Under the pieces are notes generated by a model. It worked only from the letters and a program-made list of their open reading frames with translations. It did no database searches and was not told the DNA's origin. Below are positions 1 through 64,000 of a DNA stretch of 64,000 nt, one piece after another. The stretch lies in NCBI GenBank assembly GCA_037310415.1, contig CP147780.1, positions 1,664,001 to 1,728,000 of the forward strand, written 5' to 3'. A program made the position numbers and the translations under genes. This DNA is from Candidatus Atabeyarchaeum deiterrae. Its GTDB lineage: Archaea; Asgardarchaeota; Atabeyarchaeia; Atabeyarchaeales; Atabeyarchaeaceae. Each line of letters starts with the position of its first letter. Positions within the stretch are counted from its first letter, which is position 1.

Positions 1-386
1 TTCTAAGGAAAGGCGGCCTCAGACAATTCGCGTCAAAAGATCCGATAAGATATTCAAGTAAATACACGAAAGAAGAAAGAGACAAGTGGTTCACCCAGAT
101 ATGGGATATCACAGGCATGAAGCAACATCTCTCTGAAGTTGAGAGAAGAGCAGCAGCTTTCCCAGAAGAGATACCAAAAAGACTCATCAGAATGTTCTCC
201 GTAGCTGGCGATACAATACTTGACCCTTTTCTTGGAACTGGGACCAGCCTGAAAGTAGCCATAGCACTCAACAGAAGCATGATCGGGTATGAGATAGACA
301 ATAGATTCGGAGAGATGATTCAGAAGGAAATAACCTCAGCAAAAGCAAGATTTCCAGATATGAAATTCGAGGTCATCAGTAGATAA
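1..386 (+). CDS. N4/N6 site-specific DNA methyltransferase, beta-class C-terminal part (5'-truncated by window edge)
   Basis: Frame is open from position 3 (LRKGGLRQF...WFTQIWDITGMKQ). Motifs AAFPEEIPKRLI and DTILDPFLGTGTS (SAM-binding motif I near the C-terminus), plus GYEID. Confidence 0.88.
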   Translation, partial: LRKGGLRQFASKDPIRYSSKYTKEERDKWFTQIWDITGMKQHLSEVERRAAAFPEEIPKRLIRMFSVAGDTILDPFLGTGTSLKVAIALNRSMIGYEIDNRFGEMIQKEITSAKARFPDMKFEVISR

Positions 387-593
387 GAAAATTCCCCGGG
401 GGTATCACTGTCAGTCTTTCCATGTCCAGATATTGCAGGTAGTTTTCCGCCTAGCCAAAAGGATCCATCGAAAGGTATATGAAAATCAAGTGTCGTATTT
501 TAAGTTGCCCGTCTCATAATCCGATCTGTTTAACAAACTTGAGATCACGGCAGCAGCTCTGGACGCAAGAGCCAGGGGAGTGCATGAGCAAGA

Positions 594-1658
594 TTGAGCT
601 ATATCGAGAGCGCGAAGAAATGGTGTGACGATAAGTTCGGCGGCAGAGCAAAAGTCACCTACGACCAAGTACTCACTGGAAGTAAGGGTGAAAAACACAA
701 TATCGATGTTCTCGTTGCTGGTGCCGCGAAGAACATTCCAGCCAAATATCGACTCCTCAGATTGACTGAGACTAGACACGCATACAGCAACGAAGTCTCA
801 TTTGTCAAGATAATTGACGGAGTCTGTCACCTAAAGGAATTTGACATCTTCCTCAAGACATGTGAGGATTTTGGAGACGGATTCATGGTTAAGATTGACA
901 CAAATTCAGATGGCGCTCATCTCTTCCCTGGCGCTGCAATCATAATGGCAAAAGATGGCTACGACTCGGACATACTTACTGATTGGTGGTTGGAAAAAGA
1001 AACCAGCCTGAAACTGGATTATGGCGCTGGTAAGATCTACCTCTTCAGCAAATACGCAGATGTCTGGGTCCGAACAGCGAAACCGGATGCATGCAAATGT
1101 TTTCTTGAGTTGTGGACGTGGAATGGCGGAAACCCACTTCAATTACTTCCCAATATGGATGAGAAAGGAAGAGAAAGACTGAATTTCAAAGAAGCAAGAG
1201 ACATAGGCCTCCCCAAGGTAGCAGAGTATGCAAGGAGAGAAGAGAAGTTTCTGGCTGATGCGGAAGGACTGAGTATCCTAGATGAGTTGCTTGGTGTCTA
1301 TGTGTTCATGGCTGAGGGAAGCTGTGTCTTCGATCACAAGTTCAGAGCGATTAAGGGTGACGCAAGCCTCCTTACAGGTGCACTCACAGCGATATCCTCG
1401 ATCATAAAGGAAACCACACGAAGCGAAGGCGAACTGAGGTTCGTCGACCATGGAGATGTAAAATTCATATTCGCCGAAGCACCAAACATGATTTCGGTAC
1501 TCGTATCAACCCAATACCGCCAACTTTTCAGGGCAAAGCTTGAGCGGTTCACTCAAGCATTCTACGACACATTCAGGGAACAGATAGAGAATTGGAAAGG
1601 CAACCTACGTGTATTTAGCGGTGCACACGACTTCATAAGAGACATATTCGAGCTCTAA
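594..1658 (+). CDS. Mrr/PD-(D/E)xK nuclease-like fold fused to a C-terminal longin-like domain
   Basis: N-term VTYDQVLTGSKGEKHNIDVLV matches the archaeal Mrr-like GxSGxxHxIDV pattern. C-term VYVFMAEGSCVFDHKF...LLTGALTAISSIIKET...LRFVDHGDVKFIF...KLERFTQAF...WKGNL is longin-like. TTG start after GGGGAG. Confidence 0.65.
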   Translation: MSYIESAKKWCDDKFGGRAKVTYDQVLTGSKGEKHNIDVLVAGAAKNIPAKYRLLRLTETRHAYSNEVSFVKIIDGVCHLKEFDIFLKTCEDFGDGFMVKIDTNSDGAHLFPGAAIIMAKDGYDSDILTDWWLEKETSLKLDYGAGKIYLFSKYADVWVRTAKPDACKCFLELWTWNGGNPLQLLPNMDEKGRERLNFKEARDIGLPKVAEYARREEKFLADAEGLSILDELLGVYVFMAEGSCVFDHKFRAIKGDASLLTGALTAISSIIKETTRSEGELRFVDHGDVKFIFAEAPNMISVLVSTQYRQLFRAKLERFTQAFYDTFREQIENWKGNLRVFSGAHDFIRDIFEL

Positions 1659-1678
1659 ACACCTCACCTTAACAGAAA

Positions 1679-2455
1679 TCACATCTTCCTTGTCGGAAAC
1701 TTGATTTCCCATTCACTTCTCACATATTGAACCCTTTCCTTCAGAAAGACACTCTTTCTCATTTTCTTTATCTGAATGAAGTTCTCCGTCATCCTTCTAT
1801 CTCCGACTTCGCGACCTTGAAAGTCAATAACCCCATCTGCCAGACGCTCAAATGATTCTGCCTCTCCAGGCAGGTTCATTCCAGGATAGTACATCCCCAT
1901 TGTGGTGCAACCCGTCATACGATGAAGTGGCTGAAGTCCCAACATCAGATTCCAGACCTTTTGGAAACCCGCAGTCGCGACCAGTGTCGAGACACTGTCC
2001 ACAATCATTCGGATTCTGTTCCGAAAGCCTTGTCCATCAAATGCCATTAGCAAGTTGCGCACTTCATCAAAGAGCTTGACAGTATTGGTTGGACTTTCAA
2101 TAGTGATGTCCGCTTCGTTCTCTGAAAGCTTGGGCATCAATCCTGCATAACCTGAGAATGCGTCAATAAGTGTCAGCAGCTTAGCGCTTCTATAGGGAAC
2201 CAAGTTAGCCCCGAGGCGCGCACTCGCCTGCATGTACTCTGGGACTGAATGCTCTGTGAGAAGTATGATGCCATATTCTTTGTTTAATAGACCTTCCTTC
2301 AAGAAGTTCATACAAATGAAGAAACTCGGATAGTTGCTCCTTTCACTTCCCGTCTCTTCGACCAGAACAAGCGTCCCTCTGGGGCAACCGCCACCCAGAA
2401 CATGATCGATCTCGGGAACACCCGTGCTTGCAGTCTCTAGTCCTGAAGAGTTCAA
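1679..2455 (-). CDS. KaiC/RAD55-like RecA-superfamily protein with degenerate P-loop
   Basis: STGVPEIDHVLGGGCPRG, Walker B RMIVDS, LADGVI, IKKMR. The Walker A position reads EETGSERS. Confidence 0.85.
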   Translation of the reverse strand: MNSSGLETASTGVPEIDHVLGGGCPRGTLVLVEETGSERSNYPSFFICMNFLKEGLLNKEYGIILLTEHSVPEYMQASARLGANLVPYRSAKLLTLIDAFSGYAGLMPKLSENEADITIESPTNTVKLFDEVRNLLMAFDGQGFRNRIRMIVDSVSTLVATAGFQKVWNLMLGLQPLHRMTGCTTMGMYYPGMNLPGEAESFERLADGVIDFQGREVGDRRMTENFIQIKKMRKSVFLKERVQYVRSEWEIKFPTRKM

Positions 2456-2634
2456 GATTCGATCCTCCTAGAACGTTAAAGTTGTCGAATCTATGGAAGT
2501 CATACCAAGAACTGAGCAACGGACTACAATCGTTTATGTGTATTTTAACTTTTTCAAAGCCTCAAAGTGACTGATTCTACCAGCTTAATACAAAGCTGAG
2601 CACAACAACAGACCCTCGATGGGGTAGGTCGATT

Positions 2635-2654
2635 GCAGTAATTGATATTACTGC
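2635..2654. promoter_or_regulatory. Perfect 8-bp inverted repeat, candidate operator upstream of acyl-CoA dehydrogenase
   Basis: GCAGTAAT-tgat-ATTACTGC, about 65 bp before the ATG at 2720. Confidence 0.5.
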
Positions 2655-2719
2655 GAATAGATATAGGTGAATCATATTGTGCTCTCAGGAGGATTGGATC
2701 TATCGGAGGTTAGGGTTCT

Positions 2720-3886
2720 ATGATAGATTTTCAATTGACAGATGAGCAAATTGCCTTGCGAGACAGGGCGAGAAAGTTTGCTCTAGAAGAAATGTTGCCA
2801 GTGTCAAAGAAATATGATCGAAGCGGTGAGTTTCCCCGTGGGGTCATCGAAAAAGCATTCAAAGCTGGGCTAATGAACCTGGGTATTCCCAAGAAGTATA
2901 ATGGACCAGGCTATGGCTCGATCGAATCAGTGATTGTAGTAGAAGAAATGGCCGCAGCCTGCGCAGGAATTACCACATCAATATATGTGAACGACCTGGG
3001 ACTTGCGCCAATAGTTCTTGGCGGCAACGAGACTCAGAAGCGGAAATTCTTGACTCCGCTGACCGAGAAGCTTAGCTTAACTGCATTTGCCACCTCAGAG
3101 CCAGGAATGGGATCAGATGTTGCAGGTATTCAATCCACCTGCGATCGAGACGGTAACGACTATGTCTTGAATGGGAATAAGTTCTTTATCACCAATGGCG
3201 ACTTTGCAGATCTGTACGTTATCTTCGCTAGGAAGAAAGGCACAAAGCGCCATGAAGGGATATCCGGATTCGTTGTTCCACGCGGGACCGAAGGGTTGTC
3301 CACAGCCAAGCCCCTTGAGAAACTGGGGCATCGTGCGTCCGACACAGCAGCTGTTTCTCTCAAGAATGTTCGGGTCCCAGCTGAGAACCTGATTGGCGGG
3401 GAAGGTGGCGGATTCCTACTGGCAATGATGACTTTCATGCACACCAGACCAGGAATTGGCGCAATGGCAACTGGACTCGCACGCTCGGCAATGGAATACG
3501 CCTTAAACTACGCCAAACAAAGAGACGCTTTCGAACACAAGATCTCCAGTTTCCAAGCGATCCAAGACATGGTAGCTGACATGTACGCTCGCATTGAAGC
3601 AATGAGGCTGCTAACTTGGAAAGCAGCATGGGCCTTGGATCACGGGCAGCAAGACAACATAGCATCAAGCTGCGCGAAACTCGTAGGCGCTGAAGATGCG
3701 ATGAAAATCGCAACAGATGCACTCCAGATCTACGGAGGAAGAGGTTACCTTGAGAGTTACGCCATCGCGAAACTATTCCGAGACGCCAAGCTCTACCAGA
3801 TCTACGAAGGAACATCACAGGTACAACGTTACGTTATCTCGCGCTACCTCTTCAAAGAATATCAACCTATCATGACTGGCTTCTAG
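2720..3886 (+). CDS. Acyl-CoA dehydrogenase
   Basis: FATSEPGMGSDV, LNGNKFFITNG, QRDAF, QIYGGRGY, catalytic IYEGT. GGAGG ribosome-binding site. Confidence 0.95.
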   Translation: MIDFQLTDEQIALRDRARKFALEEMLPVSKKYDRSGEFPRGVIEKAFKAGLMNLGIPKKYNGPGYGSIESVIVVEEMAAACAGITTSIYVNDLGLAPIVLGGNETQKRKFLTPLTEKLSLTAFATSEPGMGSDVAGIQSTCDRDGNDYVLNGNKFFITNGDFADLYVIFARKKGTKRHEGISGFVVPRGTEGLSTAKPLEKLGHRASDTAAVSLKNVRVPAENLIGGEGGGFLLAMMTFMHTRPGIGAMATGLARSAMEYALNYAKQRDAFEHKISSFQAIQDMVADMYARIEAMRLLTWKAAWALDHGQQDNIASSCAKLVGAEDAMKIATDALQIYGGRGYLESYAIAKLFRDAKLYQIYEGTSQVQRYVISRYLFKEYQPIMTGF

Positions 3887-3905
3887 TCGAAGAGGGAATG
3901 TTACT

Positions 3906-4517
3906 TTGATCCACAAAGGGAAGAGGATGACTGGTGGGGCACCTCACTCTCCCTACTCCATCCACGGTCTTGGGAAACTGTTTGCAGACAGGATAAAGGG
4001 TTCGGTTGAAGACTGGAATGAACTACGCGTTCTCGATGTCGGAACTGGTTCAGCTGCTAATGCCATCTTTCTAGCTGAATTGGTAGGTATAAGAGGTAAG
4101 GTATACTCGATCGACCCCTCAAAAGAGGTACTGCAAAACGCGGGCAAAACGATCAAAGCAAAGGGACTGTCAAAGCGCATAAAACTGTCAGAAGGAGAGG
4201 CTGAAAATATACCTCTAGAGAGTTCGTTCTTTGATGTCGTGGTCACGCTCATGGCACTTCATCACCTCAAAAGCCTAGGAAAAGCAATCAAGGAATTCGG
4301 TCGTGTGCTCGAGGAAAAAGGAGTATTTGTCGCAGTTGAGTGGACTACCAAAGCATCAGAATTCATTCCTCACCCCAAGACCGACTTCATCTCGCCGGAG
4401 CTAGCAAAGAAACTCTTGGTTGAAAATGGCTTCGATATAACTGACTTCGAAGAGTCAGGCTACTACTTCTTCATCAAAGCCCAAAAAAGAAAAAACGAAG
4501 AAGCGGAGGTTCGCTAG
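3906..4517 (+). CDS. Class I SAM-dependent methyltransferase (UbiE-like)
   Basis: VLDVGTGSA, AENIPL, FDVV, LHH, RVL..G. Confidence 0.85.
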   Translation: MIHKGKRMTGGAPHSPYSIHGLGKLFADRIKGSVEDWNELRVLDVGTGSAANAIFLAELVGIRGKVYSIDPSKEVLQNAGKTIKAKGLSKRIKLSEGEAENIPLESSFFDVVVTLMALHHLKSLGKAIKEFGRVLEEKGVFVAVEWTTKASEFIPHPKTDFISPELAKKLLVENGFDITDFEESGYYFFIKAQKRKNEEAEVR

Positions 4518-5003
4518 CTAATCAACTGAACTCCCGCAACTGGGACAGAACTTGGCGCCTGGCGGCAATGGATACCTGCAGTAAGCACAATAGACGGGGA
4601 CCGACGCTTTGGCAACTCCTTTGGGCTCACCGATCATAACCTGACCCGTGTTCTTGTCAAATCCAGCATTTATTCTTCCCTCAGCCCTCAAATCAACAAT
4701 AGCTGCCCTAAGCTCTTTCTCACTCATCTCTAACTCTTCAGCTAGCTTGCTGAGTTCAACCTTCTCCCCATTGTGGTCGCTAAGAGTTCCTTGAACAGTT
4801 CTAGAAGTGGCCCTCCTGTTGTAGAAGACGCTTATCGAGATAAGAATCAAGACTCCTCCAGCAAAAGCAATCCAAGGAGTTCCATCCACTATCCTGAAGT
4901 ATGCGAGGCTTCCCCAAGCTACGAAAAGCAGACCTAACCCGATTAAGAAATACGGTGGCTCCTCGTACCTCATTCTGTGCCGGTGATGGTTATGTTCACT
5001 CAT
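4518..5003 (-). CDS. Membrane protein: 2 TM + PCI-like winged helix + C-terminal Zn ribbon
   Basis: Two hydrophobic helices; VELSKLAEELEMSEKELRAAIVDLRAEGRINAGFDKNTGQV; CAYC...CPSCG. ATG 5003 follows GGTGA (track start 5015). Confidence 0.7.
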   Translation of the reverse strand: MSEHNHHRHRMRYEEPPYFLIGLGLLFVAWGSLAYFRIVDGTPWIAFAGGVLILISISVFYNRRATSRTVQGTLSDHNGEKVELSKLAEELEMSEKELRAAIVDLRAEGRINAGFDKNTGQVMIGEPKGVAKASVPVYCAYCRYPLPPGAKFCPSCGSSVD

Positions 5004-5098
5004 GACTAAGGTCACCTTTTGCAGACCGAGAAAGCGATTATTCTATCTTAAATGTTTCTCCAAAGCCTGCAACACGTGTACTATTTCTTGCTTTTCAT

Positions 5099-5425
5099 TC
5101 ATTCCACCGAACTTCCACAGCTCGGACAGAATCGTGCGCCGGGAGGTAGCTGGTAGTCACAGGAAGCACAAGCTGTTTTCGTTTCTGAGTCAACTGCGGC
5201 TCTTCTAGGCTCGCCGATCACCAGTTCGCCCGTACTACCGTCAAACGAAGTTTCGATTACACTCCTGCCTCTAAGCTTGATGATAGTCGCCCTCAGTTCT
5301 CCTTCATCAATGCCCAACTCATTAGCGAGATCACTAAGCTGGATTCTTTCCCCCGCATGTTCAAGAAGTGCTACAAGCACCTCGCTTTCAATGTCTCTTC
5401 CGCTATCGCAACAGCATGGACCCAT
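5099..5425 (-). CDS. Soluble paralog: PCI-like winged helix + Zn ribbon
   Basis: IQLSDLANELGIDEGELRATIIKLRGRSVIETSFDGSTGELVIGEP; CASC...CPSCG. Clearly similar to 4518..5003. Confidence 0.7.
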   Translation of the reverse strand: MGPCCCDSGRDIESEVLVALLEHAGERIQLSDLANELGIDEGELRATIIKLRGRSVIETSFDGSTGELVIGEPRRAAVDSETKTACASCDYQLPPGARFCPSCGSSVE

Positions 5426-5602
5426 GAATTAAATCACCATTCTGAAACAATTCCTCTGACAAACAGATTGTCGTGTCTTAATAAATATCTTTGTTCAAGA
5501 CAGAAATAGCAACTTACGTTGCATGACTGCGTCTGACCAATCAGAAAAAGAGTGTAGTTTCCATTTGGAAACTCTCCTGATCAACACAATGCGCCTAACA
5601 TT

Positions 5603-6067
5603 TTAGGGACCTTTCAGTGCCATCATGATTCCGAAAATGACCAACAGGATACCAGCAATCATGTCAATGTATAGACCGATTCCCACGGATACAAAGGCAA
5701 TCGGAAAACCAAAAATAGTTGCTGTTGCTCCAAGCAATTGAACTGTGCTCAGGTAAACGATCATGCTTCCTGCGAACACAAGAAGTCCCATAACTAATAC
5801 CAAGACTGACAGCATCTTTGCCCTGCCTGCCATAGACGGAACAATTGCAAGACCTGAGAACACTATTGCGAGTATGGCTCCTATTGGGATAACGTACACG
5901 AAAAGGAACGCTCCGGCAAGACTGGCCAACTGAAAACTGCTGATTGGCCAAATGAGAAAGAGTAAGAAAATCGTTAGGTAGGGTAAGAACATCCCGACGA
6001 AGCTAATGATGCCAAACAAGAGGTTAAGGATCGCCCAGACAGGTATCCCGCCTTTCTTTGAACTCAT
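5603..6067 (-). CDS. Hypothetical multi-pass membrane protein
   Basis: About four hydrophobic segments in 154 aa. Confidence 0.7.
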   Translation of the reverse strand: MSSKKGGIPVWAILNLLFGIISFVGMFLPYLTIFLLFLIWPISSFQLASLAGAFLFVYVIPIGAILAIVFSGLAIVPSMAGRAKMLSVLVLVMGLLVFAGSMIVYLSTVQLLGATATIFGFPIAFVSVGIGLYIDMIAGILLVIFGIMMALKGP

Positions 6068-6355
6068 TTATTATTGATCTCTCCATCTACCTTTTCCATA
6101 CTGTGTTGTCTATTGGCTTCTCCAATATTAATAGGTATTCCAAGAGTTTCCCGATTGGGCTGAACATGCAAGAAATGAAACGAAGGGCCGCTGATCGCCA
6201 TCGAAAGAATGCTTGCCGCGAATTTGATATGTAAATCCTACTGCGGTTTTCTTTCTGCGATCTATCTCCTCCTCTCACTATAGTTTCATTTTCTCGTGCC
6301 ATCAGAATGGTGTTAATAGGGAGTTAGACACCAATTATGTAGAATGTGAGCAACA

Positions 6356-7285
6356 ATGGTTCAGTCCATGAAGGAAATTACTCACTCAGACTATCTCGAG
6401 TTCATTGGAGATCACAGTGAAGTAGCCATAGGGGACACGGGAGTGAAGCTGAGTCACGAATGGTGTATAGAAGCTTACACTCCACCTGATAATTATCACC
6501 CTGAGAAGGAAACTGTATGGAGTTTCCCAAGTAGAGGTAATTGGGCTACTCACCAAGGCGACTACAGGGGGAACTGGTCCCCCTACGTTCCGAGAAACCT
6601 CATACTAAAATACACAAAACAGGGAGACTGGGTTCTGGATCAAATGGTAGGCAGCGGGACAACACTCGTTGAGTGCAAGCTGCTGGGCAGGAATGCTATC
6701 GGCGTAGATGTGAATCCAAACGCGATAATGGTTACAAGAGACCGCCTAAACTTCAGATACGCGCCACCTAACGTAGACGAAGCTGAGAGCACAATAAGGA
6801 CTTACGTGGGAGATGCAAGAAACTTAAATGAGCTATCTTCAGAGAGCATAGACTTGGTAGCTACACATCCACCATATGCCCGCATTATCTCATACACGAA
6901 AAAGACCACCGGGGTCGTTGAGGGAGACCTGTCGCGGCTACCTCTTAACAATTACTTGACAGAGATGCGAAAAGTTGCGGGGGAATCTCTGCGCGTCCTC
7001 AAGCCAGACAAGTATTGTGCGATACTGATGGGCGATACGAGAAAGCAACGGCACTATGTTCCGATAGCCTTCAAGATCATGCAGATCTTCCTGGAGGCTG
7101 GTTTTATTCTTAAAGAAGACATAATCAAGCGGCAGTGGAAAATGAAAGGCACAAGAGAAAAATGGAGAGGAAGATACCAAGACTTCTACCTAATTGCACA
7201 TGAACATATTTTCGTTTTCAGAAAACCTTTGGACAGCAAGGAATTCTCCAAACATAAGAATAGCAGTTCGACCATAATATTCTAA
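6356..7285 (+). CDS. N4/N6 DNA methyltransferase family protein (alpha-type motif order; TRM11-like fold)
   Basis: YRGNWSPYVPRNLI, VLDQMVGSGTT (motif I) preceding ATHPPY (motif IV), HEHIFVFRKP. Confidence 0.85.
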   Translation: MVQSMKEITHSDYLEFIGDHSEVAIGDTGVKLSHEWCIEAYTPPDNYHPEKETVWSFPSRGNWATHQGDYRGNWSPYVPRNLILKYTKQGDWVLDQMVGSGTTLVECKLLGRNAIGVDVNPNAIMVTRDRLNFRYAPPNVDEAESTIRTYVGDARNLNELSSESIDLVATHPPYARIISYTKKTTGVVEGDLSRLPLNNYLTEMRKVAGESLRVLKPDKYCAILMGDTRKQRHYVPIAFKIMQIFLEAGFILKEDIIKRQWKMKGTREKWRGRYQDFYLIAHEHIFVFRKPLDSKEFSKHKNSSSTIIF

Positions 7286-7367
7286 AAGACTAGCCACGAA
7301 TTGGTTTTGAGAAACAATAGGCATTTATCGGAGTTCTCGGAGATCCCTATTAGGTCAATTCTCGGAA

Positions 7368-7733
7368 TTGGGGAGAAGGAGCCTAAGAAGTATGGAACAG
7401 GTCACGCAAGTAATAAAGGAAGCAGTAATGGAAGCATCGAACAGAAAAATCGAGAACATACTACGTGAGACATTTTCGCCGAAACGTGAGTCAATCTGTA
7501 GGGAGTGTTCACTGAGACCAGAATTCTGCTTCGGAAGCGTTGCAGACTGGCATAGATGTAGATATGCATTGAGAATACGAAATGATAGAGTTTTCTTCCC
7601 ATCGGATCAGCCCACTTTGGCTGGTGAAGGAGAAAAGCGCGAAGGGATAGAAAAAGAGATGGAAGAACTGATCGTGAAGACCCTGCAGAGGGTCAGAACC
7701 CTAACACACTACAGAGTAGCTGTTAGCACATAG
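7368..7733 (+). CDS. Hypothetical protein with four-Cys cluster
   Basis: CRECSLRPEFC...C with protein-like composition. Start uncertain. Confidence 0.5.
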   Translation: MGRRSLRSMEQVTQVIKEAVMEASNRKIENILRETFSPKRESICRECSLRPEFCFGSVADWHRCRYALRIRNDRVFFPSDQPTLAGEGEKREGIEKEMEELIVKTLQRVRTLTHYRVAVST

Positions 7734-8211
7734 AGCAGCTAAGAACTCGTGCCACATTCATGAAAGTCGGCAGTCGGTCGCAATTCTTTATAATCTTTCG
7801 GCTTATGTGACAATTCATTGATCACTCTTTCCTCTAGCTATCTGTTTGAGAGCAAATGGTATCCGTCTCGTAAGCCGATGGCTCATTATTTATGCGCAAT
7901 CTTCCGGTGAACTATTTCATAGCTCAGAGTTGTTCATTCTGTCCAGCCCTGCGCTTCTAGGATTTTCCAGTCTTCTTCTGACCCAGTGCGCGTTGAAGTG
8001 GTTACTTGTGTTCACAGTAATCATTCGCTTTTGTGTCGATCTCTAGCGGATCGGTCCGGAGTTTGCCTGAACACTAGGGAAATTGCTTGGGTGGGCTGCG
8101 TTGCAGACGCTTTCCCCAAAAAACGGAAAATTGACTTGGATAGAAGAGCCAGCGACTGAAGCCTGCTGTAGCCGATAGTGCATTTATAAGCGAACTGAGA
8201 AGTTTAACCGT

Positions 8212-9321
8212 TTGAGGGTGAAGCACCAATTGTACGAAGAAATGGCGAAATTGATAGTAAAGGATGCTTTGAGGATCAAATCCAGCGACGTCGTTTCGAT
8301 CCTGACCTTCCCCCACACTGTCGACGCAGCAAACGCGATTGCGATAGAATGCTTCAAGCAAGGGGCAGACGCGATGCTTGTCCTCTGGACTGATGACTAT
8401 TACTATGGGCAGCTTGAGCACCTTTCTGAAGACAGCTTGAAAGAGCCATCGAAGTTTTGCCAGGCACTAACGGAAGCTGTTACTGCGCAGGTCAATATGT
8501 TTGGTCTCGAGGATCCAGATGGTCTGAAGAAGATATCCTACTCGAAGTCAGCCGCATGGAATGAGGGTGAGAGAAGGGCACATTTCCCGAGAGGACAGGA
8601 GCGGAAGATAAGAACCGCCAACCTTACTCTTCCGCTAGTAACTAAGGCCAGAGCAAAAACATATGGCTTCAATTTTGGAGCATGGAAGAAGGCGGTCGAC
8701 GAAGCTACAACAGCAGACTTGAAAGAGATATCCCAGAAGTGCCATCGAGTCGCGTCTTCCCTTGAGAAAGCAAACGACGTTCGTATTACAGCGCCGAATG
8801 GAACTGATCTGACTTTCGAACTTGCTGGGAGACCTGTACATATAGATGATGGTATAATCGATGAAGATGATATTGCCAACAACTCGCTCGAAACCCAGCT
8901 GCCTACAGGTTTCGTACAGACAACGGTTGTTGAGTCAAGCGCAAATGGCAAGATTTTCTTCGACCTACCGCTCCAGGCGCTTGGGGTTAATGTTGTTGAT
9001 TTGGAATGGGGGTTCAAAGAAGGTAGACTAACATCGATGATGGCAAGGAAAAACATTGAATCTCTTGCTACAGAGATGCAAAGCGCTACAGGAGACAAGG
9101 ACATCATAGCGTTCCTAGGAATAGGTCTCAACCGCAAAGCAAAGCAGGGCTTCATGATGAATAACATTGTTGAAGGGGCTGTTACTATAGGAGTCGGAGA
9201 TAACGAAGCTCTGGGTGGTCAGAACAAATCCCCATATGGGGCGGCCGCAACAATAGGAGAGGCGACACTGGAGATCGATGGCAAGGCAATTGTCAAAGCT
9301 GGTCGTTTGGTTGAAGAGTGA
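8212..9321 (+). CDS. Peptidase M29 (aminopeptidase T/AmpS)-fold protein, predicted inactive
   Basis: Scaffold motifs ALRIK, VRITAPNGTDLTF, DDGII, LPTG, FKEG, LGIGLN, GGQNKS are present. Metal-ligand positions are substituted. Confidence 0.85.
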   Translation: MRVKHQLYEEMAKLIVKDALRIKSSDVVSILTFPHTVDAANAIAIECFKQGADAMLVLWTDDYYYGQLEHLSEDSLKEPSKFCQALTEAVTAQVNMFGLEDPDGLKKISYSKSAAWNEGERRAHFPRGQERKIRTANLTLPLVTKARAKTYGFNFGAWKKAVDEATTADLKEISQKCHRVASSLEKANDVRITAPNGTDLTFELAGRPVHIDDGIIDEDDIANNSLETQLPTGFVQTTVVESSANGKIFFDLPLQALGVNVVDLEWGFKEGRLTSMMARKNIESLATEMQSATGDKDIIAFLGIGLNRKAKQGFMMNNIVEGAVTIGVGDNEALGGQNKSPYGAAATIGEATLEIDGKAIVKAGRLVEE

Positions 9322-9670
9322 TTAACCGATCCCAGAAGCTGACCAGTCTGTAACTCTATGTCACGATGGGAGTGTAGACACAAGAGACAGTTGACCACAG
9401 GGCTGGAACCGAGGCTCGTGCCCCATTTTTGAATGCAGCTAGTCTACAGAGGACAAAAACGATGCCGTGGAGTCCTCAATTTGAGTACTCGCCCCAAGGG
9501 AAATGATCTAAGTAGTCTAACTTGTGAGCGGGAGGTTATCGCGTTTATTCTTGCACTGTTCTCCACTCTGGTCCTAGCACGCTGCAAGATTTTTGAAACT
9601 CACCCCGAACAAGAGGGAAGAGTTATTATCTTTGCATAACTTGATCCAAAGATATGTGCGGGGATAGAAA

Positions 9671-10747
9671 ATGACAAAGAGAATAGTCGCTATGGGTGGT
9701 GATGGAGTAGGTCCCGAAGTAGTCAATGCCACCACGCACATCTTGAGGAACATGGACTTGGATATTGAAATAGCAGATGCTCCTTGTGGCGAGACCGCCA
9801 TTAAGACCTATGGCACGCCGCTCCCTGAAGAAACGAAGGATCTTTGCGAAGAAGCCGACGCCATACTCTTCGGAGCAATTGGCGACAAGAGTACGATTAT
9901 CATAACATACCTTCGCTGGATCCTTGACACTTACGCCAACATCAGACCAGCAAAATACTACGAAGGTGTCCAGTCTCCTCTGAAAGAGGCGACTGGAGTA
10001 GACTTCGTTATAATCAGGGAAAACAGTGAAGGTCTCTACCCAGCAAGGGAAGGAGACCTGTCAATGCTTGCAGGGAGTCTCCCCGACTACAAAGATCTTC
10101 TTGGCAGATCGTTCGCAGATTTCGGGAAAGGAAAATTCGCGATAAGAGTGATCACCGAGCAAGGCACAAGAAGAATCGCCAAATTCGCGTGCGAATACAC
10201 CAAGAAAAGAAAGGGCGCGGGGTTCCCAGGTAAGCTAACATGCGTCACCAAATCTAATCTCTTGACTCAAAGTTGCGGCCTCTTTCAAAGCATAACTGAA
10301 CAGGAGTTCAGGAAAAGAATCCCAGATCTAACCTATGAGCACTACTATGTGGATGACGCTGCAAGGAGGCTCGTCCGGTACCCAAGGGAACTGGATGTCA
10401 TCGTCACCTCAAACATGTTTGGTGACATATTGTCAGACCTCGCTGCCGAGATCGTGGGCGGTTTAGGGTTGGCCCCCAGCGCCTGCATCGGTGACAGAAA
10501 AGCGTACTTTGAGCCTGTTCACGGTTCCGCTCCTAAGTATGCTGGCAAGAATATGGTGAATCCTACAGCCACAATTCTCTCAGCGAAGCTGATGCTCGAA
10601 TACCTTGGAATGAATGGTGCTGCGGATTCGTTGGAGCAGGCAATCTCTGAGATCTACAAGGAAGGCAGAACTCTAACATATGATCAAGGGGGAAAAGCCA
10701 CAACCGCCGAGTTTGCCGAGGCTGTATTGAAGAAGCTCTCAGAATAG
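9671..10747 (+). CDS. Isocitrate/isopropylmalate dehydrogenase family protein
   Basis: GDGVGPEV, IRENSEG, NMFGDILSDL, FEPVHGSAP, NPTATIL. Confidence 0.93.
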   Translation: MTKRIVAMGGDGVGPEVVNATTHILRNMDLDIEIADAPCGETAIKTYGTPLPEETKDLCEEADAILFGAIGDKSTIIITYLRWILDTYANIRPAKYYEGVQSPLKEATGVDFVIIRENSEGLYPAREGDLSMLAGSLPDYKDLLGRSFADFGKGKFAIRVITEQGTRRIAKFACEYTKKRKGAGFPGKLTCVTKSNLLTQSCGLFQSITEQEFRKRIPDLTYEHYYVDDAARRLVRYPRELDVIVTSNMFGDILSDLAAEIVGGLGLAPSACIGDRKAYFEPVHGSAPKYAGKNMVNPTATILSAKLMLEYLGMNGAADSLEQAISEIYKEGRTLTYDQGGKATTAEFAEAVLKKLSE

Positions 10748-11656
10748 GTCAAAACTTGTTGCATAGAACCTTCTCCCATAGACTTCATCAAAGGTTGCTT
10801 TTGTCAGGGGTTTGACCATTAGAAGACCGTGACTTTCCATCTGAGTAACGTACCCTCTTGACCTGTATGTTTCGAGCAAATTGTGGTTAAGCACGCATCT
10901 ATCGGAGACAACATCTTTTGCTCTGCTCTCAATTATGGTGACGAGATTCTTTGTTTCATCTTCATTGCTCGGAACAACTTCGTCAACAGTTAGCGCTCCG
11001 CCTGTCATACCGAAGAAGACGTAGCCTTCTTCTCTGACTATAACTCTCTCCGCCCTTCCTTGATCAAGACTCGCAAAACGAGGGAGTGACTTGAAGAAGC
11101 CAATATCTCTCACCACAAAGCCAGTTCTCGGCGAAGTGAAGTCACTGTAAAGGTTCATAACACTCTTCCAGCGTATTCTTGCGTCGCCCTTTGCAGCCGC
11201 TTTCCTTTTCTTCATGAGGAACTTGAATGCACTTGGAAACTGCAGCGCATCCTCGTATGCAAGGTGCCGGTAGAAGGCGTACGCTATGAACGTTTTGCGG
11301 GTAACTAGAAATGAGAATCTGTAACCCTTCTCAGTGAAATACTCGTGCGCGGCACCCATGAGAGCAGTTGAGATACCTCTTCTTGCATTTCCTGGGTGGG
11401 TTGAGACGCCCCAGATGCCACCGACAACCTCTGTGTCGCCACTTATGTTCTTCGTGGGTATCTCCATTATGCCAACGAAACCAATAACACGGTCATTTTC
11501 CAAAGCACAGAACCCTACAGGCCCGTTGTGTGTTCTCGGATCTACCTTAATCATTCCTTCCATCTGACGTGGGTTCGGCGATCCGCCAAAACTCAAGCTA
11601 AGGATCGGCAGAACCTCGTCTTTGTTCTCAAGTTCTTTGTACGTTACTATTCTCAT
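10739..11656 (-). CDS. GNAT family N-acetyltransferase (Eis-like)
   Basis: GVSTHPGNARRGISTALM acetyl-CoA motif; AFYRHLAY. Confidence 0.85.
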   Translation of the reverse strand: MRIVTYKELENKDEVLPILSLSFGGSPNPRQMEGMIKVDPRTHNGPVGFCALENDRVIGFVGIMEIPTKNISGDTEVVGGIWGVSTHPGNARRGISTALMGAAHEYFTEKGYRFSFLVTRKTFIAYAFYRHLAYEDALQFPSAFKFLMKKRKAAAKGDARIRWKSVMNLYSDFTSPRTGFVVRDIGFFKSLPRFASLDQGRAERVIVREEGYVFFGMTGGALTVDEVVPSNEDETKNLVTIIESRAKDVVSDRCVLNHNLLETYRSRGYVTQMESHGLLMVKPLTKATFDEVYGRRFYATSFDLF

Positions 11657-12038
11657 CCCATGTGACCTCTGCGTAAGGAGATAGCGACCAGTATTATTGT
11701 CTTTCTAGCAGTAGAGCGATTCGACTCAGGAGATCTTAGAATATCTCAGCGGCACGGCATTGGTTTCCATCGTCATGAATATTGACCTCTCAAAGAGAGG
11801 TTCTAGGTCGGTAACAAATTTATAAGGGTCTAACCATACCTTGCGGGTGTGATCAGAGGCTCGAAAGAAAGTGGAATCGGAAGACTTTCACCGTCTCACT
11901 CTATCTCTACTGTTGATCTTCGCATTATGAATATGAGTTTTATTTCGGAATACTGAATCGTTTGCTTGGAACGGAACAATTATAAACCTTTGAAGAGTAT
12001 CAAAGCTTCTGGAGAAACCAATTGGTGGTGTTTCAATA

Positions 12039-12869
12039 TTGAAGAAGCAAGATGGCAAGAAGAAAGGTGGCAGCTCTAACGGTGTCGCAATCAAGGTGGA
12101 GAACCTCGTTAAGTACTACGGTGACAAGCCTGCTGTGAACGGTCTATCATTTCAAGTCAAAACAGGAGAGATCTACGGTCTCCTTGGCCCCAATGGGGCA
12201 GGCAAGTCCACGACACTGAAGATCGTCACTGGGCTTCTGGATCCAACTGAAGGCAATATATCCGTTTTTGGCTTCAACCCTGTGGAGGATGCCATCAAGG
12301 TCAAGAGCATGCTAGGCTATGTGCCTGAAGCCGTTCAACTCTATGACTCTCTATCTGTCCGTGAGTTCCTACAGTTTGTCGCTTCGATTAGGCGGATGGA
12401 TTCCAATACTGCTAACAACCGCGCTAAAGAAGTCATCAAAGCCTTTGATCTTGGAAAGTACTTCGATGCACCGATAATGACTCTGTCTGCTGGAACAAAG
12501 CAGAAGGTTGCAGTCATAGCAGCGATCTTGCATGATCCTCCGTTGCTCGTACTCGACGAGCCCATGACGGGCCTTGACGTCCGATCTTCGAAGATTCTGA
12601 AAGAGCACCTCACTCACCACAATGAACGAGGAGGAGCAGTACTATTCTCAACTCATATAATGGAAGTCGCGGAGCGAATCTGCACGAGAGTCGGCATAAT
12701 CAATAATGGCAGACTCGTAGCTGAAGGAACCGTCAACGAGTTGAGAGACTTGATCCACGGAGCTGGTGCATCACTAGAGGAGATCTTCCTGAAAGTGACT
12801 GAACAAGAGGAAGGCGTAGCGGACACAGTGAGGATACTGGAGGAGGCGTTCAAGGAACGTGAAACTTAG
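12039..12869 (+). CDS. ABC transporter ATP-binding protein
   Basis: GPNGAGKST, LSAGTKQK, LVLDEP, STH. Confidence 0.95.
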   Translation: MKKQDGKKKGGSSNGVAIKVENLVKYYGDKPAVNGLSFQVKTGEIYGLLGPNGAGKSTTLKIVTGLLDPTEGNISVFGFNPVEDAIKVKSMLGYVPEAVQLYDSLSVREFLQFVASIRRMDSNTANNRAKEVIKAFDLGKYFDAPIMTLSAGTKQKVAVIAAILHDPPLLVLDEPMTGLDVRSSKILKEHLTHHNERGGAVLFSTHIMEVAERICTRVGIINNGRLVAEGTVNELRDLIHGAGASLEEIFLKVTEQEEGVADTVRILEEAFKERET

Positions 12870-14520
12870 AGAAGCATGGAGACTGTCCAGAACAATTGCG
12901 GTTGAATCCATGCTCAGAGGCACAGTTCTCATGAGAGGAGGACAGGCATCTATCCTCGCCCAGCAGGATCCAGCTAAACTTGTTAGACGCGCCCGGTCTT
13001 CACTCAGAATAAACAAAATCGTTTTTGCTTTCGTCTATGGTGCCCTTTCGCTTTTCATGCCATTCGGGTTGGTTTTCATTGGCAACACGCAAGTAGTGCA
13101 GTTTGCCTTGATTTCTTTGTTCTACATCTTCGGGTTGGTCTTCCTCATTACTTTCAACCTCATGGCAACGACTTCTTTTGTTACTGGAGATGTGATGAAG
13201 CCGATCGAATCGCTTCCATTTTCACGCGGAGACCTCGCCCAATTGAGTGTACTTTCATTTCTGCATCTGCTTGACCTACAATTAGCGGTCTTCATCGCAG
13301 CTTACCCGATCACTTACGGACTCGTAACTGGTTCGCTCATTGGAGCGATTTTCGTCCTTCTGTTCAACTCCGTCAATGCGATCGTAGCAGTGTTTCTTAC
13401 ATTCTTCCTGGCTAGAGGTTTCTACAGAAGGATTCTCTCAGTCGGTGGCTCAAGAATAAAAAGCGCGATAAGGACTTTCGTCACGCTTCTCTTTGGTATA
13501 GCCACCTTGGGCATGTCATATTTCGTCACTTTCCTAATTCAGGGGGCTTTTCAGATAGTGCAATTGTTCACCCTCATTCAAAGCCCAGGATATAACTTGA
13601 TTATTCTCGTCTATCCATTTTCCTTTGGCTATCTCGCAGCCGAGCTGACAACTGCATTTTCATCGCCAAGTCCGCTTCCTATCCTGCTATCCACGGAATC
13701 GATCATGGCAATACTAGCTTCAGCATTCTACGTCATTCTCAGCTATTTTGTGTATAAAAGAGGAATGGGTGCACTAAGACAAATCTCGCTTGGCGAAGTC
13801 GAAATGGCTCCAAAACTGACTCAAAAGCTCTCAGACGTAAGAATAAACGTCGGAGGAGTATTCTCATCAATCTTCAAAAAAGACATTAGACTCGCTTCAA
13901 GGAACGTGGGGTATGCAGTATTCCTTGCAATGCCAATCATGGGTGTAATAATCTTCACCATAGCAACGTGGGAACTCGAGGTGATTCGAGTTATAGCCGT
14001 GCTCGGCGCCTTACTATACTCTTCAGAATTCATGGTGTTCTTCGCGGTATCGACAATGTGGTTTGAGGGGAGAGGCGTCTCAGTTCTGGCACAGCTTCCA
14101 ATCTCAACCAGAAAGGTCGTGCAAGCCAAATCATTCGCGTCAACCGCACTATCCGTCATGATGCCAGCCACGCTTCTCGTAGTCTCGTTCTTCAAGCCGC
14201 TCACAACATTCTACTCTATCGTGATATCGATCATTGAGGTGGGCGCAGTGTACGCCAGCGCCTATATCGCCACTACGCTCGTGTGTAAGCTCTTTGGAGA
14301 AGGAAGAATGCCTTTCGCTACCTTCGAGGGTCACCTGCTGCAATACATGGTCGTGATGATAATTGGAGGCATATTCGTAGCGGCTCCTGTGGGAGTCTAT
14401 GCAATTGCATATTCCTTTCTACACTATGACCACTTGTATAGCACACTAGCAATGGGAATCGCCGTAGCGCTGGAAGTCCTACTAGCGAGCGCGATTGCAA
14501 GGAAGGCGCTGAAAGACTAA
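12859..14520 (+). CDS. ABC-2-type exporter permease (archaeal, multi-TM)
   Basis: Overlaps the ATPase stop; many TM helices; FKKDIRLASR. Confidence 0.8.
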   Translation: MKLREAWRLSRTIAVESMLRGTVLMRGGQASILAQQDPAKLVRRARSSLRINKIVFAFVYGALSLFMPFGLVFIGNTQVVQFALISLFYIFGLVFLITFNLMATTSFVTGDVMKPIESLPFSRGDLAQLSVLSFLHLLDLQLAVFIAAYPITYGLVTGSLIGAIFVLLFNSVNAIVAVFLTFFLARGFYRRILSVGGSRIKSAIRTFVTLLFGIATLGMSYFVTFLIQGAFQIVQLFTLIQSPGYNLIILVYPFSFGYLAAELTTAFSSPSPLPILLSTESIMAILASAFYVILSYFVYKRGMGALRQISLGEVEMAPKLTQKLSDVRINVGGVFSSIFKKDIRLASRNVGYAVFLAMPIMGVIIFTIATWELEVIRVIAVLGALLYSSEFMVFFAVSTMWFEGRGVSVLAQLPISTRKVVQAKSFASTALSVMMPATLLVVSFFKPLTTFYSIVISIIEVGAVYASAYIATTLVCKLFGEGRMPFATFEGHLLQYMVVMIIGGIFVAAPVGVYAIAYSFLHYDHLYSTLAMGIAVALEVLLASAIARKALKD

Positions 14521-14623
14521 CCATATATCCAGTATAACCTACGTGGTACCTCATCAGGAAAAACCAGTTGGAAGAGGACCAAAAAAGGAAGAGACAGTCC
14601 ATTCGCTTGTCTCTTTTCCCAAT

Positions 14624-15508
14624 CTATGTTTTGACGGCGCGGATCTCTGCGTGTGACACTTTAAGATTCTTCTTGATCGCGTCAGCTCGATTTAGTAGTC
14701 TTCCAAGATCAGCGTCTCCCTGACCGGACTTTATTTCTTGAATCGCGTTATCGATAAGTTCTCTCGAATACTCTTCATTGTTGACTACATCAACTTGGGT
14801 GAATCCTGCTTCCCTTATCTTCTTCAAGTACTCATCTAACCCTATGGCACCCCCAATACAAGAGGCCCATGCCGTGAGATTTCGTCTTACTTCATTAGGC
14901 ATGCCTTGTACCATCATATCCGACACGAGTATTCGCCCGCCTTTCTTCAGCACTCTATGCGCTTCTTGAAACACTTTCTCTTTCTCAGGAGACAAGTTGA
15001 TAACACAGTTGCTGATTATCACGTCAACGCTTTCATCTGGGACTGGAAGGTGCTCAATTTCACCGAGCCTGAACTCAACATTCTTTAACCCGCTCTTGCG
15101 TGCATTTGCCCTTGCTCTGTCAATCATCTCAGGTGTCATGTCGACGCCTATTGCCTTCCCTTCGGGCCCAACTTTCCTCGCTGCAAGAAAAACATCAATT
15201 CCACCACCAGACCCTAAGTCTAAAACGACTTCCCCTGATTTCAGATCAGCTAATGCGGTAGGGTTCCCACAGCCTGCGGATACGTTCCGCGCGGATTCAG
15301 GTAACAGATTTAGTTCCTCTTGGCTGTATCCTGCTTGCGCGATCACGGAAACAGGCTCGCAGCAGGACCCTTCGGTCGGGCGTTTAGCTCGCTGAGCGTA
15401 CGCCTTTCTTACCCCTTTTCTCATGTCTTCGCTAGTCAACTCTCCTTCAGTATTGCTCGCGATTGGTGGTTGAGAGCAACCACATGTTCTCGCATTCTTC
15501 GATTTCAT
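14624..15508 (-). CDS. arsM: Arsenite S-adenosylmethionine methyltransferase
   Basis: SCCEP, SAGCGNP, VLDLGSGGGID, ISNCVINL, WASCIGGA. ATG 15508 follows a ribosome-binding site (track start 15532). Confidence 0.92.
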   Translation of the reverse strand: MKSKNARTCGCSQPPIASNTEGELTSEDMRKGVRKAYAQRAKRPTEGSCCEPVSVIAQAGYSQEELNLLPESARNVSAGCGNPTALADLKSGEVVLDLGSGGGIDVFLAARKVGPEGKAIGVDMTPEMIDRARANARKSGLKNVEFRLGEIEHLPVPDESVDVIISNCVINLSPEKEKVFQEAHRVLKKGGRILVSDMMVQGMPNEVRRNLTAWASCIGGAIGLDEYLKKIREAGFTQVDVVNNEEYSRELIDNAIQEIKSGQGDADLGRLLNRADAIKKNLKVSHAEIRAVKT

Positions 15509-15599
15509 GTTCGCACCCCTTTTTAGGCACATAGCATAAATACTGTAGTAGGTAAACTATTTAAGTTGTAAAGAGTAAAGTATTGCGGTTGGTGTAACA

Positions 15600-16034
15600 A
15601 TGGAAAGTATTAGGTTAACAGAAGCTGAACTGGCGGATATAGGAAAAGACACATTAAGATTCATAGGCAACAGGGGAACGCTGGAGATTCTTTCATTGTT
15701 CTGTTGCTCAGATAGGAAGATCAGGTTCGGCGAACTCAGCAGCCTACTTAAACACATTAGCACTAAAACATTGGCTTCTAGACTTAAGGAACTTGAGAAA
15801 AACGGTTTGCTAAATAGAGTCGCCTATAACGAGATCCCGCCTAGAGTCGAGTACTCTATGACTGAGAAGGGTCAATCGTTGGCTGAAGCATTGAGTCCAT
15901 TGATAAGATGGATGATCCAGGGGCCAAAGATTGGAAAACCATCGGTGGCGCATCCCAAGAAATCTGGGGACTTCGACGATCCCCCTGGTTGTTGTCCAAG
16001 TGCTACAAGTAACCGCTCGGCGTCCGATGAGTAG
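15600..16034 (+). CDS. HxlR-family winged-helix transcriptional regulator with two Cys-Cys pairs
   Basis: RFGEL, ISTKTLASRLKELE, EIPPRVEYSMT; FCCS and GCCP. Confidence 0.9.
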   Translation: MESIRLTEAELADIGKDTLRFIGNRGTLEILSLFCCSDRKIRFGELSSLLKHISTKTLASRLKELEKNGLLNRVAYNEIPPRVEYSMTEKGQSLAEALSPLIRWMIQGPKIGKPSVAHPKKSGDFDDPPGCCPSATSNRSASDE

Positions 16035-16335
16035 CAGGGTATCATTCATATTTCCAGCTTGTTACGGTCGTGAATTCGATCTTACACTTCGGGCAACTTC
16101 CAACATGGACAAATTGGCCAATATGATGATGAACTTCGACTTCAGTTCCACATTTCGGGCACGCTGCGAAGAACTTAGACCCTGGCAAACTTTCTCACCG
16201 CCTAAATGTGTGTCTGTAGAAGATAAAAGTATATTTTCTCGGGCAATAGCAAGCTACAAGGTTTGAGGGAAAGAGTTCACTGGACTATCATACTAAGAAA
16301 AAGATAGGAAATATCTGAAAAAGAAAAAACCAATT

Positions 16336-16497
16336 CTAGACAGCCTTCTTCTTGGCTGCGGGTGGTGCTGCTGCCTTCTGTTCTTTCATCGGTTCACCGC
16401 AACACACCATGTCACACGGACTGCATCCGCATGCTTCGTCAACTACGACGACTACTCCGCATTGCCCACACTTGTATTTTGCTCCCTTCTTTGCCAT
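16336..16497 (-). CDS. Small desulforedoxin-like Cys-rich metalloprotein (absent from ORF track)
   Basis: Hand translation MAKKGAKYKCGQCGVVVVVDEACGCSPCDMVCCGEPMKEQKAAAPPAAKKKAV*. GGAGGAG site upstream; alternative ATG at 16503. Confidence 0.85.
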   Translation of the reverse strand: MAKKGAKYKCGQCGVVVVVDEACGCSPCDMVCCGEPMKEQKAAAPPAAKKKAV

Positions 16498-16647
16498 ACT
16501 CATCTCCTCCTACTTGTTTGTCATGCAAGATGTTCAATTCTGGATTCTTATAAGGCTATTTTCCCTTTTAAACATGAGTAAGATGCTGAATCTAGTATCT
16601 ATCCTTCTTATTGGTGAGTATCAGAAAAGATGTGAAGACACAAAGGG

Positions 16648-17379
16648 CTAATCCCGTTTGAGCTTGAACAATTCTCCGAGGTCTAACCATGTATAGTCTT
16701 GCGTTATCGTCTTCAGCATTGACCACAGGGTTGCCGTGTTGCTCGAGACAACTGGTTTCCCCAGGGTTTGTTCTAAACGCTTAATGATGTCAAACGTCGG
16801 TAGATTCGTGCAACTGATGAACACAGCATCAGCTTCATCTTCGTTCACCTCTGAAGCGAGCTTCACTGTCTTCTGCTCTTTGGTTCTGCCAATCTCTAGG
16901 TTGTCTTGTATCCCCAACCCCCTGATCTTGACCACCTCAAATCCGTTGTCACTGAGAAACTTCTGCTCAACCTTATTGACTTCATCGATGTACGGTGTTG
17001 CTACAGCTACCGCGTTTATATTTAGGTGTCTAAACGCATTTACTACGCATCCAGCAGTAGCAACCGCAGGCACGTCGGTCTTCTTCTTTATTCTGTCGAC
17101 TAGTTCAAAATCATGACCAATCCCTCGAAAGAGACTGCCGCTGGTGCATCCGTATGCTATAACGTCAACATCTGCATCCGCAAGCAAGGATGCTGCTTCT
17201 ACAACATCTCTCTCCATTGCCTCAAGTTCGACGAGAGTCACTTTGCTAAGCTTGATTCTGGTCGTGTGCACGGTGAATCTGTTTCTGCCCAACCAACTGA
17301 ACTCCCTCTCCATGGTCGTATTCGATGAGGGCACTATTATCCCGAGTTTAGGAACAGTGCAGTTATTTCGAGAGGACAT
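16648..17379 (-). CDS. Maleate cis-trans isomerase / Asp-Glu racemase family protein
   Basis: GIIVPSSNTTME, YGCTSGS, ATPY, FISCTNL, VSSN. The track start (17547) overlaps the upstream gene. Confidence 0.9.
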   Translation of the reverse strand: MSSRNNCTVPKLGIIVPSSNTTMEREFSWLGRNRFTVHTTRIKLSKVTLVELEAMERDVVEAASLLADADVDVIAYGCTSGSLFRGIGHDFELVDRIKKKTDVPAVATAGCVVNAFRHLNINAVAVATPYIDEVNKVEQKFLSDNGFEVVKIRGLGIQDNLEIGRTKEQKTVKLASEVNEDEADAVFISCTNLPTFDIIKRLEQTLGKPVVSSNTATLWSMLKTITQDYTWLDLGELFKLKRD

Positions 17380-17411
17380 CAGAAGTCTTTCCCCTTTTCT
17401 GTAGTAGCATT

Positions 17412-18653
17412 CTACTTTGGCATTCTCTTTATTTCGAATTTGCATTTGGGGTTGCCTTTCGCTAAGCACTCTGTTTCTTTGACTATATACCTTGGGCCGA
17501 AAGCGCGCTCCATGAGAGCGGAGAGTATCCCCACTACAAAGTAGCATACTGCCTTGTCTCCCCTGGGATATTCCTCGGCGAAGGCACTTCGCTCGCAGGT
17601 GACTTCTCCCCCATTCTCATTGATGTTCCCGACATGAAACATCCCCCATCCCGCAGTTGCCATGAACCTCAAGTATTCCTCGACAAGTGGCTTGCCATTG
17701 CTACCATATCTCTTGACATCCTCCACGGCAAACAAGTTGCCAGTTCTAACAAAGACAGCCCTGACAGTTCCCTCTCCTAGAGCGTCAGATGCTCGGAAGG
17801 TCAGCCCGACAATGCTCTTAACGTCTTTCGTTGCCACTTGAACGTCGCCATGAATGTCTTTGAAGATAAGTTTTCCCTCGTCGAACATGTTCGTGTTTTT
17901 GAGGGCTTCTTTGAAGTCGTTTTTCAAAGTAAGAGTCTCTGGGGGAGCTGCAGTTTCAGCTTTTGCGTTCTCTTCGAATGTGACGGCAGGAATTGGTTCA
18001 CTTGGCTTGTCTGTTGCCTCGGCTTTCTTCCAAGTGAATTCGCAAAAAGGATCTCCTTTGGCAATACACTTTGTCTCCTTAACTTCGAGAGCCACGTGGA
18101 ATGCCTCGTCTCCTGCCGCGATTATCTCCCCTTTGAAGTTATCATGAAACGTAACATCCTTCGGTGCATTCTTCGGCAAGAGCCCCTTGTACTCTATTTG
18201 CCAAAGCCCCTCCTTTTTCTCAAAGTCGAACTTGAATTCCTTTATCTCGCCCCATCCGATAGCAGAGATTAACCAGAAGTAGAACTGAAAAGCATACTTG
18301 TCTTCCAGTTTGAAGTTTCGTCTTCCAACCTGAACGATCGTCTTCCCCGTATCTCTGTGGAAGGACGTTATTATCTTCGGTGCGAGCTTCTTCCCTAAGA
18401 TCTCGTAAAGAGCGGACCATATACCCAATACAAATATTGAAGGGTAAGTTATGACGTGAAGACCAGTCATTTTTTCAACGATTTTCCCATCTGCAGGCAT
18501 CGTGACAAGACTCTTCATTACGTTAAACGAGGTTTTGATATTTGGCATGCGAAGCTTGTCAGCAAGTTCCTTCATTGGATACTCTGGGGTGCCTTGCTTG
18601 GCTCCAACAGCCGACGAACTTACTGCACGTTCTGTTTGGTTCATTCCAGCCAC
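17412..18653 (-). CDS. Tandem V4R-domain protein
   Basis: Two repeats, each with GWG and ETKCIAKGDPFCEF / ETECLAKGNPKCKF. Confidence 0.85.
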   Translation of the reverse strand: MAGMNQTERAVSSSAVGAKQGTPEYPMKELADKLRMPNIKTSFNVMKSLVTMPADGKIVEKMTGLHVITYPSIFVLGIWSALYEILGKKLAPKIITSFHRDTGKTIVQVGRRNFKLEDKYAFQFYFWLISAIGWGEIKEFKFDFEKKEGLWQIEYKGLLPKNAPKDVTFHDNFKGEIIAAGDEAFHVALEVKETKCIAKGDPFCEFTWKKAEATDKPSEPIPAVTFEENAKAETAAPPETLTLKNDFKEALKNTNMFDEGKLIFKDIHGDVQVATKDVKSIVGLTFRASDALGEGTVRAVFVRTGNLFAVEDVKRYGSNGKPLVEEYLRFMATAGWGMFHVGNINENGGEVTCERSAFAEEYPRGDKAVCYFVVGILSALMERAFGPRYIVKETECLAKGNPKCKFEIKRMPK

Positions 18654-18807
18654 GCCCCATGTACTCCTAGATTAGTAGAAAAAGTGAATGGCTCCTACAA
18701 TATGCATCAACCTGAATATACATGATTGAGACCAGTAAAAAAGCATTTTCGACCCCGACCCCACGCATCACAGCAATATAGCGAACTTCACGATGGTCGT
18801 TGCGAGG

Positions 18808-19040
18808 AAGCCCACGCTCTTCGGGGGTGGGGGGGAAATCGCAGTATGATTCCAGCTGAGAGCCTTGAATACTGCACTCCCTAACATCCTGTAGGGATAC
18901 TATGAGAGAGTGTCTGTCTCTGAACCTCCTCGAACCAACAAGGAAAAAGAGAAGGATCCTCAGGAAGACACACACCACTTACCTGGGTATAGTGAGGGAG
19001 GCGCTCTGTGGCCTTGACAGCGTCAAGAGCAGAGCTCTTA
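18808..19040 (+). mobile_element. IS200/IS605 (IS1341-like) left-end hairpin plus truncated tnpB 5' fragment
   Basis: AAGCCCACGCTC-TTCG-GGGGTGGG hairpin at 18808-18831. The ORF from 18902 (MRECLSLNLLEPTRKKRRILRKTHTTYLGIVREAL) resembles archaeal TnpB N-termini, then degenerates. Confidence 0.45.
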
Positions 19041-19197
19041 ATCAGCCAAAACAATTCAAATCAATTCGATTATCATTCCTCACTCTGACCCGAATAATCC
19101 TGATTTATCTTCATTCGATGTAGGATAATAACCTAATTCATGTTCTTCTCCTAATTTCGAGACAATATCCTCTGCCTCTGGTCTCTCTAAATTCAAT

Positions 19198-19476
19198 TGT
19201 CACACGGCAAAGAGACAGCTTCATCTGTGGGTAGACTCTACCCTCTATACTCCGCTCTCCACTTCGAGACTGGACATCTGGAGGAGAGCGCGCTTGAAGA
19301 GCTTATGCTACAATTGCCGTTCTCAAATCTATCCGTAACACTTAGGTTGTTACGTCGCGGAGGGCGGACTAGAAGAGATGCTTGCAGATGGAATTGTTGG
19401 AATCGAGACTCCACAGCTCGGAGACGGACGCGAAGCGACAGAAGCAAGATTCCGGGAGTTCCGTTTCGGAAACTAG
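19198..19476 (+). pseudogene. Decayed KaiC/RAD55-like ATPase C-terminal fragment
   Basis: One frame reads AKRQLHLWVDS...LKSL...*...GGLEEMLADGIVGIE...GDGR, with an internal TAA at 19336. This matches the Walker B and EExxADGI motifs of the family. Confidence 0.35.
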
Positions 19477-19567
19477 TCGCATAAATGTGAAACCCTGGTT
19501 TCCCAAGTATTCTACCTTTTTGTGTCGCGATACTCATCGATGCCCTTGTTGTCGAACTTTCTTTCTA

Positions 19568-21520
19568 TCAGCTCATTAGATGCTTCTGGAAGAAGTCTTT
19601 GATCTTTGTGTAACAGGTTACTCGGTTCTTATACTTCAAGACATCATGTCCTTCATCCTCGAATAATAGGAAGTCCACGTCTAAGCCCCTTCCCTTCAGT
19701 TTCTCAGCGATCTCAGCAGACTCTTCTTTCAGCACGCGAGGGTCATTCTTACCTTGGATAATGAGCATCGGGCACGAGATATTATCCAAGTAAGTTCGGG
19801 GGGAGCGTTCTATCAGGAAATCACGGTCCTTGTCAGGATGGCCAACTTCGAGGTAGAAGAATGTCTTCCATGATTCCGGTAGCCTGTTAATAAACGCTGG
19901 CAGGTCATAGGGACCGAACATATCACAGGCGGCCTTCCAGAGTTCGGGGTGACGAGATACAAGTGTGAGGGTCATATATCCTCCGTAGGATCTGCCGATA
20001 ACTGCTCTTCTTGAGGAGTCGATTCGTGGATCTGTTTCCAGCGACTTCAGTCCCTCAATCTGATCGAGCCTGTCATTCCCACCATAGTCGTGGTCAACCA
20101 TTTTCATGTATCGCAATCCATATCCGGCGCTGCCCCGGACGTTTGGCACGAAGACAGCGAACCCGTTAAGTGTCAAGTACTGTATTAGGGGCATTGAGAA
20201 CCATGTGAAGTCGGGACGCTCCTGACCTTGTGGTCCTCCATGCACATACAGAACCAGTGGCCTAGGTCCCCGGAAGTCTAGATGCTCAGAAGGCATGTAG
20301 AGGCGCGCTGAGATCCGCAGTCCGTCGAAACTTGTGTAGCTCTTGTCCTCGCCCTCTGAGAGATATTTCTTGTCGATCCCAAGTATACGCTCATTTGACA
20401 GAACCTTGTACTGTCTTTCCTTTTTTGATGTATTGTGGGGGTCGAAGAGATAGAGCTGAGATGGACTGGTGGCTTTTGTGAAGGAGAGGATGTATTCCGC
20501 GTCGGGTTCCCGCTTGCTCTTGTTCAGCTCATATTCCCATTCAAGAACAACGCCATTGGAAACAGGGGGCAGGCCAGATACGACTTGCTCAGCGTCGAAG
20601 TGCAGGCTCTTCTTGGTGGAAAACAGTCCTTCGTAAAGCCATGAGCACCCGTCAATATTGTATTCTAGAATAAATCTGTTTCCATGGATGTGTCGAGTTT
20701 CAACGAGTTCTCCTTTCCCTTCATGTTGGAGCCCTGAGACGGGAACCTCTAGTACTAAGCTGGGGTCGTCCAGCCTAAGATAGCCGAGTCCTGCTTCGTC
20801 GTGGAAGAGAGTTGTTCTGAAGAGAAGTCCCTTGTTATCGTCGGTGAAGTGGCATGCGCCTATGCCCGAAAACTTCACTTGTTGACCGGGTTCACGCTTG
20901 TCGATGGGTGTGCCGTAAAGTAGTTCCCTCTCTGAGGCGCCACGCTTCCAAATAAAAATAACGTTATCTTGAGCCGTGTATTGGTCGACTAGGACAACCT
21001 TGGAATGATCTTTGTTGACTCCATTGAAAAAGTTCCCGTATATGCTCTTACCGAGCGAGTTAGTTTCGAGTGTTCGGAGATTCGTCTGCAAGCATTCTAT
21101 GTCAGGGGTCTTCCTATCATCGCGAAAGAAGTACGCGATATTCTGCTCCACGTCGCAGTGTAGGCAGGCCAATTTCTCTCCCTTGTATTTATCCCCGAAT
21201 ATGGGTTCAGGGATGCCACCTTCTTCTGGGATAAAGGAAGGCTGGTAGTTCTCATTGCCGTTCTCATCAATCATTACTAGTATCTTCTGCAGTTGTGGCA
21301 GCGCATAGAAGACTCTTCCATCCATTAAGTGGGGGTTCTGGAGAGCAAGCCCGCCAGGAAGCAGCGGCTCAGGTATACTGCTATCTTTGCTCATCCGGTA
21401 GAGGCTAATCAGGCCACTCATATCACTCAGGAAGTAGATCCTGTCCCCGCATAATTGAGGAGACACGAGTCGACGAGCTGAAAGCAGAGATTCAATAGGG
21501 AATTTATTTTGGTTTGACAT
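19568..21520 (-). CDS. S9 family peptidase (acylaminoacyl-peptidase/prolyl oligopeptidase)
   Basis: VHGGP, PNVRGS, GRSYGG nucleophile, GKNDPRV, DEGH. Confidence 0.93.
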   Translation of the reverse strand: MSNQNKFPIESLLSARRLVSPQLCGDRIYFLSDMSGLISLYRMSKDSSIPEPLLPGGLALQNPHLMDGRVFYALPQLQKILVMIDENGNENYQPSFIPEEGGIPEPIFGDKYKGEKLACLHCDVEQNIAYFFRDDRKTPDIECLQTNLRTLETNSLGKSIYGNFFNGVNKDHSKVVLVDQYTAQDNVIFIWKRGASERELLYGTPIDKREPGQQVKFSGIGACHFTDDNKGLLFRTTLFHDEAGLGYLRLDDPSLVLEVPVSGLQHEGKGELVETRHIHGNRFILEYNIDGCSWLYEGLFSTKKSLHFDAEQVVSGLPPVSNGVVLEWEYELNKSKREPDAEYILSFTKATSPSQLYLFDPHNTSKKERQYKVLSNERILGIDKKYLSEGEDKSYTSFDGLRISARLYMPSEHLDFRGPRPLVLYVHGGPQGQERPDFTWFSMPLIQYLTLNGFAVFVPNVRGSAGYGLRYMKMVDHDYGGNDRLDQIEGLKSLETDPRIDSSRRAVIGRSYGGYMTLTLVSRHPELWKAACDMFGPYDLPAFINRLPESWKTFFYLEVGHPDKDRDFLIERSPRTYLDNISCPMLIIQGKNDPRVLKEESAEIAEKLKGRGLDVDFLLFEDEGHDVLKYKNRVTCYTKIKDFFQKHLMS

Positions 21521-21602
21521 GGTTAGGATGACACCAGACTTCAGAATGATGGTGCTGTCTCCCCAATACCCAACGGTTCAATATACGTTTTTCGAAAACA
21601 GC

Positions 21603-21761
21603 GTTCATCTTTCCATCTGGAAGAGGCTCAAGGAAAGAAAGTGGGCGGTAGGTGAGCTCAAGGAATCACTACGCATAGTGATCCTGCCCCACATTGAACG
21701 CGAACATGTGGACGCCTTCCTAACCGACCTGCAAGCGATCCTGGGAGAGTTGAGAGGGTAA
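21603..21761 (+). pseudogene. C-terminal remnant of an MfnA-like PLP-dependent tyrosine/aspartate decarboxylase
   Basis: WKRLKERKWAVG...LRIVILPHIEREHVDAFLTDL matches the MfnA C-terminus. There is no room upstream for the rest of the gene. Confidence 0.55.
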
Positions 21762-21789
21762 GGCTTCCATGCAAGAGCAAATTCGTATA

Positions 21790-21885
21790 CGTCAGTAGGC
21801 GCGTTTGGCAAGATGAAGGGTTTGAAAGGTCGCACCAAACAACCCCGAGTTGCAAGCCCACCAGCTTCAGCGGTGGGTAACTGAC
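21790..21885 (+). mobile_element. IS200/IS605-type right end (omegaRNA/HEARO-like 3' hairpin) remnant
   Basis: AAGCCCACCAGC-TTCA-GCGGTGGGTAACTGAC at 21854-21885 resembles the family end AAGCCCxxGxCTTxAGxCxxGGGxAGTTGAC. Confidence 0.6.
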
Positions 21886-22072
21886 AATCCCCGTAATATC
21901 TGTGAACTCGACCACATTGAGGCTCCTACTGGATCCGAATTCCTCAGGCACTGTACTAATACCGCCGAAGAGAATAGTATATGAGAAGTGGCAATCAGTC
22001 TGTTGTTTGACTCGAATTGACCGCCATGAAAGAACGGCAGACAAAGAATACCTACGAGGAAGTGACCTGCTG

Positions 22073-22765
22073 GTGAAGACAGCGGTCTTGTATTCTGGTG
22101 GAAAGGATTCAAACAGAGCGTTGCATTGGTCTCTCAACCAAGGATATGACATCAAATGCCTCGTTACTATGTATCCAAGAACAATGGACTCATTAATGTA
22201 TCATACACCTGCTTTGAATCTCGTCGAACTGCAATCTCAAGCTACGGGAATACCACTTATCAGAGGAAAAACCACCGGGATTACAATTGAAGAAGAAGTC
22301 CAGGATCTCACGAGAGCGCTTAGACCTCTGAATGTGGAGTGTGTTGTGACTGGAGCTCTTGAAAGTGTCTATCAAAAATCTAGAGTCGATCTTGTCTGTG
22401 AGACCCTTGGTTTGAAGGCGTACGCACCATTCTGGCATTGTGATATAGAGAAACACCTCATGCAGACGATTGATCTGGGGTTCGACGTGAGGTTTGTTGG
22501 TGTGGCCGCGTTGGGCTTGGACGAGAACTGGCTTGGAAGGAGACTTGATTATGAAGCGCTCGGTGAGCTCAAGGAGCTCCACAGGAAATACAAGGTCAAC
22601 GTAGGGGGAGAAGGAGGCGAATACGAAACTTTCGCCTGCGATGCACCTATCTTCAGTCACAGGATACAATTCGAAAAGGCAAAGCGAATATGGGACAGGA
22701 AAACGGGAAGCGGTTACCTGGAAATTGCAGAAGCGAAATTGGTCGAGAAGAGCGATCACACTTAA
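22073..22765 (+). CDS. dph6: Diphthine--ammonia ligase (PP-loop ATPase)
   Basis: LYSGGKDS, SLMYH, GALESVYQKSR, GGEGGEYETF. GTG 22073 follows GAGGA (track start 21902). Confidence 0.9.
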   Translation: MKTAVLYSGGKDSNRALHWSLNQGYDIKCLVTMYPRTMDSLMYHTPALNLVELQSQATGIPLIRGKTTGITIEEEVQDLTRALRPLNVECVVTGALESVYQKSRVDLVCETLGLKAYAPFWHCDIEKHLMQTIDLGFDVRFVGVAALGLDENWLGRRLDYEALGELKELHRKYKVNVGGEGGEYETFACDAPIFSHRIQFEKAKRIWDRKTGSGYLEIAEAKLVEKSDHT

Positions 22766-22847
22766 AATCTGGATCTGCTCGGCAAACCCTGGAGATCCAT
22801 TGCTTTACAAATCTGAGACATGAAGACTGAATTCATATCTCAAGAGA

Positions 22848-23366
22848 TTAGATCAAGGTCTTCAAAGCGCCATATGATACTATCTCCGTTATGTCTTCCA
22901 CGAATTTGATGCGCTCTGGGTTTTCGGACGCAAGGGAGCCCTTCAATACCATTGGTCTAAAGTCGTAGTCTTGAGCGCCCCCGTATGTAGACAAGACACA
23001 GAACTCTGCGCAGAACCCCGTCACGATGACAGTGTCAACTCCGAGTTTCCTCAATTTCTCTGCAAGTCCCGTCTTTGTGAAAGAGTTGCCATAAGTCTTC
23101 ACGATGCGCATGTCACCAGGATCAAGCTTGACGCTCTCAGTGAAATCAAAACCTGGCTTCCCTGGTACAAGGCCTTCCTCCTCGCTCTTGTGCTGTATGA
23201 CAACGATGGGAAGATTCTTCCCTCTGAAAAGGTCTATTGCCGCATTTATGTACTCAACGGCCGAGTTCAACGAGTCTAAGCGAATCTGACTTCTGATGGA
23301 AGAAAGTCCTGAGAACGGTTTGAAGAACTCCTTCTGCATATCTATTACGAGCAAGGCTGGTTTCAT
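22848..23366 (-). CDS. Isochorismatase-family cysteine hydrolase
   Basis: ALLVIDMQ, KTYGNSF, TGFCAEFCV. Confidence 0.9.
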   Translation of the reverse strand: MKPALLVIDMQKEFFKPFSGLSSIRSQIRLDSLNSAVEYINAAIDLFRGKNLPIVVIQHKSEEEGLVPGKPGFDFTESVKLDPGDMRIVKTYGNSFTKTGLAEKLRKLGVDTVIVTGFCAEFCVLSTYGGAQDYDFRPMVLKGSLASENPERIKFVEDITEIVSYGALKTLI

Positions 23367-23399
23367 TAAGTTCACCTTCGTTAAACGCCACACGGATCA

Positions 23400-24641
23400 C
23401 TACTCATAGACCTTCTCGTCTTCCTTGTCCGCTTCAGGCGCATCGTGTTCCACATCTCTGACCTTGTCTTTTCTCTCGGAAAGTTCTTTGTAGTATTCAT
23501 GCTGGATTATGAGGTTCATTATCTCGCTTGTACCTGTCCAAATCAATGCCAACCTTGCATCCCTAAGTAGTCTCTCGATTGGGTAGACGTTTGTATACCC
23601 AATTCCACCTAATACCTGCATGGCGTTGTTCAGTATCTGCCATCCTGCTTCAGTTGCAAACTTCTTAGCTTCGGATGCCAAGCGGCGTTGCAGGCCAGAG
23701 TCCTTCCTCTCGTCAACCGTGCGAGCTGCGGCGTAGACTATCCCCCTAGCTGCGTCAAGTTGCGTGATGGAGTTGGCAACCATGAAACTCACTGCCTCGA
23801 ATTTGTTAATCGGTTTGCCGAATGCCTTTCTTTTCTCGCTGTACCTCGCCGCTATTTCGATTGCTGCCCTGGCTGTTCCAAGCGCTCCTCCAGCGCTAGT
23901 CATTCTCTCAGGTATCATCATCTGCCAGAACACGTCACTAGCGGAGTTCTCTTTCCATAGCAAGTTCTCTTCAGGTACGGCTGCGTTGTCGAATACAAGT
24001 CTCCCAGCTCCTCCACCGCGAGTTCCCATCAAGCCGTAAACATATTCAGCCTTAACGCCGGGTCCTCTGTCAACAAGGAAAGCGCTGAGTGATTCATGAC
24101 CAGGTCCCCCACTTTTTGTCCTTGCATACACGAGGAAGTAGTCTGCTCCCTCCGCGCCAACCACAAACCTTTTCTGACCCTTGAGTATGAAGTTCTTCCC
24201 TTCTCTCCTCGCCATCGTCGTTGATCCGAAGAAGTCTGAGCCTCCTCTTGGCTCGGTCAGCGCTTCGGCGCACATGAGCTTACCTTCAAGAGTAGGTTTA
24301 AGGTATTTCATTTTCTGCTCATTAGTGCCGAACACGTTGAGAGCCTCACCAACTATGATTGGAAGAGAGAATAGACAACCGAGGGATGTTCCGAGTACTC
24401 CGATCTCCTCTAAAGCGATTATGTCGTCAACCCACTTTAGACCCCTGCCGCCATACTTGGACGGAAATCGAAGACCCAAAAGATTTCTTTTTGCAAGCTT
24501 CTGAACATACTCTTTCGGGTACCTGACCCTATCGGCGTCCATGTCAATGAGCAAGCTTCGAGGAACCTCAGTTCTCACGAAGTCTCTTACCTCATCTCTT
24601 AGTTTCATCTGTTCAGGAGTCAGCAGCGCATCAAAAACCAT
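23400..24641 (-). CDS. Acyl-CoA dehydrogenase
   Basis: [35 protein letters not shown]. Confidence 0.93.
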
Positions 24642-24697
24642 TAACTTCACCCTCCAGCTCAATGCACAATCTGAATTCAGTTGATGTTGCAGTTATC

Positions 24698-25471
24698 TCA
24701 TTTTTCAATCGCGTCCATAATGCCTCTCAGTAGGTTTTCCCTTTCAACTAGTTGAGCCCCTTGGATATCATCCTTTCTCATGGTAAATCGGCTTCTGATG
24801 ATAATTACTCTGATGCCCAACTGTTGTGGACCAGAAATGTCGGTTTCAGGGTCATCCCCGATGAAAACACTGTTCTCAGGCGGCACTTTCAATAGTCTAC
24901 ATGCCATGCTAAAAGGCTGCATACTAGGCTTGACATCAGAGGTGTCTTCTCCAGCAACCACGATTGCATCGAAGTTTGGGCTTAGGCCTGACATTTCAAT
25001 CCGTTTCGCCTTTAATCCTTTGATTCCATCAGTGTCGCTTATCAGTCCCAGCTTTATTCCTTCAACCTTAAGCGCTTGAAGCATGGATTTGACTCCAGGG
25101 AACAACTCGGTTCCCTTCATCACTACTTCCCAGTGGAGATCTGAAGCATCGCTGAGAATTGACTCAGAGACCCGAACGTTCTTGCCAGCATACTGCCTCA
25201 GGGCCTCCCTCCACCAGAGATTCCTATCATATCCTTTCTTCTTGTGAGACTGCTTCTCGATTCCTGCTATGATTTCAGCCATCGACAGTCTTTCAGACTC
25301 GCGTCCTTGAAGTTTCAGGCGAGCCAGTAGAAGCTCTGAAACCTTCATTTGCGCGCTCTTTCGCGGTGCGTAGGAATCTACGAGTGTGCCGTCGAAATCG
25401 AATATCGCCGCTCTCTCACCAGTCTTATTCGTTGTCATGATTCGGAACTCACCGCTTTTGTTCTTGGTCAC
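24698..25471 (-). CDS. HAD-superfamily hydrolase
   Basis: FDFDGTLVD, ISD, KPS, IGDDPETD. Confidence 0.9.
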   Translation of the reverse strand: MTKNKSGEFRIMTTNKTGERAAIFDFDGTLVDSYAPRKSAQMKVSELLLARLKLQGRESERLSMAEIIAGIEKQSHKKKGYDRNLWWREALRQYAGKNVRVSESILSDASDLHWEVVMKGTELFPGVKSMLQALKVEGIKLGLISDTDGIKGLKAKRIEMSGLSPNFDAIVVAGEDTSDVKPSMQPFSMACRLLKVPPENSVFIGDDPETDISGPQQLGIRVIIIRSRFTMRKDDIQGAQLVERENLLRGIMDAIEK

Positions 25472-25666
25472 GATACTTGGGATCCAGAAAAGGGACGCTG
25501 GAGACTAATACCATGACCTCCTAGATTAATAGTGATCATAGACTAAATAATCCTTTTTCAGAGAGCCATTAATTCGAATTCGATTTCAGGTGATCATTCC
25601 GCGAGGACTGCAAGACTCAACCATCCAACCTCATCCTGACCGTAAACGACCGTCTCCGGGGCTTCA

Positions 25667-25945
25667 CTACAAGTCTTGACTCGGTTCCTCATAGACCGAA
25701 CTTTGTGAAGGTACCTTGTCCCCAGGTCTTCTATCTGGGAGTTGCGAGTACCTTCCGTCAGCTGTTCGGTACACAGCGATCCTCGCGACGGATTGCCATT
25801 CTTGGTTTTCGCTGAGACCTCTTATCTCAACTCTTATAATTTCAGCCTTTGGATCACTCTTACCTTGCCAAACTGACAGATTTAGGAATTCACCTGACGG
25901 CAGCCTTGCCGAAAAACGAGCCTTTGGTTGATTGCGTTTCTCCAT
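25667..25945 (-). CDS. Small conserved-looking hypothetical protein (beta-rich)
   Basis: FLNLSVWQGK...IRVEIR...WQSVARIAVYR; purine-rich ribosome-binding site. Confidence 0.65.
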   Translation of the reverse strand: MEKRNQPKARFSARLPSGEFLNLSVWQGKSDPKAEIIRVEIRGLSENQEWQSVARIAVYRTADGRYSQLPDRRPGDKVPSQSSVYEEPSQDL

Positions 25946-26014
25946 TTTTCCCTTACCCCAATCACGCTCATTGAAGATATATTGCCTCGAAACATAGCTA
26001 AGAAGGTTACTGAA

Positions 26015-26329
26015 TCATTCGCTACCGCTTGCCTTCTCCATTAACGAGATGCGAAAGGGATGTAGCTCCGCCGTCATAATCCGCTTCCTAACGGCCGGAT
26101 CGTTCTTCATGAAATATTCCGCCTCTGTTTGCGATTTCGCTCGAAAAATCACAATACCGAACTGCCCATCTAGACACGGTCCAGCCAGAATCACTTTCTT
26201 CTTAGCTATTCCTTTCTGCTGATATTCAAAATGCTCATCGACAATAGCTTCGTCCTCGGGAGACATATTTCCGTATGTATCGGGCTTCACAAGCTTCAAG
26301 AGATAGACGAAAGTGGATATCCCACTCAG
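26015..26329 (-). CDS. YciI family protein
   Basis: EHFEY, LAGPCLDG, FMKNDPAV, LHPF. The in-frame extension FVYLLKL runs to a CTG at 26329 (track start 26299). Confidence 0.85.
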   Translation of the reverse strand: MSGISTFVYLLKLVKPDTYGNMSPEDEAIVDEHFEYQQKGIAKKKVILAGPCLDGQFGIVIFRAKSQTEAEYFMKNDPAVRKRIMTAELHPFRISLMEKASGSE

Positions 26330-26533
26330 CTAGATCACTCTTCTATTCCCCAAAGGTCAAACTAATTTCTTGGTATACGCTTGGATTGAGTGTTCAACGC
26401 TAGTTCTATTAAAGCTTTTCAGGCAATAAACATCTGGCATTCCTACAGTCCAAAAAACCCTTAATAATGTGACCCATAGTATGGTCTATAAGCGATTCTG
26501 AGATCCCGAAGGGAAACGAGGGCTAAGGGCGAA

Positions 26534-27799
26534 ATGACTCTACTCGTATACAACACGAAGTCCAAGCAAAAGGAGAACTTTGAGCCCCTAGAGGACAATA
26601 GAGTGAAGATGTATGTATGTGGACCGACCGTCTACGATGTTCCACACATAGGACATGGTAGATCATACGTTTTCTTTGACGTTGTCAGAAGATACTTAGA
26701 GTTCCTGGGATACGATGTTACATTGGTCACAAATTTCACGGACACAGAGGCTAGCATCAACAAGCGGGCACATGAACTTGGCAAGAATCCACTGAAACTA
26801 GCAGACGAGATGATCGAGGTTTTCCTGAGAGAAATGGATCGACTTGGCGTCAAGAGAGCCAACTACTATCCTCGCGTAACCCAGCACATAAAGGAAATCA
26901 TCGACATGACTGAGAGACTTATCGAGATGGGCTATGCTTACGTAGTTAATGACGAAGTGTTCTTCGAAGTTCAAAAAACCAGAGGATATGGGACGCTAGT
27001 TGACCTACCTATTGAGGAACTCATAGCCGGTCAGAGCGCAGAGACGGGGGAAACAGAATCAAGCGGGAAACGCAGCTCTCAAGACTTCGCATTGTGGCGA
27101 AAGAGCAAGCCTGGTGAACCGTCATGGAGCAGTCCTTGGGGAGAAGGAAGACCAGGCTGGCATATTGAGTGCTCAGCCATGTCAACTAAGTACCTGGGTT
27201 CCCAGATCGATATTCAGGGTGGTGGAACTGACCTCATATTCCCGCACCATGAAAGCTCGAGCCTCATTTGCCAAACCCTCTTCGGGAAACCCTTCGCGAA
27301 ATACTACATTCACAATGGATTCATAACCGTGAACCGAAAGAAGATGTCAAAGTCACTTGCAAACTTTGTAACTCTCAAAGAGGTCTTGAAGAAATATGAC
27401 CACGAAGTTGTCAGGTTCTTCTTACTTGGCAAACGATACAGGGAGCAGCTTGAGTACGATGATAAAGAGATGGCTAAAGCGGAGACAAATCTTAGAAGAA
27501 TACAGGGAGCGATCAATAAGACGATCAAGACCCCGACAGTCAAGACTGGGAAGGAGTGCATGGAAGCGGAAAAATGTTTGATTAATAGGTTGGTTGAGGC
27601 AAAGAGCAAGTTCATTGAGGCCATGAACGACGACTTCAACACAGAGGAAGCAATAAAGAGACTGCTTAAAGCTTCACAGCACATTGAAGAGTTCACGGAG
27701 ACATGCAAACAATTTACGACTGAAGAAACAGGTGAACAGGCCAAAGCGATATGTAAGCAGTTCAATGATGTGATGGGGGTTTGCAGGAAGCTGAAATAG
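26534..27799 (+). CDS. cysS: Cysteinyl-tRNA synthetase-like protein lacking the C-terminal anticodon-binding domain
   Basis: MYVCGPTVY, HIGH, GRPGWHIEC, KMSKS, DALR-like AMNDDFNT. Ends at 421 aa. The symbol denotes the family only; this may be a paralog. Confidence 0.85.
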   Translation: MTLLVYNTKSKQKENFEPLEDNRVKMYVCGPTVYDVPHIGHGRSYVFFDVVRRYLEFLGYDVTLVTNFTDTEASINKRAHELGKNPLKLADEMIEVFLREMDRLGVKRANYYPRVTQHIKEIIDMTERLIEMGYAYVVNDEVFFEVQKTRGYGTLVDLPIEELIAGQSAETGETESSGKRSSQDFALWRKSKPGEPSWSSPWGEGRPGWHIECSAMSTKYLGSQIDIQGGGTDLIFPHHESSSLICQTLFGKPFAKYYIHNGFITVNRKKMSKSLANFVTLKEVLKKYDHEVVRFFLLGKRYREQLEYDDKEMAKAETNLRRIQGAINKTIKTPTVKTGKECMEAEKCLINRLVEAKSKFIEAMNDDFNTEEAIKRLLKASQHIEEFTETCKQFTTEETGEQAKAICKQFNDVMGVCRKLK

Positions 27800-28033
27800 C
27801 ATATGCTCGATGGCTAAATCATAGTGAATAGAACCTTGTACTCTTACTCGAAGAAGCTTTGACCTTGTCGGTGGGAACATCATCTTGGCTTCGTCCCCAG
27901 AAAAAAGGGAAGATGATTGAGGTTTCGGCAATCTGAACCTGACCGGAGCATCAGAGATTGTCCCCGCGTCCTGGCGATCTGATCCGAGATTAGCTCCATA
28001 AAGTCCCCATTTCGGAATTCCTGCGCAGGCTTT

Positions 28034-28222
28034 TTAGGCTTCTTTTGTTAGGTCCTTTGTTTGAGCGTTGGCATTCTTCTTAACGGACTCTATGCCTTTG
28101 ATACAGGATTCCTTCCTTTCATAGGCTTCGCCAGTGGCGATTGTCTCGCCATTCGTTGCCTTCAACCTGAACCTGAATTTCCCAGACTTGTCCTTGAAGA
28201 TCTCATAAATAGCTTCTGGCAT
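28034..28222 (-). CDS. YegP/DUF1508 family protein
   Basis: YEIFKDKSGKFRFRLKATNGETIATGEAY...GIESVK. Confidence 0.9.
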   Translation of the reverse strand: MPEAIYEIFKDKSGKFRFRLKATNGETIATGEAYERKESCIKGIESVKKNANAQTKDLTKEA

Positions 28223-28498
28223 ATCTAACTCCCCATTCTTTGTGGTTGTTACTCTGTCTGTCCATGTATAAAAATGCTCCCAATCGGGCGGTGTCTAACT
28301 GTCCTGCAAGATGTCTATAAGGGGTTGTGAGAGAATTGCATCTCTACATCCAGAGATACCTCAGTTGACATTTCACGAGGTATCCATATCTTTATAAGCG
28401 ACGTTTCATTTCGCGTGAGTGAAATCTCAGATACAGATGGGAGAAAGCGCACTACTTTTGGCACGACCAGAAGTTCTGGATTTTTGTTTGGTGGAAAT

Positions 28499-29869
28499 AT
28501 GGGCAGGAACGAAAAGCAGCGCGCTACTATTATCGGAGTGGTTGCAGCATCATTTCTGACTGGCATCAAGCTATTTGCGGGCATAATAAGCAACAGCCTC
28601 GCGGTACTGGCTGAAGCCGCGCATTCCGCCCTGGACCTTGCCTCGGCAGGTATTGGTTTCTTCGCTATAAGAGCTTCTGATAGACCCGCAGACTCCGAAC
28701 ACATGTACGGACATGGCAAAGCAGACACAGTGGGGGGATTCTTTGCTGCACTATTGCTGCTCGTAACTTGCGGCTGGATTATGCTTGAAGGAATCAACAG
28801 GCTGCTCTTCTACAGCGTGGTCTTGGATATTACTCTCTTGACGTTTGTCGTGATTGCTGTCTCAATAGCAGTGGATAGTGAGAGAACCTATGTGTTCCGC
28901 AAGATAGGGAAGAAGACAGGCAGCCCGACCATTCAGGGAGAATCCCTGCATTTCGCGAGCGATATCGCAAGCTCAGCGGCCGTACTTGGTGGACTATTCT
29001 TTGTAACCATGGGCTATACGACTATGGATACTTATCTAGCACTGGCAATTGCCGTGTATTTCGGGTATACAAGCTTGCGTCTGATGGCGGCAAGAATCAA
29101 TGATCTTCTGGATAAGACACCAGCTTTGCTTCGCACCCAAGTCGAAGAAGTAGTCAGCAAAGTCAAGGGAGTGAAGAGGTCTGAACGTATTAGAGTTAGG
29201 AAAAGCGGTTCCAAGGTGTTTGTAGACGTGGTGGTGGATGTCGACCCTAGAATGTCCTTTGTTGCCTCCCATTCAATTGGTTCCGCTGTTGAAGATGCTG
29301 TGACAGAGAAGTTCAAAGACAGCGACGTCTTAGTGCATGTCAACCCGACCTCGGGTCGCGAAGATATCCTAGACACGATCAGAAGGATAGCTCTAAATGC
29401 GGGGGCGGAAGGAGCTCACGGAGTGGACATAGAATCCTACGGCAACGATCTGCGTGTTAGCTTACACTTGGAGTTCTCTCCCTCAACCAAGATCGGTGAA
29501 GCGCACAAAATCGCCTCCAATATAGAGACCGAAGTCCGTAAGGCTTTACCTAAGGTTACCGAGGTGACTACTCATATCGAACCAGACGAGCAGGAGGAAG
29601 GCGCGCTCGAGACTGAGAGCAAGGGGGCTGCTGATGAGATCCGCAGAATAGCTATGTCCCAGAGGGGTATAGAGAGTTGCCATAATGTTTTCGTGGCTAA
29701 GGTTGGAAGCGAGTTGCATGTGACTATGCATTGCACATTTGACGAAGGTCTCACAGTAAACAGAGTACACCGGTTAATCTCGGACTTGGAAAAGGAAATA
29801 AAGAGCAACATGAGAGACGTTGGAGATGTAGTAATTCACCCAGAGCCTATCCAGCCAAGGAAAAAGTGA
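28499..29869 (+). CDS. Cation diffusion facilitator with three cytoplasmic dimerisation-type domains
   Basis: AHSALD, HMYGHGK, HFASD, then three repeats ending VHVNP / THIEP / IHPEP. Confidence 0.92.
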   Translation: MGRNEKQRATIIGVVAASFLTGIKLFAGIISNSLAVLAEAAHSALDLASAGIGFFAIRASDRPADSEHMYGHGKADTVGGFFAALLLLVTCGWIMLEGINRLLFYSVVLDITLLTFVVIAVSIAVDSERTYVFRKIGKKTGSPTIQGESLHFASDIASSAAVLGGLFFVTMGYTTMDTYLALAIAVYFGYTSLRLMAARINDLLDKTPALLRTQVEEVVSKVKGVKRSERIRVRKSGSKVFVDVVVDVDPRMSFVASHSIGSAVEDAVTEKFKDSDVLVHVNPTSGREDILDTIRRIALNAGAEGAHGVDIESYGNDLRVSLHLEFSPSTKIGEAHKIASNIETEVRKALPKVTEVTTHIEPDEQEEGALETESKGAADEIRRIAMSQRGIESCHNVFVAKVGSELHVTMHCTFDEGLTVNRVHRLISDLEKEIKSNMRDVGDVVIHPEPIQPRKK

Positions 29870-30052
29870 TCTACCCAACGAATAGAGAAACAACTTCTAT
29901 AGACCTAGAGGATCTGGCTCTGATGGTGGCTCTATTCTACTCAGCATTCTATTCTAGCGGAAAAGCGCAAGGCATGCCGTTGGATAGACTTATATGAGCA
30001 GAGTGGCGCACTCAGTTGAACGCTGTAAACGGATCATGTTTGGTTAACAATT

Positions 30053-30847
30053 TTGGAAATGGCTAAGGTCGAAGGCGATAGTATGAAGGACAATCCAATT
30101 GTCAGAACCATATTGGCGCATAAGTCGATTCGGAAATACACTGAAGAATTGCCAACTGACGAGGTGATAGAGACAATCGTCAGAGCGGGGCAACAAGCGC
30201 CTTTTGCATCTCAGTATTACAGCGTGCTACTGTCAAGAAATGCAAAGCATAACCCTTGGCATGCCCCCCTACTATTCACAATCTGCATTGATTCTCATAA
30301 ATTCGAATTGATCATGGCAAAGAGAAACTGGAGACTTCTAACAAATGACTTGGCGTTGCTTTTCTTTGGAATACAGGATGCCTCCTTGATGGCTGAAAAC
30401 ATGGTCGTCGCAGGCAGGAGCCTGGGACTTGGAAGTTGCTTTCTTGGAAGCGCGATGTTCAGGGCAGACAAGATCGCAGAGGAATATAAACTGCCGAAGA
30501 GAGTCTTTCCACTGGTGCAGCTAGCAATGGGATTTCCTGCCGAAGATCCACCGCCAAGACCACGTTATCCAATTGACTATTCACTGTTCGAAGACAAGTA
30601 TCCAGAACTAGACGACGAAAAGATATCAAGAGCGATGCGGGCCATGGATGAAGGATACCTTGCACAGGATTACTACAGAAAAGCCAAGGCAAAGATAAAG
30701 CTAGAGGGAGATCGGAGAGAAACTTTTACCTACGACAATTACAGTTGGACGGAGCATATCTGTAGAAAGTGGGGTCAATGGTACCCAGATTCGAAGGGGC
30801 TTCTTGAACAACTCGAAAAAAGAGGATTTCTCATCACTCGAAAGTAA
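30053..30847 (+). CDS. Nitroreductase family protein
   Basis: HKSIRKY, QQAP, SLGLGSCFLG, MGFP, RPR. Confidence 0.88.
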   Translation: MEMAKVEGDSMKDNPIVRTILAHKSIRKYTEELPTDEVIETIVRAGQQAPFASQYYSVLLSRNAKHNPWHAPLLFTICIDSHKFELIMAKRNWRLLTNDLALLFFGIQDASLMAENMVVAGRSLGLGSCFLGSAMFRADKIAEEYKLPKRVFPLVQLAMGFPAEDPPPRPRYPIDYSLFEDKYPELDDEKISRAMRAMDEGYLAQDYYRKAKAKIKLEGDRRETFTYDNYSWTEHICRKWGQWYPDSKGLLEQLEKRGFLITRK

Positions 30848-30940
30848 CACCGATTGCGCCCGACTCTACTGACTGGGATTTGAAGATTGGCTACTAAATA
30901 AAAAGAAGAAGGGCGTGTGCATCGTGTTCTGATGGGCATT

Positions 30941-31678
30941 TCACTTTTTCAGAAGTCTAATGTTGTCTTTGTCGATTTTGGAAACTATACCTTTCTGCTC
31001 AAGTAGCTCGATTGTTCTAGCTGCGGTAGCAGAATTGATCTTGGTCGCCTTTTTGAGGTCATCGATTAGTATCTGTCCGTTCTCCTTGATCAGCTCCGCA
31101 ACTATCGTGACTTCAGGAGGCTCAGACTCTGCCTCAATCAGGAGGAAGTCTGTGATCGGCTCCTTTTCCGACAGCTCCTTGGTTTTTTGCTGGAACTCGT
31201 TTTTCTGCTTCTCGAGGTCCTCGAATTCCTTTTCATTTGATTGTTTCATATTCTCGAAGTTTCCGCGGAGGTCAGTCGTTTCCTTGCTGAGTTTCTCAAG
31301 TTCTGCCTTGAGTGTTTCGATCTTGGTCTTGTACTGGTCAAGCGTGTTCTGTGCCTTCGCGATTTCCTTTTGGGTGGAGACTATTTCAGAAACTGCTGAT
31401 GATCTCTTCTTCTCCACTTCCTTGCTTTTCTGCTCAAGTTGACTGATCTCGGATTTCAGACCCTGTCTTTTTTCTTCTAGTCGAGAGATGTCATCATCGC
31501 GCGTGCGCATCTTTCTATCCCATTCTTCGAGTTCGATGTTCACTCTTCCCGCCACTTCTGCCACTTTGCGGCTTTCACTTGAGAAGGTATCTCGCGCCCT
31601 TAGGATTGACTTCTCTAGGTCGGCTATCCTCAACTCGTGTCTGCTTATGAGTTCTCTTATTTTCTCAATTTCGGACAT
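30941..31678 (-). CDS. Long coiled-coil protein with C-terminal winged helix
   Basis: About 170 aa of E/K-rich heptads, then PEVTIV...IDDLKKATKINSATAARTIELLEQKGIV. Confidence 0.8.
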   Translation of the reverse strand: MSEIEKIRELISRHELRIADLEKSILRARDTFSSESRKVAEVAGRVNIELEEWDRKMRTRDDDISRLEEKRQGLKSEISQLEQKSKEVEKKRSSAVSEIVSTQKEIAKAQNTLDQYKTKIETLKAELEKLSKETTDLRGNFENMKQSNEKEFEDLEKQKNEFQQKTKELSEKEPITDFLLIEAESEPPEVTIVAELIKENGQILIDDLKKATKINSATAARTIELLEQKGIVSKIDKDNIRLLKK

Positions 31679-31706
31679 TTGAGTTCATCCTCCTATCTTT
31701 TGTCTC

Positions 31707-32450
31707 TCAAGGTTCCAAGGGGCGGAGAGCTTTGACTTCTCCAGCCTTCGAATCGTACTGCAGTACTGTCTTCTTGACAAGCTTTTTCACCAAGGACTCG
31801 ATGTCATTTCTTTTCAACTGTGTCGTTGTCTGAAGATGCTCCATGGTTGTCGTAGGTTGGTCGCGTATAGCTTCTATGATCTTGAGTTCAGGGAACGAAG
31901 CGGCCTTCTCCTTCATAAGTAGTTGGAGAGCCTTGTGCTTAGCTTCTTTCGAGGCTAGATCGAATTGTGCTTCATCATGGGATCCCCTTAGTGATCGGAT
32001 GTCGGAGTCATGTTTCTTCTTGATTGACTGTATTTCAGATCCCAGCTTGTCTGCTTCACGTTTATTGTCACTTATTGACCGCTCTAGTTCATTCACCTTC
32101 TTAGAAGCGCTTTCGCACTCATCTTCGGTGCTGGCCAGCGTTTTCTTGAGCTCTTCCAGCTTGCCAATTTGCTCCATGCCAGAAGTCTTCTCTCCATAGG
32201 TGGATTGCATCAAGGATTTCTTCTTCTCGAGCTCTGTGATCTCTTTTTCGATTTGAGCTTCCTTCTTTGTCTTCTCATCCTCAATCTTGCTTCTGTCTTT
32301 GACTCTTGACTCGAAGTGCTTTACAAGGTCTGAGGTTGCATTCAGCCCATCAGATATGTTATTAGATTCCTTGTTCACTGAGGCAAGCGCGTCCTTCACC
32401 GCTGCTTTCATTTTGTTGAAAACAGTCGTTAGATTTGAAATCTCGGACAT
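31707..32450 (-). CDS. Long coiled-coil protein with C-terminal winged helix (partner of adjacent gene)
   Basis: Heptad repeats, then PELKII...TMEHLQTTTQLKRNDIESLVKKLVKKTVL. Confidence 0.8.
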   Translation of the reverse strand: MSEISNLTTVFNKMKAAVKDALASVNKESNNISDGLNATSDLVKHFESRVKDRSKIEDEKTKKEAQIEKEITELEKKKSLMQSTYGEKTSGMEQIGKLEELKKTLASTEDECESASKKVNELERSISDNKREADKLGSEIQSIKKKHDSDIRSLRGSHDEAQFDLASKEAKHKALQLLMKEKAASFPELKIIEAIRDQPTTTMEHLQTTTQLKRNDIESLVKKLVKKTVLQYDSKAGEVKALRPLEP

Positions 32451-32729
32451 ATTAGGATCATACTCCCGTTTCTACCCGGATGGATATTCGTGAGAAGCTT
32501 GATGGTTAAACGCATATTTAAAACCCAAGTTTAGGGTCAGAGTATCTCCTTCGGGTGTTGCGTAATTTGCAACCGTGTCAAACTCTCTTTCTCAAACAGT
32601 AACCATTGGCTACATGAGCAAACCGCGCTATGTCAGCAAAAAGGGTCGTGCATATTCAACGTTATGACAAAACTTAAGACAAAGACGATCCATTGATAGT
32701 GGGCGGGGAATCTAGGGTGTGAATTCGCC

Positions 32730-33497
32730 ATGCCTTTTGTGAATATCGATGGCTTGAAGACATACTACGAATCAAAAGGAAAAGGAAAACCACTGATCCT
32801 AGTACATGGAGCAGGTGGCGCGAGCACGTACTGGTTTAACCAGCTTTCTGCGCTGTCAGAGAAGCTTTGGGTTATTGCGATTGATCTCCCGGGACATGGA
32901 AAATCAGAGCCTTTGAAACGAAAACCAACCATTGAGCAGTATGCTGACCATACAACTGACTTAGTTAGAAACATGAAACTTCAGAAAGTCGTACTACTGG
33001 GACATTCAATGGGCGGATTGGTGGCTCAGCAAATGGCTTTAAAGAATCCGGAACTCCTGGAAAAACTCATCATTGTGGGCAGTGGCCCTAAGCTACCTGA
33101 AACACCTTCTGCAGTTTCGTCACGCAGTGGGCTCTCGTTCGATACTAAAACACTTGCGTCTTCGCTTTTCTCGCAGAAGACCCTTAGAAAGATGGATGCC
33201 GTTTCATTGATGAAACAGATAACCCAGGGGATGGATCCGGATTTCGCTCTGAGAGTCTTGATGCTCGATTTTGAACTTGCAGGCACAGCTGACTTTGCTA
33301 AAAGACTCAAGGATATCAAGATTCCAACCCTAATAGTACATGGTGCAGATGATATTATTCCGATATTGTCTGCTAAATATCTTCACGAAAACATTAATGG
33401 ATCCAAGCTTGAGGTAATTCGAGATGCAGGGCACATGGTCATGATGGAGAAACCAGACGAATTCAACAACGCCATTCTGAGGTTCATCGAGAACTAA
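32730..33497 (+). CDS. Alpha/beta hydrolase
   Basis: HGAGG, DLPGHG, GHSMGG, GADD, AGH. Confidence 0.92.
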   Translation: MPFVNIDGLKTYYESKGKGKPLILVHGAGGASTYWFNQLSALSEKLWVIAIDLPGHGKSEPLKRKPTIEQYADHTTDLVRNMKLQKVVLLGHSMGGLVAQQMALKNPELLEKLIIVGSGPKLPETPSAVSSRSGLSFDTKTLASSLFSQKTLRKMDAVSLMKQITQGMDPDFALRVLMLDFELAGTADFAKRLKDIKIPTLIVHGADDIIPILSAKYLHENINGSKLEVIRDAGHMVMMEKPDEFNNAILRFIEN

Positions 33498-33552
33498 TCC
33501 AACTTACTGCTCCATGAATATCAGCTATGAAAGGAAAAGCAAGAGTCTGGAA

Positions 33553-34644
33553 CTACAAGGAAGGGAACTCGTATCCACTCAGGCTTAGTTCAGATTTCAT
33601 TGCTAACAAATCATTTAATATGCTTTTGTTGATTGGGATCCCTGTTTTTCGTCTCTCAATCTCCATATAGTACTCTTTTTCTCCCGCGGTGTAGATACGC
33701 TCTTCGTCTGGCGATTTCTTTGAGTTTCTAAGTGCCCTGCAGATATCCCCTGCTCTCTTCTTGAAATCATCAAGGCCAATAAGGCTGTCAACGTCGATTG
33801 CGATGAAGAAGTGCCCGAGTAAGTAGGTCTTGGGGTTGTTTAAGTCTTTCATGAATGGTCCACCCCATAGTGCCGATGAGAGAATTTCAACCGCGGTGGC
33901 ATAGCCATATCCTTTGTGTCCTCCCAGAGTCTCGCCGGGACCACCTAAGGGGAGAAGTGCGGCTATTCCTTTGGTCAATCCGTCGAGAATTCCAATGCTA
34001 TCAGTGAGTGGTTCACCATTTTGGTCTATGACCCATCCTTCAGGTATGGGTGTGTTCGTTCTTGCCAGCGTCTCGATTTTGCCTCGTTGAGTTATCGATG
34101 TTGCGCAGTCGATGAGGAAGGGGAACTCTTCGTCTGTTGGGATTCCAATTGTTAATGGGTTGGTGCCAAGCATCGGTTCAACGCCAAAAGTCGGAGGTAT
34201 TGATGGTCTAGCATTGGTGATTGTGATCCCAATCATTCCCTCTTTGATAGCCATCTGAGAATAGTAACCTGCAATACCAAAGTGAGTCGAGTTGCCAACC
34301 GAGACTGCACCCGTTCCGTTCTTCTTTGCCTTCTTAATTGCCATTTCCATGGCCCGGTATGCTGCAATATGTCCCATTCCGTGACCAGCATCTAGCCTCG
34401 CAGTGGTTCTTGTTTCTTTGACAACTTTAATCTTGGTGACTGCCGACTGGACGCCTGTCTTGATGCGATCATAATACATCCTGAGTCTCTGAACGCCGTG
34501 TGACTCAATGCCTCGCAGGTCTGATGTGATCAGCACTTCCGCGCAGATCTCGGCATCCCCTTTAGGAACGCCTATTCCAACGAAAACGTCTTTCATGAAA
34601 GACTCCAGGGTTTTGGCGTCTATGATGATACTTCTTTCATTCAT
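33553..34644 (-). CDS. Ldh_2 family oxidoreductase (malate/L-lactate/L-sulfolactate dehydrogenase type)
   Basis: DLRGIESHG, NSTHFG, GTNP, DCATS, GGHKGYG. Confidence 0.92.
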   Translation of the reverse strand: MNERSIIIDAKTLESFMKDVFVGIGVPKGDAEICAEVLITSDLRGIESHGVQRLRMYYDRIKTGVQSAVTKIKVVKETRTTARLDAGHGMGHIAAYRAMEMAIKKAKKNGTGAVSVGNSTHFGIAGYYSQMAIKEGMIGITITNARPSIPPTFGVEPMLGTNPLTIGIPTDEEFPFLIDCATSITQRGKIETLARTNTPIPEGWVIDQNGEPLTDSIGILDGLTKGIAALLPLGGPGETLGGHKGYGYATAVEILSSALWGGPFMKDLNNPKTYLLGHFFIAIDVDSLIGLDDFKKRAGDICRALRNSKKSPDEERIYTAGEKEYYMEIERRKTGIPINKSILNDLLAMKSELSLSGYEFPSL

Positions 34645-34871
34645 GGCAATTGGCACTCCAAAACACGAAGTTTCCACAATGTGTCTGAGGTTGATACGGT
34701 AGAAACTCTAGCCTATAAATTTAGGTGGTTGGTCTTATGAACTGGTGTCCCTCTGAGTTAGTGGAAAGTGAGCTATGGTCTTGCCAGAGAGTTCTGGAAT
34801 GCTTCGGACCTTCAACAGAAACCGAAAGAGACTAAAAACATGAGCGTATTGAGTACCTTGGAGGTGTCTTT

Positions 34872-35390
34872 GTGGCGAAAATTTTGATCGTTTATGATTC
34901 TAAGTCTGGGAATACAGAGAAAATGGCTCATGAGGTAGCCGAAGGTGCCAAGATGGATGGCGAAGTTGAGGTTCTGGTAAAGAAAGTGGAAGAGACAAGC
35001 CTCGAGGACTTGACGCACACAGATGGAATCATAATGGGCTCACCAACATATTACGGACAAATGTCATCGAAACTCAAGGCTCTCATAGATACAACGGTAA
35101 AAATACACGGAAAACTCGAGGGAAAGATCGGCGGAGCTTTCACAAGCGCTGGTGGAACGGCAACCGGGGCCGAAACTGCGATACTCTCTATATTGTATGC
35201 GATGCTTGTGCACGGAATGATAGTCCAAGGACGTTCAGATAACAAACACTATGGGGCTGCATGCGTCGGTCCTCCTCGAGACAACGATGTGAAGAATTGC
35301 AGAGAACTTGGCCACAGGATTGGGACACTGGTCAAGCGACTAGCAAGTTCGACTCCAATTGAGTCACCTGGCAAGGTGCGGAAGAAGTGA
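34872..35390 (+). CDS. Flavodoxin / WrbA-like NAD(P)H-dependent oxidoreductase
   Basis: YDSKSGNTEKMA, GSPTYYG, GGAFTS. Confidence 0.9.
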   Translation: MAKILIVYDSKSGNTEKMAHEVAEGAKMDGEVEVLVKKVEETSLEDLTHTDGIIMGSPTYYGQMSSKLKALIDTTVKIHGKLEGKIGGAFTSAGGTATGAETAILSILYAMLVHGMIVQGRSDNKHYGAACVGPPRDNDVKNCRELGHRIGTLVKRLASSTPIESPGKVRKK

Positions 35391-35449
35391 AGAAGTAAGA
35401 ACGCCATGCCTTTCTGAAGACTAAAGCTGGATAACAGTATTCTTCTGGT

Positions 35450-36670
35450 GTGTGGATCGCCTTGAACAGTTTCGGTCTAGTAGTCAATCCAGTTGCGGGA
35501 TTGGGCGGCCGTGTGGGACTCAAGGGAACAGATGGAGTTGTAGAGGAGGCTCTGAGAAGAGGGGCTACGGCTCTTTCACCTTCGAGAGCCGTGGAGTTCC
35601 TTAAAGCACTGAAACCTGCTTTCAGCAAGGAAGCCAGATTGCCTCGCATTATTACGTGGAAAGGCCCAATGGGTGAGAATGAGATCAAAGCAGCCGGACT
35701 AGAAGCTTCAGAAGTGCTGCAAATTCCATCTCTCAGAACTGCAAAAGGAACTCAAGCTGCCGGGGAGAGCAATTCGCCATACTATACGACAGCGAAAGAA
35801 ACCAAATCAGCTGTTCGCCTTTTTACAGCTAGGAATGTTGATTTGATAATTTTTGTTGGCGGAGACGGAACTGCAAGGGATGTGATGGACGCCTTGAGTG
35901 AATTGGAGTCCGAGGGGAATCAACTATCTCTTCCTCCTGTCCTCGGTGTTCCTTCTGGCGTAAAGATGTACAGCGGAGTTTTCGCGTTGAGCCCAGTCAA
36001 CGCAGCCGAGATGGTCGCATTATATGCTGAAGGGAAAGCTGAAGTTGCCGACTTGGAGGTCATGGACATTGATGAGGAAGCATTTAGGAACGACCAGCTC
36101 TCAATCAGGCTCTACGGCTATATGAAGTGCCTCTATGTGCCCATGATGAGTCAAGCAAGCAAAGAGGTATCGCCCGACGTACTCGATGAAAAGGAGAATC
36201 AGAGAGCGATAGCGAAAACGATCATAGAGAAGATAGATCCAGATGGGCTCTACATACTTGGACCAGGAACGACCGTCAAGACTCTTTCAGATCTTCTGGG
36301 TTTGAAAAAGACGACTCTTGGAGTAGACTTGTACTTCAGGGGGAAGATGATAGCGCTGGACGCCGATGAAGAAACCATCTTGAATGAGATCAACAAACAT
36401 GGTGGCAAGAGAAACACATGGATTGTAGTGTCGCCTATCGGGAGGCAAGGAATTGTTTTTGGTAGAGGAAACCAACAGGTGAGTCCAAAAGTGATAATGA
36501 AGATTGGCAAAGACCACATCATAATCGCGGCGACGAAGACTAAGGTTAGGGATCTTGATGGTGGATGCCTTAAGGTCGACACAGGAGAGAATGCTGTTGA
36601 CAATATGCTTAGAGGCTACACGAAAGTCTTGACGGACTACAGGGAGTGGAGAATGCTAGAAGTACGATGA
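35450..36670 (+). CDS. ATP-NAD kinase family protein (AcoX-like)
   Basis: VNPVAGLGGRVGLKGTDG, GGDGTARD, GVKMYS, GRGNQQ, VDTG. Confidence 0.9.
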   Translation: MWIALNSFGLVVNPVAGLGGRVGLKGTDGVVEEALRRGATALSPSRAVEFLKALKPAFSKEARLPRIITWKGPMGENEIKAAGLEASEVLQIPSLRTAKGTQAAGESNSPYYTTAKETKSAVRLFTARNVDLIIFVGGDGTARDVMDALSELESEGNQLSLPPVLGVPSGVKMYSGVFALSPVNAAEMVALYAEGKAEVADLEVMDIDEEAFRNDQLSIRLYGYMKCLYVPMMSQASKEVSPDVLDEKENQRAIAKTIIEKIDPDGLYILGPGTTVKTLSDLLGLKKTTLGVDLYFRGKMIALDADEETILNEINKHGGKRNTWIVVSPIGRQGIVFGRGNQQVSPKVIMKIGKDHIIIAATKTKVRDLDGGCLKVDTGENAVDNMLRGYTKVLTDYREWRMLEVR

Positions 36671-36726
36671 GGCTACAAACATAAAAATAGGAGTCCAGTA
36701 GTAGTTATTTCAAAAAACAGAGAATC

Positions 36727-37197
36727 ATGGGAGTGTTTTTCATGTCAGCGAAAGAGACAAAAAAAGAACATAAGGGCAGACTTCGCACAGCTTTCTTCTT
36801 GGCTTTGATCGGCGGCATCTTAATGCTAATAGCAGGAGCGACAGGGGGCATTGGAATCTACGCATTCGCCTACACGGAGATTTCGCTGTACTACCCGCAG
36901 ATAGCCGGCTTAATCGGAATAATCCTACCAGTTCTAACTATCATAGCTTCATTTGGCGGCGCAGCGGTTATCGTTGGTGGATTTCTTCTTCTGGGTGGAC
37001 GAGTGACCACAGGCAAACTACTCATCACCCTGGGAGCTGGCTTCGGGTTGCTGGGTCTGATAATAGGTACAGCTTCAGGATTAGCTCAAGGTTGGGGGTT
37101 GCAGGCTAGCATTATAGCGGTCTTTGCAACTGGCACGACGATCGGCTGGGTTGGCATTTTCCTCTCCATATTTGCAAGATTTGCAGCTAAGAAGTGA
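36727..37197 (+). CDS. Gly-rich four-TM membrane protein
   Basis: Four hydrophobic, Gly-rich helices. Confidence 0.7.
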   Translation: MGVFFMSAKETKKEHKGRLRTAFFLALIGGILMLIAGATGGIGIYAFAYTEISLYYPQIAGLIGIILPVLTIIASFGGAAVIVGGFLLLGGRVTTGKLLITLGAGFGLLGLIIGTASGLAQGWGLQASIIAVFATGTTIGWVGIFLSIFARFAAKK

Positions 37198-37563
37198 TAC
37201 GGCGTGCATGCAGAGGGAGAAATGCTCAACTTCCGAGACTAGGTCACATCGACGCGGTCAGGCAGCGCACAGCCAGATAGTTGCTTGACTCTGCTCGCAT
37301 TCCCTTAACCCCTTTCTTTTTCTTTGACTGGAAGTCTAACCGATTTCTCTCCAGACCGCACTTTCGTGAAATGATACAGAAGTTGATTAGGGTGGTCCGG
37401 CGAACTCCAAACCTCAAGATGTGATTCTCGCAAAAATGCCCTTGATCAGAACTATGAACATGAGTAGAGTATATATCTGGGAGATTACTATCTTCTTAAA
37501 TGCAATTTACGAAATAGACGAGTTAAGTTCAATCCATATGTCTGATAAATCCATCTGGAGGCT

Positions 37564-37755
37564 TTGTTTAGCTTGCCAAAAGATCTTAGGGAACCAGGTA
37601 AGGATTCTTCTGGGAGTCGGGTCGTTTGCCCGAAATGCGGTTCAACTCAAGTTCGGAGTGGAGACGAAAAAGGCAAGGTTATGACTTATATTGGTGGCAT
37701 GCCAGTCTACAAGAAGCTCTGGGTTTGTAGGAACTGTGGACATCAGTGGGGGTAA
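37564..37755 (+). CDS. Small Zn-ribbon protein
   Basis: CPKCGS...DEKGKVMTYIGGMPVYKK..VCRNCGHQW; GGAGG site. Confidence 0.7.
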   Translation: MFSLPKDLREPGKDSSGSRVVCPKCGSTQVRSGDEKGKVMTYIGGMPVYKKLWVCRNCGHQWG

Positions 37756-38109
37756 GCTAACGCAACTTCCACTTCTTGACAAGGAAGTACCACATTTAGC
37801 CTAAACTTATATTGTTTACCGAAGAAATCCTTGGCAGAAGCTCCGCACTCAGTTGATATCTATCTGCACCTCCACCTTTTTGGAGTCTCTTTTTCCGAGA
37901 ATCATTCTCCTGATTTGTCTTCTTATATTCTGTGTTAAGATCATATTCTGCGTTGGTCCTGAGTGGACACTGTATACAGTCATCCTCAAAGCAGACCCGT
38001 GCTGGCGCGCAGGAAGTTCAACATTACTGCGTAACTATATAGGGCGGATGCATTCAAAAAGCCACATGACCCGCACAGGATTAGATTAGGTAAGCAGCCC
38101 GTCGCGAAA

Positions 38110-39465
38110 ATGGTGGAGAATACGTTGAGTTCAGAGAAGAAGAACTTGCGCGGGTACGTTGCCTTCTGGTCAGGACAACTTGTCTCTACCTTCGGCACCA
38201 ATGTTGTCCAATTCGCAGTCACGGTCTGGATTGCTTTTGCGACTGGCAGTCCCCTCATGCTAGGCTACGCAGCCTTTTTTGCCTTCGGGACTCAGATCGC
38301 TTTCACACCAATAGCAGGCGTCTTTGTTGACAGATGGTCAAGGAAAAAAGTAATCGCCATTTCAGATGCCCTGCAGGCTCTTGCCGCACTCATTCTGATT
38401 TACCTCTTCTTGAATGGCCAAGCAACTGTTTGGATTGTCATCGCCGTTCTCGCTGTTCGAGGAGGCTTGGGGGCGTTTCACGATATGGCAGTTCAAGCTA
38501 TTATCCCACTGATGGTTCCTGATCGTCTGCTCAGTAGGATGAACGCCCTTAACTATTTTGCAGTCAATCTAATTGGTTCGATTGGACCCCTAGTTGGGGC
38601 TCTCGTGTTCGCTTTACTTGGTGGCGATCTGTCAAGAATCCTATGGGTTGACGTGATAACCTTCTTGATCGCAGTCATTCCAACGGTTATTGTCCGCATC
38701 CCACGAGTGATAATGGAAAGAAGTTCTGGGAAGAAGAGATCCTTCAGAAGGGATTTTGGAGCAGGTGTTTCCTTTATACGCGAGACGAAAGGGCTGACAA
38801 CGCTACTTAGCACGTTTGCGATCGCGAATTTCCTTCTAACTCCGCTGGGTTTACTTCTTCCTTTGTTCAGCATTGAATTTGTTGCTATGGGAGACACAGC
38901 TCGGGCACCAATTCTATATGGCATTCTGGTGACTCTTGCGAATGCAGGTAGCCTCGTCAGTGCTTTGTTCATGAGCTTTCACAAGGGCTTAAAGCGGAAT
39001 GTCGTCGGGGTTATTGGAGGAATGCTGCTGGGAGCAACTGGAATGCTATTGGTAGCTCTCTCACCGAACCTTGGCCCAATGCTGTCGTCTCTGACCCCCG
39101 AGGGGCTGCTATGGATCGCGGCCATCGGTATGACGTTAAACGGCTTGACCGTGCCGATAGCGAATGTTTCAAGTCAAACAATCTGGCAACAAGTAGTTCC
39201 ACCAGAAAAACTAGGACGGGTGTTCGCAGTTCGAATCACATTTGCCCAAGTCACGGTGCCAATAGCGATGCTTTTCACGGGCTATGCGGCCACATACTTC
39301 GGAATGCAGTTCGTGATACTTCTCTGTGCCATTCTGGAAATACTGGCGCTCGGCGCAGCATGGACTCTCACAACACTGCCACATGTAGAGGACACAATTC
39401 TGGCGAAGAAGCTTTCCAGTCAAACGAAGCTGGGGCAAAAGAAAGCGAAGCAACCCGACGAATAG
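38110..39465 (+). CDS. MFS transporter (Mef/macrolide-efflux-like)
   Basis: FWSGQLVS, AGVFVDRWSRK, QQVVPPEKLGRV; about 12 TM. Confidence 0.9.
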   Translation: MVENTLSSEKKNLRGYVAFWSGQLVSTFGTNVVQFAVTVWIAFATGSPLMLGYAAFFAFGTQIAFTPIAGVFVDRWSRKKVIAISDALQALAALILIYLFLNGQATVWIVIAVLAVRGGLGAFHDMAVQAIIPLMVPDRLLSRMNALNYFAVNLIGSIGPLVGALVFALLGGDLSRILWVDVITFLIAVIPTVIVRIPRVIMERSSGKKRSFRRDFGAGVSFIRETKGLTTLLSTFAIANFLLTPLGLLLPLFSIEFVAMGDTARAPILYGILVTLANAGSLVSALFMSFHKGLKRNVVGVIGGMLLGATGMLLVALSPNLGPMLSSLTPEGLLWIAAIGMTLNGLTVPIANVSSQTIWQQVVPPEKLGRVFAVRITFAQVTVPIAMLFTGYAATYFGMQFVILLCAILEILALGAAWTLTTLPHVEDTILAKKLSSQTKLGQKKAKQPDE

Positions 39466-39560
39466 TCAAACGCCGAGAATCACTCAATCTCACTCATTGG
39501 CAAGCGTCCCCTCTCTGGGGATATTCAAGGCTGACTTACTGATGAAGAGACAAGTGGTCT

Positions 39561-40013
39561 ATGGAGGAAAGAGTTGTGCTTGATAGGTTCATAAAAGAGT
39601 CTGGCAAGTTGACTTTCATAGGCGTTGTTGGGAAAGACCCATCAGAGGTCAGGATCTTCAAGGAATACTGCCCAGGATTGAACGGGCTTAACCGCTTCTC
39701 GCATATCATCATTCTTTACTGGTTCCATCTACGCGATACCTCACGGGAAAGAAAGACGCTGGAAGTCACGCCAAAGAGACATCCTGGGGCTCCCCAAGTT
39801 GGTGTCTTTTCATCGAGGAGCCCGAGCCGACCAAATCCTATCGGGCACTCTGTTGTGGAGCTCAAGGAAATCAAGGACTGCACGCTCATTGTCGAGGGGC
39901 TTGATGCTGCTGAAGGCTCGCCCATAATAGACATCAAGCCCTATCTTCCGAGGGCAGACTCGATACCAAATGCGAGAACGCCGGAATGGGCACGCGAAGG
40001 ACCGTCGACATGA
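39561..40013 (+). CDS. tsaA: tRNA (t6A37-N6)-methyltransferase TrmO/TsaA
   Basis: FSHIIILYWFH, GVFSSRSPSRPNPIG, GLDA..GSPIIDIKPY. Confidence 0.9.
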   Translation: MEERVVLDRFIKESGKLTFIGVVGKDPSEVRIFKEYCPGLNGLNRFSHIIILYWFHLRDTSRERKTLEVTPKRHPGAPQVGVFSSRSPSRPNPIGHSVVELKEIKDCTLIVEGLDAAEGSPIIDIKPYLPRADSIPNARTPEWAREGPST

Positions 40014-40026
40014 AGAAGAGAATCTG

Positions 40027-41256
40027 TCACTGCGATGTTCTCTTCCGTTCCTTGAGTGGTTCGGAGAGTCGAAGGCTGAAAGCTGCGCCCAATACAACGT
40101 AAATACATACGAGGATGATGAAGCCGATTGTACCATAAACGGGTATCACTAATGCCCCACTCAATGGTCCAACAATCAATCCTGTTCCGAGAATCATTGA
40201 ATATACGCCGAACGTTGTGCCGCGGGTCTCCTCCTTTGATATGTCGCTAAGGTACGCAAGAATAGCAGGGGGAAAGGCTCCAGCCACGAAACTCACGAGA
40301 CCGATTAATGGCAAGACTGGCCATAGCGCCTCAATTGAATCTTTGTAAAGCGTGAGAACTGTTGCAAGGATACCGAAGCAGAATAGCCCCACTATAATGA
40401 ACGGTTTGCGTCTTAGCAGGCGGTCTGATACTTTTCCCCAGATGAACAGTCCTGCGACCAGGCAGAGACCGAAAACACCGAGGGTTAGCAGCGCTTGGGT
40501 CGAGCTGAATATAGCTGTTCCAGCGATGTTTTCAGCGAAAGCTATGATTAAGCCGTATAGGCAGATAATGGGAGTATAGACAGGCAGTAAACGAAGTATC
40601 ATGCTATTTGAGAAAACCCTTCGAAATAGTCCTCTAACTCCGATCGGGGTGACCTTTTCACCTTTGGTCTCCCCCACGAGTAGCAGGACCAGAACAACGG
40701 AAACCATCACCACGCTTCCGGCGAGAGCCAAGCTGGTGAATATGCTGAAGTGGAAATAGTTGATCAACACCGCCCCTGCAACGTAGCCTCCAGCCAACCC
40801 CCCCAAGGTCGTGATGTCGAAAATACCCATGTGTTCAGCTCTATTCTTGATAGTTGACATATCAGAAATCATTGCAAGAGTCGACGACACCTTGGCCGCC
40901 GCTCCGACTCCAAACAGGGCAGAGAAGCAAATCAAAAGCACAAATATGTTCTGCGACAAAACGAATAAGAAAGCTGCCAGAGCGGTAAGAAGATGACCCA
41001 AAATCAATACGGGTTTTCTGCCGACCCTGTCACACATGGCTCCAAAACCCATAACGGTGATAATCTCAGCGGCGGGGTAGCTCGCCACAATCACTCCACT
41101 CATGAAAAGAGATGTGGGACCAGCACCAATGTAGACGCTACTTGTTACTATGGCTATGGATGCGAACCCAGCTCCCCTCATAATGAGCGTAGCCAAGTAT
41201 AGAATTGCAAGACTAAACCTGTTCGATCCCAAGTCGACATGACAACTCCACTTCAA
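40027..41256 (-). CDS. MFS transporter
   Basis: GAMCDRVGRK, GKVSDRLLRRK; about 12 TM. Confidence 0.9.
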   Translation of the reverse strand: MKWSCHVDLGSNRFSLAILYLATLIMRGAGFASIAIVTSSVYIGAGPTSLFMSGVIVASYPAAEIITVMGFGAMCDRVGRKPVLILGHLLTALAAFLFVLSQNIFVLLICFSALFGVGAAAKVSSTLAMISDMSTIKNRAEHMGIFDITTLGGLAGGYVAGAVLINYFHFSIFTSLALAGSVVMVSVVLVLLLVGETKGEKVTPIGVRGLFRRVFSNSMILRLLPVYTPIICLYGLIIAFAENIAGTAIFSSTQALLTLGVFGLCLVAGLFIWGKVSDRLLRRKPFIIVGLFCFGILATVLTLYKDSIEALWPVLPLIGLVSFVAGAFPPAILAYLSDISKEETRGTTFGVYSMILGTGLIVGPLSGALVIPVYGTIGFIILVCIYVVLGAAFSLRLSEPLKERKRTSQ

Positions 41257-41413
41257 ATGATTAAAAGGGAAGGTGAAAATTTATGAAACAGCGTGATATA
41301 AGTGTATTGGTTATGTCCTCATACAAGGGTGTTGCCTTGCCCTATGATTAAATAGGGAGACAATAGTCACTTTACACTCGCCGAGATGGTTCCGTTTTTC
41401 AGGGTGTTGTATA

Positions 41414-42187
41414 TTGAAACTCCATGAAAAGTTCCAGAGAGGAATTGAGAGAGCATTCTTCGGCGGCAAGTCTACCAGAGCGAGTGTATACATGACATAC
41501 GCGATCGGCAACATCATTCTTATGCTCGTACTGTTCTACGTCCTTCTCAACACTGTCCTCTATGGATGGACAGGACAGTTATATCCGGTTGGCTCTGGCT
41601 TCCGACTCCTACTGGGCGGTCTAGATGACGCGATCCCGTTCATCCCTGAAATGGTGATCTTCTACCGATTCCTGTTTTATGGCATGGCCATTTTGACTAT
41701 GCTCTACTTCGCTTTTGTCGAATATAAGAAAGGATACGCCTTGGGTTGGTCTTTGGTGATTATTAGCGCCATCGCCGTCCTCATATACATCATGTTCCCT
41801 GTTTCAACATATCAGTGGCGGCTAACTTACATTCCACAACTGAACTTGAACAACTTCTGGCAAGCTCAAGTATATGACATATACATGACTGACACTCCTT
41901 TCAATTGCTTCCCAAGTCTACACGCCGCGGTCTCCACCATATGCCTCTACACATGGTACGAGTATAGCAAAGCTAGGCCCAGCCCTACGACCAAGATAGT
42001 GGCAATTGTAGCATTTGTAATTGCCACAGGAGTCATTCTCTCGACCATGTTCATCAAGCAGCACTACATTGTGGATGAGATTGCTGGTATCGTCCTCGCG
42101 TGGGGTGTGGGAAGGCTACTATTCAATCATTTGTGGGAAAATGCCAAGCCGACAAGAACTCTGCCGAAAAAGAAAAGGATGAAGTAA
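41414..42187 (+). CDS. PAP2-superfamily membrane protein (AUR1/IPC-synthase-like)
   Basis: NCFPSLH, KQHYIVD; multi-TM. Confidence 0.8.
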   Translation: MKLHEKFQRGIERAFFGGKSTRASVYMTYAIGNIILMLVLFYVLLNTVLYGWTGQLYPVGSGFRLLLGGLDDAIPFIPEMVIFYRFLFYGMAILTMLYFAFVEYKKGYALGWSLVIISAIAVLIYIMFPVSTYQWRLTYIPQLNLNNFWQAQVYDIYMTDTPFNCFPSLHAAVSTICLYTWYEYSKARPSPTTKIVAIVAFVIATGVILSTMFIKQHYIVDEIAGIVLAWGVGRLLFNHLWENAKPTRTLPKKKRMK

Positions 42188-42342
42188 CGAAAGAAACGAT
42201 TTTGTATTGGCGCATGTCATCAATGTCTCAGTTACTCGTTTTCAGCATTTCGATGTGGAGAAAAGAAAACAGAAACATGCACAGTTGATATGAGCAGCAA
42301 AATTCTCAAAACACGGTGCAATCAAAAATGTGCATTGAGATG

Positions 42343-43920
42343 CTATTCAAGTTCAATTGTTGCTGGCGGCTTGTCTGTCACGTCATACAGAACTCTATTA
42401 ACACCTTTAACCTCGTCGACTATTCGCAGCGCGATTCTTTCTAGTAAATCCCAAGGTAGCTTGGAAAAGTTAGCTGTCATTGCGTCCTCGCTTTCGACTG
42501 CCCTGATGGCGACCGCGTATTGGTATGTTCTGTGGTCGCCCATAACTCCAACCGTCTTCACAGGGAGTATTGCAGCGAATGCCTGCCAAAGCTTCTTCTC
42601 AAACCCAGCCTTCTTAATCTCTTCTCTAACTATCGCGTCTGCCCCTCTTAGTATCTCAAGCTTCTCTATAGTTACTTCTCCAGGAGACCTCACGGCAAGT
42701 CCTGGACCTGGGAAAGGTTGGCGCCAAGTTATCTCATCAGGTATCCCTAGTTTCTCAGAGACGACTCTGACCTCATCTTTGTAGAGGTCCTTGATCGGTT
42801 CTACGAGCCTGAGGTGAATCCACTCAGGTAAAACGACGTTGTGGTGACTCTTTATTCTAGATGATGCTTTGCTTGCTTGGGCGCTCTCTATTCTGTCTGG
42901 ATATATCGTCCCTTGCCCAAGGAATTCAAACTCTCCGTACTTGACCTTCAGTTCGTTGGCCTTGTTTTCGAAGACCTCGATGAAGGTTGACCCTATAATC
43001 TGCCTCTTCTTCTCGGCGTCTTCAACTCCCTTAAGCTTGGAAAGAAACAGTTCGCTTGCGTCAACGAAATAGAAGTTCTTAAAATTGAGTTGCTTGGTGA
43101 AAGTCTCCTTGACCTGTTCAGCTTCGCCCTCCCTCAATAGTCCTGTGTCGACAAATATGCAGTGTATGTTGTCGCCGATTGCTCTGTGTATCAGTTCTGC
43201 TGCGACCGTCGAGTCGACACCTCCACTCGCTCCCATGACGACTCTTCCCCCATTGATTTGATTCTTGATTTGTTGCACGGTTGCCTCGATGAAGTCCAGG
43301 GGGTTCCAATTTGGCACTATGCTGCAAATATCGAGGATGAAGTTTCTCAAGATCTTCATACCATTAACGGTATGGCGTACCTCTGGATGGAATTGAACTG
43401 AATATATCCCCTTTTTTCTAGAACGGTATGCAGCGATGGGGCAGATCTCTGTGGAAGCGAGCCTGTCGAACTCGGGTGGAAGTTCAACAACTTGATCCCC
43501 ATGGCTCATCCACACAGTCTCTTCTTTGTTCAATCCTTTAAGTAGGTCTGACCTATCCGACACCTTTAGCTTCACTTTTCCATATTCCCTACTTGTACTA
43601 GGCTCCACCTTTCCACCAAGCAAGTGAGCAAGGAGCTGGTGTCCATAGCATATTCCAAGAATCGGAATGCTTTTGGCAATGAGGGACTCCAATAGGCTTT
43701 TGCTTAAGGATGGAGCTCCTAGATCATATACGCTGTTTGGACCGCCTGAAAGAATCACAGCACCAAGATTCCTTTCGCTAAGAAAGTTGTCCTCTCTTAC
43801 GTCACTGTAAACCGTTAGCTCGGAATAGACTCCGATCTCGCGAATTCGTCTAGTTATCAAGTGTGCGTATTGGCCCCCGAAGTCAATTACAAGAACAGTC
43901 TTCCTGCCATCGCTCAACAA
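42343..43920 (-). CDS. guaA: GMP synthase (glutamine-hydrolysing), fused
   Basis: DFGGQY, GICYG, QFHPE, SGGVDS, QGTIYPD, KSHHN, PFPGPGL, KPPATIE. Confidence 0.97.
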   Translation of the reverse strand: MLSDGRKTVLVIDFGGQYAHLITRRIREIGVYSELTVYSDVREDNFLSERNLGAVILSGGPNSVYDLGAPSLSKSLLESLIAKSIPILGICYGHQLLAHLLGGKVEPSTSREYGKVKLKVSDRSDLLKGLNKEETVWMSHGDQVVELPPEFDRLASTEICPIAAYRSRKKGIYSVQFHPEVRHTVNGMKILRNFILDICSIVPNWNPLDFIEATVQQIKNQINGGRVVMGASGGVDSTVAAELIHRAIGDNIHCIFVDTGLLREGEAEQVKETFTKQLNFKNFYFVDASELFLSKLKGVEDAEKKRQIIGSTFIEVFENKANELKVKYGEFEFLGQGTIYPDRIESAQASKASSRIKSHHNVVLPEWIHLRLVEPIKDLYKDEVRVVSEKLGIPDEITWRQPFPGPGLAVRSPGEVTIEKLEILRGADAIVREEIKKAGFEKKLWQAFAAILPVKTVGVMGDHRTYQYAVAIRAVESEDAMTANFSKLPWDLLERIALRIVDEVKGVNRVLYDVTDKPPATIELE

Positions 43921-44202
43921 CTACCCTCACACCTCGAGCAATATGACTCCAGGATCCAAATAACTTCTGAAGGACAGAATTGATGAGAACCTGTTGCTTT
44001 TAATGCTTTTCATTGCTTCCGTGAAGTTACTGATTGCGAGATTCAGGAATTCCTCGATAACTCTACTCTCAATGAGAATCAAAGATATATTTCCGTGCCA
44101 ATGTACTGTATTCTGTAGGTCTCAGCGCACCGCATACATATAAGTTGATGGACCTTGATGCATAAGTTTGAAAGGTTGTCCGGTTAGGGTAGGTGTGTAG
44201 AC

Positions 44203-45462
44203 ATGACTAAGTACGTTAGCACGGGCGTGAAGGATCTTGATAGGATGATGGGAGGTGGTCTCCTCCCAGGTACTGCACACTTGTTGGAAGTAGAGCCGGG
44301 GACAGGCGAAATGGCCTTCATTGCATCATTTCTTGATGACGGAATAAGGCAAAGAGAAATGTGCGGCATAGTCGGGTATGATCGACCTCATGAAGATATT
44401 ATTGCCAGACTCGAGGAGTTTGGATTTGATGCAAAAGAACCACTACGCTCTGGTTCATTGCTTATTGCTGATCTGTGCAGTGAGGGGAAATATGATCCCG
44501 ACCATGCTAGTCCTATCTTAATGACTGAAAACCTGTACGACCCTAACTCTATGCTGAGACTGTACTATGATATGGCTCAGCTTACGGAGAAAAATCTCAA
44601 GAGTGGAAGATGCACTGGTGCCAGAGTTGTTGTGTGCTCATTGTCCTCACAGATCATGAATTACAAGTTTGAGCCGGCGTACAAAGCGGTCAAGAAGGCT
44701 ATCCAAATTGCGGAGCAGCAGAACGCAACAAGCCTAACGTTGATAACCCCCAGAATGTTCGATGAAACTGTCGTGGCTACCTTTGAGCACATGTTCGACG
44801 GCATAGTTGTTCTTACCATGAAGGATGTCAAGGGAAGGTTCCAGAGGTTCGTCCGAGTCAAGGAGTCACCTATCGCAGGGTTCTACTCTGACGAGGTGCC
44901 TTACGAGATCGTCGGCAACAAGCCACGTCTCTTGACATCATTTGCCGAGCCAATACAGGCTTTCAGAGATCACATTAAGTTCAACGCCGATGGGACTATA
45001 ACCATGACTGGTCTAAGGTTCTTGTTAAGCAACGCTGCATTGGTAAATGCTCTCCTAGAGCAGGCTGTGAAGTTGCTTGGCTTCAAAACCACATCGGAGC
45101 AGGTCTACAACCTCTACAAATCGAACGGACGAGCTGAGCTAGAAATACTACTCAAGGCGATGAATATTCCCTTAGGTACAAGTCCCAAGCAGATACTTGA
45201 GATGTTCGCCAGCTACATATCTGCAAATGGATCAGGAATTACCGAGCTGGCTGAATTCACTGATGAAACAATCACGTTCAGAGTAAGACATTCGCTGTGT
45301 TCAATGAACGAAAGATCAGATAAACCAACGGGTCAATATCTTGCTGGTGCCCTGGCTGGAGCCACCGAATTGGCATTGGGCAAAAAGGTTCAGTGCATCG
45401 AGACGAAGTGTGTGGCTAAAGGAGACGACTATTGCGAATTCACCTGCAAGGTGAGAGATTAG
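44203..45462 (+). CDS. KaiC-like ATPase-fold domain fused to V4R domain
   Basis: STGVKDLDRMMGGG, EPGTGEM, FDGIV; C-term ETKCVAKGDDYCEF. Confidence 0.88.
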   Translation: MTKYVSTGVKDLDRMMGGGLLPGTAHLLEVEPGTGEMAFIASFLDDGIRQREMCGIVGYDRPHEDIIARLEEFGFDAKEPLRSGSLLIADLCSEGKYDPDHASPILMTENLYDPNSMLRLYYDMAQLTEKNLKSGRCTGARVVVCSLSSQIMNYKFEPAYKAVKKAIQIAEQQNATSLTLITPRMFDETVVATFEHMFDGIVVLTMKDVKGRFQRFVRVKESPIAGFYSDEVPYEIVGNKPRLLTSFAEPIQAFRDHIKFNADGTITMTGLRFLLSNAALVNALLEQAVKLLGFKTTSEQVYNLYKSNGRAELEILLKAMNIPLGTSPKQILEMFASYISANGSGITELAEFTDETITFRVRHSLCSMNERSDKPTGQYLAGALAGATELALGKKVQCIETKCVAKGDDYCEFTCKVRD

Positions 45463-45554
45463 ATCGTCGCGTCGTATCAATGTCTCCAAGGAACTCTGGC
45501 AAATGTCAATCGCCATCCATATCTATCTATTTCGTGGTTCTTTCTGCGGTGGCA

Positions 45555-46094
45555 TCACTTCTTCTTTCCGAACTGTTCCACAACTTTCTGGTACTTCTCA
45601 TGGATTAGCCTTCTGTCAAATTCCCAGAACTCTTGAAGCATTGCATCTTGCTCCTGTTTCGTAAAGTAGTCCAAGATTGGGAAGAAGAAGTGCTTGTCTT
45701 CCTTCTCAATATGCTTCGGGTAGAATTCGATGAGCGTTCTTAGGTTTGATGTGACATTGTTCAGAGCGTCACTGCTCCCCAGAAGGTACCGCTCCTTCGC
45801 ATTGACTAGCGCTCCAACGGTTTTTCTTGCAAACTTATGCTCGTCCACTAATTCATCCATAGTTTTCTTGTGCTCTTGGGAGAGGTTTTTCTTTCCAAGG
45901 TCTCTGAAGAGAATATCCTCTTCTTTTCCGTGGTGGCATCTATCAGCGTATGTTCTGAGAAAGTCGACGTAGGTGTCGATGAAAACCGAATCAACCTTCT
46001 TTCCTTCTTTGATCTTGTTTAACTCCTCTTTGACAACGGCAATCATGCGCTCAATAAGCCTGTGCTCGACCATTAGTGGTCCAATTGGCTTCAT
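45555..46094 (-). CDS. Hemerythrin-domain protein
   Basis: EHRLI, CHHGKEED, DEH, HIEKED. Confidence 0.9.
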   Translation of the reverse strand: MKPIGPLMVEHRLIERMIAVVKEELNKIKEGKKVDSVFIDTYVDFLRTYADRCHHGKEEDILFRDLGKKNLSQEHKKTMDELVDEHKFARKTVGALVNAKERYLLGSSDALNNVTSNLRTLIEFYPKHIEKEDKHFFFPILDYFTKQEQDAMLQEFWEFDRRLIHEKYQKVVEQFGKKK

Positions 46095-46161
46095 AATGAT
46101 CATCTCCCAGAAATCGTAGTTAAGAAATAGCGGAACTTGACTCAAATCTCTCTTGATGCTG

Positions 46162-47106
46162 CTAAATCTTCAGGAGTTTTCTAGCATTTTCGCCTAAAAG
46201 ATCATTTCTTTCTTTTGGAGTGAAATTCTTGATACCGATTGCTTTCATTGCATCAGGGACTTGATACTCCTTTAGCCACTTAACCCAATCTTTTTGACTT
46301 AGAGCTGATTTGACCCATCCCCAGTCAGATCCGAACAATACTCTCGCAGGAGCCACGTTGATAAGCCTGCGTAATGAATGGACGAAGTATCCCTGATCGT
46401 AATGGTGAAATGTCTGCCCCCATGCGGAAATGTCAGTATAGACGCGCGGCCTCGTAACAAGAACTGAGATCACAGCATCAAGCCATACACCCCAACCAGC
46501 GTGCGCTATGATCATGGTAAGCTCAGGGAATTTTCCGGCGACCTCGTCGATATACATTGGGTGGGTACACTTCATGTAATATGGTCCGGCAGCAGGTCCT
46601 GAATGAGTTAATATAGGAACGCCGTGGTCCAAGGCCTTCTTGTAGAGCGGCGTGCATATCTCGTCGCTCGGGTAGAAACCGGTGGGTGGGTATATTTTGA
46701 TACCTTTCATTCCCCAATCCTTTAACCCCCGCTCGAGGATTTCCGAAGCGTTCTTACGGCGCGGATCGACTGCAACAAAACCGACTAATCGGTCAGGGTA
46801 CTTCTTGACGGCATCCAATATGTACTTGTTACTTTCTTCGACATCGGCTTCCTGCCGTAGCCCTGGGATTAATCCCTTGCCCCAATCTCCTCCAAATACG
46901 ACACTCTTGTCGATTCCAGCCCCATCCATTTCCTTTATCAACTTGTCGGGGTTTCCGTCCATCATGTCCTGCACAAGAGGGCCTTTCATTAAGTCTTCTC
47001 TCTTCAGCCCAAATGCGACTCCATATTGATCCACGATCCCTTCAATAAAATTCTCGGGATAGTGTCTCCTCTGATAGACATGAACGTGTGCATCTATCAC
47101 CACCAA
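46162..47106 (-). CDS. Amidohydrolase family 2 protein
   Basis: IDAHVH, GIKIYP, THSG, IAHAG, FGSDW, GENA. Confidence 0.9.
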   Translation of the reverse strand: MVVIDAHVHVYQRRHYPENFIEGIVDQYGVAFGLKREDLMKGPLVQDMMDGNPDKLIKEMDGAGIDKSVVFGGDWGKGLIPGLRQEADVEESNKYILDAVKKYPDRLVGFVAVDPRRKNASEILERGLKDWGMKGIKIYPPTGFYPSDEICTPLYKKALDHGVPILTHSGPAAGPYYMKCTHPMYIDEVAGKFPELTMIIAHAGWGVWLDAVISVLVTRPRVYTDISAWGQTFHHYDQGYFVHSLRRLINVAPARVLFGSDWGWVKSALSQKDWVKWLKEYQVPDAMKAIGIKNFTPKERNDLLGENARKLLKI

Positions 47107-47248
47107 ACTTGCCTCATCCTCCTATCGATTTCTTCAAACAAAGATGAATAGTATCTCTTCAGATCTCGCATATATACTTCAATGTTGACATTCAAACTGG
47201 TTCTGTTTGCATTTCAGATCGGCGGCAAAAGAAAATCATCCACGTTTG

Positions 47249-47875
47249 TCACTCAAGCAACTCAAGGAATCTTGTGAGAATCATGTACGTTAATCCCCAG
47301 ATTACATTGTTTCGTATAACGTAGGCAGGGAATGTTCCGAAGCTGAATCTGGTGTTCCCCTTGTTTTCGATCAGTTGCTTCGGGGTCAGCCAGATGTAGC
47401 GCTCCAATTCGCTGAGACTTAGCTTGATTTCGGGCTCGTAGTCGAGTATAAAGATGAAGGGAAGAATCTTCATTTCGGGTCTAACTGCAGACTTGACGGG
47501 ATCCAGCACGCCGAGAAAGCGTGTGCCATCGAGCAAATTGATGCCAGTCTCTTCGAAGGTTTCCCTGATGGCGGTTTCTTTCAGGTTTCCGTCTTTGGTT
47601 TCACGTCTTCCCCCGGGCAAGGCCATTTGCCCTGACCAGGGATCCTTTGGGTTCTCTACCCTCTTTACAACAAGGAGTTGCAAGTCTCTTTCAACGTCCC
47701 TTAGCAGAAGCGCGACCGCGGCGACTGCTTGGGTTTCTTCCGAGAATGGTTTCAGTGATTTTGTCAATTTACGTAGGGCTTTGGAGGAGTGACTCAATGT
47801 GGATCCCTCGGGGGTTTCTATTCTTTTCTGAAGGTTGGTCGATCTTGGATCGATGCTTCCTCGGTATGAAAGCAT
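47249..47875 (-). CDS. Nudix CoA pyrophosphatase
   Basis: WSGQMALPGG, TAIRETFEETG, IWGLT. Confidence 0.88.
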   Translation of the reverse strand: MLSYRGSIDPRSTNLQKRIETPEGSTLSHSSKALRKLTKSLKPFSEETQAVAAVALLLRDVERDLQLLVVKRVENPKDPWSGQMALPGGRRETKDGNLKETAIRETFEETGINLLDGTRFLGVLDPVKSAVRPEMKILPFIFILDYEPEIKLSLSELERYIWLTPKQLIENKGNTRFSFGTFPAYVIRNNVIWGLTYMILTRFLELLE

Positions 47876-47928
47876 GGTCTCTTTGAATGATCGATCAGCT
47901 ACACCTAACCATCAGAGGCCACGGGCAT

Positions 47929-48735
47929 TCAGGGTTTGGGCTTCTTCTTGGACTCCTCGACAAAGTACAGTATCAGGTCCACGAAGTAGTCTGGCCTCTC
48001 CATAAGGGCGCCGTGTCCTGCGAAAGGGATGATCGCCATCTGTGAGTTCTGGATTTCCTTGTGCATCAGTTCAGCTTCCTCAACTGGAACCACTCCATCT
48101 TCTCTACCATGAATGATCAGCGTTGGAACCTTGATTTTCTTAATGTCCTTCTCCATTAATGGCGGGCTCTTCATATAGCCCTGCTGTACCCTTGCCGAGG
48201 TCTTTGCCTCCCTAGTTTTCATGGAATCTGCAAATCTCTTGATTGCATCCTTGTGTCTGCGCACAAACATCGGATGAAAGATATCTCTGATCTCTGCGTC
48301 GATATATGCCTGCAATCCTTTTTCAGCAAACGCTCTTGCCCATGCTCCAGCGACCTGTATTGACTTCGCAGGCATTCTGGGCGTTGTGTCTATAAGGATT
48401 AGCCCGTCGACTTTCTCTGGGTGGGCAAGCGCTAGCTTCTGCGCTACAAATCCGCCCATGCTGATTCCGCATATGTATGTCTTGCTTATCTTCAGGATGT
48501 CAAGGAGTGCTGCCACATCGTCGGCGAACATTTCTTGAGTGTAGGGCATATCTGGTTTCTCAGATTTTCCGTGTCCTCTCAGATCCACAGCTATGCATCT
48601 AATTTCCTTTGACATCTCTGGACTCACTTCTGACCACTCAGTTGAGTCCCCTCCCACTCCATGTATCAGAACTAGGGGCGTTCCCTTTCCTGTATCCTCG
48701 TAATACATCTCAAAGTCTCTTACTTTGGTTCTCAT
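47929..48735 (-). CDS. Alpha/beta hydrolase (enol-lactonase-like)
   Basis: DLRGHG, GISMGG, GRED, AGH. Confidence 0.9.
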   Translation of the reverse strand: MRTKVRDFEMYYEDTGKGTPLVLIHGVGGDSTEWSEVSPEMSKEIRCIAVDLRGHGKSEKPDMPYTQEMFADDVAALLDILKISKTYICGISMGGFVAQKLALAHPEKVDGLILIDTTPRMPAKSIQVAGAWARAFAEKGLQAYIDAEIRDIFHPMFVRRHKDAIKRFADSMKTREAKTSARVQQGYMKSPPLMEKDIKKIKVPTLIIHGREDGVVPVEEAELMHKEIQNSQMAIIPFAGHGALMERPDYFVDLILYFVEESKKKPKP

Positions 48736-48776
48736 AACTCATTTCTCTCCTCCCAACTAATCGTTCTCGAAACTTT

Positions 48777-50333
48777 CTACTTTTTGACTAAATACTCTTC
48801 GCGCATTACGCGTTTAAGGATTTTACCTGCTATGTTGCGAGGTAACTCCTCACTGACAATTACTTTGCTGACGCGCTGATATTTCGCTCCTACGTTTTCA
48901 TTAATCCACTTCAGTAGTGACTCTGCAGTGATGCTGCCAGGTCTGTTGAGAACAACTGCGGCAACAGGTGTCTCACCCCACTTTTCGTCGGGAATGCCGA
49001 AGACAGCGGCTTCCCTCACCTCAGGGTGCCTCGCAACGACTTCTTCAATATCTCTTGGATAGACTTTCACTCCTCCTGAATCGATCATGTCCTTCTTTCG
49101 ATCCACAAGATATAGAAATCCATCATCATCGATGTAGCCCATGTCACCAGTATACAGCCAGCCATCTTTGATAGCCTGTTCAGTTTGGTCAGGACGCTTA
49201 TAGTATCTTGGCATAAGGACTGGACCGCGACCGATAATCTCACCTGTTTGCCCAGTGGGAACATCGTTATCATTTTCGTCTACAATTCGCATCTGATAAA
49301 GTGGTCCCGGCGTTCCAACAGAATTCGGCTTCCTTGAATAGTCATATTTGTCTAGGACGGTCACAAATCCTTCAGTCAGACCGTATAGTTCATAGTATCT
49401 GCCAGGCAAGCGCTTGTTCAATTCTTGTTTATGCTCCTTCAGCAAAGGTGCTCCAACGTTGCATATCATTTCAATTGATTGCAGCGCTTTGAGCGAAAAC
49501 TTTGGTGAGCGAAGAATGGCAATAACTTGCGCAGGAACAATCATCATGTGGGTTACCTTTTCTTTGCTCACGGTTTCTATGAAATCCTCAGGATTGAATG
49601 CGGGAAGAAGAACGAAAGTGCAACCCATATACAGAGCGGGCATCAAAGTCACGAAGGTTGCATTAAACACAATCGAACCAGAATGCATCATTACTGATTC
49701 AGGTGTCATTCTGAAGACTGGGATCATGGTCAAGGCATACATTAACCGTATGTAATGAGTGTGGGTTATTCCCTTGGGCAAACCTGTTGTTCCGCTACTG
49801 TATATTATGTTGTAAGGATCATTCTCATTGATTTCTATGCCTTGGGGATCCTGATCACTGGCTCTTGCTTTCATCTCGTGATAGTACTGGTAATGAGGCA
49901 TAACTGATGAGTCGACGACTATGTACCCGTCATCAATAATGCGGGTCAGCTCATGTCTTACTTCTTCAACGTTCTTCGCAAGACTGGAACTGGTTATTAT
50001 CGCTCTTGACTCGGAGTCATCGAGGAGCGACTTTAATCCCTTAGGCAAGAGCATCGGGCTGAGTGGCACCACAACCGCTCCAGTTTTTGCTGCTGCCCAG
50101 TAGGTTTCGAGCAATTCAACACAATTAGGAAGTAGCGTAGCCACTTTATCGCCTTTCTTGATCCCCATGCCCAAAAGGGCGTTCGAGATTCGATTCACTT
50201 CCTGATTAAGCTGCAAGTAATTCAAACGTTTCTCTTTGAAGACAACTGCTGGGTGATTAGGGCGGTACTGAGCGTGCCGACTCAGAATCATTCCGATGTT
50301 TATCGGATGTCCACCGTTGCTTAGGTCTGACAC
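48777..50333 (-). CDS. Acyl-CoA synthetase / AMP-binding enzyme
   Basis: YSSGTTGLPKG, YGLTE, TGD, DRKKD, GKILK. GTG 50333 follows AGGAG (track start 50414). Confidence 0.93.
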   Translation of the reverse strand: MSDLSNGGHPINIGMILSRHAQYRPNHPAVVFKEKRLNYLQLNQEVNRISNALLGMGIKKGDKVATLLPNCVELLETYWAAAKTGAVVVPLSPMLLPKGLKSLLDDSESRAIITSSSLAKNVEEVRHELTRIIDDGYIVVDSSVMPHYQYYHEMKARASDQDPQGIEINENDPYNIIYSSGTTGLPKGITHTHYIRLMYALTMIPVFRMTPESVMMHSGSIVFNATFVTLMPALYMGCTFVLLPAFNPEDFIETVSKEKVTHMMIVPAQVIAILRSPKFSLKALQSIEMICNVGAPLLKEHKQELNKRLPGRYYELYGLTEGFVTVLDKYDYSRKPNSVGTPGPLYQMRIVDENDNDVPTGQTGEIIGRGPVLMPRYYKRPDQTEQAIKDGWLYTGDMGYIDDDGFLYLVDRKKDMIDSGGVKVYPRDIEEVVARHPEVREAAVFGIPDEKWGETPVAAVVLNRPGSITAESLLKWINENVGAKYQRVSKVIVSEELPRNIAGKILKRVMREEYLVKK

Positions 50334-50622
50334 AAATCTCCATCTCCTAACTTCAATCTTCCTAAATGCACTGGTCTTTCCTTTGGAAGTTTGGACTCGC
50401 CAATTGTGACACAAGTCAGAGATTCATTGGTTCTAGTGCGCGCGTGACCGCGCATGACGTGCTTGGCCAACTTCTCTGGCGCAACATCTGTGTGTCTCAT
50501 CTATATAAGAGCGTGACTCGGACCGTACGGAAAATAGGGTTTGACGAGAACGTAGAGAAAAAAGGAATAGAAGAGAAGATGATGTGCATTCATTTGTAGA
50601 TACGATAATGTCATGTGCCAAT

Positions 50623-51717
50623 TCAACTCCTAAACTTGTTCAATTTGATCGTTGCGTCCTGCTTGGCCGAAGTGTATGCTGCTTCGACAACCTTGTGTGC
50701 GTAGACTCCGACTGCAAAATCTGGCTGGGGTCGGCTATTGGATTGTATTGATTTAATGAATGAGTAATCTTGGTACGTGTACTCTCCTAGCTCGTATTTG
50801 CTCTGGATGCCCAGTTTCTCTTTGATGTAGTCATTCGCTTTTTTGTAACCTATTTTAATTGGGGCTTCTTCACCCATTTGGTAAAACCATGGCACTGCAG
50901 ACTTTGTTTCTCCATCTAGTTCGAGGTGGAAGAGCGCTTTGTTGTAGAAGATCTCGATTAGGCGACTTGATCCTCTCATTCCAAGCTCGTGCCATATGCT
51001 TGATAGCATTCCTTCAGCGCCGTTCTCGAACTTGAGCCAAAGGTTGGCTTCGTCTTCAACTTCTCTGCCAGAGAAGTACCTTACGCTTGCTCTGACGTCT
51101 TCAATGTCTCCAAAGAACCATCTCATGAAGTCAACGTCGTGGATTGAATGCTCTATGAGAGTTCCTCCTCCCGTGATATCCTTGTCTTTTCTCCACGTGC
51201 TATGATATTGTCCTCTAATTGGAAAGAACTGGTCATCTCTGAGCACGAAATTCATGGCTGGTTCAATTCTCTTCTTGTTTTCGTCGATCAACTGCTTACT
51301 GTAATTGAGCAGAGGGTCGAACCTCATCACCAATCCGACCTGTGCCTTGACGCAAGCCTTCTCGACGACGTGAAGCATTTCCTCAGCATCCTTCAGATTG
51401 GTCGCCATTGGCTTCTCACAGAAAATGTCTTTGCCTGCAATAGCGGCTTTTGCCACGTAGTCCTTGTGGAACTTGGTTGGGGTGCAAATGAACACCGCAT
51501 CAACAGCATTGCTCCTAATGAGAGCGGTAGCATCGTCATAGAGTTTGATACCAGGTCTAAGTCTCGCTACCACTTTCAACCTCTCAGGATCAGCATCATG
51601 GGCAGCTACGACTTCGACATCGACCAGCTTGGATCGAGCCACCAAGTCGAGTGACTGGAGGTGAGTCATTGAGATCCAGCCGCAACCCACAAAACCAATA
51701 CGTGTGGCATTTGCCAA
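50623..51717 (-). CDS. Gfo/Idh/MocA oxidoreductase
   Basis: GFVGCG, CTP..H, CEKP, GGG..EHSIHDVD. TTG at 51717 (track start 51801). Confidence 0.92.
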   Translation of the reverse strand: MANATRIGFVGCGWISMTHLQSLDLVARSKLVDVEVVAAHDADPERLKVVARLRPGIKLYDDATALIRSNAVDAVFICTPTKFHKDYVAKAAIAGKDIFCEKPMATNLKDAEEMLHVVEKACVKAQVGLVMRFDPLLNYSKQLIDENKKRIEPAMNFVLRDDQFFPIRGQYHSTWRKDKDITGGGTLIEHSIHDVDFMRWFFGDIEDVRASVRYFSGREVEDEANLWLKFENGAEGMLSSIWHELGMRGSSRLIEIFYNKALFHLELDGETKSAVPWFYQMGEEAPIKIGYKKANDYIKEKLGIQSKYELGEYTYQDYSFIKSIQSNSRPQPDFAVGVYAHKVVEAAYTSAKQDATIKLNKFRS

Positions 51718-51897
51718 GGATGTTCGCCTCGGATCATAAGTACGATGAAAAACTGATTTGGTTTCACAGGAAAGGGACTTCTGCGATGATCTATAAATCA
51801 TTTTGGGGCGACGCGAAAACTAGCTTGCTTACCACCGAGCAATTGGTTGGTCTCCAAGCAAAAATGGAAAATTTGGAAATGAGGAAACCAGTGTTTC

Positions 51898-52329
51898 CTA
51901 TATTTCCTCGAGTAAGGTTGAGAATGTGTCGTGGTGGTCTTCTTCTTGCTGCGTTATTTCTCTGAATAATCTGTTTGTTGTTTCGTCGTTCTCGGCTCTT
52001 GCCTTATCAATGATCTGCTTGTAAAGCTTGATTGCCGTTTCCTCATCTTTCATGTCACGTTCAATCATTTCCCTCAAGGTTTCTCCCACGAATATTGGAT
52101 CTGGCTTGGTTGTTGGTGTTCCACCAAGGTAAAACAGTCTCTCTGCTATAGACTCCGCATGCTTCATTTCCTGTTTTGCTATGCCTTCAAGTTCATCCTT
52201 AACGGCGAAGCCCTTCACCCCACTCCATTGAACGTGTTGCCACATATACTGCACTGAAACCTGCATCTCCCTTGCGATAGCCTTGTTCAGCAGATCTAAC
52301 AATTCTTTTGATGCTTTTACTACGCTCAT
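51898..52329 (-). CDS. Ferritin-like / bacterioferritin-type protein
   Basis: REMQVSVQY, EMKHAE, DEE, EEDH diiron ligands. Confidence 0.9.
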   Translation of the reverse strand: MSVVKASKELLDLLNKAIAREMQVSVQYMWQHVQWSGVKGFAVKDELEGIAKQEMKHAESIAERLFYLGGTPTTKPDPIFVGETLREMIERDMKDEETAIKLYKQIIDKARAENDETTNRLFREITQQEEDHHDTFSTLLEEI

Positions 52330-52628
52330 GAGTTTCGCCCTCCTTACAGGTGGGTAGTAGATTGAGTGTTCTCGTATTTTATGGTTTTGGTTGACTCGCA
52401 GATTACTACAATATGGTGAGTTTCACAAGCCTGTCCAGAATTTCTTGTGAGCGGGAAAGAAATAAAAGCCGAAGAACAAGTAAGTCACTTCGTATCAAGG
52501 AGCTGAACGTCATCCTCATATTCCATTTGCTCCATTGTGAATCACAAGGCGGTTCCGGGAATTGCCTCTGCATGAAGCAGTATTGAGGAGTCCTTCATGA
52601 TGGTGACAGTGTTACTCGGGGCGGTTCT

Positions 52629-53387
52629 ATGAGTAGTGGGGTCACTCAAAGGGTCGGTTTCCTTAGTGAAGACGAACGAGTGGTCGGCGTGCTGCACCTA
52701 CCTCGTCATCGAGAAGTGCGAGAGACGTCAATAGTCATCACTTGCCACGGACTGAATAGCAGCAAAGACAGCGTGAAGTATCTCGAAATAGCCGAATACT
52801 TTTCATCCAAGGGATTTGCTGTTCTGAGATTCGATTTCCGTGGAGCAGGAGAGAGCGAAGGAACTGGGAATATGCTAACGGACAGGATAAGAGATCTCAA
52901 CGGAGCTATAGGATTGGCCATTGAAAGAGAATTCAAGTCAATAGGAGTTCTCGGGAGCAGCTTTGGCGGAGCAACGGCGATACTTACTGCAAGCCAGACA
53001 CGCGAAATCAATGCTGTGGTAACCTGGTCTACTCCATGCCTGCTCAAGGATCTTTTTAAGTCAATGATCAGAACAGTGAGAGATAGGAGAGATAGCCATT
53101 CGAGCGAAGATGAAGGGTCAATCAAGAGTTTCGAATCCTCACCTTTCATGGAAGACCTCTCGAAGTATGACGTTGTCGATGCCGCCAGAAAGATCAGTAA
53201 GATACTAGTCATTCACTCCAAAAGAGATCAGGTTGTGCCCTGGAACCAAGCTAACATGATATATGATTACGCCAACGAACCGAAAGAGTTCAGGTTTTTT
53301 GAGATGGGGGATCACCAGTTTCTAGACCAGTCGATCAGAAAAGAGGCCATAGAACTCAGCTATAGGTGGTTCAGCAAGTACCTATGA
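52629..53387 (+). CDS. Alpha/beta hydrolase (S9/Hydrolase_4-like)
   Basis: CHG, FDFRGAGES, GSSFGG, DQVVP, GDH. Confidence 0.88.
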   Translation: MSSGVTQRVGFLSEDERVVGVLHLPRHREVRETSIVITCHGLNSSKDSVKYLEIAEYFSSKGFAVLRFDFRGAGESEGTGNMLTDRIRDLNGAIGLAIEREFKSIGVLGSSFGGATAILTASQTREINAVVTWSTPCLLKDLFKSMIRTVRDRRDSHSSEDEGSIKSFESSPFMEDLSKYDVVDAARKISKILVIHSKRDQVVPWNQANMIYDYANEPKEFRFFEMGDHQFLDQSIRKEAIELSYRWFSKYL

Positions 53388-54086
53388 CTATTCTCGCGGG
53401 TCTGAAGATTTCTCGCTGGGCATGAAATTGGAAATAAGATGCCTCTGTTCTAGGCTCAGCAGACAGCCAAGTTTTTCATCCAATACCTGCTTCTTCAATT
53501 CTGATCTCGTAAGTGAGATCAGGTTGAGACCGATCGATCTGTAGTACTTCTCTTTCAGGGGTTTCTTAATGAAAGTGTAGTTAATCAAAAGCCTATTGTA
53601 GAGCCTTCGGAGATTCTCTTTTGTGATCTTCACGTTGGGATTATACATCCCCCAATACTCTATGAAGTACGTCTCAGGTTTTCCAGTAATTCTGTTATTT
53701 CCTTCCACTTTGAAGTCATACCGTCCAATGGCCCTGTTGCTGTCGATCTTCTTCAGTTGAAATCTGGTTGTTAACAGTTCTCTGTCTTCAGCAGAGAAAT
53801 TCGACAGTACTTCTTCCAACAGTTTGTTGGCATCAACAGGGATTCTGCCACGGGGAATTGCTCCATGAGCCTCGAAGGATATCTTATTTTCATCAAGCCA
53901 AGAGATTATTCTCTCCTCGGCCTCGCTCTCACCCCGGTTTTGTCTAGTCCCGGCTTGAGCTTTCTTCTTGGCCTTGTGTCTCGAAAAAAGCTTCCTATAC
54001 TTAATCCTGCCTCTCTTCGCTGGCTTTCCATCTATGGTAAGTTGCTTGGGCGTGCGCTCCTTGGTTGACGGGGTCATTCCGATCAA
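53388..54086 (-). CDS. Vsr/DUF559-like PD-(D/E)xK-fold protein
   Basis: SEAEERIISWLDENKISFE ... YDFKV ... YFIEYWG ... KEKYY ... LNLISL. Confidence 0.6.
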   Translation of the reverse strand: MIGMTPSTKERTPKQLTIDGKPAKRGRIKYRKLFSRHKAKKKAQAGTRQNRGESEAEERIISWLDENKISFEAHGAIPRGRIPVDANKLLEEVLSNFSAEDRELLTTRFQLKKIDSNRAIGRYDFKVEGNNRITGKPETYFIEYWGMYNPNVKITKENLRRLYNRLLINYTFIKKPLKEKYYRSIGLNLISLTRSELKKQVLDEKLGCLLSLEQRHLISNFMPSEKSSDPRE

Positions 54087-54377
54087 ACCACCTAATCGTG
54101 TGATAAGAGTGGATCCAGCGATGATCCTTTTTTCAGTCGATATCAGACAGGAGTTGAAGATGATTCTATTGAGGCTAGAACCGTTAGATTCGCACTGTGA
54201 ATGAATGTCTCAATAGAGAGTCGGTCACTCAGCCTAGCCGATAACTATTTCTGCTCCAATGAATTAAGTGAGCAAAGGATTTTTAAGTCAGATCCAATTT
54301 CAGGAGAAGTCGACTAACCTGAAGAAGCAACTGCTTGAATAGTCAGAGCGGACTTCACAGATTATGAGGGGATTGTA

Positions 54378-54788
54378 ATGTCAGGTGTTATATTAGTAAG
54401 AGATGCAATGGCCAAAGCCATAAAGAGTGTCAGACCTACGTCATCAGCTCATGAAGCAATAGAGAAGATGATCAAGTTCAATATTGGTTCTATCTTGGTC
54501 ATGGACGGAGAGAAGCTTCATGGCATAATCACGGAACGAGACATTCTGCAAAGAGTCGCTGAACAAAGCATTGACGCAAGATCGCTTCAAGCCAAAGACA
54601 TAATGTCCAGACCCGTTGTGACCGTGGACGAGAACATCACTCTTGAAGAAGCTGCGAGGATGATGTCTAAGAAGAACATAAAGAAACTTGTAGCGACCCG
54701 GGAAGGAAAAGTCGTGGGAGTAATCACCACTACCGACATAGTTAGGAGAAGCCCGCAGCTCATTGAGTTCATCAGCAAACCGAAATAA
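54378..54788 (+). CDS. CBS-domain protein
   Basis: Two CBS repeats: GIITERD and GVITTTD. Confidence 0.92.
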   Translation: MSGVILVRDAMAKAIKSVRPTSSAHEAIEKMIKFNIGSILVMDGEKLHGIITERDILQRVAEQSIDARSLQAKDIMSRPVVTVDENITLEEAARMMSKKNIKKLVATREGKVVGVITTTDIVRRSPQLIEFISKPK

Positions 54789-54893
54789 GAGTCAAGTCGA
54801 GATCCGCTCTTTCTTCATTCGAATTTGGATTCATGGGTGACAAGTGTTTTAAGTCACCCACCAGTATACGATAGCAATCAGAGGTTGATCCGA

Positions 54894-55463
54894 TTGTCAT
54901 ATAAGAAGGAACTGAAACCGTCCAATGCATTGTATCCAACCCCTGTGATCCTTGTCACATCGGTGGACGAGAGTGATAAACCGAATATCATAACGTTGGC
55001 CTGGGCTGGTAACTTGTGTTCAGTCCCACCGCAAGTAGGAATCTCAGTTACACCTCAACGTTATTCCAATGGCTTGATACGCAAGACCAAGGAATTCGTG
55101 GTCAATATTCCAACGGAAGATATCTTGAAGGAGACTGACTACTGCGGACTGGTTTCAGGGAAAACCGTCGATAAGTTCAAGGAGACCAAGCTGACGCCGA
55201 TAAAAGCTTCAAAAGTGAAGCCTCCGCTAATAAAAGAGTGCCCGGTCAGCCTTGAATGCAAGGTGAAAAACGTCATAAACATAGGATCCCATGATCTGTT
55301 CATTGGAGAGACCATCAATATCGATGCGGACGAGAACGTGGTAGGTCAACGTGGGAACATCGATTTTGTGAAATTGAAAGCTGTAACCTGGAATCCCATT
55401 TCTCTGGAATATTACAGTCTTGGGAGAAGACTGGGATCCATAGGTTTCTCAAAGAAGAAGTGA
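54894..55463 (+). CDS. Flavin reductase family protein (copy 1)
   Basis: LYPTPVILVTS, EFVVNIP, CG.VSG..VDKF, ECP..LEC, GSHD. TTG 54894 follows GAGG (track start 54825). Confidence 0.9.
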   Translation: MSYKKELKPSNALYPTPVILVTSVDESDKPNIITLAWAGNLCSVPPQVGISVTPQRYSNGLIRKTKEFVVNIPTEDILKETDYCGLVSGKTVDKFKETKLTPIKASKVKPPLIKECPVSLECKVKNVINIGSHDLFIGETINIDADENVVGQRGNIDFVKLKAVTWNPISLEYYSLGRRLGSIGFSKKK

Positions 55464-55556
55464 CATATCCGCCACAATCATTTCATGGCTCTAACCATCT
55501 ACTACCTTTACTAAATTGCACTGTGGAGGTCGGGATCAACGCCTTCAAGAAAAGAC

Positions 55557-56111
55557 ATGAAGCCTTCCGCATTATTGTATCCAACCCCCGTTGTTTTGGC
55601 CACATCAGTTGATGAGAATGGGAAACCCAATGTGTGCACACTGGCAGCAGCAGGAATACTCAGCGGGGTTCCTCCTCAAGTAAGTATCTCAATAATGCCT
55701 ACGCGATATTCCCATGCGCTGATAAGCAAAACAAAGGAATACGTTCTGAACATACCTACAGCTGACATTGTGAAAGAAACTGATTATTGTGGAATCGTGT
55801 CTGGGAGAACAGTAGACAAATTCAAAAAAACTGGACTCACGTCGGTTAATTCGAAGAAAGTGAGACCTCCCGCAATAAGTGAATGCCCAGTCAGCCTTGA
55901 GTGCAGAGTCAAGGATATTCTGAGACTAGGGTCCCATGATGTTTTTGTGGGAGAAGTCGTCAACATTAATGTGAATGAGGACGTGCTGAACCAAGCCAAG
56001 AGAATTGTTGATTATGGGAAGTTGAAGCCGATTACATGGAACCCGATTACAGGAGAATATCATAGCCTTGGAAAGTCGCTGGGCTCATATGGCTTCTCAA
56101 AGAAGAAGTAG
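55557..56111 (+). CDS. Flavin reductase family protein (copy 2, tandem paralog)
   Basis: Same motifs as copy 1; both end GFSKKK. Confidence 0.9.
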   Translation: MKPSALLYPTPVVLATSVDENGKPNVCTLAAAGILSGVPPQVSISIMPTRYSHALISKTKEYVLNIPTADIVKETDYCGIVSGRTVDKFKKTGLTSVNSKKVRPPAISECPVSLECRVKDILRLGSHDVFVGEVVNINVNEDVLNQAKRIVDYGKLKPITWNPITGEYHSLGKSLGSYGFSKKK

Positions 56112-56153
56112 CTGTCTGCAGTATTCCCAACTAGCTTAGAGGCAGATGCCAAC

Positions 56154-57374
56154 ATGGGCAAACGTTTGTTCTATGCGATCCTTTGCGTTACGGGTCTGTT
56201 CGCGCTTCTGAGTTCAACTTTGTCGAAGAGCCCCGTGTTAATATACTTTGCAGAAAGCCTCGCGACGCCAGTGTATCTGATGGGGTTTATCGCATCAGCG
56301 TCAACCATTCCAGGCGTTTTGGCCAGTCTACCTGCTGGAACGCTTTCAGACAGATGGGGCAGCGCCAAAGTGATCATCGCGTCTGGAGTGATCTTCGCTT
56401 CTGCTCCATTCCTCTACCTTTTTGTGACGGGCCCGTTGCAGCTAATTGCAGTAAGGTTCTACCATGGTTTTGCTACAGCTATCTTTGGCCCAGTGGCGAA
56501 CGCTGCAATAGTAGCTAGGTTTCCTGAAAGCAAGGCGGAGAAGATCTCCTTGTTCTCATCAATAACATACATAGGACGTTTTACTGCCCCCTTGTTGGGT
56601 GGTTACATTCTTCTCACTTCAGTTTCAAACTTCAATGAACTCTACCTGATCGACGGGATCATGGGAGCACTTGCATTACTCATCGCGGTCTGGTTACGTG
56701 AAAACGGTGGGCGAGGAAAAGAGGGCTACACTGGGATTGCTAATGATGCGGGCAACGCTGAGAAGGCAATTGGACGAAGAAGTCTCCGTCGGGACTGGAA
56801 AGAAGTAGCTGCAAATGGAAAGGTTCTCGCCGCGAGCTTCGTAGAGGCAACACAATACTACACCATAGGAGCGTTCGAATTCTACGTGGTCGCGTACGCC
56901 AAGGATGTGCTAGGACTGGATCCATTCTCGGTTGGGATTATCGCTTTGGTCGAACCGCTAGCTGTTTTCCTTGGCAAGCCTGCAATGGGCAGACTTTCAG
57001 ATAGAGTTGGGAGAAGAACACCGATACGTCTAGGGCTTATACTTGGAGCGATCGCCTTGATCGTATTTCCATTCGCAGCGGGATTCATTCAGCTCACTGT
57101 TGTTTCAGTTGCATATGGACTTGGGATTTCACTAGTCACGTCTTCTACTCCCCCACTGGTCACCGAGCTTTGCAGAAAGGAGGTCTGTGGATCTGCTCTA
57201 GGTTTTCTAAGCACTTTAATGGATGTAGGGCAGGTACTCGGGCCTATAGTGACAGGCCTCCTGCTCGCCGCGACCTTTGGATATTTCATCTCATTCGCCC
57301 ACTTGGGAGTAGTCTTATTGTTATCCTTTTTTGTTTTCAGCATCTCAACCAGGGGAAGGAAGGCTTCTGCCTGA
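56154..57374 (+). CDS. MFS transporter
   Basis: GTLSDRWG, GRLSDRVGRR; about 12 TM. Confidence 0.9.
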   Translation: MGKRLFYAILCVTGLFALLSSTLSKSPVLIYFAESLATPVYLMGFIASASTIPGVLASLPAGTLSDRWGSAKVIIASGVIFASAPFLYLFVTGPLQLIAVRFYHGFATAIFGPVANAAIVARFPESKAEKISLFSSITYIGRFTAPLLGGYILLTSVSNFNELYLIDGIMGALALLIAVWLRENGGRGKEGYTGIANDAGNAEKAIGRRSLRRDWKEVAANGKVLAASFVEATQYYTIGAFEFYVVAYAKDVLGLDPFSVGIIALVEPLAVFLGKPAMGRLSDRVGRRTPIRLGLILGAIALIVFPFAAGFIQLTVVSVAYGLGISLVTSSTPPLVTELCRKEVCGSALGFLSTLMDVGQVLGPIVTGLLLAATFGYFISFAHLGVVLLLSFFVFSISTRGRKASA

Positions 57375-57575
57375 ATGCGAGCATTTACTGCGATGTTCGC
57401 AGTCGATCTTTTGTTGACAAAAGACATGCTTTCATACTCCGCTTCGGCAGAACTCCACCCCCTTCGCATGCGCAAACAGCAAAAAGTAAATGTTAAGTCA
57501 AGATCACTCAATATAGTCACAATATAGCGGCGTTCGCTCAAAAATCAGTAGATTCAGAATGGAGCGGGACGTGAT

Positions 57576-58694
57576 ATGGCAGTCAGAGACCTCGAAACTT
57601 CAATGCAAGATGCTTGCTCGAACATTGTTAAAATAATCAGCCACGGAGACAAATCACATATTATGAGAAAGGAGGATCAGGTACTGCTGATCGGTGATCA
57701 GAGAGATCTGAGCCCCCTTTACACGGAGACCTTGGCGAAAGTCATACGTGAGTGGCAAAAGAGCAAAGGAGAGGTTCACGTCAAGTATCTACCTAAAGAG
57801 AGACCAGTCACGGACGTGGCTCATATTGACCCGACTATAACAAAGCTCGCTGGAAAAGCTGACATCATCATAGGGACATACTCGAACCCAGGCGAGACAA
57901 TCACAAATGCAGAGTCGCCTGTGCTCAACAAAGCATTCTTCAAAACGATTTTTGACAGAATGAGAGACAACAAGATAAGGCTCTACGCAGTTGCAGGCAG
58001 GCCGAATATCCACGTTCTGGAAACATTGGCTGACATTGGGTCAATTGAGGAAACCAATTCGATCTCAAAGCGATTGAGGCGTTACCTGCAGGGAAAATCA
58101 GGGCAGAAAATGCAGGTCTATACCCTAAAGGAAGGGAGATATGGTGATCCCTTAGAGTTCTTGATAGCAGCGTCGGATAAGATCGTGGCGGACTACTTCG
58201 AAGCTAATGAGAACATAATCAATATTCCATCTGGAGAAGTCTTTTTCGAACCCACGCCAGGATCGGCAAAGGGAAAGTTGTACTTTAAGGAAGGTAGTTT
58301 CTATCATCTCTACGTTCCGATCAGAGGCATGGTTATACTAGAGTTTCAAGACGGCGAGATCACTGATTGCAGAAACCTCGGCGGAAAAGACGACGAGGTG
58401 CGCAACTTCATCACGAAACACTTGGAAGTGAAAGAGAACAGATACTTCGCTGAGATGGGAATCGGCACATACATTGCAGGCTCGTATATCAAAATGGAGG
58501 ACATGACCTACAACAGAACCATACTTGAGAAGCTGCAGGGTTTCCATGTCGCCTATGGAAGTTCGATCCATATGAAGGGAAGTCATGAGGCGCCGGAGCA
58601 TATAGACAACTGGTTTAGATATGGGGACGTCTACATCGGGGACGACCATCTCATTTCGAAAGGAAAGTTGAACACGAAACTCTTCAAAGAATAG
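57576..58694 (+). CDS. Peptidase M29-fold aminopeptidase-like protein with intact metal ligands
   Basis: NIPSGEVF, FAEMGIG, LEK..GFHVAYG, EHID. Confidence 0.75.
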   Translation: MAVRDLETSMQDACSNIVKIISHGDKSHIMRKEDQVLLIGDQRDLSPLYTETLAKVIREWQKSKGEVHVKYLPKERPVTDVAHIDPTITKLAGKADIIIGTYSNPGETITNAESPVLNKAFFKTIFDRMRDNKIRLYAVAGRPNIHVLETLADIGSIEETNSISKRLRRYLQGKSGQKMQVYTLKEGRYGDPLEFLIAASDKIVADYFEANENIINIPSGEVFFEPTPGSAKGKLYFKEGSFYHLYVPIRGMVILEFQDGEITDCRNLGGKDDEVRNFITKHLEVKENRYFAEMGIGTYIAGSYIKMEDMTYNRTILEKLQGFHVAYGSSIHMKGSHEAPEHIDNWFRYGDVYIGDDHLISKGKLNTKLFKE

Positions 58695-58697
58695 AAC

Positions 58698-58729
58698 GAA
58701 CCGAAGAGAAACCTGTCTTCTCTCGGTTC
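58698..58729 (+). terminator. Stem-loop directly after stop codon
   Basis: GAACCGAAGAGAA-acctgtc-TTCTCTCGGTTC (one bulge). Confidence 0.4.
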
Positions 58730-58812
58730 TTGACCGACAAGCTACTTATTGAGGTTATACGTTTCGGGCACTCCCCAGGCGCCACTTTAGAGAGTGAGGG
58801 TGTAACAGCTCA

Positions 58813-59613
58813 TTGCCAAGAGAAGAGAAATCAGACAGGTACTATGACTCTGTTCAGAGGCATCGGGCAGTCGAGAAGCTTGTTACTCGGATTAACTCAG
58901 AGGGACAGCAGGAAAGAAAATACTATCGGATAAGAACTGCAAGGTGGTATGGCGGCATAGTCACTGCTGACTGTGCAGGTTGTGGGTTGTTATGTAAGTT
59001 CTGCTGGGTTAAGGACAACGTGATGTCTCATCCCGCTGGGTCAGGAAAATTCTACACCCCAAGAAGAATCGCAGAAGAGATGCTGTCTCTGGCCAGAAAA
59101 CGAAGATTGAACCAGCTTCGAGTGAGTGGAGGAGAACCTACCCTTGGTAAACAGCATTTGCTGCAACTTCTTCACAGTATCGAGGGCTATGGGTACACAT
59201 TTATTCTAGAGACCAACGGGATACCCATCGCAGCAGACGAGACCTACGCTAAGGACTTATCATCCTACCATGACTTCATTCACGTAAGGGTCTCATTAAA
59301 GGGATGTGACGGGGAAGAATTCTCCGTGTTGACTGGGGCGAAACCTGAGGACTTCCGCCTTCAAATAAGAGCCCTCGAGGATCTGAGAAGGGCTGGTGTC
59401 GGTTGCCATGCCTCGGTCATGTCATCCTTTTCAACACAAGACAGCTTCAACGCTCTAATCGGAGAACTCAAGGAAATCGACCCAAAACTGGCTCAGAACA
59501 CTGAAGTGGAAGAACTCATCCTTTATCCGCATGTAGTGCGAAGACTGAAGAAACATGGACTTGCGTACAACATTGCCCATCGTCCTGACCAAGTTCCACC
59601 GGAGCAAATCTGA
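58813..59613 (+). CDS. Radical SAM protein (archaeal)
   Basis: CGLLCKFC (CxxxCxxC), SGGEP, FILETNG, VRVSLKG. Confidence 0.9.
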   Translation: MPREEKSDRYYDSVQRHRAVEKLVTRINSEGQQERKYYRIRTARWYGGIVTADCAGCGLLCKFCWVKDNVMSHPAGSGKFYTPRRIAEEMLSLARKRRLNQLRVSGGEPTLGKQHLLQLLHSIEGYGYTFILETNGIPIAADETYAKDLSSYHDFIHVRVSLKGCDGEEFSVLTGAKPEDFRLQIRALEDLRRAGVGCHASVMSSFSTQDSFNALIGELKEIDPKLAQNTEVEELILYPHVVRRLKKHGLAYNIAHRPDQVPPEQI

Positions 59614-59886
59614 AAGAAGGACGAAACCAGCTCTAGTGAAGTATGAGAACCCATTTGCTCAATCAACTGAGGCCGACAAGTTGCCGCTATGTTCTCCGAG
59701 AAAAAGAGCCACTTCAGCCGATTATCGCCTCCCAGCTACGCAATGCTTAAACTCTGAATTGGGAGGAGTTAGCGGAACCAGAAGAAGTGTTTTATAGATA
59801 GAACCATCTAGAGCAACGCGACTATGTCTGACAAAAAGCGACTTCGCGGGAGCAGCTAGTTCTTAGATTGTTGGAGGACTCTGATA

Positions 59887-60906
59887 ATGGACGTAATTGA
59901 AGAAGGGAATGCCGTCATATGGTCGAAGCATGATCCTGAGGAGCACCGCAAATGGGTGCTTGAACACAAAAATCGGGCGCTTCAGGATAAGACCATGAGT
60001 ATCAAAGATGCTGTTTCAAGATACGTTAGCAACGGCGACTACCTTGCTATGGGTGGATTCGGACACGTTCGAGTATCCATGGTAGCCGTATACGAAATGA
60101 TAAGACAGAAGAAAAGCAACCTCGCGATTGCCGGCAAGACAGCCGTTCATGACATAGAAATTCTCGTTGCTGGAGGTTGCATAAAACGGGTCGATCGAGC
60201 CTATTCTGGCGGACATGAAGTGAGAGGACTATCACCTGCCTTCAGAAGAGCCGCAGAATCAGGCTCAATTGAATTACAGGAGTGGAGCAATGCTTCCTTC
60301 CAGTGGCGATTCAGAGCGGCGGCAATGGGCATCCCATTCATGCCGACACGGATACTGTTGGGAACGGATACCTTCAAGTATAGCGCTGCAAAGGCTGTGA
60401 AAGATCCTTTTACAGGTATGAAGGTCGCACTGCTCCCAGCCTGTTACCCAGACATTGTGTTCATTCATGTCCATAGATGCGACATTTATGGCAACTGTCA
60501 AATCGATGGCATCACAATTGAGGACATAGACCTCTCAAGAGCGGCCCGCAAACTCGTTGTCACGACCGAGAAAATAGTTGAGAACAGTGAAATCAGAAGA
60601 GAGCCTTGGAGAACTTCCATTCCATTCTATTATGTTGATGCTGTCTGCGAAGTACCATACGGCTCCCACCCAGGAAACATGCCATACGAATACTACTTTG
60701 ACGAAGAACACATCGGCATGTATCTAAAGATGGCAGAGACATCCGAAGGAGCCAAAGAATATGTCGACAGATTTATCCATAAAGCGAATGACTTCGATGA
60801 TTACCTTGGCTTGATCGGTGGCATAAAGAAACTGAACTACCTCCGCCGATTAGAACACTTGAGAGAGCGCTTGAAAGCGCCATGGGCGGAAGGAAAAAAG
60901 AAGTAA
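59887..60906 (+). CDS. gctA: Glutaconate CoA-transferase-type, subunit A
   Basis: GGFGHVR, FRAAAMGIPFMP, GTD, D.YGN, YGSHP. Confidence 0.85.
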   Translation: MDVIEEGNAVIWSKHDPEEHRKWVLEHKNRALQDKTMSIKDAVSRYVSNGDYLAMGGFGHVRVSMVAVYEMIRQKKSNLAIAGKTAVHDIEILVAGGCIKRVDRAYSGGHEVRGLSPAFRRAAESGSIELQEWSNASFQWRFRAAAMGIPFMPTRILLGTDTFKYSAAKAVKDPFTGMKVALLPACYPDIVFIHVHRCDIYGNCQIDGITIEDIDLSRAARKLVVTTEKIVENSEIRREPWRTSIPFYYVDAVCEVPYGSHPGNMPYEYYFDEEHIGMYLKMAETSEGAKEYVDRFIHKANDFDDYLGLIGGIKKLNYLRRLEHLRERLKAPWAEGKKK

Positions 60907-60928
60907 ACCAAGGAGGTAGAAACACAAA

Positions 60929-61723
60929 ATGAGTCAAGGTGGGGAAAAAAGTATCGAGTTCTCATTAATCGAAATGATGGCGTCCGCAGGTTCGAGAATC
61001 CTTGAAGACAAGAAAATAGTTGTCTGCGGCACTGGAATACCAATGCTTGCAGCACTACTAGCCCAGAAAACTCATGCACCCAACATAATCATAGTTTTTG
61101 AAGCGGGGGGAATAGGACCGCAGCCGCCTACATTACCAATCTCCGTTGGAGACTCAAGAACATTCTACAGGGCACTGCTGGCGGGTTCAATGGACGATGC
61201 AATGTCTGCTCTGCAGACGGGATACGTCGACTACGGTTTTCTCGGTGTGGGTCAGATCGATAAGTATGGAAACATAAACGCCACGTGCATCGGAACACAC
61301 GACAAGATGCAAGTCAGTTTCCCAGGATCAGGTGGTGCGAATGACATCGGATCCCTTGCATGGAAAACGATAATAGTCACTGGTCAGCATGACAAGAGGC
61401 GGTTTGTCGATAGACTCGACTTCTGCACTACGCCGGGTTACCTTTCAGGTCCGGGTGCAAGGGAAGCAGCAGGATTGCCAAAAGACACAGGGCCGTATAG
61501 GGTCATTACGAGTCTAGCGGTGATGGGATTTGACAGTGCAACAAAGGAAATGACCCTGATATCCACACATCCTGGCGTGACCACGCAACAGGTTGTCGAA
61601 AACACAGGTTTCAGGCTGAGAGTGCCGAGCAGGGTGGACGTAACTGAGGCGCCTACTCGCGAGGAAGTCAAGATACTCAGAGAAGAGATCGATCCCGCAG
61701 GCATCTTTGTTAAGCGGAAATAG
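60929..61723 (+). CDS. gctB: Glutaconate CoA-transferase-type, subunit B
   Basis: GTGIP, FEAG (catalytic Glu), QIDKYGNIN, GSGGAND, TTPG, HPG, ENTGF. Confidence 0.85.
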   Translation: MSQGGEKSIEFSLIEMMASAGSRILEDKKIVVCGTGIPMLAALLAQKTHAPNIIIVFEAGGIGPQPPTLPISVGDSRTFYRALLAGSMDDAMSALQTGYVDYGFLGVGQIDKYGNINATCIGTHDKMQVSFPGSGGANDIGSLAWKTIIVTGQHDKRRFVDRLDFCTTPGYLSGPGAREAAGLPKDTGPYRVITSLAVMGFDSATKEMTLISTHPGVTTQQVVENTGFRLRVPSRVDVTEAPTREEVKILREEIDPAGIFVKRK

Positions 61724-61951
61724 GAAAAGCATTGATCGACCCCCTCTCTCCTTTCTTTCCCCATATTGATGGGAACATGCCTGCGACCTCCGCAATAAAA
61801 GATGCACTGTTCCGCAATACTTTAATAGCTACCCCACACTAGTTACGAATAGGATGAAAAATAAGCAGTTCTGCCTTCTAATGACAATCTGTAAGAAGTG
61901 CAGAGCAAATCCAAGGCATCCAGCGGAAACGGAGCGAGAGGTAGTTATCAA

Positions 61952-62335
61952 ATGCCAGAAAACAAAAGCCTCAGGAAACAACTCGAAGATGTGTTGAAGG
62001 GCATGGAGGAAGCTGATCCTGACATTGAAGGATCTGCCCTCGTTAGAACAGATGGCTTGGTCATGGCGTCAGCCATTCACAAGGATGCAGATGAATCACT
62101 TATTGCGGCAATGTCAGCAGCGCTGCTCAACATTGGCTCCAGATCAGTTACGGAACTTGAGCGAGGTGGACTTGACAAGGTTATAGTAAGCGGGACAAAA
62201 GGAGACGTAGTTCTAACTGGAGTTGGCGGAGAGGCAGTGCTTTCAGCCATAACGAGACCAGGAGCCAACCTAGGACTTGTCCTGGTGGAAATGAAAAGGT
62301 GCGTTGCGAAGTTGACCCCGACCTTGAAGGCATAG
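61952..62335 (+). CDS. Roadblock/LC7 (MglB-like) protein
   Basis: DIEGSALVRTDGLVMAS, IAAMSAALL, ELERG, NLGLVL. ATG 61952 follows GAGG (track start 61898). Confidence 0.92.
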   Translation: MPENKSLRKQLEDVLKGMEEADPDIEGSALVRTDGLVMASAIHKDADESLIAAMSAALLNIGSRSVTELERGGLDKVIVSGTKGDVVLTGVGGEAVLSAITRPGANLGLVLVEMKRCVAKLTPTLKA

Positions 62336-62526
62336 GACTGACGTGAACAGTATACCCATGTAGCTTGTCAGGGAGATCGCTGAGTGTTGGATCTTCTGCA
62401 GTCACGATCTTGTCTGCCCTAAGTTTCTAACAGTTTGCCTCGCTATGTGCTGCTGGCAATCTTGCAGGAGATTTGCTCCGTTGTCTTCGATCTTAATAAT
62501 GCCCAAACTAGTTTTCCTCACATTCT

Positions 62527-62576
62527 TGTTACTACATAGTAACATTTATAAGACTGACTGTTACCACTAGGTAACA
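62527..62576 (+). promoter_or_regulatory. Hsp20 promoter: TATA box flanked by two TGTTAC-N6-GTAACA palindromes
   Basis: TGTTACTA-ca-TAGTAACA (62527-62544), TTTATAA (62545-62551), TGTTACC-acta-GGTAACA (62559-62576). Confidence 0.75.
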
Positions 62577-62621
62577 TACCACGTGACTCATATTAGAAAC
62601 ATGCCGGAGGTGCAAGATGGA

Positions 62622-63212
62622 ATGACGGAGTTTGATGACATGTTCCGAGATATATTCAATGACGAATCCTTTAATCAGTTCATAGAAGAGCAGCGAAAAA
62701 TGCAACGCAAGTTCATGGAGCAGATCAAGAAACTACAGGAAACCATCAGAAGCGGAAAACTCGAGGGCAAAACAGAACTGATACCACTGGACAAGCCAGG
62801 TGTCAAGGGATTCATATTCCGCGGGATTTTCGGAACACCGGGCCTCCTGGAGGAAGAAAACAGGAAGCCACAACTTGGGCAGAAGAAGACAGAGAGGGAA
62901 GAGGATTTGACGATTCCAGAGATAGACAAGGAACAACTCAGAGAACCCTTTGTTGATACATTCACTGACAAGAATGAGTTTGTTGCGTTGGTCGAGCTTC
63001 CAGGTGTAGAAGAGCAAGACATCAAGTTTGAAACAGGGGATGACTGGATTCAAATCGGGGCGATCAACTTCCAAACAACTAGAGTCGGCGTTCCTCCAAA
63101 TGCTGACATTGCCAGATTGAGGAAGACTTACAAGAACGGTGTCCTAGAGATTCGGATGCCTTTCAGAACAGATCGCGCTGATAACGAAGAGGCAAAGTTT
63201 GGGATGGTCTGA
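62622..63212 (+). CDS. Small heat-shock protein (Hsp20/alpha-crystallin)
   Basis: REPFVD, VELPGVE, TYKNGVLEI. ATG 62622 follows GGAGGTG (track start 62583). Confidence 0.88.
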   Translation: MTEFDDMFRDIFNDESFNQFIEEQRKMQRKFMEQIKKLQETIRSGKLEGKTELIPLDKPGVKGFIFRGIFGTPGLLEEENRKPQLGQKKTEREEDLTIPEIDKEQLREPFVDTFTDKNEFVALVELPGVEEQDIKFETGDDWIQIGAINFQTTRVGVPPNADIARLRKTYKNGVLEIRMPFRTDRADNEEAKFGMV

Positions 63213-63502
63213 AGGACACTTAACCGACTCGTCTTTTTTCTCTGTCGTGACAAATAAGATTATCATGTTTTTTATTGTGTTTTTGATTATTCCTGCTAAC
63301 CCAAGATGCTTGGGTCCCCAGCAAGGAGTGGGCTAGTCATTGCGGGTCCTCTAGACAAGAGACGCGATCGAAGCCAAGAAAAGTGGTTAGCAGAATTCAT
63401 AGAAGCAAATCTTAAGTTGGCTATCAGTTCCTATACCTAGTTTGTCCTGCAGTTCCTAGAGAACTAGATCATATGCAGATGATCTTAGTGGGGATAGCAT
63501 CG

Positions 63503-64000
63503 ATGAAGGGTGAGAAAGATTGGACAAGAAAAAAACTGATGAAAGAATATGTGAACAAGATGACGCCAGTGACGATTCCGGTCAACATCTCAATAAAGGG
63601 ACAGCAGACAATCATCGATCTATCCAGCATGGAGAATATTCTGAAAACTGCTCGAAGTATCGCCATTGAGGATTGTGGATGCCGCGCCAAGTTCCATAAA
63701 TGCGACGCGCCGTTGGATGTCTGCATTAGTCTGGATGGAGATGCTGAAGAAGCTATCAAAGGCGGTGCGAGAAAGGTCTCGAAGTCTGATGCTCTTGTGG
63801 CCTTGAAACATTCGCATGAAGCTGGGCTCGTCCACATGGCCTACACGTTCAAAGGCAAAGAGAAACCGGGAGTAATCTGCAGTTGCTGTTCTTGCTGCTG
63901 TCATTCTCTGAGCGCACTAGTTAGGTTTGGGATACCAGACCATGTAGTGGCTTCGGAATACATAGCTTCGCAGAATCATCAAACGTGCAGTGACTGCGGC
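63503..64000 (+). CDS. 4Fe-4S-binding protein (3'-truncated by window edge; not in ORF track)
   Basis: Hand translation MKGEKDW...DCGCR...KC...VC...EAGLVH...ICSCCSCCC...TCSDCG, open to the window end. Confidence 0.88.
   Translation, partial: MKGEKDWTRKKLMKEYVNKMTPVTIPVNISIKGQQTIIDLSSMENILKTARSIAIEDCGCRAKFHKCDAPLDVCISLDGDAEEAIKGGARKVSKSDALVALKHSHEAGLVHMAYTFKGKEKPGVICSCCSCCCHSLSALVRFGIPDHVVASEYIASQNHQTCSDCG

Follow-up and report, generated by a model that had tools for sequence, protein, structure and literature searches.

An unannotated family of putative membrane-anchored winged-helix and zinc-ribbon proteins in Asgard archaea, with a soluble duplicate in Atabeyarchaeia

The complete chromosome of a wetland Asgard archaeon of the class Atabeyarchaeia carries two adjoining paralogous genes, one for a membrane-anchored and one for a soluble protein, that belong to an unannotated family for which a membrane role is plausible. 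The family, unnamed so far and delimited by two alignments of this analysis, A1 and A2, combines a two-helix membrane hairpin, a winged helix (wH) and a zinc ribbon, and a literature search found no description of it. Our preferred reading, held tentatively, is that the anchored protein is a membrane-tethered docking module with a protein-binding wH, and that the soluble copy is its competitor or partner. The anchored protein would most likely keep a partner from the cytoplasm at the membrane via its wH, in a protein-binding mode of the PCI or DDRGK1 type and not in the manner of a classical DNA-binding repressor, while the soluble copy would most likely bind the same partner off the membrane, competing for it or shuttling it, or else bind an anchored relative. 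The family bears on how proteins are organized at membranes in Asgard archaea, the lineage known to be closest to eukaryotes. Its cytoplasmic domain is closest to the wH type of the eukaryotic proteasome lid, COP9, eIF3 and the ER-bound UFM1 ligase, and the identity of the partner would tell whether winged helices of this type already served for membrane docking before eukaryotes arose.

Both genes lie on the minus strand of the window, i.e., the whole 64,000-nt stretch of DNA that was analyzed (Table 1). A previous sequence-only reading had described them as duplicates, which was borne out by the ORF list and by BLASTP (46/89 identities, 52%, 95.1 bits, E 4e-31), a kinship far beyond chance at this E-value. 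The common motifs that it listed (LSxLAxELxxxExELRAxIxxLRxxxxIxxxFDxxTGxxxIGEP and CxxCxYxLPPGAxFCPSCGSSV) are real and could be placed in the wH and the zinc ribbon, and the N-termini differ as it had described, with MGPCCCD and no hydrophobic segment in the soluble protein versus a His-rich tail and two hydrophobic helices in the anchored one. The ORF listed for the anchored gene (4518-5015, minus strand, 165 aa) begins with a GTG at 5015 that sits within a GGTGA box. The likely start is ATG 5003, as it has this GGTGA 8 nt upstream, at a spacing equal to that of the soluble gene, and retains the His-rich tail, which is kept in relatives (P0006-8, P0010, P0019, P0169 and the G002 copy); the database gene call (P0005, 151 aa), starting at 4973 with the Met before RYEE, would lose it. 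As ribosome-binding sites, the GGTGA boxes are weak evidence, because the window shows no enrichment of the GGTGA-N6-9-ATG pattern (10 occurrences vs. 8.1 expected, with 28 of 100 shuffles reaching 10). Metatranscriptome contigs from four runs did not include any over the two wH genes, although contigs cannot prove absence; a single 208-nt contig (one library) was placed at 5878-6085, within the neighboring 4-TM gene.

Table 1. Features of the gene pair and its surroundings (positions in the window; residue numbers of the anchored protein refer to the 161-aa form unless stated otherwise)
Feature	Position	Strand	Basis and remarks
Anchored paralogue gene	4518..5003	-	ORF list, tail of relatives, GGTGA box; 161 aa from likely ATG
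His/Arg-rich N-terminal tail, residues 1-14	4962..5003	-	Translation; conserved in close clade
TM helix 1, residues 18-35	4899..4952	-	AF2 helix 22-39 (165-aa numbering), hydropathy
TM helix 2, residues 44-63	4815..4874	-	AF2 helix 48-80 (165-aa numbering), hydropathy
Winged helix, residues 64-124	4632..4814	-	AF2 topology; Pfam PCI 18 bits, below cut-off
Four-Cys zinc ribbon, residues 137-161	4521..4595	-	Pfam Zn_Ribbon_1 29.6 bits vs. cut-off 25
GGTGA box, possible ribosome-binding site	5012..5016	-	8 nt upstream of ATG 5003
Soluble paralogue gene	5099..5425	-	ORF list, BLASTP, AF2; 108 aa, ATG, pI 4.5
GGTGA box of soluble gene	5434..5438	-	8 nt upstream of ATG 5425
Cys-Cys-Cys cluster, residues 4-6 of soluble copy	5408..5416	-	Alignment; site corresponds to end of sibling's TM helix 2
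Winged helix of soluble copy, residues 12-70	5216..5392	-	AF2, fold searches
Zinc ribbon of soluble copy, residues 84-108	5102..5176	-	Pfam Zn_Ribbon_1 29.2 bits
4-TM gene, 154 aa, no family	5603..6067	-	Upstream of pair; neighbor in this genome only

In the anchored protein, the membrane hairpin is followed by the wH, a floppy 10-residue linker and the zinc ribbon. Hydrophobic windows (19-residue Kyte-Doolittle, mean >1.6) start at residues 18-21 and 38-45, and TM helix 2 runs on into wH helix 1 in the AF2 model. Since basic residues flank the hairpin on both sides, we infer that the N-terminal tail, the wH and the ribbon face the cytoplasm. In the alignment, the close clade keeps a His/Arg/Tyr-rich stretch ahead of RYEEPPYF. 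The wH has the topology H-S-H-H-S-S in the AF2 models of both proteins, and both ribbons score above the Zn_Ribbon_1 (PF13240) cut-off, with four Cys that are invariant in all 60 family sequences.

The profile of the anchored family matched 272 of 400 Asgard genomes (E<=1e-5), and the wH was covered by all 150 matches listed in this search (E<=1.5e-16). The anchored protein of the window falls within the family at E 1.8e-73 over profile positions 2-155 of 155, while the soluble copy matches positions 44-155 only. Among 1.84 billion proteins, 102 representatives were retrieved at E<=1e-10, mixed with multi-ribbon proteins, and the organism-named rows among the 120 matches listed were Asgard in 16 out of 16 cases. 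The Thermoplasmatota control (201 genomes) gave matches in 12 genomes, and 12 of the 13 matches listed covered nothing but the ribbon; a full-length family match was not found there and the TM hairpin was never matched. As judged from these profile searches, the anchored family is widespread in Asgard archaea and apparently restricted to them. Its members are ~150-200 aa long and share a constant core of hairpin and wH, followed by a linker of 2 to 51 residues to the ribbon, which appears to be missing in a few of them (P0042, P0044, P0063, P0092; 121-124 aa). The hairpin is retained in nearly all members, and most Asgard genomes carry the anchored form alone. Some members bear the JGI labels 'biotin operon repressor' or 'MarR', and a rare relative (P0029) has a HAAS domain (37.6 bits vs. 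cut-off 27) ahead of the hairpin-wH-ribbon module. A locus search keyed by A1 caught the ribbon motif and yielded 2 true relatives in 13 loci. Small look-alike clusters were also seen in the Atlas in Thermoplasmatota and bacteria; these stay leads, because the profile found ribbons only in the 201 Thermoplasmatota genomes.

The frame of the soluble gene is open for 109 codons only, and its product lacks hydrophobic segments (the highest 19-residue Kyte-Doolittle mean is 0.76). Upstream of it, tblastn did not find a relic of the hairpin (best E 0.12), and no DNA similarity was seen between the 5' regions of the two genes. The protein is strongly acidic (pI 4.51), with a charge of -7 to -12 in soluble copies, and its CCC cluster is present in four of six soluble copies (window, G002, P0021, P0022) and absent in those of Atabeyarchaeia-1 (P0002) and P0077. 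In the tree, the soluble rows (5/5) form one clade with support 100/100 and a stem of 0.8, which is nested among anchored proteins of the His-rich type, in a clade with support 98/99. By this topology, the soluble form is a single, lineage-specific offshoot. The duplicate is confined to Atabeyarchaeia and close relatives; it lost the hairpin once and then evolved fast, becoming strongly acidic. The tandem order of soluble and anchored genes is retained in G002, while Atabeyarchaeia-1 keeps a soluble copy without a close anchored sibling and has a distant member of an anchored subfamily elsewhere.

The sequence-only reading had likened the wH to the PCI domain, a label that proved only partly right. 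PCI is the closest Pfam wH family, being matched most frequently (22/60 members at E<=0.1, best 1.7e-7), and its cut-off of 22 bits is passed by two Baldrarchaeia orthologues (26.9 and 25.6 bits), but the model is unspecific, as it also matched 6 of 14 control genomes (e.g., E. coli, B. subtilis). In the window, the anchored protein stays below the gathering score of PF01399 (18.0 bits vs. 22, profile positions 38-82 of 84), the soluble protein has no match, and the helical-repeat subdomain is absent, as the wH is preceded by the TM hairpin in one AF2 model and by a disordered 11-residue tail in the other. The best wH match among PDB sequences was eIF3e (profile search, E 0.0013), and CSN2 occupied ranks 2-5 in Foldseek, where the full anchored model had no match at E<=0.001. 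As for the choice between PCI and a generic HTH regulator, PCI leads by Pfam count, whereas the structural scores are tied (PCI, UFL1 and DDRGK1 wHs with Z 7.8-8.9; BirA, PurR and NiaR with Z 8.2-9.1). The wH fold is thus unable to split the protein-binding from the DNA-binding type, given that BirA, PurR, NiaR and MarR score like PCI-type domains. TFIIE_alpha matched 15 of 60 members (E<=0.1, best 2.8e-4), with the soluble copy reaching 13.4 bits vs. the PF02002 (TFE/TFIIE-alpha) cut-off of 22.9, and archaeal TFE (6kf4_G) aligned over wH and ribbon at E 0.021. HTH_11 (9/60), HTH_24 (8/60) and Rrf2 (7/60) gave weak matches, and so did HTH_11 and GntR in the anchored protein of the window. With the DDRGK model (PF09756), matches at E<=0.1 were obtained for 5 of the 60 members (lowest E 0.0051, score below its cut-off) and for neither protein of the window. 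Of the 60 members, 32 have a wing with a net negative charge; the charge of the wH has a median of +1, and helix 3 bears two conserved Arg residues.

The same wH-ribbon pair recurs in a 646-aa HEAT-repeat/RING protein (L072) encoded in the same genome outside the window, to which the family profile aligned over both domains jointly (hhalign probability 96.6%, E 5.9e-10). Orthologues of the HEAT/RING protein are present in all three Atabeyarchaeia genomes; across the 135 genomes of family f20, the RING C-terminus was found in 3 and the anchored family in 118. The best matches of the DDRGK model in Asgard genomes are ~800-aa ORFs, none of them in f1. In the own genome, no match above the cut-offs was obtained for DHHC, UFL1, Ufm1 or DDRGK, so DHHC-type lipid anchoring and a link to UFM1 lack support here. 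The supplement text of PMC10183829, in its accessible part, holds no Asgard entries.

The synteny with the upstream 4-TM gene that the sequence-only reading had proposed to examine is not conserved, as this gene does not adjoin the pair's counterparts in two sister genomes. No conserved companion gene was found among 118 neighbor ORFs at loci of 20 genomes, and these neighborhoods showed neither a protease nor a target gene or operator. Small GTPases lie up to three genes away at 4 of the 20 loci (L061, L069, L070, L071), a proximity that we rate as chance because these genomes are rich in GTPases.

Protein binding by the wH, as assumed in the docking reading, is favored by its closest profiles (PCI, eIF3e, DDRGK1) and by the mostly negative wing, median charge of +1 and acidic soluble copies, and the reuse of the wH-ribbon pair in the HEAT-repeat/RING protein was also counted for it. 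The fusion of P0029 counts against it, since HAAS is proposed, in the accessible part of the source, to signal to wHTH transcription factors (mSystems 2024, PMC11237479). By the HAAS-PadR model of that work, this fusion speaks for a rather unlikely alternative, in which the protein would be a membrane-tethered regulator whose wH and ribbon bind DNA or RNA, a signal or cut would free the factor, and the soluble copy would be the free version. The Arg pair of helix 3 and the weak HTH_11, HTH_24, Rrf2 and TFIIE_alpha matches keep nucleic-acid binding conceivable, and the alignment with archaeal TFE, the presence of MarR, NolR and BirA within the top fold matches and the JGI labels point the same way. 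Against such a regulator stand the scores of all four Pfam families, which are under their cut-offs, the nearly neutral wH with its mostly negative wing and the acidity of the soluble copies, neighborhoods without protease, target or operator, and a hairpin that nearly all members keep.

Distinctly less probable is the proposal of the sequence-only reading, a minimal PCI-like heteromer of the two proteins assembled at the membrane through a common sheet of their wH wings. It is consistent with the rank of PCI among the wH families, with the wHs of eIF3e, CSN2, CSN3 and the proteasome lid among the best matches, with the tandem order in G002, and with Makarova et al. 2024 (PMC10936438), who, in the part of the paper that is accessible, point out wHs of a PCI-like kind in ESCRT-linked proteins of archaea and suggest oligomerization. 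The missing helical-repeat half and the unspecific PCI model speak against it, as do the soluble copy of Atabeyarchaeia-1, which has only a distant anchored subfamily member elsewhere, and the majority of Asgard genomes, with the anchored form alone. There is also a slim chance that the anchored protein is a receptor that docks the HEAT-wH-ribbon-RING protein (or UFL1-like multi-wH proteins in other Asgard lineages), as DDRGK1 docks UFL1 at the ER. Orthologues of the HEAT/RING protein in all three Atabeyarchaeia genomes and the joint wH-ribbon match would agree with this, as would the DDRGK1 and UFL1 wHs, which are top-tier structural matches (Z 8.3-8.9), and Picchianti et al. is cited in favor as far as its accessible part goes. 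The phyletic patterns of the RING C-terminus and the anchored family are mismatched, however, the DDRGK model finds long ORFs instead of this family, the own genome has no UFL1 or Ufm1 match, and a common wH-ribbon module attests shared descent, not binding. The least credible of the alternatives is metal or redox sensing by two elements that would be adjacent at the membrane face near wH helix 1, namely the His-rich tail and the Cys cluster. The close clade and the HAAS-fused relatives retain the tail, and CCC is found in most soluble copies, with CC in a relic copy, but other subfamilies bear plain Arg/Lys/Tyr tails, two soluble copies lack CCC, and no metal transporter or chaperone gene was found nearby.

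A broader form of the receptor idea, which we consider a long shot, is that the anchored protein would use wH-wH pairing throughout Asgard archaea to bring ubiquitin-like ligase scaffolds that bear a wH to the membrane, with the soluble copy as a regulated decoy. The scaffold would here be the HEAT-wH-ribbon-RING protein and, in Loki-type lineages, UFL1-like multi-wH proteins; the decoy might be lipid- or metal-held via its Cys cluster, placed exactly where the hairpin left the membrane. If true, this would be a prokaryotic counterpart of DDRGK1-UFL1 docking at the eukaryotic ER.

Several known systems come close to the proteins of the pair, each with differences. The wH half of PCI proteins (eIF3e, CSN2/CSN3, Rpn subunits of the proteasome lid; PF01399) has the same topology and a similar pattern through helix 3 and wing, whereas the family has a TM hairpin before the wH, a zinc ribbon behind it and no helical-repeat half, and we know of no multi-subunit complex of the hairpin-wH-ribbon proteins. 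Archaeal TFE and TFIIE-alpha share the order of wH and zinc ribbon, with weak matches over both domains, but the scores are below cut-off and the anchored protein is much shorter and membrane-bound, with an acidic or neutral wH. In the HEAT-RING protein and similar Asgard proteins the wH-ribbon pair is homologous as one unit, yet L072 is a soluble protein with a RING finger and helical repeats, both of which are absent from the proteins of the window. The HAAS-PadR dyads, as described in the accessible part of PMC11237479, likewise pair a protein in the membrane with a small soluble one that bears a wH; a HAAS domain is missing from both proteins of the window, whose wH is unlike that of PadR, and here a wH would be present in both partners. 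DDRGK1/UFBP1, the ER-anchored partner of the UFM1 ligase UFL1, is, like the anchored protein, small and membrane-anchored and shows a PCI-like wH to the cytoplasm (PDB 8ohd, 8c0d, 8b9x; structural Z 8.3-8.7, profile E 0.0045). Its membrane anchor differs in type from the two-helix hairpin, its partial wH completes UFL1 where the anchored protein has a zinc ribbon, and it belongs to a system whose UFL1 and Ufm1 have no match in this genome.

The host genome, a single contig of 2,756,679 bases, carries in the window (genome positions 1,664,001–1,728,000) two minus-strand genes that encode an anchored and a soluble protein, and which a pairwise protein comparison (46/89 residues identical, 52%; 95.1 bits; E 4e-31) identifies as paralogues. 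The nearest named homologue comes from 'Promethearchaeati archaeon SRVP18_Atabeyarchaeia-1', which places the host genome in the Asgard lineage Atabeyarchaeia. Zn_Ribbon_1 was the sole Pfam family over its cut-off in both proteins (29.6 and 29.2 bits vs. 25). The AF2 models (mean pLDDT 74.3 and 73.3, input alignments of 18 and 60 sequences) both showed a canonical winged helix (wH; helix, strand, helix, helix, two-strand wing), a low-confidence linker and then the ribbon. In the anchored protein, two long modelled helices match its only two hydrophobic segments; no hydrophobic segment was found in the soluble protein (best 19-residue hydropathy mean 0.76). The sequence-only reading had recognized two sister genes, one membrane-helical and one soluble, and the open reading frames, identity, models and hydropathy confirm it.

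The GTG at 5015 falls within a GGTGA box located 8 nt upstream of the ATG at 5003, and the soluble gene's ATG, ahead of which the frame is open for just one codon, has such a box at identical spacing; as the motif is not enriched across the window, it backs the start at 5003 only weakly. Stronger evidence is the protein-level conservation in relatives of the His/Arg-rich tail encoded after this ATG, and the gene was taken to start there, with a predicted product of 161 aa. A database gene call (P0005, 151 aa) has a later start that would drop the tail. Downstream, the anchored gene meets a convergent SAM-dependent methyltransferase gene (Methyltransf_11/25/31) whose stop codon abuts its own, an arrangement kept in one sister Atabeyarchaeia genome (G002) and absent in the other (Atabeyarchaeia-1, G003).

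Coordinates of the features discussed (window positions unless a locus, L, is named; TM, transmembrane)
Feature	Position	Strand	Remark
SAM-dependent methyltransferase gene	3906-4517	plus	
Anchored gene	4518-5003	minus	161 aa; ORF listing 4518-5015, 165 codons from GTG
Soluble gene	5099-5425	minus	108 codons
4-TM gene	5603-6067	minus	first of three consecutive short genes
DNA methylase gene	6356-7285	plus	
4-TM duplicate, degenerate 5' relic of soluble gene and 191-aa ribbon protein gene	L003 453-2243	minus	host genome, outside window
HEAT-wH-ribbon-RING gene	L072 31-1968 = G000:C1 about 1,583,886-1,585,823	plus	host genome (G000), outside window
Small GTPase gene	L070 6568-7071		Ras/Arf-type
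Small GTPase gene	L071 5280-5810		Ras/Arf-type
Small GTPase gene	L061 7518-8063		Ras/Arf-type
Small GTPase gene	L069 3862-4359		Ras/Arf-type
PF0610-like wH + rubredoxin-type ribbon gene	L053 7727-8008		
PF0610-like wH + rubredoxin-type ribbon gene	L060 5174-5530		

A profile (A1) built from 18 homologues, close ones and those of Baldrarchaeia, found matches at E ≤ 1e-5 in 272 of 400 Asgard-phylum genomes, an upper bound because ribbon-only matches reach about 3e-8 in a Thermoplasmatota control. Among the best 150 matches listed (E ≤ 1.5e-16), all 150 included the wH and most spanned TM helix 1 to ribbon; the control had matches in 12 of 201 genomes, and 12 of the 13 rows listed were ribbon only, with the hairpin in none. 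When 1.84 billion representatives were searched exhaustively by profile, 1821 reached E ≤ 0.001 and 102 of them E ≤ 1e-10, true members being mixed with unrelated multi-ribbon proteins; of 8000 candidates scored in a word-seeded search, 647 proteins reached E ≤ 1e-8. All 16 organism-named rows among the 120 word-seeded matches listed were Asgard (Promethearchaeota, Hod-, Hermod-, Odinarchaeota). Members are labelled 'zinc ribbon domain-containing' or 'hypothetical' at source, and no account of the family was found in literature on Asgard PCI, winged-helix or zinc-ribbon TM proteins or on archaeal membrane-anchored PCI-like wHs. We conclude that this hairpin-wH-ribbon family is a membrane-tethered winged-helix protein, Asgard-wide and unstudied, and of moderate interest for both reasons.

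Across 60 diverse members (alignment A2) invariance is limited to four Cys and one Gly. The wH-ribbon linker varies from 2 to 51 residues in the family, and four proteins of 121–124 aa (P0042, P0044, P0063, P0092) stop just past the wing and, as database gene calls, appear ribbon-less. Two metagenome proteins, P0029 (617 aa) and P0030 (269 aa), have an N-terminal HAAS domain (37.6 bits, cut-off 27, and 25.6, below it) and a His-rich stretch ahead of the hairpin-wH-ribbon module, which in P0029 is followed by a long extracytoplasmic repeat region.

In a maximum-likelihood tree of 25 rows (six translated from the window and loci, 19 database proteins; the near-duplicates and fragments P0004, P0007, P0011, P0016, P0042, P0051 and P0092 left out), the five soluble sequences formed one clade (support 100/100) on a long stem (0.8), nested in a clade of His-rich anchored type (98/99). 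This topology shows a single origin of the soluble form, through gene duplication and loss of the hairpin, with fast change afterwards; no hairpin relic was found upstream of the soluble gene. Both genes look functional, as every copy retains the core of the fold and the zinc ligands.

The wH had been read as PCI-like, and PCI is indeed the commonest wH family among members (22/60 at E ≤ 0.1, best 1.7e-7), with two Baldrarchaeia orthologues passing its cut-off. The best wH match over all PDB sequences is eIF3e (E 0.0013; DDRGK1, 0.0045), CSN2 occupies Foldseek ranks 2–5 (E 2e-3 to 3.7e-3), and VIA-align gave UFL1 a Z of 8.9 (rmsd 2.2, 64 aligned), DDRGK1 8.7, CSN3 8.2, a mouse 'PCI domain' 8.0, a proteasome-lid subunit 7.9 and eIF3a 7.8. 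Against these likenesses, the PCI model gave 18 bits (cut-off 22) for one of the window's proteins and nothing for the other, it also finds matches in six of 14 control genomes (E. coli and B. subtilis among them), and the helical-repeat half of the PCI domain is missing from both. Structural scores are tied between the PCI group and DNA-binding types (BirA, Z 9.1; PurR, 8.3; NiaR, 8.2), and NolR and MarR top or fill the Foldseek lists. On balance, this is a PCI/DDRGK-flavoured winged helix, not a PCI domain, and the specific interpretation as a PCI heteromer is only partly supported.

For the upstream 4-TM gene, which has no Pfam family, synteny with the pair had been suggested as a check, and it is not conserved: the gene is absent between soluble gene and DNA methylase in both sister genomes, the G003 homologue lies elsewhere without adjoining any wH gene, and no G002 homologue was found with the window's gene as query. 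The host genome contains an old duplicated block (window 5339–6085 vs. L003 1504–2261, 68–76% DNA identity) with a second 4-TM gene (158 aa, 46% protein identity) and the first ~28 codons of the soluble gene, then a degenerate copy; the two genes have been adjacent for some time, in the host lineage only. Past this relic, L003 encodes a protein of 191 aa whose N-terminus carries a zinc ribbon. A 208-nt wetland metatranscriptome contig (one library, DNA carry-over possible) matches the 5' part of the window's 4-TM gene exactly (5878–6085). The divergent DNA methylase (N6_N4_Mtase, E 5.8e-25) occupies an unchanged site in the two sister genomes, which marks its gene as a stable part of the chromosome rather than of a mobile element.

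No common companion emerged among 118 neighbour ORFs near 20 family genes of different genomes. At 4 of 20 Asgard loci a Ras/Arf-type small GTPase gene is found no more than three genes away from the family gene (directly adjacent at two), and two of 20 loci encode a PF0610-like wH protein with a rubredoxin-type ribbon nearby.

Anatomy, family range and duplication history are the observed parts of our account. Given the basic residues flanking the hairpin and the 8-residue loop, both ends of the anchored protein would be cytoplasmic, placing the wH directly beneath the membrane, where it would cap TM helix 2. The protein may thus hold a cytoplasmic partner at the membrane, while the acidic soluble copy may compete for, or carry, that partner. 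We tentatively favour this docking role, at somewhat under even chances, because hairpin and wH stay together across the family, and because the wH, itself neutral to acidic, is most closely related to wHs that bind proteins. A tethered nucleic-acid-binding regulator seems rather unlikely; soluble copies have the most acidic wHs of the family (-7 to -12 vs. a median of +1), and the pI is 4.51 for the soluble protein vs. 6.78 for the cytoplasmic part of its anchored sibling.

The heteromer of anchored and soluble proteins put forward by the sequence-only reading is improbable. G002 retains the same tandem, flanked by SAM methyltransferase and DNA methylase, but the complete genome G003 has the soluble gene alone at this site and only one other family member, a distant subfamily copy elsewhere beside a Ras-like GTPase, a pattern that speaks against obligate pairing. 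Genomic context gave one positive functional lead, a 646-aa protein with HEAT/Arm-like repeats, PCI-like wH, zinc ribbon and RING finger, found by a PCI scan of the host genome. Its wH and ribbon align as one unit with the family profile (hhalign probability 96.6%, E 5.9e-10), indicating homology, and orthologues occur in all three Atabeyarchaeia genomes (664–700 aa in the two sisters). That the anchored protein docks such RING scaffolds is nonetheless still less probable: the C-terminus of the RING protein matches in 120 of 400 Asgard genomes but in only 3 of 135 of one genome family (f20), nearly all of which have the anchored family. The module is shared, but the pattern of co-occurrence gives no support to a fixed partnership. 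Metal sensing, which that reading had tied to the Cys/His tails, is very improbable.

Concerning known systems, UFL1, Ufm1 and DHHC had no match in the host genome and DDRGK none over cut-off. Across Asgard genomes the ORFs matched by the DDRGK model are multi-wH ones of ~800 aa; most belong to f20, and the genome family of the window has none. They are probably the Asgard 'UFL1 and DDRGK1' named by Picchianti et al. (PMC10183829). Ufm1 has been reported in Asgard (bioRxiv 10.1101/2024.07.03.601958). For HAAS domains, PMC11237479 provides the HAAS-PadR model. In the available sections of Makarova et al. 2024 (PMC10936438), archaeal kinases linked to ESCRT are described as having PCI-like wHs and Asgard ESCRT proteins as having 'HTH/PCI' domains; the hairpin-wH-ribbon family is not mentioned there.

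Follow-up and report, generated by a model that had tools for sequence, protein, structure and literature searches.

A class-specific cysteinyl-tRNA synthetase paralog without an anticodon-binding domain in Atabeyarchaeum, a candidate tRNA-independent cysteine ligase

The gene at positions 26534 to 27799 of the window (the whole analysed stretch of 64,000 nucleotides) encodes P0001, a paralog of cysteinyl-tRNA synthetase (CysRS) with no anticodon-binding domain (ABD). Judged from its conservation, this short paralog is functional, under selection and not decaying. It is class-specific. The best reading of the data, to which we assign a probability of roughly 0.5, is that P0001 acts as a tRNA-independent cysteine ligase, a functional paralog of archaeal CysRS.

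The P0001 gene is monocistronic, and the flanking genes on both sides run on the opposite strand. Pfam domain tRNA-synt_1e matched residues 16-317 (395 bits) and DALR_2 matched residues 359-416. The cysS model TIGR00435 gave 445.9 bits, passing the cut-off of 340, and covered model positions 2-403 of 466. The AF2 model of P0001 had a pLDDT of 93, and its best fold matches were 8qhp (TM 0.92) and 1u0b, both CysRS-type. The features of the locus are as follows; within the protein, DIQGGG occupies residues 226-231 and PHHESS residues 237-242.

26458 to 26468, + strand: TATA-like box CTTAATAAT, a possible archaeal promoter about 65 nt 5' of the ATG (direct reading)
26534 to 27799, + strand: CysRS paralog gene without an ABD, 421 aa, P0001 (ORF call, Pfam, NCBIfam)
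26618 to 26629, + strand: CGPT, C29-T32, with Zn ligand Cys29 (E. coli C28, MshC C43); G30 and T32 hold the cysteine amino group
26645 to 26656, + strand: HIGH motif, H38-H41, intact and invariant across the clade
26738 to 26755, + strand: TDTEAS, T69-S74; T69 (E. coli T68) is retained and the K73 position is Ser
27020 to 27076, + strand: CP1 loop, about residues 163-181, with GARVE replaced; AF2 pLDDT about 62
27158 to 27172, + strand: WHIEC, W209-C213; C213 is the second Zn Cys (E. coli C209), and W209 (E. coli W205) packs on the substrate
27209 to 27259, + strand: DIQGGGTDLIFPHHESS, D226-S242; Q228 is E. coli H224, H238 is the Zn ligand H234 and S242 is E238
27341 to 27355, + strand: KMSKS loop, K270-S274, intact motif, invariant across the clade
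27557 to 27796, + strand: clade-specific C-terminal helical tail with conserved C342, C391, C407 and C417
27800 to 28033, no strand: intergenic DNA past the stop codon, without an ABD remnant

The absence of the ABD, claimed in the earlier note, proved to be real. P0001 stops after the helical bundle and 21/21 clade members end in MGVC[RK]KL. About 20 orthologs (69-76% identity) share the stop point and all of them lack the ABD, which argues against a recent truncation or an assembly error. The identical 421-aa protein was recovered from three independent Logan contigs or assemblies, no frameshift was detected in the gene, and tblastn with eight ABD sequences located no ABD in the genome outside the canonical cysS pair. 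A pseudogene, a decaying cysS copy or an assembly artefact might be suspected from the length of P0001, which is shorter than canonical CysRS, and from the few available RNA runs, in which no transcript of the gene was seen. One wetland metatranscriptome run contained 8% of the words of the region 25600-28300, in a single 234-nt contig that covers only an upstream 92-aa ORF (25743-25976) and not the P0001 gene. This explanation was ruled out, with a negligible residual probability, by the identical assemblies, the common end in 21 orthologs, the intact frame without ABD remnants, the confident predicted fold and a conservation above that of the canonical copies.

Three cysS-type genes were identified in the closed 2.76-Mb genome. 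Two of them are full-length, scoring 567 and 532 bits over model positions 1-465, and lie in tandem beside a tRNA-Cys of the U73/GCA type (genome position C1:1514976-1515102). SepRS was not found in this genome. P0001 is therefore a true paralog, and the possibility that it is the only Cys-tRNA route of a complete genome, which had been named as an objection to a non-translational role, does not apply. In this reading, the canonical cysS pair adjoining tRNA-Cys provides for translation. The sister genome G012 carries one canonical and one short copy. Both forms occurred in all of the genomes of the class (3/3), and the short form was found in none of the approximately 298 other Asgard genomes sampled. 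Between species, the short orthologs were 75.5% and 71.7% identical and the canonical copies 64.5% and 60.8%; this higher conservation suggests that the short paralog is under selection. Its tail has a near-invariant ending in the clade, QAKxIC[KR]QFNDVMGVC[RK]KL, and a tail-profile search of 1.84 billion representatives (E<1e-30) returned one further protein, a 108-aa fragment resembling a clade member. This new C-terminal module, rich in Cys, might be a binding site for a partner or for a second metal.

The HIGH and KMSKS core was correctly described as intact in the earlier note, and all of the motifs quoted there (CGPT, TDTEAS, WHIEC, DIQGGG and PHHESS) were located in P0001. The residues for cysteine binding and adenylation are kept, including HIGH, KMSKS, C29, G30, T32, T69, W209, C213 and H238. 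The statement that the Zn ligands are intact stood for three of them, C29, C213 and H238 (E. coli C28, C209 and H234), but not for the fourth, since E238 is replaced by Ser242. Three positions that do not vary among about 190 canonical CysRS were altered in all clade members, namely K73 to S, H224 to Q or E, and E238 to S or T. H224 and E238 were present in 189/189 canonical sequences, while none of the 21 clade members had either. At the K73 position all clade members have Ser, whereas MshC has Pro and a bacterial short family has Asp, and the H224 position is Glu instead of Gln in the G012 ortholog. The MshC-like Q and S substitutions first noticed in P0001 are thus real, conserved in the clade and absent from the canonical set. 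The helix after PHHESS reads SSLICQ in P0001 versus canonical EIAQSE. The acceptor-stem motif GARVE of CP1 is replaced by a Ser/Glu/Gly-rich acidic loop, which is 4 residues longer and variable among orthologs; (S/A)GARVE was also absent from one full-length Asgard CysRS group (L028). P0001 retains HIGHGR, DFALW and the SC-fold and helical-bundle domains, and the latter two contact tRNA in CysRS.

From these conserved residues, P0001 would bind cysteine via a three-ligand Zn site and activate it with ATP to Cys-AMP. tRNA-Cys would no longer be the acceptor, and the cysteinyl group may be passed to another nucleophile, most simply a small-molecule amine as in MshC. A non-tRNA acceptor is supported by the positions K73, H224 and E238, which are also changed in MshC and in its bacterial relatives adjoining PIG-L or GT4 genes. 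As proposed in the earlier note, the enzyme may use an amine of a small molecule or make a new thiol. Its convergent origin from a CysRS of the Asgard type would have involved losing the ABD, decay of the GARVE motif in the acceptor-stem CP1, replacement of K73, H224 and E238 (E. coli numbering) around the acceptor pocket, and acquiring a new C-terminal tail rich in Cys.

MshC, the L-cysteine:GlcN-Ins ligase of Actinobacteria (3C8Z, 8HFM), is to our knowledge the only characterised CysRS turned tRNA-independent ligase. Like P0001, it is an ABD-less protein of about 410-420 aa derived from CysRS, keeps HIGH and KMSKS, has lost the Lys of TDxDDK, has a rebuilt CP1 motif and occurs alongside a normal CysRS. 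Where E. coli CysRS has H224, both carry Gln (except for the Glu of the G012 ortholog), and both have a Zn site with three protein ligands (Cys, Cys, His) in which the E238 position is not Glu. The MshC Zn is bound by C43, C231, H256 and the thiol of the substrate (PMC9736012), an arrangement that Ser242 of P0001 mirrors. The MshC motifs given in the earlier note were confirmed in M. smegmatis MshC, which reads DIQGGGSDLIFPHHEYS. Residues 205-262 of P0001 scored 67 bits against MshC and 60 bits against E. coli CysRS, being locally nearer to MshC.

However, P0001 is not a member of the MshC family. It reached 279.1 bits with TIGR03447, versus a cut-off of 485.1, and shares 32% identity with MshC. 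The MshC-group signatures CG[IV]TPYD, HxGHA[AF]TY and NER-GG[ND]-PD are missing from P0001, which has its own Cys-rich C-terminal tail and keeps more of the canonical Rossmann-fold residues than enzymes of the MshC type. Phylogenetic analysis with CysRS and MshC by ML put the clade with archaeal CysRS, on a long stem branch of 0.75-0.83, and separated it from the MshC group with 100/100 support. Given this position away from MshC, the MshC likeness looks convergent. A single clade of all ABD-less forms gave p values of 0.06 (87 rows) and 0.113 (45 rows) in the AU test, by which a common origin was not rejected.

Canonical archaeal CysRS (TIGR00435; 8QHP) are 49-52% identical to P0001 and have CGPTVYD, HIGHGR, DFALW, WHIEC and KMSKS in common with it, in addition to the cysS model and the 8QHP fold. 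The closest canonical sequences came from Freyarchaeia-type Asgard archaea and Thermococcus. P0001 differs from them in the absence of the ABD and GARVE, the replaced K73, H224 and E238, the rewritten EIAQSE helix, the long stem branch and the new conserved tail.

A bacterial family of about 400 aa (represented by P0159) also lacks the ABD and K73, often has H224 and E238 replaced, and is accompanied by a full-length CysRS. It differs from P0001, to which it is 41% identical, in being sister to MshC in the trees and in having PIG-L or GT4 genes directly downstream. The source names of its members included Parcubacteria, Gottesmanbacteria, Deltaproteobacteria and others. That the bacterial short forms are the housekeeping CysRS of CPR was rejected, as the Levybacteria genome that encodes a short form encodes a full-length CysRS too. 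A cysS match was present in 78/81 of the Patescibacteria genomes sampled, and about 73 of these matches spanned the whole cysS model.

A missing ABD is not in itself proof that a CysRS-like enzyme works independently of tRNA, because the ABD-less CysRS* of Desulfobacterales is predicted to act on tRNA. CysRS* has an altered CP1, its gene belongs to a selC*-selB*-cysS* operon, and its predicted substrate is tRNA-Cys(UCA); an engineered CysRS without the ABD and carrying the CysRS* CP1 motif was active in vivo (Mukai et al. 2017, PMC5389517). Compared with CysRS* by its published description only, P0001 is likewise an extra ABD-less CysRS with a changed CP1 in a Sec-using organism, but it has no linked tRNA or second selB, and its CP1 loop is variable instead of forming a new fixed motif. 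Among 121 Desulfobacterales genomes searched for cysS* control sequences, no clear one was found. The search yielded CysK-CysRS-like fusions and a short type without Zn ligands.

P0001 could accordingly still be a tRNA synthetase that ignores the anticodon, either an auxiliary CysRS for tRNA-Cys or a CysRS*-like enzyme dedicated to an unusual tRNA, e.g., one whose non-GCA anticodon serves recoding. Besides the CysRS* precedent, the passed cysS cut-off, the retained helical bundle and HIGHGR, and the fold closest to CysRS agree with such a role. Use of Sec has been reported for Atabeyarchaeia (PMC11291895), and the genome encodes EFsec and a UCA tRNA-Sec-like gene (208792-208906, 25.9 bits). 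The tRNA genes of the genome are intron-rich and most were undetectable with standard tools, so that an unusual partner tRNA could be missed. Two ARAGORN calls were rejected: tRNA-SeC(tca) at genome position 246125 and tRNA-Trp(cca) at 243848 are ordinary intron-containing tRNA-Arg(UCG) and tRNA-Arg(CCG), respectively. However, no tRNA or Rfam match was found within 10 kb on either side of the P0001 gene, no selB copy lies near it, and EFsec is single in the genome. The tRNA-Sec-like gene has G73, while CysRS needs U73. The CP1 loop is variable and predicted to be disordered, not re-specified, and three residues near the acceptor pocket that are invariant in canonical CysRS are replaced. Freyarchaeia are also Sec users, yet they lack the short clade. 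A tRNA-charging role for P0001 is considered unlikely.

In mycothiol synthesis the partners of MshC are MshA (a GT4 protein), MshB (PIG-L) and MshD (GNAT). The pathway hinted at in the earlier note found no counterpart when the gene neighbourhoods of orthologs were compared, as no partner of the MshA, MshB or MshD type (GT4, PIG-L or GNAT) or of any other pathway was linked to P0001, in which it differs from MshC. Its neighbours encode ACAD, HAD, a small protein, YCII, DUF1508 and CDF, and suggested no pathway. The genome has three PIG-L genes, all lying among sugar-catabolic genes and with no GT4, GNAT or inositol genes nearby, which speaks against a mycothiol- or bacillithiol-like pathway at these loci. 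No paper describing the short-CysRS clade was found in the literature searched.

GluQRS/YadB transfers glutamate onto a modified tRNA nucleoside and PoxA/GenX transfers lysine onto EF-P, and both are ABD-less paralogs of aminoacyl-tRNA synthetases. GluQRS and PoxA are listed as such in a review (PMC9437257). By analogy with these characterised paralogs, P0001 might cysteinylate a macromolecule other than the tRNA 3' end, either a modified tRNA nucleoside or a protein, with its tail as the docking surface. The extreme conservation of the last 30 residues suggests a partner interface, and the helical bundle is kept. Nevertheless, cysteine has no known precedent in such reactions, no candidate partner emerged, and no conserved partner of a known type lies among the neighbouring genes. 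This role is quite improbable.

CARS enzymes form cysteine persulfide (CPERS) via the KIIK and KMSKS lysines. P0001 might in a comparable way be a Cys-binding or Cys-AMP-forming regulator or sulfur-trafficking protein without a defined acceptor, e.g., a sensor or a CPERS-like persulfide enzyme. Its intact cysteine and ATP sites, the four new conserved tail cysteines and the activity of CARS point in this direction. The first KIIK lysine, however, corresponds to E. coli K73, the residue lost in the P0001 clade, and a new acceptor would account for the concerted changes in the acceptor pocket more easily than none. We consider such a function very improbable, and a cysteine ligase with a non-tRNA acceptor remains the preferred reading of P0001.

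All of the short proteins in the searched collection bore the source names "cysteine--tRNA ligase" or "cysteinyl-tRNA synthetase". This naming may hide a distinct function of the short paralogs, and it inflates marker-gene copy numbers, with a CheckM-type contamination of 6% for the closed genome. Should P0001 instead be a CysRS*-like tRNA enzyme, this would hint at recoding in a lineage near the origin of eukaryotes.

With slightly less than an even chance, the Atabeyarchaeia/Njordarchaeia-type class independently evolved a tRNA-independent ligase from its own CysRS, convergent with MshC, which would make a new cysteinyl conjugate such as a low-molecular-weight thiol, or a cofactor or protein carrying cysteine. 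If true, this would be a second independent case, in archaea, and the route of ABD loss, loss of the K73/H224/E238 triad and rebuilding of CP1 would be repeatable. The triad and CP1 changes would then provide a sequence signature for recognising such ligases. Possibly, the product would be a dedicated low-molecular-weight thiol, which would have no described precedent in Asgard archaea. Their thiol and redox chemistry is hardly explored, and a dedicated cysteine ligase would offer a concrete handle on it.

P0001, a CysRS paralog without the anticodon-binding domain (ABD), is encoded by an uninterrupted 421-aa ORF at window 26534-27799 on the plus strand. Two Pfam domains were identified:

residues 16-317, class I CysRS catalytic domain (395 bits)
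residues 359-416, DALR_2 helical bundle

The protein scored 445.9 bits against the NCBIfam cysS model (cut-off 340), aligning to model positions 2-403 of 466 only, and 279 bits against the NCBIfam MshC model, under the cut-off of 485. A tblastn search of the genome with eight ABD sequences found no ABD downstream of the gene and no stand-alone ABD; the domain was present only in the two canonical cysS genes. The ABD-less CysRS homolog described in the earlier note was thus confirmed, and every motif quoted there is present. Aligned to E. coli CysRS (1LI5 numbering), P0001 retains HIGH, KMSKS and E. coli C28, G29, T68, W205, C209 and H234 (C29, G30, T69, W209, C213 and H238), and carries S74 for K73, Q228 for H224 and S242 for E238. 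The Zn ligands had been called intact, which holds for C29, C213 and H238 but not for the fourth, E238, which is S242.

The source genome is one closed contig of 2.757 Mb with three cysS-type genes. Besides P0001, the search for a second full-length cysS revealed two in tandem, about 149 kb upstream of the window:

genome C1:1511852-1515102, tRNA-Cys and the tandem cysS pair (L001, L002), all on the same strand

The two copies (567 and 532 bits, model positions 1-465) share 59% identity, and both contain canonical TDV[DE]DKI, IHGG and PHHENE motifs and the ABD. The intron-containing tRNA directly upstream (acceptor GGGGAGU, anticodon context CUGCA, discriminator U73) is tRNA-Cys. The SepRS/SepCysS route was also considered, and no SepRS was found above cut-off in the source genome. 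The sister genome G012 has a single canonical copy, therefore the tandem duplication is specific to Ca. A. deiterrae.

The identical P0001 protein was encoded in three independent Logan assemblies, and a search of 5.8 billion proteins yielded 18 further members (69-75% identity, 356-447 aa), after which matches fell to 49% identity and were full-length CysRS. All 21 members, including the orthologs of two related genomes, end in MGVC[RK]KL. Between species, the short orthologs share 75.5% and 71.7% identity and the canonical copies 64.5% and 60.8%, so the short gene is under tighter constraint. Among 301 genomes of the phylum, the short form was confined to the family of the source genome; all three species genomes of the class in the collection have it together with one or two canonical copies. 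Metagenomic relatives were named Njordarchaeum or Njordarchaeota by their sources, and no paper describing the clade was found. P0001 is a real, selected and class-specific CysRS paralog.

The clade differs from canonical CysRS mainly in the parts facing the acceptor. Besides the loss of the ABD, the CP1 motif (S/A)GARVE, through which the first acceptor base pair is thought by Mukai et al. (PMC5389517) to be recognized, is replaced by a predicted disordered, Ser/Glu/Gly-rich loop that is four residues longer and differs among orthologs. K73 is replaced by S, H224 by Q (one ortholog has E) and E238 by S or T, and the helix EIAQSE became SS[LIM][IV][CS]Q. H224 and E238 were kept in all 189 full-length CysRS of the sample, while the 20 sequences with Q plus S/T were all short. 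The residues of the Rossmann fold that serve to form Cys-AMP are unaltered, so the changes centre on the acceptor side. GARVE is also absent from a group of full-length Asgard CysRS (family f12, L028-L036), which has EPEPAE in its place; many of these genomes contain two cysS-type matches each.

The AlphaFold2 model of P0001 (alignment of 92 sequences) reached a pLDDT of 93, with residues ~160-180 as the sole weak region. Foldseek ranked archaeal CysRS 8QHP first (TM 0.92), followed by the E. coli CysRS-tRNA complex 1U0B (0.88) and MshC (0.82-0.84). The C-terminal 95 residues contain four conserved clade-specific cysteines (C342, C391, C407 and C417), of which C342 and C391 were lost together in one member. 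The final 30 residues are nearly invariant, and a tail profile matched one further protein at E<1e-30 among 1.84 billion representatives, a 108-aa fragment whose sequence resembles that of clade members.

For comparison, M. smegmatis MshC reads DIQGGGSDLIFPHHEYS, and P0001 residues 205-262 scored 67 bits against MshC and 60-62 bits against E. coli or Coxiella CysRS. MshC binds Zn by C43, C231, H256 and the substrate thiol, and holds the cysteine amino group by G44, T46 and T83 (PMC9736012); all of these residues are conserved in P0001. The MshC-like motifs proposed earlier stand insofar as the Q and S/T replacements are conserved in the clade. However, the MshC-group signatures CG[IV]TPYD, HxGHA[AF]TY, LDFVLWQ and NER-GG[ND]-PD are missing.

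Phylogenetic analysis (IQ-TREE PMSF, quick with 87 rows and careful with 45) included two bona fide MshC (>660 bits), four MshC-like proteins from Actinobacteria and a large family of short bacterial CysRS-like proteins (~400 aa, ABD-less). Two groups separated (100 SH-aLRT, 100/100 support): MshC grouped with its MshC-like relatives and the bacterial short family, and all canonical CysRS grouped with the P0001 clade. The clade sits on a long stem (0.75-0.83) and branched among archaeal sequences nearest to Freyarchaeia-type Asgard CysRS, neither with MshC nor beside the canonical copies of its own genome. When all ABD-less forms were constrained to a single clade, the log-likelihood dropped by 34 and 17 units (AU test, p 0.06 and 0.113), so convergence with MshC is favoured, not proven. 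P0001 is not a member of the MshC family.

The bacterial short family (P0159, P0217-P0335), sister to MshC, was named from Parcubacteria, Gottesmanbacteria, Nealsonbacteria and Deltaproteobacteria and is annotated by NCBI as cysteine--tRNA ligase. Its loci include:

L182 6001-7915
L183 6001-7915
L184 6001-9075

The next gene encodes a PIG-L deacetylase (two contigs, overlapping stop) or a GT4 glycosyltransferase, as would be expected of an MshC-type ligase, and the arrangement suggests that a thiol pathway of the MshC type exists in bacteria other than Actinobacteria. The source archaeal genome has three PIG-L genes, all in sugar-catabolic settings. There, the P0001 gene is by itself, flanked on both sides by genes of the opposite strand:

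upstream, divergent: YCII, 92-aa protein, HAD hydrolase, acyl-CoA dehydrogenase
downstream: DUF1508, cation-diffusion facilitator, nitroreductase

Comparing ortholog neighbourhoods, as had been suggested, showed this order kept in related contigs, all close kin, around a solitary gene. The 92-aa ORF (window 25667-25945, minus strand), without Pfam match, lies just upstream in all related contigs, and a contig (25743-25976) from a wetland metatranscriptome covers it at 100% identity.

A third type of short CysRS-like protein, without ABD, is encoded in one closed genome of a Freyarchaeia-type Asgard archaeon and in a Desulfobacteraceae MAG:

L193 (G037:C1:2176317-2177573, minus strand)
L176 6050-7318

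It has WNIQD for WHIEC and RHH for PHH, and has thus lost a Zn ligand Cys. In most Desulfobacterales genomes, a ~760-aa open frame contains a second cysS-like match; in L185 (G511:C44, 730-aa ORF) a CysK-like cysteine synthase domain is joined to a CysRS-like one that lacks the ABD and has a degenerate KMSKS.

P0001 could instead charge a tRNA, much as CysRS*, the ABD-less paralog of a selC*-selB*-cysS* operon, is predicted to act on tRNA-Cys(UCA) (PMC9437257, PMC5389517). We consider this unlikely. Selenocysteine use was reported for the lineage (PMC11291895), which fits two genes of the source genome:

genome C1:208792-208906, weak tRNA-Sec-like gene (25.9 bits; anticodon loop CUUCAAA, G73, inserts)
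genome C1:211584-212486, single EFsec/SelB gene, 2.7 kb from the former

However, the tRNA-Sec-like gene carries G73, the source genome has no second selB, and no tRNA is linked to the P0001 gene, with no tRNA or Rfam family within 10 kb. Detection of tRNA genes was poor because of introns (ARAGORN 7-24, Rfam 18), so a partner tRNA is possible. ARAGORN Trp and SeC calls at C1:243848 and 246125 were miscalled tRNA-Arg(CCG) and tRNA-Arg(UCG):

genome C1:243848-243938 and 246125-246215 (L165 1349-1439 and 3626-3716), two 91-nt tRNA-Arg genes

These differ in one anticodon base only; both encode the CCA and are interrupted by a 13-nt intron after position 37. Across the whole genome, standard tools recover just 18-24 tRNA genes.

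Other ABD-less aaRS paralogs modify nucleosides (GluQRS) or proteins (PoxA), which P0001 may also do; the odds left beside tRNA charging and a non-tRNA acceptor go to other roles. The non-translational cysteine ligase of the earlier note is partly supported, by the real paralog and the MshC-like acceptor side; the acceptor may be a small-molecule amine. The acceptor side of P0001 was rebuilt as in MshC, most likely by convergence, and we give about even odds (~0.5) that the enzyme has a non-tRNA acceptor.
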